A stretch of 11,814 nt of DNA, taken from the IMG/VR virus record IMGVR_UViG_2579778952_000005, positions 1 to 11,814 of that record; one strand, given 5' to 3'. How positions within the stretch are numbered: position 1 is the first letter of the stretch; every line of letters begins with the position of its first letter. The position numbers were made by a program, and so were the translations under genes. Below are positions 1 to 11,814 of this stretch, in pieces. The notes beneath the pieces are model-generated. The model was not told the origin of the DNA. It made no database searches and saw only the letters and a program-made list of their open reading frames with translations. Source of the stretch: a virus. Taxonomy: Duplodnaviria; Heunggongvirae; Uroviricota; Caudoviricetes.

Positions 1-69
1 CCGCGCAGACGATGACGTCACTGCCCGGCTGTATGCGCGAGGTTACCGACTGCGGCCTGAGTTTTTTAA
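1..69 (-). CDS. insB: IS1 InsB' N-terminal portion (expressed as InsAB' by -1 frameshift); truncated by window edge
   Basis: Slippery motif TTTAAAAAAC lies on the minus strand at 61-70. The -1 frame from it reads [22 protein letters not shown], matching the start of IS1 InsB. Confidence 0.8.
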
Positions 70-318
70 ATGGCGGAAAATCGTGTTGAGGCCAACGCCC
101 ATAATGCGGGCGGTTGCCCGGCATCCAACGCCATTCATGGCCATATCAATGATTTTCTGGTGCGTACCGGGTTGAGAAGCGGTGTAAGTGAACTGCAGTT
201 GCCATGTTTTACGGCAGTGAGAGCAGAGATAGCGCTGATGTCCGGCGGTGCTTTTGCCGTTACGCACCACCCCGTCAGTAGCTGAACAGGAGGGACAGCT
301 GATAGAAACAGAAGCCAC
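43..318 (-). CDS. insA: IS1 InsA (transposition regulator, N-terminal part of InsAB' transposase)
   Basis: 91-aa [46 protein letters not shown]...HLKNSGRSR matches IS1 InsA as I recall it, at exact length, with CxxC...CxxC zinc-finger motifs. Confidence 0.95.
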
Positions 319-351
319 TGGAGCACCTCAAAAACACCATCATACACTAAA

Positions 352-1479
352 TCAGTAAGTTGGCAGCATCACCTTAATATAAATCTGAGCCTGTTTGTAA
401 TACACGCCACCGATATTGTCTGCAGAGTTACGGCCAGTATCCTGAACATTAATGCCTGACAAAACACAACCAGAAGGTGCTCGAAACGTCCTGCTGTGCT
501 CGTTCCCGCCCGGGTTGTAAAACACCTCACTGGTATACTGAAAATTCTGTACGCCACCTGTTTTGGTCTGGTAGCGGGCATCAAAGTTTCCGTAGTCTGA
601 CGGTATAACCTGACGCCCGCATCGCCAGTTTCCCGCATCATCCATATACGCCTGACCGTCCGTACCATTATCCGTACGGCTATTATTTATCATGTAAATG
701 CCAAACTGCTCATTCCCAAGACCAGCCAGGAAATACTTTCTGTCTGCATGATCCTGACGCAGAAGCGCCTGAGCAGCATCAGTATTTATCCTGTTTTTCC
801 CGAAAATAACGTTGTTGTCACGCATCTGAATCCACGTTCCGTTACTGCTGTTAATCGCAAAACGGCCTGCAAATACATCTTCTGTAACATCCAGACCATG
901 TCCCATAGTTATGCGACCGGTCCTGAGATTAAGCGTAAAGGGGCGTAGCGGCCCAATATCACCACTCTCGCCCTGATTTTCCCGGGTAGGAATGAGGTGC
1001 AGACACTCTTCCGAACGACGAAAAATCAGACCAAAGGCTTCGTTGAAAATCCTCAGTGCATTAACACCACGGATTTTCAGCTCCCCGGTCATGGTGTCAC
1101 CATCACGCTGAACGGCATTTTTTGCCTTGTCCACCGTGGGTTTTAATCCGAGGTTTTCAACAGCCTCATCACTGTCTTCGACATCCGAAAGATTATTTTT
1201 TATCAGCAATGCCTCTTCGTTAATCGCACCGCCCACAAGTAATAATATGGCTTTATATAACTGGTCGTGTTCCTCTTTATTCAGTTTTATCCCGGCCTTC
1301 TCAATGACACCACCGATTTCCTCCTGAAGGGCATCCCACATGGCACTGTTCAGCCAGGTGGCATGACGCCCTGTACGAATATTCCCGTCAGTAAATCCGT
1401 TCTTGCCCGGGCCAAATTTATCTTTAACTGCTGTCGGAGTGTCAATTCTGTGCGTATTAAACCTCCCGTGAATGAAATA
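352..1479 (-). pseudogene. stf: Side tail fibre, C-terminal segment; 3' end replaced by IS1 sequence
   Basis: Frame is open from 1479 to the IS1 boundary at 373/374, then runs 6 codons into the IS1 IRL (VMLPTY) to a TGA at 352-354. Contains tail-fibre motifs AVQRDGDTMTGELKIRG and GNFDARY, similar to P2 gpH and lambda Stf-type fibres as I recall them. It is in frame with the upstream fragment but separated from it by TAA-TTC-TGA (1480-1488). First ATG is at 1341. Confidence 0.7.
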
Positions 1480-1485
1480 TCAGAA

Positions 1486-1794
1486 TTATGTCCTTGCCTT
1501 ATTAAACAATTCCGCTGTGAAAGTCAGTTCACCCTTTGTGAAAGGCGTTTCTCCGCCTGGCAGGGCCATAAAACTCTGTGAGACAGTCGTCCAGCTGTTT
1601 GTGTCGCTTTGTACGCCATTCTCTGTAATCGTTGCGCCTGCATGGCTGCCATTTTTCACTTTCCAGGCCAGGCAGTTATTGGGGGCATCAGCACCGCGGT
1701 AAGTGACCGAGGCCATAACAGCCACAACATCACTGTTGCTGTTATCCACCGCACCAAACGTGGCCTGTGCTGCATTCAGTGACGGCGAGAGCAT
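1486..1794 (-). pseudogene. stf: Side tail fibre, middle segment (frameshifted relative to N-terminal segment)
   Basis: 102-aa ORF whose start overlaps the stop of the N-terminal segment (TGATG at 1792-1796). Its beginning SPSLNAAQATFGAV continues the conserved fibre motif that the upstream segment starts (KGLVQLSSDTD), but in another frame. Confidence 0.6.
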
Positions 1795-2261
1795 CAGATA
1801 TCCGTATCGCTGCTCAACTGCACCAACCCCTTTTGGGTTGTGGTGGCATCCATTGTTCTTATGCTGTCGAAAATCTTCTTTACACTTTCTGCATATTCGG
1901 CTGCCGCTTCCGCATTCGCCCTGGCGTGAGACACCAGTTCCTCAAGGTGGATTATCACTTCAGGCCTGGCATTCTGCTCAGTGAATTTCAGTAAAAAATC
2001 ATTCAGCGCCCCAGGCTGAGAATCTTCGTAAACGGTGATGTCCCCTATATTCGATGGTGGATAACCATCAACCAACAGGGTGACGCTGTACTGTCCATAC
2101 TCAACGTCCATACTGTAACGCCCGGTTTCATCCGATCTGACTGAAGCTACAGTACTTGCCAGCACCGTGGTGCTGTGACGCCTTGCCGTCAGCTGAATGA
2201 TGCCATTCTGTATTGGTTTACCTGCACCGTCTTTCAGCACACCTGAAATCTTTACTGCCAT
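1794..2261 (-). CDS. stf: Side tail fibre N-terminal (tail-attachment) domain, 155 aa
   Basis: MAVKISGVLKDGAGKPIQNGIIQL...GRYSMDVEYGQYSVTLLVDGYPPS...ITVYEDSQPG closely matches the N-terminal domain of E. coli prophage side tail fibres (StfR type) as recalled. ATG at 2261 is preceded by GGGGAG. The ORF-track start at 2267 is a GTG two codons upstream. Confidence 0.8.
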   Translation of the reverse strand: MAVKISGVLKDGAGKPIQNGIIQLTARRHSTTVLASTVASVRSDETGRYSMDVEYGQYSVTLLVDGYPPSNIGDITVYEDSQPGALNDFLLKFTEQNARPEVIIHLEELVSHARANAEAAAEYAESVKKIFDSIRTMDATTTQKGLVQLSSDTDI

Positions 2262-2272
2262 ATTCACTCCCC

Positions 2273-2303
2273 AAACAAAAAAGGCACCATTTCTGGTGCC
2301 CTT
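2273..2303 (-). terminator. Rho-independent terminator between J and stf
   Basis: On the minus strand: stem GGCACC (2300-2295), loop AGAAAT, stem GGTGCC (2288-2283), followed by a T-rich run TTTTTTGTTT, immediately after the J stop codon. Confidence 0.6.
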
Positions 2304-2319
2304 ATCCAGGTTATAAAAT

Positions 2320-5300
2320 TCAACTGATACTGATACCTGCTGTTGATTTCTTCATCACCACAACCAGTAAATCGCTGATACTTGCTGTGGGATACCAGCC
2401 ATTTACCAGCCAGGCTGACACAGAAAATTCCAGCCTCATGTGACCGTGACCGGCAGGCATATCAATAACGCCACTGTAAATCAGCGTATTATCCAGCGCA
2501 GTACGGTTATAAATTTCAGCACCGTTTTTCCGCACTATCAGACGGCATGAGGAGTAAATATCAGTATGATTTCGCTCATGCTTAGCGCCGCTGAATGCCA
2601 CCGCCGGAATAACAATCTGTCGGTCAAACGGCTGATCGTCATAAATCCTGACGGTAATGGTCCCTGATGGCCACCGTTCCGGTGCACGGGAGTCCCGGGG
2701 GAAAGCTTTACCCACTGTTTTAACGAGATCGCCTTCAATCTGGTTCGCGGACAGTTTTCCCAGAACCCGGCAGTTCTTGTTAATCGTGACGTTGTTGAGC
2801 GTCCCGGCGTTCGCATTCACGTTACCGCTGATATCCGCATTTCTCGCCGTCAGTCGCCCGTCCGGTGTCAGGGAAAATGCCGGAGGATTGCCACCACTGG
2901 TAATGGTGGGGGCCGTCAGGCGTTTCAGGAACACGTCATTCATGAATATCTGATCACCCTGCGCCACAAACATCGGCGTTTCATTTCCGTTTGCCGGGTC
3001 AATAAACGCGATACGGTTAGCGGCAACCAGGAACTGGCTCAGTTTGCCTTCCTCCGTATCCTCCATGCTGAGGCCAAGCCCCGCGACATAATGTTTGCCG
3101 TCTTTGGTCTGCTCAATTTTGACGCCCCACATGGCATTCCATTTATCGTTGGCGTCCTTCCACTCTTTCGAAAACTCCTCCAGTTTGCTGGCGTTATCTT
3201 CCGTCAGCTCAAAGTTTTCCAGCAGTTCCTTGCCGAGATGCGTTTTATTGATCAACCCTTTATAAAAATTCAGATAACCTTCCGCATCATCGCTCGCCCG
3301 ACCAACGGCCTCCACAAATGCCGATTTACCAACGGTGTTCACGCTGCGGATATAAAAGTAATAATCATAACCCGGCTTAATATTGCTACTGGCGGCTATC
3401 CAGTACAGCGCCGTACCAAGATAACGCGCGCTGGTTTCAACCTGCCTGATATCGATAATCCGCTTTTCCGAGAACCAGAACTCAAACTGCACCGTCGGGT
3501 CATATACAGCCAGTTTCGGGACCGCTGTTATCTGAAAATACCCTGGTATCAGTTCAATAGTGACAGGCGCTGCCGGTGCCGCAATCCGGAACGATACCGA
3601 TGCCGGATCGCCCTGCTGCCCCCACGCATTTACCGCCCGGACCGTCAGCGTGTAACGCCCCAGCGCCAGTTGCCTGAAGCGGTATGTGGTTTCCGTCGTC
3701 CGGGCCGTGCTGACCAGCCGCTCACTGCCGTCATCCGCTGCCACGGTCAGGCGAAGCATAAAGCTCACGCCCTTCACCACCTTCGGTGTGTCCCATCGCG
3801 CCAGCACCTGATATTCCCCGCTGTCTGCAGTGACTTCTGCGGTCAGGTGCTGCACCGCTGGCGGCGTGACACCATTCACCGTGCCACTCTGTTCGCCGTC
3901 AAAGTGCGCCCCGTTATCCACGATGGCCTCTTTTTCCGGCACATGCTGCACGGCGGTGATGGCATACGTGCCGTCGTCGTTCTCACGGATACTCACGCAG
4001 CGGAACAGTCGCTGGCGCAGCGTCGGCAGCTTCAGCCCCCATACGCTGTATTCAGCAACACCGTCAGGAACACGGCTCACTTTTACCTTCACGCCGTCGG
4101 TGACGGACTGAACCTCCACGCTGACCGGATTGCCACTTCCGTCAACCAGGCTTATCAGCGTGGTACCGGAGGATGGCAGCGTGATTTCACGGTCGAGCGT
4201 CAGCGTCCGGGTCTGGCTGTTCACCGCCAGCACACGACCACCGGTGCTGATACCGGCATAGTCATCATCACAGATTTCAATAACATCGCCCGGTACATGG
4301 CGAAGCCCTTCTGCGCCGACGCTGAAATCCACGGTCTGCGTTTCCAGCAGTTCTGTTTTAATCAGCCACAGCCCGGCGCGGTGTGCCTGCCCCCGACTGG
4401 TACAGCCAAAGGCATCCATCTTCGTGACGTTACGACCGTAACGGGCAATGGCCTGCGTGTCCTCCACAAGCTCTGTCGCCGTCTCCCAGCCGTTATCCGG
4501 GTCAATCCAGTTCACCTCAACGGCATTATGGCGGTCCTTCAGGGCGCTGAAGCTGTAGCGGAACGGCGCGCCATCATCCGGCATCACCACATTACTGCGG
4601 TTATAGGTCCACACCTTATCTGATGGTCGGTCCTGCACGAACGTCAGCGTCTGCCCGTTCCATACCGGCATACAGCGCATCGCCGAGCAAAAATCACTGA
4701 GCACATCCCACGCCTTGCGCTGTGTGGTCAGGTACGCATTACAGGTAATGCGCGGCTCCGTGCCGCCAAAGCCATCCGGCACTGACTGGTCGCAATTCTG
4801 GCCGATGACATACAGCGCCCATTTATCCACATCCGCTGCACCAAGACGTTTCCCCATGCCGTAGCGCGGATGGGTCAGCATATCCCACAGACACCAGGCC
4901 ATGTTGTTGCTGTATGCCGGTTTAAACGTTCCGTCCCAGATACCGCTGTATTGTCGCGTCTGCGGGTTATAGTTCGACGGCACCTGCAGAATGCGCCCGC
5001 GCAGATGATAATTACGGCTCACCTGCTGGCTGCCGAACTGCTCCGAATCCACCTGCACGCCGACCAGTGCCGTGTTCGGGTAGCACTGTTTCACATCGAT
5101 GATTTCGGTGTATGACGACCAGAGCGTTTTGTTCTGCAGCTGGTCTGTGGTGCTGTCCGGCGTCATCCTGCGCATCCGGATATTAAACGGGCGCGGCGGC
5201 AGGTTACCCACCACCACCGAGGCCAGATACTGCGAGGTGGTTTTGCCTTTAATGGTGATGTCTTTTTCCGTCACCCAGCCACCGTTACGCTGTATCTGAA

Positions 5301-5715
5301 CCAGCAGGCGGACTTCCGATGGATTCCTGTCCCCCTTTGAGGTGGTTTCCACCAGTGCCTGCACACCGAAGGTAAAACGCAGACGGTCGATGTTTGCCGA
5401 CGTGATGGTCCGGGTGATCGGCGTATCATATTTCACTTCCGTACCCAGCACCGTCTCGGAGCCGGAGGATTCAAACCCCTCCGGCGGTGACTGCTCCTGC
5501 TCACCGGCCCGGAACACCACCGTGACGCCGGATATATTGGTATTCCCCTCACTGTCCAGCACCGGCGTACTGTTCAGCAGCACGCTTTTTAATCCATCCA
5601 CCGGACCTTCAACCGGCCCTTCGCTGATGGCATCGATCACACTCAGCAACTGCGTGGACTTCAGGTTGTCCTTCGCTTCGCGCGGGGTATGCCCCTTACT
5701 GCTGCCTTTACCCAT
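2320..5715 (-). CDS. J: Tail tip host-specificity protein J (central tail fibre), intact, 1131 aa
   Basis: 1131-aa ORF, within one residue of lambda gpJ length, lying directly downstream of I as in lambda. Identity rests on length and synteny; the sequence match to lambda J was not checked. Confidence 0.93.
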
Positions 5716-5775
5716 TCGTCATGCTCCATAAACGACAAAACCGCCCGGAGGCGGTTTCACATAAAATATTTTGCA

Positions 5776-6447
5776 TCATCGACCAATCACCACAACCTGA
5801 CCACCATCCCCTTCGTCTGCCGTGCTGATCTCCTGAGAAATCACGCGTGACCCCACGCGCATTTCACCGTACAGAACGGGCAGAACATTGCCCTGGGCAA
5901 CCATGTTATCCAGTGAGGAGAAATACGTGTTCTGCTTACCGTTATCCGTTGTCTGTGTACGGGGAGTTCTGGCTTTCGGTGCCAGCATCTGCGCCACACC
6001 ACCGAGCACCATACTGGCACCGAGAGAAAACAGGATGCCGGTCATACCACCGGCCCCAATGGCTGCCCCCCATGCTGCAAGGGTGGCTCCGGCGGTAAAG
6101 AATGATCCGGCAATGGCGGCTGCTCCCAGGACAATCTGGAATACACCACCTGACTTGGCCCCGGCGACTCTGGGAACAATATGAATCACAGCGCCATCAG
6201 GCAGAGTCTCATGTAACTGCGCCGTTAATCTGGACGTGCTGACGTCCCGCCCGGCAATCCGTACCTGATACCAGCCGTCGCTCAGTTTCTGACGAAACGC
6301 CGGGAGCTGTGTGGCCAGCGCCCGGATGGCTTCAGCCCCCGTTTTCACACGAAGGTCGATGCGGCGGCCAAATCGTTGCAAATCCCCGTAAAGGCAGATG
6401 CGTGCCATTCCCGGTGACGCCAGAGGGAGTGTGTGCGTCGCTGCCAT
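5776..6447 (-). CDS. I: Tail assembly protein I
   Basis: 223-aa ORF, the same length as lambda gpI, with a Gly/Ala-rich hydrophobic C-terminal half. Its start lies 103 nt inside the 3' end of K, the same out-of-frame overlap as in lambda. Confidence 0.92.
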   Translation of the reverse strand: MAATHTLPLASPGMARICLYGDLQRFGRRIDLRVKTGAEAIRALATQLPAFRQKLSDGWYQVRIAGRDVSTSRLTAQLHETLPDGAVIHIVPRVAGAKSGGVFQIVLGAAAIAGSFFTAGATLAAWGAAIGAGGMTGILFSLGASMVLGGVAQMLAPKARTPRTQTTDNGKQNTYFSSLDNMVAQGNVLPVLYGEMRVGSRVISQEISTADEGDGGQVVVIGR

Positions 6448-7088
6448 TTGTCGGTATACCTCTCTCGTTTACTCAGTTGTTCAGGAATATGGTGCAGCAG
6501 CTCGCCATCACCACAGTAAATGGCGGCATGATTCGGCACCGATGAACCAAAGCAGCACAGCAGCACGTCGCCAGGCTGCGCCTCTGTCAGTGCGACACGG
6601 TAAAAACCAGTCGCCTCCATATTGTCAAGATAGAGATTCTGACCGTTACGCCACCAGTCATCCCCGCGATGAAAATCCGGCATCTCAATCCCCGCCAGAT
6701 GATAAGCATCCCGGAACAGCGTGTAACAGTCCGTCACCCCGTGCTCAAAGCGACGCCCGGTGAGATGCGGCACACAGCGGAACTTGTGAATCGCCCCCCG
6801 GCAGACCAGCCACCACGGCAAATCACTCTGCACCTGCAGCCGCCGGTCAGCATCACTCAGCCAGGGCAGACCTCCGGGGTGGCTGTGGACCAGCGCCACA
6901 ATCTCACCCTGCATTTCTGCCTGCAGCCAGTCTTCCGGCGACATACGGAAATACGCCTCCGGCTCACCGGAGATATTCACGCAGGGAAAATATCTTTCCC
7001 CCTCCGGCGTGCTTACCACGAAGCCGCACGACTCCGCTGGCGCACATCGCCGGGCGTGCGCCAGAATCGCTGATTCTGTCTCTGTCAT
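6345..7088 (-). CDS. K: Tail assembly protein K (JAB/MPN plus NlpC/P60 domains)
   Basis: Contains a JAMM-type motif HSHPGGLPWLSDAD and an NlpC/P60-like Cys/His region (GVTDCYTLF, PNHAAIY). Start chosen at ATG 7088 (MTETES...). The ORF-track start at 7163 is a GTG overlapping L. The classical 199-aa lambda K would start at the internal M at 6944. Confidence 0.85.
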   Translation of the reverse strand: MTETESAILAHARRCAPAESCGFVVSTPEGERYFPCVNISGEPEAYFRMSPEDWLQAEMQGEIVALVHSHPGGLPWLSDADRRLQVQSDLPWWLVCRGAIHKFRCVPHLTGRRFEHGVTDCYTLFRDAYHLAGIEMPDFHRGDDWWRNGQNLYLDNMEATGFYRVALTEAQPGDVLLCCFGSSVPNHAAIYCGDGELLHHIPEQLSKRERYTDKWQRRTHSLWRHREWHASAFTGICNDLAAASTFV

Positions 7089-7092
7089 GGGA

Positions 7093-7716
7093 TTACTGCG
7101 AAAGTTTGTTAATGGAAAGGAAGCCGCCAAAGTTGCCGACGTTATTGCGAAACTTACAGCCACTCAGGCATTTGCTGCATTTATCTTTCGTGATATCGGA
7201 CGTCGGCTGGTCATATTCATCCGCGACAGCCGGACCGCTATAACCGCACTCGTCACCGCGATAGGTCCAGGTGCAGGTGTTGGCCAGCATGATACGTCCC
7301 GGAAAAACAGCGCCATCCGTTTCCGTCGGCGTGGACAGTACAAAGGAGGCACTCACCGCGCTCAGTTCGCTGCACTGCTCAATGCGCCAGCGGCTGATCA
7401 CCTCCTGCTCCGGATCGGCGTCACTGTTTCCGTTGACGAAGTTCACCGCATCCAGAAAACAGGCGTAAACCTTACGCCGGACCACCGTTCCGCCGACCAG
7501 ACTCTGCAGATCTTCCGCCATCCCGGTGACCATACCGTACAGGTTAGAAACCGTCAGCGTGGGGCGCGTACTGGTGCCTTTGCCATTCAGTTCAAAACCA
7601 CTCCCCTGAATGGGATACGGCTGATACTGTCGCCCCTGCCAGGTGACCGGCTCACCTTTTTCGTTCTGCTCATTACAGAAAAAATAACGTTCTCCACCGA
7701 CCTCTGTCAGGTCGAT
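7093..7716 (-). pseudogene. L: Tail tip protein L, 5'-truncated (lacks about the first 25 codons and its start)
   Basis: Frame reads [37 protein letters not shown]...MVTGMAEDLQSLVGG...CSKCLSGCKFRNNVGNFGGFLSINKLSQ, matching lambda gpL from about residue 26 to the end, including the C-terminal Cys cluster. Upstream, the frame hits TAA at 7726-7728 inside V-derived sequence. First ATG is at 7533. Confidence 0.85.
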
Positions 7717-8200
7717 TTGCCGCTGTTACCGTGCTGCGATCTTCTGCCATCGACGGACGGCCCACATTGGTGACTTTCACCGTGCGGGTGATCACTTCCT
7801 TCGCCGTCACCGCCTTACCGATACTGCTGACCCAGCCACGGAACACATCGACCGTGCCGTTCGGGAAGCGGATTTTATAGGCACGGGTATCGCCTTCATT
7901 AAACCACGCCAGCAGCGCCTGCTGCCCCTGCTCTCCGGGCATCCACGCCAGCGTGAAGCTGGTATCTCCGGCAGATTTCTGCCCCTGCCCGGTCGCAGTC
8001 CAGTCTGCATCTTCATCATCGAGATAGCTGTCGTCATAGGACTCAGCGGTCAGTTCGCCGGGCGTCAGGTCTTTAACTTTTGCCAGACGCGACCAGTCAA
8101 CGTCTGAAAGCGGATTCGCATAAGGGTCACCGCTCCCCTTATAAACCCACAGGGTGGTCCCGGCACCTTTCACCGGCATTGTAGGATTTGGTACAGGCAT
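7673..8200 (-). pseudogene. V: Major tail protein V, 3'-truncated (residues 1 to about 161, then 14 out-of-frame codons)
   Basis: [45 protein letters not shown]...RSTVTAA matches lambda gpV as recalled. After codon 7720-7718 the sequence becomes L-derived and the frame ends [18 protein letters not shown]. ATG at 8200 is preceded by GAGGA and lies 7 nt after the U stop. Confidence 0.85.
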
Positions 8201-8207
8201 AGCGTCC

Positions 8208-8603
8208 TCACATTTCATAGGTAATGACATAAGTCATATCGGCTGAACTCCACAGGCCCGCATCATCGTCGCGCCGGTAGTCATAGCCACTGACCACCAT
8301 ACTGGTGATCAAATCTGACAGTGCCGGGATATCGCTCATCACCGGATAAATCCGGGACTCCATCCACGCATCCAGCTCTGAATTCGGCACCTGAGCAGGC
8401 AGGAAAACTTCGATATGCAGCTCCGCCTGCCAGGTATCGCTGTCCAGCTCTTCGCCCGTGTATTCAGCGCCGGTGAGATAAACGGCAACTGCCGGAAAAT
8501 CCGCCTCATCAAAAACAGCGGGGCGACCATCAAAAAACGTCGCCCCGGTGTCATGCTTCTCCAGTGCATCCAGTACGGCTGCACGGAGTTCAGTATGTTT
8601 CAT
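8208..8603 (-). CDS. U: Tail terminator protein U
   Basis: 131-aa [53 protein letters not shown]... matches lambda gpU at the same length. Its ATG overlaps the upstream stop in an ATGA arrangement, as for Z-U in lambda. Confidence 0.93.
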
Positions 8604-9649
8604 CGCTTTATTACCATCCTCAGTTGATGCTGCAGCGCATAGCCCAGCTCTTTCGGAAGACGTTCACGCCGTATCCGCTCAATATTCTGTTTAAACGCCG
8701 TGGTCAGCGGCACCGCCATCGGGATTTTCACCACATCAATGGGGTAACGGTTTTTCCCGGCCACACGCTGCATAACATGCCACCGGCCGTTTTTCAGTTG
8801 CTGAATAAACGCGCCGGGAATACGACGGTTACCCACCACAAGCACGCTGCCGCCACCTTTCAGGGATGAACGCTGCCCCTTTTTACGACGCCTGCGGCGG
8901 GACAGGACAACCCGCGCATTACCCAGCTTGATTACGGGCAAATCCCCCCGGTTAACTTTGATTCTGGCCTGCGGATTTTTGACCGTGGCCCTTTTCAGCC
9001 TGGCCCTTTCCTTTACCAGTTTCCGGCGTACCTTTGTCTCACGGGCAACCTGTGACGCAGACTGCGATATCGCGGATGAAGCAACGCGGTTATCCTCATC
9101 AAAGGCAGCAAGTTCATCATAACCCGCCACATCCACTGACTTTTCACGGTAGTTTTTTGCCGCTTTACCGCCCAGGCACCAGAAGCCACGCCCATTGGTG
9201 AAACGCTTCATGGTGAGCGTGTTATCCCGGTGCTTTTTGCCATACCACGGGGCCAGCGCCAGCAGCGACGGAATATCACGAATAGTCGGCTCAACGTGGG
9301 TTTTCATAAAGTTCTCGGCATCACCATCCGTCGGCAACCAGATAAGGGTGTTGCGCTGCTTATGCTCTATGAAGTAGGCATAAACACCCAGCAGCATTTT
9401 GGAATAACCAACACGGGCAGACTTCACCACATTCACCTCGCGGATGTAGTCACTGCCCATCGCATTCATGATGGCCCGCTGAAAGGGCAGTGTTTCCCAG
9501 CGCCCTTCCTGGTATGCGGATTCTTTCGGGAGATAGTAACTGGCATCCGCCCATTCAACGGCAGTCTGTGGCTCCGGCCTGAACAGGGCTCGCAGCCCGG
9601 CGCGTACATCACGCCGCAGAATATCAATCTGACTGTTCGATATATTCAC
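8600..9649 (-). pseudogene. In-frame fusion: terminase large subunit A N-terminus (about 185 aa) joined to tail completion protein Z C-terminus (about 163 aa)
   Basis: Residues 1-185 (MNISNSQ...VVKSARVGYSK Walker A...DVAGYDELAAFDE) match the lambda gpA N-terminus. Residues 187-349 (NRVASSAISQSASQVARETKV...LRMVIKR) match lambda gpZ from about residue 30 to its C-terminus. GTG start at 9649 overlaps the Nu1 3' end by 26 nt, as in lambda. Confidence 0.85.

Positions 9650-11814: not shown

Follow-up and report, generated by a model that had tools for sequence, protein, structure and literature searches.

The window (11,814 nt, the whole stretch analysed) is the entire draft contig JMGQ01000081.1 of assembly GCA_000687125.1. 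One contig end cuts a copy of IS1, whose left inverted repeat (IRL) abuts a phage tail fibre gene; behind this gene the window continues into the remains of a lambdoid prophage. At and around the junction we find the following features:

1..373, minus strand: partial IS1 (373 of 768 bp, IRL side), 100% identical to R100 IS1
43..318, minus strand: insA, coding for the zinc-finger/HTH regulator next to the IRL, 91 aa with a GTG start, in the same orientation as the fibre gene
351..373, minus strand: left terminal inverted repeat of IS1, outermost 23 nt GGTGATGCTGCCAACTTACTGAT, identical as reverse complement and abutting the fibre gene at 373/374
374..382, no strand: TTAATATAA, the 9 bp flanking the IRL, presumed copy of the target site, 9/9 A/T
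352..375, minus strand: new C-terminal tail of the fibre, K-VMLPTY-TGA in place of NGAWRSVSG-stop, from translations and sense-strand comparison
352..1341, minus strand: fibre ORF from its first ATG, 329 aa, WP_248785389.1, ending ...GGVYYKQAQIYIK-VMLPTY-stop
352..1455, minus strand: fibre coding region (Mu gpS/phiP27 type), from the ancestral start position to the IS1-borne stop
1453..1455, minus strand: ancestral fibre start codon, now ACG, which in relatives is an ATG behind GGGAGG
Outside the window: missing part of IS1, 395 nt, which would carry most of insB' and the IRR (GGTAATGACTCCAACTTATTGAT)

Over its whole length, the segment 1-373 shows 100% identity with R100 IS1 and with at least 5000 plasmid records; in the complete 768-bp copy of R100 (L016, 106-873) it corresponds to the 373 nt on the IRL side. 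An identity of 373/373 that ends on the terminal nucleotide of IS1 cannot be due to chance. The element has the IRL terminus, the insA gene and the AT-rich flanking 9-mer in common with R100-type IS1 (annotated by PGAP as "IS1-like element IS1B family"), but only its IRL half lies in the contig. The insA ORF (43..318, minus strand) matches the NCBIfam model NF033558, transpos_IS1, with E=1.8e-25 at positions 1-81 of 199, and also NF050000, the IS1 zinc-binding domain. A repeat search of the window detected no second piece of IS1, and neither this search nor Rfam returned anything relevant to the junction within the window. As the contig stops inside IS1, the other end of the element, the target duplication and the tail fibre assembly gene tfa fall outside the visible sequence. 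The position of the contig end would be explained by short-read assembly failing across a multicopy repeat.

The sequence-only reading had set the IRL against the fibre frame at 373/374, and this boundary is exact by sequence, as is every other coordinate it gave. In the megablast alignment, homology to the fibre gene seemed to begin at 367; we rejected this boundary as a spurious gapped extension into the IRL, since the break falls at 373/374 when the sequences are compared directly. In sense orientation, the window has ...CAG ATT TAT ATT AAG GTG ATG CTG CCA ACT TAC TGA. The AAG lysine codon is a hybrid, with AA contributed by the fibre gene (375-374) and G by IS1 (373), and the TGA stop of the chimeric ORF is located at 354-352, inside the IRL. 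Translation of ORF 352..1341 thus bears out the proposal that the fibre frame passes through six IS1 codons (VMLPTY) before it terminates. A small annotation caveat follows for RefSeq, where WP_248785389.1 is listed as a plain "phage tail protein" though its last seven residues are IS1-encoded. Read inward, the IRL end closes every reading frame in the first 27 nt (TGA at IS1 positions 3-5, TGA at 20-22 and TAG at 25-27), and any gene entering IS1 at the IRL end gains at most eight IS1-encoded residues.

The uninterrupted allele is available from three complete E. coli genomes, E400634, E500002 and E600003, in which window positions 374-11814 are present in one colinear piece and without IS1. 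Compared base by base with E400634, the 11,441 non-IS1 nucleotides of the window show one difference, T in the window versus C at position 8384; this SNP falls in a gpU-like gene (8208..8603). The empty site of E400634 is found at about 2850650-2850760 of NZ_CM128600.1. Here the corresponding sense sequence is ...CAG ATT TAT ATT AAT GGT GCA TGG CGA TCT GTA TCA GGT TAA ttaaggagaaaataATG..., so that relative to the IS1-free allele nine native residues (NGAWRSVSG) have been replaced by seven (KVMLPTY), and the insertion point lies 27 nt upstream of the native fibre stop. The earlier suggestions that IS1 sits at the extreme 3' end of the fibre gene and that only few native residues were lost are both borne out by the empty-site allele of the three near-identical genomes. 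Few as they are, the lost residues include the terminal motif [N/D]G[A/T]W..V, which is present in the IS1-free allele and absent from the window's fibre, which has KVMLPTY instead. An ending of the form [ND]G[AT]W..V.. was found in 118 of the 120 homologues, and the same type of ending occurs in Mu gpS, in P2 gpH and in PDB entry 9cuy_c (...KKVNGVWVTITG).

The nonamer beside the IRL, TTAATATAA, is single-copy in the window as well as in the E400634 locus (L005, position 8001). The AT fraction within +/-20 nt of this target amounts to 0.60, versus 0.466 for the non-IS1 part of the window. IS1 is 768 bp long, produces duplications of 8-9 bp and recognizes no target motif beyond an AT-rich preference (PMC12428005, PMC5009759); being 9/9 A/T in a locally AT-rich setting, the 9 bp at 374-382 fit this documented preference and deserve the description as a typical AT-rich IS1 target that they had received from sequence inspection. 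In mutation-accumulation lines, new insertions of IS1A and IS1B numbered 236, IS-IS recombinations or deletions 44 (PMC5009759, Table 1). Direct comparison further showed E400634 to be free of IS1 for 8 kb to each side of the empty site.

From the mutation-accumulation priors, the clean AT-rich flank and the IS1-free surroundings of the site in the closest relative, we favour the reading that an R100-type IS1 transposed by simple insertion into the all-A/T 9-mer of a Mu gpS/phiP27-type fibre gene, to which we assign a probability of about 0.8. IS1 would have landed in TTAATATAA, 27 nt before the fibre stop, with its IRL toward the body of the gene. If the transposition was simple, IS1 should be a complete 768-bp element that extends past the contig, followed by a second copy of TTAATATAA (9 or 8 bp long), the 27-nt stub of the fibre gene and tfa. 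The IRR should thus lead into TTAATATAA, in full or as 8 bp, with TGGTGCATGGCGATCTGTATCAGGTTAA and tfa behind it; on the plus strand of the window, IRR plus flank should appear as CGCCATGCACCATTAATATAAGGTAATGACTCCAAC, or as the variant with an 8-bp duplication.

The empty-site allele also tells what would lie on the far side of such an insertion. Here, an intact tfa gene of 176 aa (Caudo_TAP, PF02413, E=1.1e-21) starts 14 nt after the fibre stop, and its Shine-Dalgarno sequence lies beyond the point where IS1 inserted. A simple insertion would therefore separate the fibre gene from tfa. The sequence-only reading had expected IS1 to part stf from a downstream tail-fibre assembly gene; tfa is indeed found just downstream in the empty site and would be split off by a simple insertion, but the disrupted gene is not a lambda-type stf (see below). 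The exact Tfa protein of the empty site was found in 748 blocks, with GCA_000687125.1 not being among the 10 places listed.

With the other IS1 end beyond the contig, the same junction might also arise by an IS1-mediated adjacent deletion, an inversion or an IS1-IS1 recombination. No target duplication would then be present, and tfa, possibly together with DNA toward potB, would have been lost or moved. IS-associated deletions without duplications are frequent (PMC11708052), and recombinations or deletions made up about 16% of the IS1 events in the mutation-accumulation lines (PMC5009759, Table 1). Simple insertions, however, outnumbered them by about 5:1 in that data set (PMC5009759), and the flank beside the IRL is a textbook all-A/T 9-mer. 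Recombination between two IS1 copies would in addition have lacked a pre-existing partner in the neighbourhood, as follows from the 8 kb free of IS1 to each side in the nearest relative. We therefore regard a rearrangement of this kind as unlikely.

Another type of event to be considered is that this IS1 is one of the two bounding a larger composite element of the Tn9 or Tn1681 kind, in which case several kb of cargo, and not 768 bp, would lie between fibre gene and tfa. Among the close relatives of the locus are the strains ETEC6 and B7A, the ST-toxin transposon Tn1681 is flanked by IS1, and an identical IS1 flanks catA1 in R100. None of this constitutes positive evidence for a composite element at the site; moreover, single IS1 insertions are far commoner than composite transpositions, and a contig stop at 373 nt is what would be expected for any multicopy IS1. 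A composite element is thus very unlikely in our view. Taken as a whole, it seems improbable that the visible IS1 end is the edge of any larger IS1-driven event in this enteric E. coli lineage, whether tfa and DNA toward potB were removed by deletion or inversion or a composite transposon brought cargo into the prophage remnant.

The junction of IS1 and the fibre gene is known from one draft contig only, which raises the question of a chimeric assembly in which fibre reads were joined to IS1 reads without any IS1 being present at the site. A random mis-join would not be placed exactly at the terminal nucleotide of the IRL and beside an all-A/T 9-mer. Where short reads are assembled, a true insertion normally shows itself by contigs that stop within an IS, as this one does. 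We give almost no credence to an artefact, and return to a simple insertion of IS1 as the preferred reading.

An insertion of this kind can be placed in time by asking how widely it is distributed. Not one of 5426 complete E. coli genomes searched by megablast has a place that covers both the IS1 and the fibre part of the query, and among about 15 billion proteins the chimeric protein is encoded on one contig only, that of the window itself. Exact-pattern scans of species-representative genomes, a set that does not include the source assembly, gave no match for the observed junction and likewise none for the predicted second junction (...CGCCATGCACCA-TTAATATAA-GGTAATGACTCCAAC..., plus strand). 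Given the private junction and the single SNP that separates the locus from an IS1-free relative, we consider the transposition a recent and strain-specific event in one E. coli strain. It is a clean and datable private insertion of IS1, in a locus that differs from an IS1-free relative by one SNP in 11.4 kb, and might be used to mark the strain.

The gene hit by IS1 encodes a tail fibre with a full-length match to PHROG 6859 (phrog_6859, tail fiber, E=2.6e-166), while Pfam and NCBIfam searches assigned no family to it, Pfam being negative for the intact allele too. Residues 128-374 align with 268-502 of the 504 residues of Mu tail fiber protein S in PDB entry 5YVQ_A (E=1.6e-73), a structure of gpS solved together with the N-terminal domain of its Tfa, gpU. 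The alignment comprises the C-terminal ~250 residues and proceeds to the very end, ...VQKNINGTWYNVA in Mu gpS versus ...AQIYINGAWRSVSG, and a Caudo_TAP-type tfa is found directly downstream in the empty-site allele just as in Mu. The two fibres differ in length (504 aa in Mu gpS, 375 aa here), the N-terminal part of ours being of the shorter phiP27 type, and Mu gpS keeps the terminal motif whereas the fibre of the source strain has IS1-encoded residues in this position. The top-ranked phage record is the putative tail fibre of the Stx2e phage phiP27 (AJ298298), with 60% identity over residues 1-374; phiP27 is one of only three among 50,697 phage records that cover at least 80% of the fibre protein. 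It is, however, a complete phage, whereas the fibre gene described here belongs to a prophage remnant adjoining potB.

The sequence-only reading had likened the residues preceding the junction to the C-terminus of P2 gpH-type fibres. This likeness is real at the motif level: the last 69 residues of P2 gpH align end-to-end with the fibre (25% identity, pairwise E=2e-4), and both proteins carry GNFDxRY ... QxYINGxWxxV, P2 gpH ending in ...AIFRPIQKYINGTWYNVAQV and its terminal motif in ...IQKYINGTWYNVAQV. It is nevertheless weak and emerges only in a separate comparison of the two tails; full-length BLASTP yields just a 28-residue shaft motif, and gpH, with 669 aa, has a different N-terminus. The relationship extends to the assembly protein, P2 gpG being 29% identical to the Tfa of the empty site (E=5e-21). 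Judged by these alignments, Mu gpS is the closest characterised relative of the fibre, far closer than P2 gpH, and we classify the gene as a disrupted member of the Mu gpS/P2 gpH-type, Tfa-dependent fibres. Lambda Stf was considered as well and rejected, because both the fibre ORF and its intact allele lack PF08400 (phage_tail_N). As in lambda, the locus sits after gpJ, but PF08400 is confined to a separate truncated ORF (1794..2267), and the fibre hit by IS1 belongs, unlike lambda Stf, to a myoviral module that is joined at about 1804.

Mu Tfa binds the distal moiety of the fibre and stays in the virion, as PMC9608196 describes with reference to the 5YVQ work. With Tfa at the distal fibre tip, the lost nonapeptide would be the most conserved part of the region facing chaperone and receptor. 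An AlphaFold2 monomer prediction for the intact fibre scored too low to be of use (mean pLDDT 33.4, pTM 0.20) and no structural claim is drawn from it; a trimeric fibre fold with a Tfa-bound distal tip is put forward as putative, from the homology to 5YVQ.

The fibre gene had been damaged before IS1 arrived. Its start codon is preceded by GGGAGG and reads ATG in eight of the nine related loci examined, but is ACG in the window. The same ACG is found in the IS1-free genome E600003 (L008), and consequently the loss of the start must predate the insertion. PGAP rescues the ORF by means of an upstream ATT start (1473-1471), which leads to a 375-aa "phage tail protein". Decay is also evident in the sequence surrounding the fibre gene:

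1486..1794, minus strand: 102-aa ORF, the C-terminal part left of a 349-aa protein encoded ahead of the fibre in Mu-like baseplate modules (phrog_8291, positions 248-349 of 349)
1794..2267, minus strand: truncated N-terminal domain of a lambdoid side-tail fibre, 157 aa (PF08400, E=1.8e-53)
7093..7533, minus strand: gpL without its N-terminus
7673..8230, minus strand: truncated tube protein (V), directly followed by the truncated gpL
8600..9649, minus strand: GpA::Z fusion ORF, 349 aa, N-terminus of the terminase large subunit ATPase plus gpZ

In loci that retain the myoviral module its gene order is Baseplate_J, Mu Gp48, the 349-aa protein, a 369-aa fibre and Tfa, and an intact 349-aa gene is found downstream of Baseplate_J/Mu Gp48 in three of them (L007, L009 and L011). 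The module adjoins potB in B7A and several other genomes and occupies other chromosomal sites in some. In the host locus, the last three myoviral genes are joined out of frame to the lambdoid prophage, the lambdoid stf N-terminus meeting the last 102 codons of the 349-aa gene at about 1804, within a junction region of about 1792-1810; the counterpart of ORF 1794..2267 in E400634 is annotated by PGAP as "incomplete; missing C-terminus". Given that homology to the myoviral module is restricted to window positions 374 to 1804 and that the 349-aa gene is reduced to its last 102 codons, fibre gene and tfa can be regarded as the stub of an older myoviral prophage of which no baseplate is left. The lambdoid part has large internal deletions: it contains no portal, head, G/T, tape measure or M genes, the IS1-free relatives have the same deleted state, and in IS1-free E400634 the terminase L, Z, V, L and stfN genes carry PGAP pseudogene flags. 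By its gene content, we consider the host locus a non-functional prophage mosaic. A myoviral fibre/tfa stub on a gutted lambdoid prophage illustrates prophage decay, in a form that is not novel.

With the fibre start codon already lost and the prophage already a remnant, the insertion of IS1 was most likely without phenotypic effect and selectively neutral, as the decay of the gene suggests. It is an ordinary event of a kind already known, in which a known element does a known thing in a decayed prophage. The insertion itself matters little, but it makes plain why contigs of draft assemblies stop at IS elements.

The right end of the contig is located inside a gene as well. According to the colinear annotation of E400634, window positions 11752-11814 belong to an M15-family metallopeptidase (endolysin) gene, which extends from 19379 to 19756 in the E400634 locus (L005), the window ending at 19441; this end is probably another assembly break at a sequence common to lambdoid prophages. 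An inverted repeat with 25-nt arms, 84% complementary, and a 5-nt loop is present at 10194-10248, in the cos-proximal region, 25 nt upstream of the start of the Nu1 terminase small subunit gene. Beyond the window, the E400634 locus contains a series of short fragments in both orientations between tfa and potB (L005, 5610-7373), consisting of tail-fibre, tfa and DUF4376 pieces together with a SAM-dependent methyltransferase. These fragments may derive from former alternative fibre-tip cassettes or from an invertible segment, as in Mu, P1 or e14.

Follow-up and report, generated by a model that had tools for sequence, protein, structure and literature searches.

Three open reading frames lie in succession between positions 352 and 2261 on the minus strand of an 11,814-nt stretch of viral DNA (the whole stretch is referred to here as the window), where a lambdoid phage would be expected to encode its side tail fibre. 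The question raised by this locus is whether the three frames are fragments of one gene. The first-pass annotation had proposed that they are: a single side tail fibre gene in three pieces, with a frameshift at 1792-1796 inside a conserved fibre motif separating pieces 1 and 2, and a double in-frame stop separating pieces 2 and 3. Comparison with intact relatives leads to a different answer. We consider it very likely that positions 352-2261 contain, in a decayed state, the receptor-binding end of a cryptic prophage, lambdoid and of the potB/potC type, with the remains of three genes and three lesions. A broken side tail fibre locus is indeed present; the pieces, however, are three separate genes in the intact relatives.

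Organization of the window and of its relatives

The minus strand of the window carries the late end of a lambdoid prophage. The order on this strand is Nu1, a GpA::GpZ fusion ORF, U, a stub of the tail-tube gene (V), a stub of L, K, I, J, the three ORFs of the fibre locus and the left end of an IS1 element. That the locus belongs to the tail end of such a prophage is clear from gpJ directly upstream. The features discussed below are the following.

2320-5715, minus strand: gpJ, central tail fibre gene, intact, 1131 aa (Pfam J-domain set; gpJ annotation in relatives)
1805-2261, minus strand: 5' remnant of g1, an Stf-type anchor gene, codons 1-153 (Pfam PF08400; PF03406 partial)
1801-1804, minus strand: deletion junction with 4-nt microhomology CGGA, TCCG on the plus strand (BLAST breakpoints; junction sequences)
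1486-1800, minus strand: 3' remnant of g2 (phrog_8291), codons 245-349 with its genuine TAA at 1488-1486 (alignment to the g2 of L002)
1456-1485, minus strand: natural g2-g3 intergenic spacer of 30 nt (TTCTGATATTTCATTCACGGGAGGTTTAAT), separating two annotated CDS in L002 and L003
374-1455, minus strand: remnant of g3, a phiP27 L54-type fibre gene (phrog_6859), codons 1-360 of 369 (tblastn; PHROGs, E=2.7e-169)
1-373, minus strand: left end of IS1, with insA at 43-318, inserted in the 3' end of g3

A megablast search of the window against 5,426 complete E. coli genomes yielded three groups of matches. Three genomes, such as E400634 (locus L001), have the arrangement of the window at 99.9% identity. 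Eight genomes, such as E200086 (L002), match in two blocks with extra DNA between them. Many others, such as UTAK-3 (L003), match only from within piece 2 onward, and do so in another prophage. E200086 carries an apparently complete prophage at potB/potC, extending from int/xis through terminase, head and tail genes to tfa. Downstream of its gpJ are three separate annotated CDS followed by a chaperone gene.

g1, 365 aa: annotated 'prophage tail fiber N-terminal domain-containing protein'; an Stf collar domain, then two fibre repeats, then a tail rich in repeats
g2, 349 aa: annotated 'hypothetical protein'; predicted to be lectin-like
g3, 369 aa: annotated 'phage tail protein'; fibre of the phiP27 L54 type whose distal part is of the P2 H/Mu S type
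tfa: fibre assembly chaperone gene (PF02413), after g3 in intact relatives

A search of GTDB genomes for related loci returned a single one, in E. albertii, which is too few for statistics.

Pieces 1 and 2 are joined by a 1,396-bp deletion

The window aligned to L002 in two blocks, with 1,396 bp (L002 6531-7926) absent between them. The window follows L002 as far as g1 codon 153/154, and the match starts again at g2 codon 245. In g1 the deleted segment begins with the third base of codon 154 and takes in the stop; it continues through a 24-nt spacer and g2 codons 1-244. In the intact locus CGGA is present at both ends of this segment; these are the only bases shared, within a loose 15-nt resemblance. 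The same g1::g2 junction is common to the window and three complete genomes at 99.9% identity, although these genomes come from related ETEC-like isolates, probably from one sequencing project, and may be one lineage rather than independent cases. What had been described as a frameshift at 1792-1796 is thus the seam of a deletion that joins two different genes. The opposite event, an insertion in E200086, was considered and rejected because the additional 1,396 bp of L002 completes both the g1 and the g2 ORFs; the polarity of the change is inferred from this completeness and not from a dated phylogeny. A programmed ribosomal frameshift was also rejected, since the two frames belong to different genes that lie 1.4 kb apart in the intact relatives.

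Piece 1 is the 5' remnant of g1. Its ORF spans 1794-2267 on the minus strand, with the annotated ATG at 2261, and ends ...TTQKGLVQLSSDTDI-TGA, also given as ...KGLVQLSSDTDI-TGA, with the TGA at 1796-1794. What is kept is the collar domain with the linker, the beginning of the coiled coil and, of the first fibre repeat, the initial 15 residues; after g1 codon 153 the frame reads D-I-stop into g2 sequence, resulting in a stub of 155 aa. The profile PF08400 (phage_tail_N) matched piece 1 with 180.6 bits over profile positions 1-129 of 134, which identifies an Stf collar, and the position of the gene is also that of an Stf, the g1 ATG at 2261 being 59 nt past the gpJ stop at 2320. RefSeq labels the g1 stretch in E400634 'incomplete; missing C-terminus'. 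Intact g1 is not itself a single polypeptide from collar to tip: it stops at 365 aa with 17-aa repeats, and the P2 H-type tip is encoded by the separate gene g3.

The motif in which the break had been placed, VQLSS...AATPKAVK, was examined with the profile PF03406 (Phage_fiber_2, ...VQLSSATNSTSETLAATPKAVK...). Piece 1 does stop within the first repeat of g1, as had been noticed, but pieces 1 and 2 together do not span the motif. Piece 1 matched positions 1-15 of 42 only, and when its end was fused in corrected frame to the start of piece 2 the match was again to positions 1-15 only (18.3 bits). The window scores of 16.8-18.3 bits are all under the 22-bit cutoff, and a complete Phage_fiber_2 repeat is absent from the window even with the frame corrected. 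The intact g1 segment matched positions 1-41 twice, with 124 bits. Across the breakpoint intact g1 reads ...KGLVQLSSDTDSGSEDFAATPKAVKAAYD..., followed by the second repeat, and VQLSSDTD is followed in the intact relative by SGSEDFAATPKAVK.

Piece 2, which had been taken for the rest of the motif, is the 3' remnant of g2. Its ORF (1486-1794) is in a different frame from piece 1, and its ATG overlaps the stop of piece 1 (TGATG). It begins MLSPSLNAAQATFGAV, which are residues 248-263 of g2; SPSLNAAQATFGAV corresponds to residues 250-263 of the 349-aa g2 protein and is unrelated to the fibre repeat. The listed ORF of 102 aa begins at the internal Met248 of g2, directly before which G245-Y246-L247 are invariant in the alignment of the g2 family. 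In place of a full-length g2, a two-part beta-rich protein, the window has codons 245-349 only.

The boundary between pieces 2 and 3 is a natural gene boundary

Pieces 2 and 3 are in the same frame and are separated by TAA-TTC-TGA (1480-1488), exactly as reported. On the minus strand the order is TAA (1488-1486), TTC (1485-1483) and TGA (1482-1480), after which the frame is open to 352 in phase with piece 2. The two stops had been interpreted as a short indel pair or a recombination scar. The TAA is the stop codon of g2 and the TGA is an in-phase triplet of the normal, conserved 30-nt spacer between g2 and g3; consequently, the double stop needs no special explanation. The spacer, including a Shine-Dalgarno sequence GGGAGG at 1467-1462, 6 nt upstream of the g3 start, is base-for-base identical in L002, and the sole change is in the start codon just past it. 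L003 shares at least the 3' half of the spacer, from the ribosome-binding site through the start codon. Intact homologues naturally encoded as separate adjacent genes were the finding that had been named in advance as fatal to the one-gene reading. Such homologues are present in the relatives at the boundary of pieces 2 and 3, and the one-gene reading fails there.

Piece 3 is g3 with an altered start codon and an IS1 at its end

The body of g3 in the window is 99% identical to intact g3. Two lesions in it, absent from the first-pass annotation, are the change of the start codon from ATG to ACG (1455-1453) and the cut by IS1 at 373/374. The start codon is ACG in both the window and L001, and ATG in L002 and L003; RefSeq places the start of g3 in E400634 upstream, at a non-ATG codon. 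Translation can start at ACG, if very weakly, and g3 has an intact ribosome-binding site in the window. At the other end the last nine codons (NGAWRSVSG) are replaced by KVMLPTY-stop read from IS1, with the stop at 354-352, and the C-terminal NGAW is lost.

Homology to the IS-free E400634 ends at ...ATATTAA (374), after which the relative continues with TGGTGCATGG and the window with GGTGATGCTGCC. The latter, which we take to be the IS1 IRL, begins at 373 on the minus strand, and the right end of IS1 is beyond the window. Both InsA domains, Zn-ribbon and HTH, were found in the ORF at 43-318 (Pfam PF03811, 75.3 bits; PF12759, 104.8 bits), identifying the element as IS1. E400634 has no IS1 at g3, and its g3 continues into tfa; the window itself does not contain tfa.

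A fibre gene of the L54 type has its own start codon, an N-terminal anchor of ~120 aa (MHRIDTPTAVK...) and a P2 H/Mu S-type distal part ending ...YINGxW.... By tblastn, g3 had full-length similarity to phiP27 L54 only. Residues ~122-360 match P2 H, Mu S, SfMu and P1/P7 S in the C-terminal parts of these proteins, and the P2 H-type character that had been recognised at this locus is found in the distal part of piece 3.

Origin of the three pieces and state of the prophage

In this reading the ancestral layout after gpJ was four genes in two cassettes, g1+g2 and g3+tfa. A deletion of 1,396 bp, probably by illegitimate recombination at the 4-nt microhomology, brought g2 codon 245 up to g1 codon 153/154 in the wrong frame. 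It made g1 into a stub of 155 aa (piece 1) and spared the final 105 codons of g2, with an ORF from the internal Met248 (piece 2). A T>C transition converted the ATG of g3 to ACG, and an IS1 insertion took the place of its last nine codons. These three lesions are independent of one another. They are probably inactivating, and may have arisen by slippage or illegitimate recombination under relaxed selection. Judging from the sequences, no piece is likely to function as a fibre. Synthesis of the stubs is conceivable all the same, the collar domain being intact in piece 1 and the piece 1 stop overlapping the piece 2 ATG.

The remainder of the window is in a similar state. Positions 367-11814 are 99.97% identical to E400634, and gpJ, gpI, gpK and gpU are intact ORFs. 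With the intact E200086 prophage as reference, BLAST and inspection of the junctions revealed two more deletions, each with a 2-nt microhomology at its junction. One, of 4,104 bp, extends from V into L; the other, of 6,790 bp, extends from A into Z and happens to leave an in-frame GpA_ATPase-GpZ fusion ORF. The portal, capsid, tape-measure and tail-tube genes are gone, and thus the element is unable to form particles. In a prophage lacking these genes, the fibre lesions would belong to a general decay by illegitimate recombination and IS activity, a mechanism that the microhomologies suggest. The feature is ordinary prophage pseudogenisation, of a kind already annotated.

Alternative explanations

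Could the pieces nevertheless be one Stf gene, split by a small frameshift in the motif and by tandem in-frame stops from an indel pair or recombination scar? Piece 1 ends within a Phage_fiber_2 repeat, the start of piece 2 superficially resembles the second half of the motif, and pieces 2 and 3 share a phase. None of this accounts for the 1,396 bp absent at the first junction, and the fused peptide covers only positions 1-15 of the 42 of the repeat. Moreover, piece 2 comes from a separate family of 349-aa proteins with a jelly-roll fold, and the stop and spacer following it are the normal g2-g3 boundary in the intact relatives, which refute the model. We believe that the single-gene explanation is almost certainly wrong; the sequence facts that had been reported were correct, while most of their interpretation was not. 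Mis-assembly would give another origin for the first junction, namely a false g1::g2 join involving a second copy of g2-g3-tfa in another prophage of the same genome. A second, intact copy of g2 does exist elsewhere in the deletion-bearing strains (H73), and with 98.6% identity between the g2-g3-tfa blocks of a lambdoid and a P27-like prophage, repeats capable of confusing an assembler are available. The position of the junction makes such an artefact extremely improbable. It lies inside g2, 735 nt beyond the place at which homology between the two prophages begins, and has only 4 nt in common with the g1 side; an assembler would not join there. The window also shares it with three complete genomes, from which an IS1 sets the window apart.

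A selected function of the truncated state is a further alternative, in which an Stf stub reduced to its collar and the C-terminal domain of g2 on its own might be retained, for example, for exclusion, as a decoy or as a reservoir for recombination with incoming phages. The g2 fragment has lost its N-terminal half and the first elements of the C-terminal sandwich, g3 has neither its start codon nor its C-terminus, and the three deletions with 2-4-nt microhomologies resemble random decay. In addition, only a handful of the 5,426 genomes are in the truncated state. The intact ORFs of gpJ, gpI, gpK and gpU are in its favour, as is the overlap of the piece 1 stop with the piece 2 start, which would permit translational coupling. 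Donation of tail fibre DNA by defective prophages to infecting phages is also described (PMC3945230). On balance we consider a selected function highly unlikely.

Decay of three neighbouring genes, the reading that we prefer, is mainly of value for annotation: three ORFs that resemble one frameshifted fibre gene are stubs of three genes. 'Repair' by frame correction, or re-sequencing of 1470-1500 and 1785-1800, would be misguided. A break in a familiar motif can conceal a kilobase-scale deletion into the adjoining gene.

The g2 family and its repeat-tailed partner

Intact g2 matches phrog_8291, a family of unknown function, over 349 of 349 positions, and gave no match in Pfam. All 25 g2 homologues are stand-alone proteins of 343-387 aa. 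In large protein libraries the family amounts to no more than 28 clusters when grouped at 90% identity. At 50% identity it has 17 representatives, among 1.84 billion proteins; one representative of 104 aa matches profile positions 247-348 only. A tblastn search of intact g2 against 50,697 phage records returned no match, so that the full g2, piece 2 included, matches none of the lambda and P2 records among them. Its known members all appear to come from prophages. Against PDB sequences, a profile search reached a best E of 0.3, which is not significant. A confident AlphaFold2 model of g2 (pLDDT 91.4, pTM 0.90) matches jelly-roll/ConA-like folds of lectins, glucanases, CBMs and lyases, and also 'virion structural proteins' of ~300-370 aa from several siphophages (TM 0.6-0.66). 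On the DSSP strand map of this model, the fragment in the window lacks the whole N-terminal half and the first elements of the C-terminal sandwich.

In every context retrieved, a g2 homologue (down to 41% identity) is found 0-30 nt downstream of a short repeat-tailed protein, with the exception of L008, where the repeats are on a separate ORF of 64 aa. The repeat is a motif of ~17 aa, xPLxINRxxLQSGxxxx, in 2-7 copies at the C-terminus. The anchors that carry it and precede g2 are of at least four kinds.

Stf collar anchor with repeats, then g2: L002, L007, L016, L018
Mu Gp48 baseplate wedge anchor with repeats, then g2: L003, L013
P2 H-like collar anchor with repeats, then g2: L012
Collagen-like fibre anchor of an SU10-like phage with repeats, then g2: L014

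The repeats of L016 form a tandem array of 51 nt x 3.5 that is clean at the DNA level. Tandem Repeats Finder detected no DNA-level repeat in the g1 of L002, so that the 17-aa repeats there show at the protein level only. In L016, a lambdoid prophage likewise at potB, the side-fibre locus has g1+g2 and nothing else; g1+g2 thus looks like one cassette and g3+tfa like another. Between E200086 and a P27-like prophage the g2-g3-tfa block has 98.6% identity, the homology starting exactly at the start codon of g2.

The most economical reading of the co-occurrence, the gene order and the fold would make g2 a carbohydrate-binding tip protein, docked on the repeat tail. Somewhat tentatively, we suggest that the pair may be an undescribed portable two-gene receptor-binding cassette, of which the window would hold a wreck. 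The deletion in the window takes all of the repeats and two-thirds of g2, and the cassette is non-functional there. In the literature searched, on split Stf architectures and PF08400, no description of g2 or of the repeat tail was found. The comparison thus reveals a rare, uncharacterised lectin-like family paired with a repeat-tailed anchor across very different phage tails, which is a modest point. A plug-in receptor-binding device, if that is what the pair is, would be of interest for engineering phage host range, including lambda Stf chimeras.

Comparison with known systems

The locus resembles the Stf/Tfa region of lambda. In Ur-lambda, twelve copies of the PF08400 domain surround the tail tip as a collar, and a linker and a coiled coil come next (PMC12617516). 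Here, as in Ur-lambda, the locus is directly after J, and Phage_fiber_2 repeats come after the PF08400 N-terminus. In lambda a single long Stf polypeptide extends all the way to the receptor-binding tip, whereas the intact anchor described here has 365 aa, ends in 17-aa repeats and leaves the distal functions to separate genes. As in laboratory lambda, the stf-type gene is inactivated in the strain at hand; that of lambda was broken by a frameshift, in contrast to the 1.4-kb deletion into the next gene in the window.

The nearest counterpart of g3 is L54 of phiP27, with which it aligns over its full length from the same start Met at 61-64% identity. PhiP27 is a Mu-like myovirus in which the tail fibre gene L54 follows a baseplate wedge gene and L55 encodes the assembly protein. 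Here the cassette is instead in a lambdoid siphovirus prophage, downstream of g1-g2, and g3 of the window, unlike L54, has no ATG, has its C-terminus replaced by IS1 and has no tfa beside it within the window. The distal module, g3 residues ~122-360, aligns with those of P2 H, Mu S and P1 S, and a PF02413 chaperone gene is next to it in intact relatives.

In long tail fibres of the T2/S16 type the tip adhesin, gp38, comes from a gene of its own and is bound to gp37. Should g2 dock on the g1 C-terminus, the intact cassette would be analogous, a shaft with its adhesin encoded just downstream; g2, however, has no relation to gp38 in sequence or fold.

Rac, Qin and DLP12 of K-12 are cryptic lambdoid prophages that have been eroded by deletions and IS elements. 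The window shares with them multiple internal deletions of head and tail genes, an IS insertion, and stubs beside intact neighbours, and differs from them in nothing essential. It is another eroded cryptic lambdoid prophage, located at the potB/potC site.

Lesions of the prophage

Comparison with the intact E200086 prophage places one deletion junction within the tail genes. The window lacks 4,104 bp relative to that prophage, so that the tail tube gene V now abuts the minor tail gene L and genes G, T, the tape measure gene and M are lost; the microhomology at the junction is 2 nt. A second deletion, of 6,790 bp, brings the terminase large subunit gene up against gpZ and has removed the portal, protease, decoration, capsid and head-tail genes. 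The ORF across this junction is uninterrupted (349 aa) and encodes a GpA_ATPase domain (47-194) and a Minor_tail_Z domain (187-349); its continuity is a chance product of the deletion. Judged by sequence comparison, the youngest lesion is an IS1 insertion in the last codons of the fibre gene g3, since IS1 is absent from the near-identical genomes E400634, E500002 and E600003.

Lesions in the window
1-373, same orientation as the fibre genes: IS1
7717-7718: V/L deletion junction; minus-strand ORFs 7673-8230 and 7093-7533
9091-9092: terminase large subunit/gpZ deletion junction; minus-strand ORF 8600-9649

A fibre block shared between prophage types

In the lambdoid prophage at potB/potC of E200086 (L002:7191-10050) and the phiP27/Mu-like prophage at ydfJ of UTAK-3 (L003:7281-10140), the g2-g3-tfa blocks align gap-free at 98.6% identity, and homology begins precisely at the g2 start codon. 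The N-terminal anchor of g3 is of the myovirus type, so that attachment of g3 to the lambdoid tail is not self-evident.

In the loci compared, every protein encoded directly 5′ of a g2 homologue carries 2-7 C-terminal copies of a repeat of about 17 aa, xPLxINRxxLQSGxxxx. The repeat is present whichever N-terminal virion anchor precedes it (Stf collar, Mu Gp48, P2 H-like collar or collagen-like fibre).

Repeat-tail segments
L002:6880-7167 (E200086)
L003:6860-7258 (UTAK-3)
L012:5700-5976
L016:4759-4939
L013, L014 and L018: also in the upstream ORFs

RefSeq annotates the Gp48-repeat fusion of UTAK-3 as a truncated YmfQ pseudogene. An unbroken 319-aa ORF spans the same stretch, and the pseudogene label is therefore probably wrong.

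Strains with this prophage carry another g2 copy elsewhere in the same chromosome.

Second g2 copies
NZ_CM128600.1 2428236-2429045 (H73)
NZ_CM128605.1 2191816-2193366 (H61)

In E200086 the second copy extends over the 3′ end of the anchor gene g1 at 100% identity. Through such copies the fibre locus could be exchanged between prophages or repaired.

Follow-up and report, generated by a model that had tools for sequence, protein, structure and literature searches.

The window, the whole 11,814-nt stretch of DNA that was analysed, carries the late genes of a lambda-like prophage remnant in Escherichia coli. It is a complete 11.8-kb draft contig whose ends lie in repeats, with IS1 at one end. All genes and sites described below lie on the minus strand; no strand was assigned to the IS1 end.

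Gene content of the window

The contig starts inside a copy of IS1 (1–373) whose terminal inverted repeat ends at position 373 and which gave a 97.6% match to the annotated IS1 copies in L003. It has inserted into the distal side-tail-fibre gene (374–1473) about 28 nt short of the 3' end, cutting off the last codons. The product of this gene is 375 aa long in E400634, and at the matching place in L001 it is annotated by PGAP as 'phage tail protein' (WP_185183300.1). The IS1 insertion is missing from all three complete genomes that contain the same remnant. A 102-aa open reading frame (1486–1794), annotated as hypothetical protein WP_032303078.1, lies downstream of a deletion in the side-tail-fibre gene stf, and is followed by the N-terminal fragment of stf itself (1794–2261), which matched the Pfam family phage_tail_N with an E-value of 1.8e-53 and is annotated by PGAP as a pseudogene. 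A terminator-like hairpin with a T run (2280–2303) is positioned 17 nt past the stop codon of J. It has 10 pairs, 5 of them G-C, and was picked out by a consensus scan, as a match to the pattern alone.

On the other side of the J, I and K genes the window contains a series of truncated and complete genes. The minor tail protein fragment 'L (7093–7717) retains the last 208 of 232 codons with no stop or frameshift and is annotated by PGAP as a pseudogene 'missing N-terminus'. It is joined out of frame, at approximately position 7717, to V' (7718–8200), in which the tail tube gene is reduced to its first 161 codons out of 246. U, the tail terminator (8208–8603; 131 aa), is intact and differs by a D74N substitution private to the window. 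Of the 192 codons of Z the last 163 remain ('Z, 8600–9092), and they form an in-frame fusion with A' (9093–9649), the first 186 of the 641 codons of the large terminase, with the junction at 9091/9092. The small terminase gene Nu1 (9624–10169; 181 aa) is intact and matched Pfam Phage_Nu1 with an E-value of 2.6e-90. J, I and K are thus not the only complete morphogenesis genes, since Nu1 and U are intact too.

Upstream of Nu1 a cos-like site (10310–10358) could be read from the sequence. The exact lambda cosN 12-mer was searched for and not found; the site has a variant 12-mer, after which the sequence is the same as on the right side of lambda cos. Retained upstream is a gene resembling Q, assigned to DUF1133 and giving a faint match to Phage_antitermQ. 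Scanning the window for promoters gave six promoter-like matches against 9.2 expected, and because there was no enrichment an internal promoter before K is unsupported.

The tail tip genes J, I and K

J, the tip attachment and host specificity protein, is encoded at 2320–5715 by 1131 codons, full length and with no stop. When compared with the solved lambda J chain (8iyk_J) using phmmer, residues 1–1130 aligned on residues 1–1131 with an E-value of 0. All the domains of lambda J are present, six Pfam J domains scoring above their cut-offs: FNIII-A, Phage-tail_3, two Ig domains, Tail_Tip and the C-terminal receptor-binding domain. End-to-end homology and the full domain series identify it as a lambda gpJ. 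The tail tip assembly protein I (5776–6447; 223 aa) is also full length, and its residues 1–223 aligned with the 223-aa lambda gpI chain 8iyk_I (E = 3.7e-140), which places it with lambda gpI. K, a second tail tip assembly protein (6345–7088; 247 aa), is full length with JAB/MPN and NlpC/P60 domains, and the matches to Prok-JAB (E = 2.9e-13) and NLPC_P60 (E = 1.7e-12) predict membership of lambda gpK. The K protein (WP_032303081.1) is identical to K of the intact prophage in E200139, and it aligned without gaps to K of phages 2G7b and lambda. The start of I lies 103 nt inside K, so that the two genes overlap at 6345–6447; the overlap is equally 103 nt in lambda (K 14276–14875, I 14773–15444, OM418627). 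The first-pass annotation had read this region as a 1131-aa J without internal stops together with intact I and K genes with a lambda-like overlap, and the reading frames, domains and alignments bear this out.

Comparison with the lambda tail-tip complex of gpJ, gpI, gpK and gpL (8IYK, 8K35, 8XCG) gave end-to-end alignment for J and I, and the same two-domain composition and overlap length for K. J diverges from lambda h434 in its C-terminal receptor-binding part, and dN/dS over the whole of J is 0.30. In contrast to the lambda complex, L is truncated in the window and none of M, H, V, G and T is present in full, so that neither a tip complex nor a tube would be expected from this element alone.

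Integration site and deletions

The remnant is a 29-kb (29.1 kb) element in the potB/potC interval, with int and xis adjoining potC. Host genes lie on either side and both the phage integrase and excisionase genes are present, as in a prophage integrated at its attachment site. E200139 has an intact 46-kb prophage at this site, and the remnant corresponds to that prophage less four deletions flanked by microhomology. The deletions total 17,252 bp, in agreement with potB–potC spans of 46.3 and 29.1 kb.

Three of the four junctions lie in the window. Relative to the intact relative L002, the A–Z deletion has removed 6.8 kb including W, B, C, D, E, FI and FII (6,788 bp, from the rest of A through the start of Z), and the V–L deletion 4.1 kb comprising G, T, H and M (4,102 bp). 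The third (1.4 kb) lies in the side-tail-fibre gene, with its junction at approximately 1801–1804 and 1,392 bp absent compared with E200139. The junction microhomologies are TA for A–Z, 2–5 bp (approximately TT..CC) for V–L and TCCG for stf. The fourth deletion, of 5.0 kb, lies outside the window and has removed the repressor, cro and replication genes.

The element therefore has the gene losses of a defective prophage: W, B, C, D, E, FI, FII, G, T, H and M are absent, A, Z, V and L are truncated, and the repressor, cro and replication genes are gone. The first-pass annotation had proposed that the head and tail-tube modules were deleted, and the A'-'Z and V'-'L scars confirm this against the intact relative. 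With the portal, capsid, tape-measure and tube genes missing, the remnant is predicted to make no infectious particles. An F-type tailocin (a lambda-tail-like bacteriocin) was also considered and rejected, as V and L are truncated and G, T, H and M deleted.

Intact relatives

An intact Z-U-V-G-T-H-M-L-K-I-J-stf module was found on JAGFHP010000057.1 (L018), which encodes a 1131-aa J protein identical to that of the window. Over the 4,769 bp of J, I and K the two differ at one position, which is synonymous, and over 1801–7717 they differ at two sites. The intact prophage of E200139 (NZ_CM128604.1) encodes I and K proteins identical to those of the window and shows no differences over 4439–7344. 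In the early and regulatory regions E200139 and the remnant have 10 differences in 13.5 kb (99.9% identity). The two elements have integration site and gene order in common and are 99.9% identical across the early/regulatory and lysis regions, whereas the window element has 17.25 kb less, in four blocks, and one IS1 more. The prophages are near-identical although the chromosomal flanks diverge by 1–3%. Other parts are less similar, the Nu1/A' segment of the window being 91% identical to E200139 and the V'-U-'Z segment 98%, which indicates mosaic ancestry. J of the remnant lineage differs from E200139 J in a patchy, recombination-like manner.

Distribution of the remnant

Of 5,426 complete E. 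coli genomes, exactly 3 carried each of the three in-window junctions. All three belong to one clone, with no SNPs over 17 kb of chromosomal flank, and their chromosomes, with base-identical junctions, originate from Kenya, India and Bangladesh. The junctions recurred on approximately 20 contigs, draft or metagenomic, in assemblies made independently (NCBI, ENA and Logan).

Across about 14 copies of the remnant J shows a single substitution, the nonsynonymous D337N, and no stops or frameshifts, and no inactivating change in J, I or K was seen in the roughly 14–21 copies sampled. Patches of substitutions distinguish the copies in K/'L and in the endolysin gene. A short K of 199 aa on the metagenome contig L020 was explained by an alternative start call and a substitution patch, and is not a truncation.

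That the deletions are recent, one of two alternatives raised by the first-pass annotation, is strongly supported by the identity of J in L018, by the 99.9%-identical intact prophage and by the confinement of the junctions to one clone.

Neutral decay and retention

The first-pass annotation had regarded full-length J, I and K genes as notable in an element that cannot make particles. Under neutrality 3.2–3.3% of substitutions would be nonsense, and at the observed divergence about 0.14–0.39 disrupting events are expected, giving a probability of intactness of about 0.68–0.87. The divergence is approximately 2e-4, and approximately 3e-3 would be needed before intactness becomes informative. 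The dead fragments A', 'Z, V' and 'L (~718 codons) also have no stop or indel relative to intact orthologues. When three random deletions of the observed sizes were simulated, K-I-J itself was spared in 2.6% of trials, while some equally long run of complete genes survived in approximately 30%. With fewer than 0.4 disruptions expected, dead fragments equally clean and survival of a comparable run this frequent, the premise that intactness is notable is not supported.

The substitution patterns suggested as a check were compared by the Nei-Gojobori method against 11 orthologues. The dN/dS values were low (0.03–0.3), and this reflects the history of the phage and not selection after the deletions: nearly all of the divergence predates the deletions or arrived through recombination patches, and on the post-deletion branch, with a single nonsynonymous J substitution among approximately 14 copies, the measure has no power. 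Inactivated variants of the same remnant were sought using the exact J protein and the A'-'Z fusion protein, and none was found; since diversity is this low, neutrality predicts the same outcome and the absence carries no meaning. A count of gene 'places' across the 5,426 genomes was tried as a test of retention bias and rejected, as it is confounded by query length and sequence diversity.

Independent remnants have not kept J. The Qin-like remnant (L014) has the Nu1-A'-'Z-U' arrangement with K, I and J gone, and the remnant in strain H3 has kept the head genes and lost J, T, H and M.

Discussion

The intact J, I and K genes very probably belong to a lambda-like prophage, confined to one clone, that decayed too recently for its remaining genes to have degraded. 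A 46-kb lambda-like phage would have integrated at potB/potC in a single E. coli lineage, and four illegitimate, microhomology-mediated deletions would then have grounded the prophage and reduced it to 29 kb, removing the immunity and replication region (5.0 kb), A to Z (6.8 kb), V to L (4.1 kb) and part of stf (1.4 kb). The IS1 insertion was probably gained afterwards in the strain of the window. K, I and J would be the largest block that the deletions missed by chance, and their full length would follow from the near-absence of point mutations since the element was an active phage. Loss of the head, tail-tube and control genes this recently makes full-length J, I and K ordinary. The three genes are most likely silent passengers: the repressor/cro region is gone, and the early promoters on which the Q-like antiterminator depends were presumably lost with it. 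The block could still take part in homologous exchange, giving sequence to related prophages and incoming lambdoid phages or receiving it from them, and selection for its retention would not be needed for this.

It is unlikely that K-I-J have instead been kept by selection, either as a reservoir of host range or for proteins supplied in trans to a lambdoid phage whose Q activates the late operon. Temperate phages do take up DNA from defective prophages through homologous recombination, at 2e-6 to approximately 1e-4 per phage according to the degree of homology (De Paepe et al., 2014, PMC3945230), and over more than 4 kb the K-I-J block shares 94–95% identity with isolated lambdoid phages. The patchy, recombination-like differences between J and its E200139 counterpart, the patches in K/'L and endolysin among the copies, the retained Q-like DUF1133 gene, the 2.6% of simulated trials in which K-I-J specifically was spared and the statement, in a review citing Bobay et al. 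(2014), that lambdoid remnants conserve tail regions more than cargo genes (PMC6379469) point the same way. However, there is no signal of selection after the deletions, the only clade changes in the morphogenesis genes, J D337N and U D74N, are both nonsynonymous, and the dead fragments are as intact as K-I-J. The repressor/cro region, where the early promoters lie, was deleted together with the repressor, two of the three complete genomes have no other K-I-J-like locus able to use the proteins, and the independent remnants L014 and H3 have lost J. A donor role profits phages and not the host, which would have no obvious selective advantage from it. Selection for retention is not required to explain the intact genes. 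A related suggestion, quite improbable in our estimate, is that, when lambdoid prophages are grounded, loss of K-I-J might proceed at a slower rate than that of head and tube genes, the block acting as a standing donor of host-range sequence or as a tail tip supplied in trans. The remnant would then be an early snapshot of biased decay, not a random survivor, and the recipients would be incoming phages with matching Q and late-operon control.

Retention of int, xis, a cos-like site, Nu1 and K-I-J in a compact 29 kb is also what might be seen in a PICI-like satellite that rides in helper particles and redirects their host range with its own tail tip. We consider this very improbable, since the element equals an ordinary intact prophage, at 99.9% identity, minus four random-looking deletions; it is a strict subset of that prophage and restricted to one clone. 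Replication, repressor and interference genes are absent, and truncated fragments of A, Z, V and L would be unexpected in a streamlined satellite. The window being a draft contig with repeat ends (IS1), the deletions might have been artefacts of short-read assembly in a prophage that is truly intact. This has next to no probability and is refuted by base-identical junctions in three complete chromosomes and 21 contigs of independent assemblies.

The recently grounded prophage resembles the cryptic K-12 prophages Qin, Rac and DLP12, lambdoid elements that have likewise been grounded, with parts of their interior deleted and morphogenesis genes cut short. Qin has a Nu1-A'-'Z-U' arrangement resembling that of the window through an independent A–Z deletion; unlike the window remnant it has, as in L014, no K, I or J and has kept stf/tfa remnants alone. 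Rac and DLP12 are not known to carry K, I or J either, and all three K-12 prophages are much older and widely shared. The window remnant, in contrast, is clone-specific and essentially undiverged from active phage.

Cryptic K-12 prophages are known to donate DNA to infecting lambda (PMC3945230). Selective retention of K-I-J, if it occurred, would have implications for the part that cryptic prophages play in supplying the host-range evolution of temperate phages, a supply to phage evolution already shown experimentally for other prophage regions in the same work. As it stands the remnant, from a single human-gut E. coli clone that has spread globally, illustrates the very early decay of a prophage in textbook fashion. 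PGAP annotates it as such, its discovery value is small, and intact reading frames in such elements are uninformative on selection. The remnant also provides a dated example, in which four deletions of 1.4–6.8 kb arose alongside merely ~0.05% point divergence; deletion, and not point mutation, thus drives the early grounding of a prophage.

Anatomy of the remnant prophage

The window is the whole of draft contig JMGQ01000081.1 of E. coli assembly GCA_000687125.1 (locus L019), and every gene of interest lies on its minus strand. The order of the late operon was taken from Pfam matches and from the PGAP annotation of a near-identical stretch in three complete genomes. An intact Nu1 (9624–10169) is followed by the first 186 codons of A (A', 9093–9649) fused in frame to the last 163 codons of Z ('Z, 8600–9092), an intact U (8208–8603), the first 161 codons of V (V', 7718–8200), the last 208 codons of L ('L, 7093–7717), full-length K (6345–7088), I (5776–6447) and J (2320–5715), a truncated N-terminal fragment of stf (1794–2261), a 102-aa ORF (1486–1794) and a distal tail-fibre gene (374–1473) interrupted by IS1, the end of which occupies 1–373. 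The contig starts within this IS1 copy, which is inserted about 28 nt short of the 3' end of the tail-fibre gene; the same remnant lacks the insertion in all three complete genomes, so it is an extra, strain-specific step of decay. A strong terminator-like hairpin (10 pairs and a T run), predicted by pattern, is placed between J and the stf fragment at 2280–2303 on the minus strand, 17 nt 3' of the J stop.

The 1131 codons of J are free of stops, and residues 1–1130 align with residues 1–1131 of the solved lambda J chain. Because residues 1–223 of I align with the 223-aa lambda gpI chain, the long form of I, starting 103 nt within K, is the real one; lambda (K, 14276–14875; I, 14773–15444) has exactly the same arrangement, with I beginning 103 nt inside K. 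The K protein contains JAB and NlpC/P60 domains and is identical to K of an intact prophage. The alignments and domains thus bear out the first-pass annotation of full-length J, I and K with a lambda-like K/I overlap, with the refinement that Nu1 and U are also intact and that the element has a third deletion (stf), the IS1 and, beyond the window, a fourth deletion.

In its entirety the remnant is a prophage of 29.1 kb lying between potB and potC; it is present in strains E400634 (Kenya), E500002 (India) and E600003 (Bangladesh). In E200139 (Mali) this site is occupied by a prophage of 46.3 kb whose gene complement is complete, with genes for early functions and control (int, xis, exo, dicB, repressor, cro, ydaT, replication genes, a Q-like gene and lysis genes) and for morphogenesis (Nu1, A, W, B, C, D, E, FI, FII, Z, U, V, G, T, H, M, L, K, I, J, full stf and tfa). 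Alignment revealed that the remnant is the E200139 prophage less four blocks, of 1,392 bp in stf (junction microhomology TCCG), 4,102 bp from V to L (2–5 bp), 6,788 bp from A to Z (TA) and 4,970 bp in the immunity/replication region (about 5 bp), which together make up the 17,252-bp difference in size. Microhomologies this short are the hallmark of illegitimate recombination. The V–L junction is out of frame. By chance the A–Z junction preserves the frame, and the resulting chimeric ORF of 349 aa (8600–9649, minus strand), in which the N-terminal portion of the terminase ATPase domain precedes the C-terminal portion of Z, is called as a normal protein by gene callers. The 4,970-bp deletion lies outside the window (13022–17991 of E200139 locus L013; junction at 35990–35994 of E400634 locus L001) and removed the repressor, cro, ydaT, the replication genes and DUF977, so that dicB now adjoins DUF4406. 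This loss is probably what grounded the prophage. As a defective lambdoid prophage the element is ordinary and young, and it had already been annotated.

Age and ancestry of the deletions

Each of the three junctions in the window was present in exactly 3 of the 5,426 complete E. coli genomes, and these three showed 0 differences over about 17 kb of chromosomal flank, identifying them as one tight clone. Among further draft and metagenome contigs the A'-'Z protein, a handy marker unique to the remnant, was found on 21 and the exact J protein on 13. Only one substitution, D337N in J, was observed in J-I-K among about 14 aligned copies, and it is common to E600003 and GCA_029998895.1. The most telling evidence comes from contig JAGFHP010000057.1, which carries an intact Z-U-V-G-T-H-M-L-K-I-J-stf module with a J protein exactly as in the window; the two differ at 2 sites over 1801–7717, one of them, synonymous, within the 4,769 bp of J-I-K. 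The E200139 prophage has 0 differences from window 4439–7344 (I, K, most of 'L and the first 425 codons of J) and differs at 10 of 13,471 sites in the early and lysis regions, even though the chromosomal flanks differ by 1–3%. Near-identity to these intact modules indicates that the remnant descends from a phage that was active and transmissible and from which it has diverged by at most about 0.05%. The earlier proposal of recent deletions is well supported by this near-identity and by the narrow clonal distribution.

Intactness and selection

Nonsense changes make up 3.2–3.3% of the possible substitutions in J, I and K. At the observed divergence of 2–3.4 × 10−4, and on our own assumption that indels occur at 10–20% of the substitution rate, 0.14–0.39 disrupting events are expected and the probability of remaining intact is 0.68–0.87; intactness would become notable above a neutral divergence of roughly 0.3%. 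As an internal control, A', 'Z, V' and 'L, about 718 non-functional codons, were compared with intact orthologues and contained no stop or indel. When three deletions of the observed sizes were placed at random within the 22.7-kb morphogenesis region, K-I-J specifically was spared in 2.6% of trials and a stretch of complete genes no shorter than this one remained in 30%; the latter is the fair figure, because any such surviving block would have been flagged. Full length had at first been considered remarkable; with dead fragments equally clean and these probabilities, that premise is not supported.

Ratios of dN/dS were calculated by the Nei–Gojobori method against 11 orthologues from intact prophages, phage 2G7b and lambda h434. 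Values were 0.03–0.11 for J (0.30 against the J of h434, whose receptor domain differs), 0.06–0.11 for I and 0.13–0.34 for K. The substitution-pattern comparison proposed at the first pass gave low values, which reflect the purifying selection expected from time spent in phages; as to the period after the deletions, the morphogenesis genes offered just two changes, both nonsynonymous: D337N in J and D74N in U, the second of them in the window's strain. The latter (window 8384, codon 74, G-to-A on the coding strand) is private to that strain, codon 74 being D in all other remnant copies and intact relatives. Relaxed selection accounts for the two changes better than an omega of about 0.07 would, but so small a number of events proves nothing. 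The suggestion that J, I and K are kept for another reason is unnecessary for this clone.

Independent remnants have different contents. A Qin-type element (L014) retains Nu1-A'-'Z-U' through a different A–Z deletion and lacks K, I and J altogether. In strain H3 the head genes are complete, T, H and M are missing, I is joined to lom and J is gone; the surviving genes therefore vary between remnants. DNA resembling K-I-J is ubiquitous, 4,269 of the 5,426 genomes having one or more places that cover at least 80% of it, and K-I-J is 93–95% identical to isolated lambdoid phages. Tail regions are described as relatively conserved in lambdoid remnants by a review that draws on Bobay et al. 2014 (PMC6379469), and biased retention keeps a small probability.

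Mosaicism and possible exchange

Of 31 differences between E200139 and the window in J, all but one fall in two patches, 2923–2986 and 3733–4438, a mosaic pattern that points to intragenic recombination between related prophages. Two metagenome copies (L020 and L027), matched to window 6852–7252, are identical except for patches of 6–19 substitutions in the N-terminal part of K and the C-terminal part of 'L, which arose either by recombination with a different prophage or through chimeric assembly of the metagenome. Just past the right end of the window, at the 5' end of the endolysin gene (30451–30580 of locus L004), E500002 and E600003 have six differences in 130 bp, despite chromosomal flanks identical over 17 kb. 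The 9–16 differences among the three clone members are all confined to the prophage, suggesting that other prophages have been sources of gene conversion.

The Nu1/A' segment (window 9091–10025) is only 90.9% identical to E200139 (33017–33951 of locus L002) and 96.3% identical to strain 1506, whereas identity in neighbouring segments is 98–99.9%; the parent phage therefore had a packaging end that differed in origin from the rest. Upstream of Nu1, a cos-like site at about 10310–10358 (minus strand) consists of the variant 12-mer GGGCGGAAGGCG, in place of the lambda 12-mer GGGCGGCGACCT, followed by CGCGGGTTTTCGCTATTTATGAAAATTTTCCGG. Alignment gave no match to window 10026–10312, the cos-like stretch, in the otherwise near-identical E200139 prophage.

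Whereas the element's structure, its junctions and its near-identity to active relatives are shown by the sequences, its behaviour is inferred. The repressor/cro region has gone, presumably together with the early promoters, which would leave the Q-like gene (DUF1133) with nothing obvious to drive it, and for this reason the late operon holding K, I and J is probably silent. Promoter-like sites in the window were not in excess (6 compared with 9.2 expected). The block is still a long tract of homology to other lambdoid elements and can swap sequence with them, as demonstrated experimentally by De Paepe et al. for the defective prophages Qin, Rac and DLP12 (PMC3945230). The patches in J, K/'L and the endolysin gene suggest the same kind of exchange. 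The block may thus be a donor of tail-tip sequence as a by-product, and no selection for its retention needs to be invoked.

Follow-up and report, generated by a model that had tools for sequence, protein, structure and literature searches.

Introduction

The chromosome of Escherichia coli K-12 carries Rac, Qin, DLP12 and e14, lambdoid remnants that have become fixed there; internal deletions and IS insertions have cost them structural genes, while some tail-fibre, lysis and recombination genes are kept. In lambda itself, the tape measure protein gpH acts with gpG and gpGT to start tail polymerisation and to set the length of the tail, and gpM and gpL are rings of the tail tip.

In the tail tip, gpM, gpL and gpH are structural components; polymerisation of the tail is started by the tape measure and its chaperones, and residues 1-166 of gpL make up a single beta-sandwich domain (PMC10721106). 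The tube protein gpV has an N domain (residues 1-156) and a C domain (157-246), and when lambda V is deprived of its C domain tails still form, with an activity around 100-fold lower (PMC8718954). Prophages span all states from intact to highly degraded, the degraded ones being common (PMC7744054).

The DNA analysed here, hereafter the window, is a stretch of 11,814 nucleotides from E. coli strain 2-011-08_S1_C1 that holds the late genes of a lambda-like prophage, in which an original prediction, made from the sequence alone, had placed a deletion joining the tail genes V and L. When compared to the V-G-T-H-M-L block of lambda (NC_001416, 8955-14127), the window shows the same gene order and the same flanks, with U, K, I and J present in both, but it is devoid of the Ig-like domain of V, of G, T, H and M, and of codons 1-24 of L, and the two remnants are mutually out of frame. 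As in the cryptic prophages of K-12, some tail-fibre, lysis and recombination genes are kept; in contrast to them, this element is younger, each of its deletions can still be placed with single-base precision by comparison with an intact relative of almost the same sequence, and point damage has not yet accumulated in the genes that it retains.

Complete genomes of E. coli yielded such intact, near-isogenic relatives, likewise located between potC and potB, in E200139 (Mali), E200086, 100117 (Gambia) and 100248. These sister prophages resemble the window in their site, in their late-gene flanks (98-99.4% identical) and in the stretch from the lysis genes to cos (99.9%), but they keep the 4104 bp (V-L), 6790 bp (A-Z), 1396 bp (stf) and 4975 bp (immunity and replication) that were lost in the lineage of the window. 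In E200139 and 100117 the V-G-T-H-M-L run is complete, with 98.0-98.1% identity over Z-U-V and 99.3-99.4% over L-J.

The same functional block has been lost independently in a prophage of E. coli H3 (NZ_CP028732.1, trp/ompW region), where codon 84 of G is joined to codon 2 of L, as G(1-84) to L(2-232), with removal of T, H and M (positions 9447-10387 of the extracted locus, L005). Unlike the window, this prophage has another phage backbone, with a V protein 78% identical to that of lambda, other breakpoints and intact head genes, and a separate I-to-lom deletion has cost it J (11099-12079 of the same locus). This independent deletion indicates that loss of the G-to-L block recurs.

Gene Content of the Window

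The late genes of the prophage lie all on the minus strand of the window, as read from the ORF listing, tblastn with lambda proteins and Pfam. The gene for the terminase small subunit, nu1 (9624..10169), is intact by tblastn and Pfam, and is followed by an ORF of 349 aa (8600..9649), an in-frame A'-'Z chimera made of codons 1-186 of the terminase large subunit gene and codons 24-192 of Z. The tail terminator gene U (8208..8603) is also intact, matching lambda over residues 1-131 at 97.7% identity and showing the Pfam domain Phage_tail_U. Next come V' (7673..8200), a truncated major tail tube gene, and 'L (7093..7718), a minor tail (hub) gene truncated at its 5' end. Beyond them, K (6345..7088), which encodes a JAB + NlpC/P60 tail-tip assembly protein, and I (5776..6447), for a tail assembly protein, are intact by tblastn and Pfam, and so is J (2320..5715), for the central tail fibre of 1131 aa, by the ORF listing and tblastn. 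Partly deleted side-tail-fibre remnants occupy positions 352-2267, and an IS1 element is found at the contig end (1-366), with its InsA ORF at 43-318.

A Deletion of About 4.1 kb Joins V to L

When the reverse-complemented window was aligned to lambda (NC_001416) by blastn, the Z-U-V side (window 9092-7717) matched lambda 8063-9438 at 99.0% identity and the L-K-I-J side (window 7721-2783) matched lambda 13499-18437 at 95.3%. Both flanks of the junction align with E = 0, so chance is no issue. A base-by-base display against lambda placed the switch from V to L, expected near 7718, at 7717/7718 on the minus strand (junction 7717..7718). The alignment to the lambda V and L genes suggested along with the original prediction thus mapped the breakpoint and revealed what its two sides share: in the displays against lambda and the comparison loci L003 and L004, the only exact bases in common are AA (window 7718-7717), corresponding to lambda 9437-9438 on the V side and 13502-13503 on the L side. 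The 5-base overlap of the BLAST blocks at the join is an imperfect GGcAA/GGgAA. The longest repeat at the V/L junction is 2 bp, and neither an IS nor an att site was observed there.

The deletion amounts to 4065 bp with respect to lambda, whose bases 9439-13503 are absent, and to 4104 bp with respect to the closest intact sister prophages at potC/potB, whose tape-measure gene is 39 bp longer than that of lambda. The segment lost comprises codons 162-246 of V, the whole of G, T, H and M, and codons 1-24 of L. The anticipated loss of about 4 kb with G, GT, H and M is therefore borne out, with T lost too and hence the G-T frameshift product. Codon 161/162 of V is joined to codon 25 of L in a different reading frame, which places L in frame +1 with respect to V at the junction. 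Although 4065 and 4104 are both multiples of three, the join is out of frame because V and L lie in different frames.

The V and L Remnants

Residues 1-161 of V are 100% identical to lambda gpV by tblastn. On translation, the V frame runs through STVTAA into 14 codons derived from L sequence and ends at TAA (7675-7673), followed by a TGA, just as the predicted 14 nonsense codons and stop. The product has 175 residues, and the exact protein is already in GenBank (e.g., KDA58424.1). The N-terminal tube-forming domain is retained, since the Pfam profile Phage_TTP_12 is matched over positions 1-135 of 135 (E 7.5e-71). [quoted passage not shown] In E400634, E500002 and E600003, RefSeq labels V' as a pseudogene, "phage tail tube protein, missing C-terminus". 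Given that its tube domain is complete and that V without the C domain forms tails, V' need not be an inert product, and it could be a folded protein provided that the late operon is ever transcribed.

The other half of the junction retains residues 25-232 of L, 98% identical to lambda gpL by tblastn. Its sequence begins at the second base of codon 25, the first whole codon is Ile26, and from there it continues to the native stop; the start codon is absent. What had been read as the loss of the start and of 25 or so codons is thus, to the base, the loss of 24 codons plus one base. The Pfam profile Phage_tail_L is matched over positions 1-206 of 206 (E 2e-100). The L frame contains a TAA three codons 5' of Ile26, and no usable start (ATG, GTG or TTG) was found for 'L before Met87, at window position 7533. 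RefSeq labels this half as a pseudogene as well, "phage minor tail protein L, missing N-terminus". No additional stops or frameshifts were detected in 'L, K, I and J, and U is without disabling mutations.

Extent of the Loss in the Complete Prophage

The window is 99.97% identical to a locus of E. coli E400634 (L002, 40 kb including the host flanks) that holds the complete prophage, of around 29 kb, flanked by potC and potB; the int and xis genes at one of its ends are intact. A set of 21 lambda head and tail proteins was searched against this locus by tblastn, and matches were obtained for nu1, A 1-186, Z 24-192, U, V 1-161, L 25-232, K, I and J. The original prediction had allowed that G, T, H and M might lie elsewhere in the element in a rearranged order; none of them was found in the complete E400634 prophage, and W, B, C, D, E, FI and FII were likewise absent from the whole of it in the same search. 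The same queries recovered all the missing head and tail genes in the intact sister L003. Being absent from L002 yet detected in L003, the missing genes are not rearranged within the element.

Further Deletions in the Lineage

Three more deletions were mapped. The junction between A and Z (9092/9091, minus strand), with a 2-bp microhomology TA, reflects the loss of 6795 bp with respect to lambda (6790 bp with respect to the sisters) and is in frame; the resulting A'-'Z chimera carries the N-terminal part of GpA_ATPase and Minor_tail_Z, and the exact protein is in GenBank (KDA58426.1). The third deletion, inside stf, has removed 1396 bp with respect to the intact sister L003; its junction falls within window 1801-1816, with an exact 4-bp microhomology, CGGA, at 1801..1804, and it was present in all the copies long enough to reach the site. 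At none of the V/L (AA), A/Z (TA) and stf (CGGA) junctions were inserted bases, IS, att sites or long repeats present.

The fourth deletion lies beyond the window, in the E400634 prophage, between dicB and a DUF4406 gene, where 4975 bp are missing (L002 6443-6577 against L019 11021-15992). In E200139 this stretch carries genes for an HTH repressor, Cro/CI and YdaT, along with the replication genes. This immunity and replication deletion was seen in the one complete prophage examined, that of E400634.

Distribution of the Junction

Of 5426 complete E. coli genomes, three carry the V/L junction at 100% identity, namely E400634 from Kenya, E500002 from India and E600003 from Bangladesh; a 34-mer spanning it matched one gut-type metagenome contig. 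In E500002 and E600003 the junction query gave a single match each, and a second lambda-like copy of V/L was therefore not detected in either. Read through the exact 175-residue V', it occurs in at least 24 public contigs (NCBI, ENA, Logan). The junction is therefore already in public databases, with both of its halves flagged as pseudogenes in RefSeq. Among the 142 matching records of a phage collection, none covered at least 80% of the junction query and none spanned the junction. An exact scan of GTDB representatives with the 34-mer gave no match, which is uninformative because one E. coli genome is represented there.

In the copies that were fetched, the V-L and A-Z junctions appeared together (12 of 12), and whenever a contig extended far enough the stf junction was present as well. 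The carrier copies are 99.8-100% identical.

Origin and Status of the Locus

The V/L junction is very probably the non-functional scar of a single illegitimate deletion of about 4.1 kb, and the element a grounded cryptic lambdoid prophage. One such event, resting on a microhomology of 2 bp, would have removed about 4.1 kb of the late operon from a lambda-like prophage located between potC and potB in E. coli; from general knowledge of illegitimate recombination in this species, replication slippage or RecA-independent end joining would be the likely routes. Lost along with this segment would be the Ig-like domain of V, G and G-T as chaperones, H as the tape measure, M as the distal tail protein and, from L, the start and codons 1-24; without H, G/GT, M and L neither a tail initiator nor a tube of defined length would be expected. 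With three more deletions in the lineage, from A to Z (all head genes), in stf, and in the repressor/cro/replication block, the element would be inherited vertically as a grounded cryptic prophage. None of the observations contradicts this reading.

The absence of capsid, portal, complete terminase, repressor and replication module supports this status. As in defective prophages, the element is integrated in the chromosome beside an integrase and in lambdoid order, and its virion genes have been lost when compared to the intact L003. From this gene content we infer that the element cannot form particles, and V' and 'L would be without function.

Other readings were weighed against this one. 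That the junction was created by assembly, V and L having been collapsed or chimerically joined in a short-read draft contig, might be suspected because the window is the reverse complement of an entire draft contig of 11.8 kb (JMGQ01000081.1) with its end inside IS1, i.e., a repeat-limited assembly. However, the identical junction recurs in complete chromosomes of three strains, each from a different country, in a metagenome assembled independently and in the 24 contigs from NCBI, ENA and Logan, and the repeat at the junction is of 2 bp at most, with nothing longer to mislead an assembler, so the chance of an artefact is practically negligible. It is also extremely unlikely that the junction yields a functional product, be it a V(1-161)-L(26-232) fusion made by +1 recoding on a T-run or an L protein started non-canonically. 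L does lie in +1 relative to V, with a T6 run two codons before the V' stop (TTA TTT TTT CTG TAA), the Pfam domains are complete on both sides, and one public annotation (L015) calls a 205-aa L ORF overlapping V'. Nevertheless, the T-run belongs to the native coding sequence of L, is the same in lambda, L003 and L004 and was not made by the junction, there is no known +1 signal, and the A site beside the slippery codon holds neither a stop nor a rare codon. In addition, the loss of residues 1-24 should damage L, whose residues 1-166 are one beta-sandwich domain (PMC10721106), and a V-L fusion would have no place in a tail without H and M. The recoded fusion of V' to 'L was rejected for the native origin of the T6 run and the absence of a recoding signal.

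A different question is whether the remnant serves some purpose. The element could be a helper-dependent, cos-bearing, mobilisable (satellite-like) element, or a domesticated module (nu1, U, the tube domain of V, K, I, J and stf/tfa) kept by selection, as might be thought from the retention of a cos-like site and of an intact nu1, the intact int and xis of E400634, the lack of disabling mutations in U, K, I and J, the complete tube domain of V', and the finding of carriers in Kenya, India and Bangladesh. Against this, the site is the same potC/potB locus wherever the flanks were examined, which is consistent with vertical descent and not with transfer, the terminase large subunit is cut after 186 residues, and the gene fragments are out of frame or start-less, with no streamlined architecture. 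At around 29 kb the element is well under the stable packaging size of a lambda-type capsid, and the junction is restricted to three of the 5426 complete genomes. The identity of 99.8-100% among copies also makes the intactness of the genes little evidence for selection. Annotation of the complete element revealed ordinary lambdoid order, truncated fragments and no replication or regulatory module left, which separates it from PICI and cf-PICI satellites. The gene content of the element, its size and its fixed place in the chromosome led us to reject a cos-mobilisable satellite as the main explanation, and the whole of this reading, domestication included, is most improbable. We likewise consider it unlikely, to nearly the same degree, that the remnant is maintained rather than drifting, with the V tube-domain protein expressed and U, K, I, J and the tail-fibre genes kept in a globally spread lineage; if it were so, a domesticated use would be possible, for example the exclusion of lambdoid phages by poisoning tail assembly, or alternatively a role as a recombination reservoir of tail-tip genes. 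The absence of lesions in 'L, K, I and J means either that the decay is recent or that these genes are still constrained, and among copies that are 99.8-100% identical the lack of additional lesions tells little about selection.

Taking the locus as a decayed prophage, its annotation should read cryptic prophage with V' and 'L pseudogenes, and not candidate active phage or tail-like machine. Beyond correct annotation the case matters little, as this is ordinary prophage decay. Its modest value lies in the four deletions mapped to the base against near-identical sisters at the same site, three of them inspected base by base and lying on microhomologies of 2-4 bp, which makes the locus usable for studying the rate and mechanism of prophage grounding.

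Other Features of the Window

In the strain of the window, the IS1 element interrupts the distal tail-fibre gene, which is left with 329 aa against 331-375 aa in relatives. No match to the IS1/tail-fibre junction was obtained in complete E. coli genomes, and the insertion is private to this strain or its lineage.

The metagenome copy (L006), the one diverged copy, differs from the window by 22 substitutions, of which 19 are clustered in around 400 bp (6852-7252) that cover the 5' half of K together with the 3' end of L; they are too few and too clustered to inform on selection. The cluster resembles a patch acquired by recombination from another lambdoid sequence, and such a patch of around 400 bp in K between two copies indicates that exchange with other lambdoid sequences has occurred.

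A cosN-like 12-mer was detected at window 10346-10357 on the minus strand, GGGCGGAAGGCG against GGGCGGCGACCT in lambda, with 5 of the 12 positions different; the 33 bases after it (lambda 13-45) are identical to those of lambda, and over the stretch from the lysis genes to cos the sister prophages are 99.9% identical to the window. Finally, a small ORF on the minus strand (11322-11504), located 3' of the lysis genes, shows a lipobox-like motif (LLVGC); its product may be a spanin-like or other prophage lipoprotein, the relatives being annotated as hypothetical only.

Follow-up and report, generated by a model that had tools for sequence, protein, structure and literature searches.

The open reading frame at positions 8600–9649 on the minus strand of an E. 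coli contig is very probably the scar of a 6.8-kb deletion in a defective lambda-like prophage, which joined the beginning of the terminase gene A to the end of the tail gene Z at a Z-side breakpoint that was not chosen at random. The window analyzed here takes in all 11,814 bp of contig JMGQ01000081.1, from E. coli assembly GCA_000687125.1. Breakpoints in lambda-like prophages recur at the motif TAACCG, with the exchange at TA and a polarity intrinsic to the motif, and both deletions and inversions occur there. The A′–′Z scar in itself is an ordinary case of prophage decay, already public as a pseudogene pair. A sequence-only reading of the window had recognized the fusion and was right on every point open to measurement; it had missed two further internal deletions, an independent A–Z deletion in Qin-type prophages and the recurrent Z-side breakpoint.

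Structure of the A′–′Z fusion

The fusion ORF is uninterrupted, encodes 349 amino acids and begins with GTG in the ORF listing. In separate protein comparisons its residues 2–186 match gpA, with 177 of the 185 positions identical to lambda, and its residues 187–349 match gpZ 30–192, identical to lambda at 163 of 163 positions. The earlier estimate of about 185 residues of A joined to about 163 of Z is correct to within one residue, and each half matches the protein to which it had been assigned. At the nucleotide level, blastn aligns window 10345–9091 with lambda J02459 13–1269 at 86% identity overall (about 94% in the A part), and window 9092–7717 with lambda 8063–9438 at 99.0%. The A′ segment (terminase large subunit codons 1–186; 9091–9649, minus strand) corresponds to lambda 711–1269, and the ′Z segment (tail protein Z residues 30–192 and the stop codon; 8600–9092, minus strand) to lambda 8063–8555.

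Retained in A′ are the N-terminal part that binds Nu1, the Walker A segment KSARVGYS, and VAGYDE. Lambda 1270–2636 is missing, and with it the remainder of the ATPase, the nuclease domain and the C-terminus that binds the portal. The Pfam family GpA_ATPase matches residues 47–194 of the fusion over HMM positions 3–151 of 247 only; the N-terminal ATPase domain of a lambda-type gpA is incomplete, as the ORF departs from A at residue 186. Pfam returns no GpA_nuclease match in the fusion ORF; the domain is present in intact relatives (L042, a 641-residue gene). Minor_tail_Z matches residues 187–349 over HMM positions 28–190 of 190, and gpZ is not full-length, since residues 1–29 of lambda Z are deleted.

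The deletion junction lies at 9091/9092, inside the interval 9089–9094 proposed from the sequence. Three-way alignments with lambda and the intact prophage of genome E200139 show that the TA at window 9092–9091 is common to both parents (lambda 1266–67 in A, 8063–64 in Z). The alignment to lambda thus gives the TA dinucleotide as the microhomology, and the deletion is clean, as had been claimed, with a 2-nt overlap and zero inserted bases. The A-side partner reads GAGGA-TA-TTGAAC and has only TA in common with the TAACCG motif. The junction codons GAT GAG GAT/AAC CGC (D-E-D/N-R) are read through in frame. The 26-nt overlap of Nu1 and A at 9624–9649 and the ATGA overlap of Z and U at 8600–8603 are intact and the same as in lambda, again as had been claimed.

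The window is a short draft contig with an IS1 end, so that an assembly chimera formed at a contig or repeat boundary has to be considered. However, the junction lies inside the contig and is base-for-base the same in three complete chromosomes, independent drafts, ENA metagenomes and Logan assemblies; the probability of a chimera is negligible. The exact 349-residue protein is present on 21 contigs from NCBI, ENA and Logan, and the identical scar DNA in at least three complete genomes (E400634, E500002 and E600003) and, in a metagenome scan, on a gut-metagenome contig. The scar is real and heritable. RefSeq, produced by the NCBI PGAP pipeline, calls the fusion as two partial CDSs or pseudogenes in the three complete genomes.

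Deletion of the head module

The lost segment measures 6,795 bp in lambda coordinates and comprises the rest of A, W, B, C/Nu3, D, E, FI, FII and the Z 5′ end, exactly the genes named in the sequence-only reading, which had put the loss at about 6.8 kb. A single break-and-join linked the TA in A to the TA in Z. One 349-residue ORF results, since the two genes are read in the same frame in lambda and the number of base pairs lost is divisible by three (3 × 2265).

A near-identical prophage in E200139 occupies the same chromosomal site, adjoining potB, and keeps the full head module. It encodes Nu1, A (641 residues), W, portal, S49 protease, D, E, FI, FII and Z (192 residues), and continues with U, V, G, T, H, M, L, K, I, J and stf. 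In the alignment, the window is 98.1–99.9% identical to E200139 on both sides of the scar, and 6,790 bp are absent. The presence of the head module in this intact counterpart at the same attachment site settles the deletion reading. A phage that naturally encodes A–Z as one gene, the case that would speak against a deletion, was not found.

The Nu1–A′ patch of the window is only 91% identical to E200139, which therefore carries a different allele there. On sequence comparison, the E200139 prophage is the closest intact relative at the locus and not the direct ancestor, because of this divergent segment; two different relatives are therefore needed to reconstruct the state before the deletion. 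The 559 nt of A′ are 100% identical to the intact 641-residue A gene of strain 350, and Z′–U–V′ is 99.9% identical to intact prophages elsewhere. The A′ allele is 98.4% identical to phage IdasGreatGrand. The mosaic patch spans window 9091–10312, of which 10026–10312 is not aligned to E200139 by megablast, and its flanks are 98–99.9% identical. The intact potB prophages (E200139, E200086, 100248 and 100117) share with the window the integration site, the variant cosN, the lysis–cos region (99.9%) and the Z-to-J tail genes (98–99.5%). Unlike the window, they have a complete head module, G-T-H-M, a full-length stf and the other Nu1–A allele (91%).

The deletion had been called possibly recent, and judging from the sequences this is plausible: there has been no decay since the deletion, because A′ and Z′–U–V′ are 100% and 99.9% identical to intact genes. 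Against a very young event stands its fixation in a lineage represented by at least three complete genomes and 21 contigs. Deletion adjacent to an insertion sequence is rejected, as the joint reads A, TA, Z with nothing between; the sole insertion sequence in the window (IS1, 1–366) lies 8.7 kb from the junction. The break at lambda 8063 is not a mosaic boundary between Z alleles either, since GCAATGGCCATTAACCGCGT is conserved even in the divergent allele of strain 350.

Gene map and further defects of the prophage

The minus-strand order of the window is lysis-side ORFs, variant cos, Nu1, A′/′Z, U, V′/′L, K, I, J, stf′ and an IS1 end. A 109-residue ORF between the lysis genes and cos (10754–11083, minus strand) belongs to no Pfam family, and its region in E400634 is annotated by RefSeq as a hypothetical protein. 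The cosN site at 10346–10357 (minus strand) has the variant cohesive end GGGCGGAAGGCG, where lambda has GGGCGGCGACCT. The variant cosN reads GGCGGAAGGCG with a preceding G, the intact relative E200139 has the same variant, and the flanking sequence is lambda-like, resembling cosQ and cosB. Nu1, the terminase small subunit (9624–10169, minus strand, 181 residues), is intact, collinear with lambda 191–736, and matches Phage_Nu1 over 1–164 of 164 positions (E 2.6e-90). U, the tail terminator (8208–8603, minus strand, 131 residues), is also intact, matches Phage_tail_U over 1–130 of 130 positions and overlaps the stop codon of Z.

The tail tube gene V′ (7717–8200, minus strand) is broken at lambda 9438 and then runs out of frame to a stop at 7673; RefSeq labels it "phage tail tube protein, missing C-terminus". 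The V′–′L junction at 7717–7721 joins V (lambda 9438) to L (lambda 13499) out of frame. The 4,065 bp lost here comprise the 3′ end of V, all of G, T, H (the tape measure gene) and M, and the 5′ end of L. The ′L segment, minor tail protein L without its N-terminus (7093–7721, minus strand), equals lambda 13499–14127 and matches Phage_tail_L over HMM positions 59–206 of 206. The distal tail genes K (6345–7088), I (5776–6447) and J (2320–5715), on the minus strand in the same late operon (2320–7088), are intact, and the K-I-J region is 95% identical to lambda 13499–18437. A third deletion, of 1,392 bp relative to E200139, lies inside stf at window 1801–1804 and has a TCCG overlap. Between J and stf (window 2268–2319), lom is missing; lambda carries it there.

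An IS1 end (insA, 1–366, minus strand) cuts the distal tail-fibre gene at the contig edge. E400634, E500002 and E600003 carry otherwise identical prophages without IS1, which run on into the tail-fibre assembly gene. The identity of the window to E400634-type genomes begins at position 367.

In summary of the gene content, lambda-collinear late genes are present without W, B, C, D, E, FI, FII, G, T, H and M. The prophage is a multiply defective remnant, and it can build neither heads nor tails, because the head module and G, T, H and M are gone and the side tail fibre is broken. The K-12 cryptic ("grounded") lambdoid prophages DLP12, Rac, Qin and e14 were inactivated by internal deletions and IS insertions, and often keep a Nu1 homologue beside truncated packaging or tail genes. 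Unlike them, the window prophage still has intact cos, Nu1, U and K-I-J and shows no decay at its scars. We know of no in-frame A–Z fusion in any K-12 prophage.

Predicted fate of the fusion product

The fusion is most likely a pseudogene with a product devoid of function, as we infer from its domain content only. The product would hold the Nu1-binding N-terminus and the first 60% of the ATPase fold, and would miss the rest of the ATPase, the nuclease domain, the portal-binding end and the 29 N-terminal residues of Z. The ORF, however, is free of stop codons and frameshifts, a sequence compatible with retention by selection. Binding of gpNu1 by the gpA N-terminus is established lambda biology. 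One may therefore imagine a working protein, for example a dominant-negative decoy giving superinfection exclusion, in which the retained gpA N-terminus binds the Nu1 of superinfecting lambda-like phages and poisons their terminase. The intact frame, the preserved translational coupling to Nu1 and U, the zero degenerative mutations and the persistence of the lineage in several assemblies speak for such a protein.

We nevertheless regard a selected protein as highly unlikely. An in-frame join has a one-in-three chance and is not significant alone, and the independent Qin-type A–Z and Nu1–Z junctions are out of frame. All copies of the fusion are approximately 100% identical, which leaves purifying selection without a signal to test. 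The adjoining V′–′L scar is out of frame and yet equally preserved; therefore, the preservation reflects youth only. Moreover, the late operon is silent in a repressed prophage.

Independent rearrangements at the same Z-side breakpoint

A second, independent A–Z deletion is present in the Qin-type prophages of four genomes (NCCP12480, B-JRPT-4119, O15_8X and FORC_082). As in the window, Nu1 is intact, truncated A is joined to Z, the head module is lost, and the Z-side breakpoint is at the same TAACCG (lambda 8064). Unlike the window, the A-side breakpoint is at lambda 1643 (vs 1267), the overlap is CA/A and not TA, the join is out of frame, the integration site is ydfJ, and the Nu1–A allele is 98% identical to lambda (vs 86–94% for the window). 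The Qin-type form, nohA–A′–′Z–′U′, is found in only 4 of 5,426 complete genomes. Its A′ encodes 312 residues and the chain precedes stf′/tfaQ/pinQ (L002 12001–13636 in NCCP12480; also L010 and L031). Derivation of the window junction from the Qin-type junction as a secondary product is rejected, as it needs a second deletion at exactly the same base, and the A alleles differ. A metagenome scan for A–Z junctions returned only these two types, the window type and the Qin type, and a genome-contig scan for such junctions found nothing.

The left side of the same breakpoint is also used. A sampled search with the intact FII–Z region as query returned strain EC50, in which Z residues 1–29 are fused to Tfa at the same TA. 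The EC50 locus (NZ_CP056073, L006 8891–9548) is a chain of fragments corresponding to lambda A 952–1022, C 4679–4729, Z 7969–8064 and tfa 22104–22535. The Z(1–29)::Tfa fusion is in frame, and RefSeq labels it as an intact "tail fiber assembly protein".

We scanned 2.9 million IMG/VR viral contigs for sequences that match Z on one flank of lambda 8063/64 and depart from it on the opposite flank. Four junction loci keep the right side of Z with a mismatch on the left, and four keep the left side with a mismatch on the right. Controls about 50 nt downstream in Z (lambda 8112–8139) and at the next TA, 22 nt away (lambda 8086), return zero loci on both sides, as does the same site when the TA itself is required to be lost. 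The partners at the hot spot are the Nu1 end, a KilA-N gene, the L start (in frame), inverted stf, a host gene and an early "ash" gene.

Loci L007 and L014, both from IMG genome 2547132281, represent the reciprocal junctions of a single inversion between the TA in Z and a TA in an "ash family" gene. The TA is retained at each of them, and the exchange neither added nor removed a base; for this one related event, both reciprocal products thus retain the 2-bp core, as a conservative recombination with a 2-bp stagger would predict. The inversion spans roughly 15–20 kb within one prophage. The native ash partner in ETEC H10407 (L033 3240–3262) reads CAC-TA-CGT. For the A–Z deletion of the window, the reciprocal product is lost.

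The junction may instead be the product of ordinary random illegitimate recombination, and its coincidence with other breaks at lambda 8063 due to chance or shared ancestry. Its 2-nt microhomology agrees with such an origin, as random joins give that in about 16% of cases (P(k) = (k+1)(1/4)^k(3/4)^2), and other junctions in the same defective prophages lie at non-recurrent places with overlaps of 1–9 nt. However, more than ten different left partners, including A at two sites, Nu1, E, KilA-N and a replication-protein N-terminus, are joined exactly to T8063, and at least five different right partners exactly to A8064. Shared ancestry is unable to change the partner side, the two control positions return no junctions, and the further TAACCG copies, two in Z and one each in FII and A, act alike. 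Random recombination combined with chance or ancestry is strongly disfavoured, and we consider it very improbable.

The TAACCG motif

The motif TAACCG at the Z-side breakpoint occupies window 9087–9092 on the minus strand, and further copies are located at 8949–8954 and 8826–8831 on the same strand. Gene Z holds TAACCG at lambda 8063, 8201 and 8324, and all three copies are fusion points. Together with one copy at the FII end and one in A, they are the fusion points of more than 30 deletions and inversions in public E. coli data, judged to be independent from their distinct partner sequences (related loci, with ends at TAACCG or the looser TA-N-CCG: L002, L006–L010, L012, L014, L018, L020 and L042–L044). 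Fusions before N30 (lambda 8063) are found in the window and in proteins P0004, P0005, P0006 (capsid E), P0010, P0011, P0023 and P0123. Those after V75 (lambda 8201) are P0164 (to gpI) and P0165, and those at G116/N117 (lambda 8324) are P0121, P0122 (portal), P0123 and locus L009.

When the Z′ part was used as query in unbiased protein searches, about 12 of the 17 fusions in Z fell at the three TAACCG copies, compared with about 0.4 expected there if breaks were uniform (±2 nt per copy, 15 of 579 nt); elsewhere in Z only single events are seen. Three of the Z fusions from the protein searches are confirmed on DNA. The prediction was tested in FII, where a fourth TAACCG lies at V112/N113 and at least four fusions occur exactly there. 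In a second FII allele, seven further fusions lie at CA-CCGG, nine bases upstream of this site. The remaining 108 FII codons hold about three fusions.

The polarity of the exchange follows the motif. In P0289, A at CGGTTA (lambda 950) is joined to CGGGTA in FII; therefore, the motif works in both orientations. A genome-wide polarity, such as that of the leftward-growing strand, is rejected, as the event at the inverted CGGTTA in A contradicts it. The variable base always remains with its CCG side, i.e. the exchange takes place at TA. Partner sites often look like the motif themselves, for example GGATATCCGG (in L), GGATACCCG (in E), GATACCGGGG (in Nu1) and GGTATCCG (in KilA-N). The other two deletions of the window each have one motif-like end: the V-side break of the V′–′L deletion is at GGCA/ACCGGC, and one parent of the stf deletion reads GATATCCGG.

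Candidate mechanisms of the hot spot

The events share several features with short-homology illegitimate recombination or alternative end joining. The window junction has a 2-nt overlap, zero added bases and an IS-free joint, and the partner sites of related events often share interrupted TA-N-CCG homology. Unlike in random break-and-join, the same dinucleotide recurs at one of the two ends, the exchange invariably takes place on the TA side in either orientation of the motif, and one inversion kept the TA at both reciprocal junctions without base change.

Two candidate mechanisms may explain these features. The first is an enzyme that would cut with a 2-nt TA stagger next to N-CCG, for example a TA-targeting transposase acting on pseudo-ends, a serine-type recombinase or a nuclease; such an enzyme would best account for the conservative inversion. 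In the second, a 3′ end reading ...CGG-N-TA would re-anneal at another TA(N)CCG and be extended, by template switching or primed end joining. A primed 3′ end would best account for the interrupted homology and for the variable base travelling with the CCG side. We tentatively speculate, giving the idea somewhat less than an even chance, that a sequence-directed process at TA-N-CCG (best TAACCG) drives much of the dismantling of E. coli lambda-like prophages, the A–Z fusion included. The process could be a nuclease, recombinase or transposase with a 2-nt TA stagger, or a motif-specific template switch. If so, the ends of deletions and inversions would be predictable from sequence.

Known systems do not fit the sites. 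Invertases of the Din family (Pin/Gin/Hin) cross over at the central 2 bp between half-sites of the type ...AAACC NN GGTTT..., and the pix site is TTCTCCCAAACCAA (PMC12529663). Action of such an invertase at a secondary site is rejected, as AACC lies to the right of the exchanged TA and the register is 5 nt off; a Pin/pix pseudo-site is rejected also since suitable inverted repeats do not flank the site. The annotation of this prophage contains no invertase gene. Xer/dif-like sites, integron GTTRRRY sites and gyrase sites with a 4-bp stagger were rejected by eye, as the exchange is not at TA or the site is not common to all; type IIP, IIS and III restriction sites, whether overlapping the three Z motifs or lying at a constant spacing from them, were rejected by eye on the same grounds. 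Hairpin stalling is rejected because the 10-nt palindrome AATGGCCATT abuts the first motif only and not the other TAACCG copies. Insertion of an IS at TA followed by its loss is likewise rejected, with the IS absent from the site in every retrieved locus.

Literature searches returned nothing on such a TAACCG hot spot, and a motif-bound rearrangement hot spot in lambda-like prophages appears to be undescribed. The fusion itself matters little, being one more example of prophage grounding. If a short motif directs prophage inactivation in E. coli, the phage sequence would partly encode how fast prophages are domesticated and with what result, and structural-gene fusions in databases would be predictable and filterable. 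The sequence-directed process would, if real, amount to an unrecognized DNA-breaking or -joining activity, or to a strong sequence-specific replication slippage, testable in lambda lysogens. Annotations call for caution, as gene callers report a 349-residue "terminase/tail" protein or, in EC50, a "tail fiber assembly protein" whose first 29 residues come from Z.

The Z alleles P0001, P0002, P0016, P0038, P0042 and P0112 contain in-frame internal duplications or deletions of 9–67 residues between short repeats. These repeat-flanked changes are separate from the TAACCG events.
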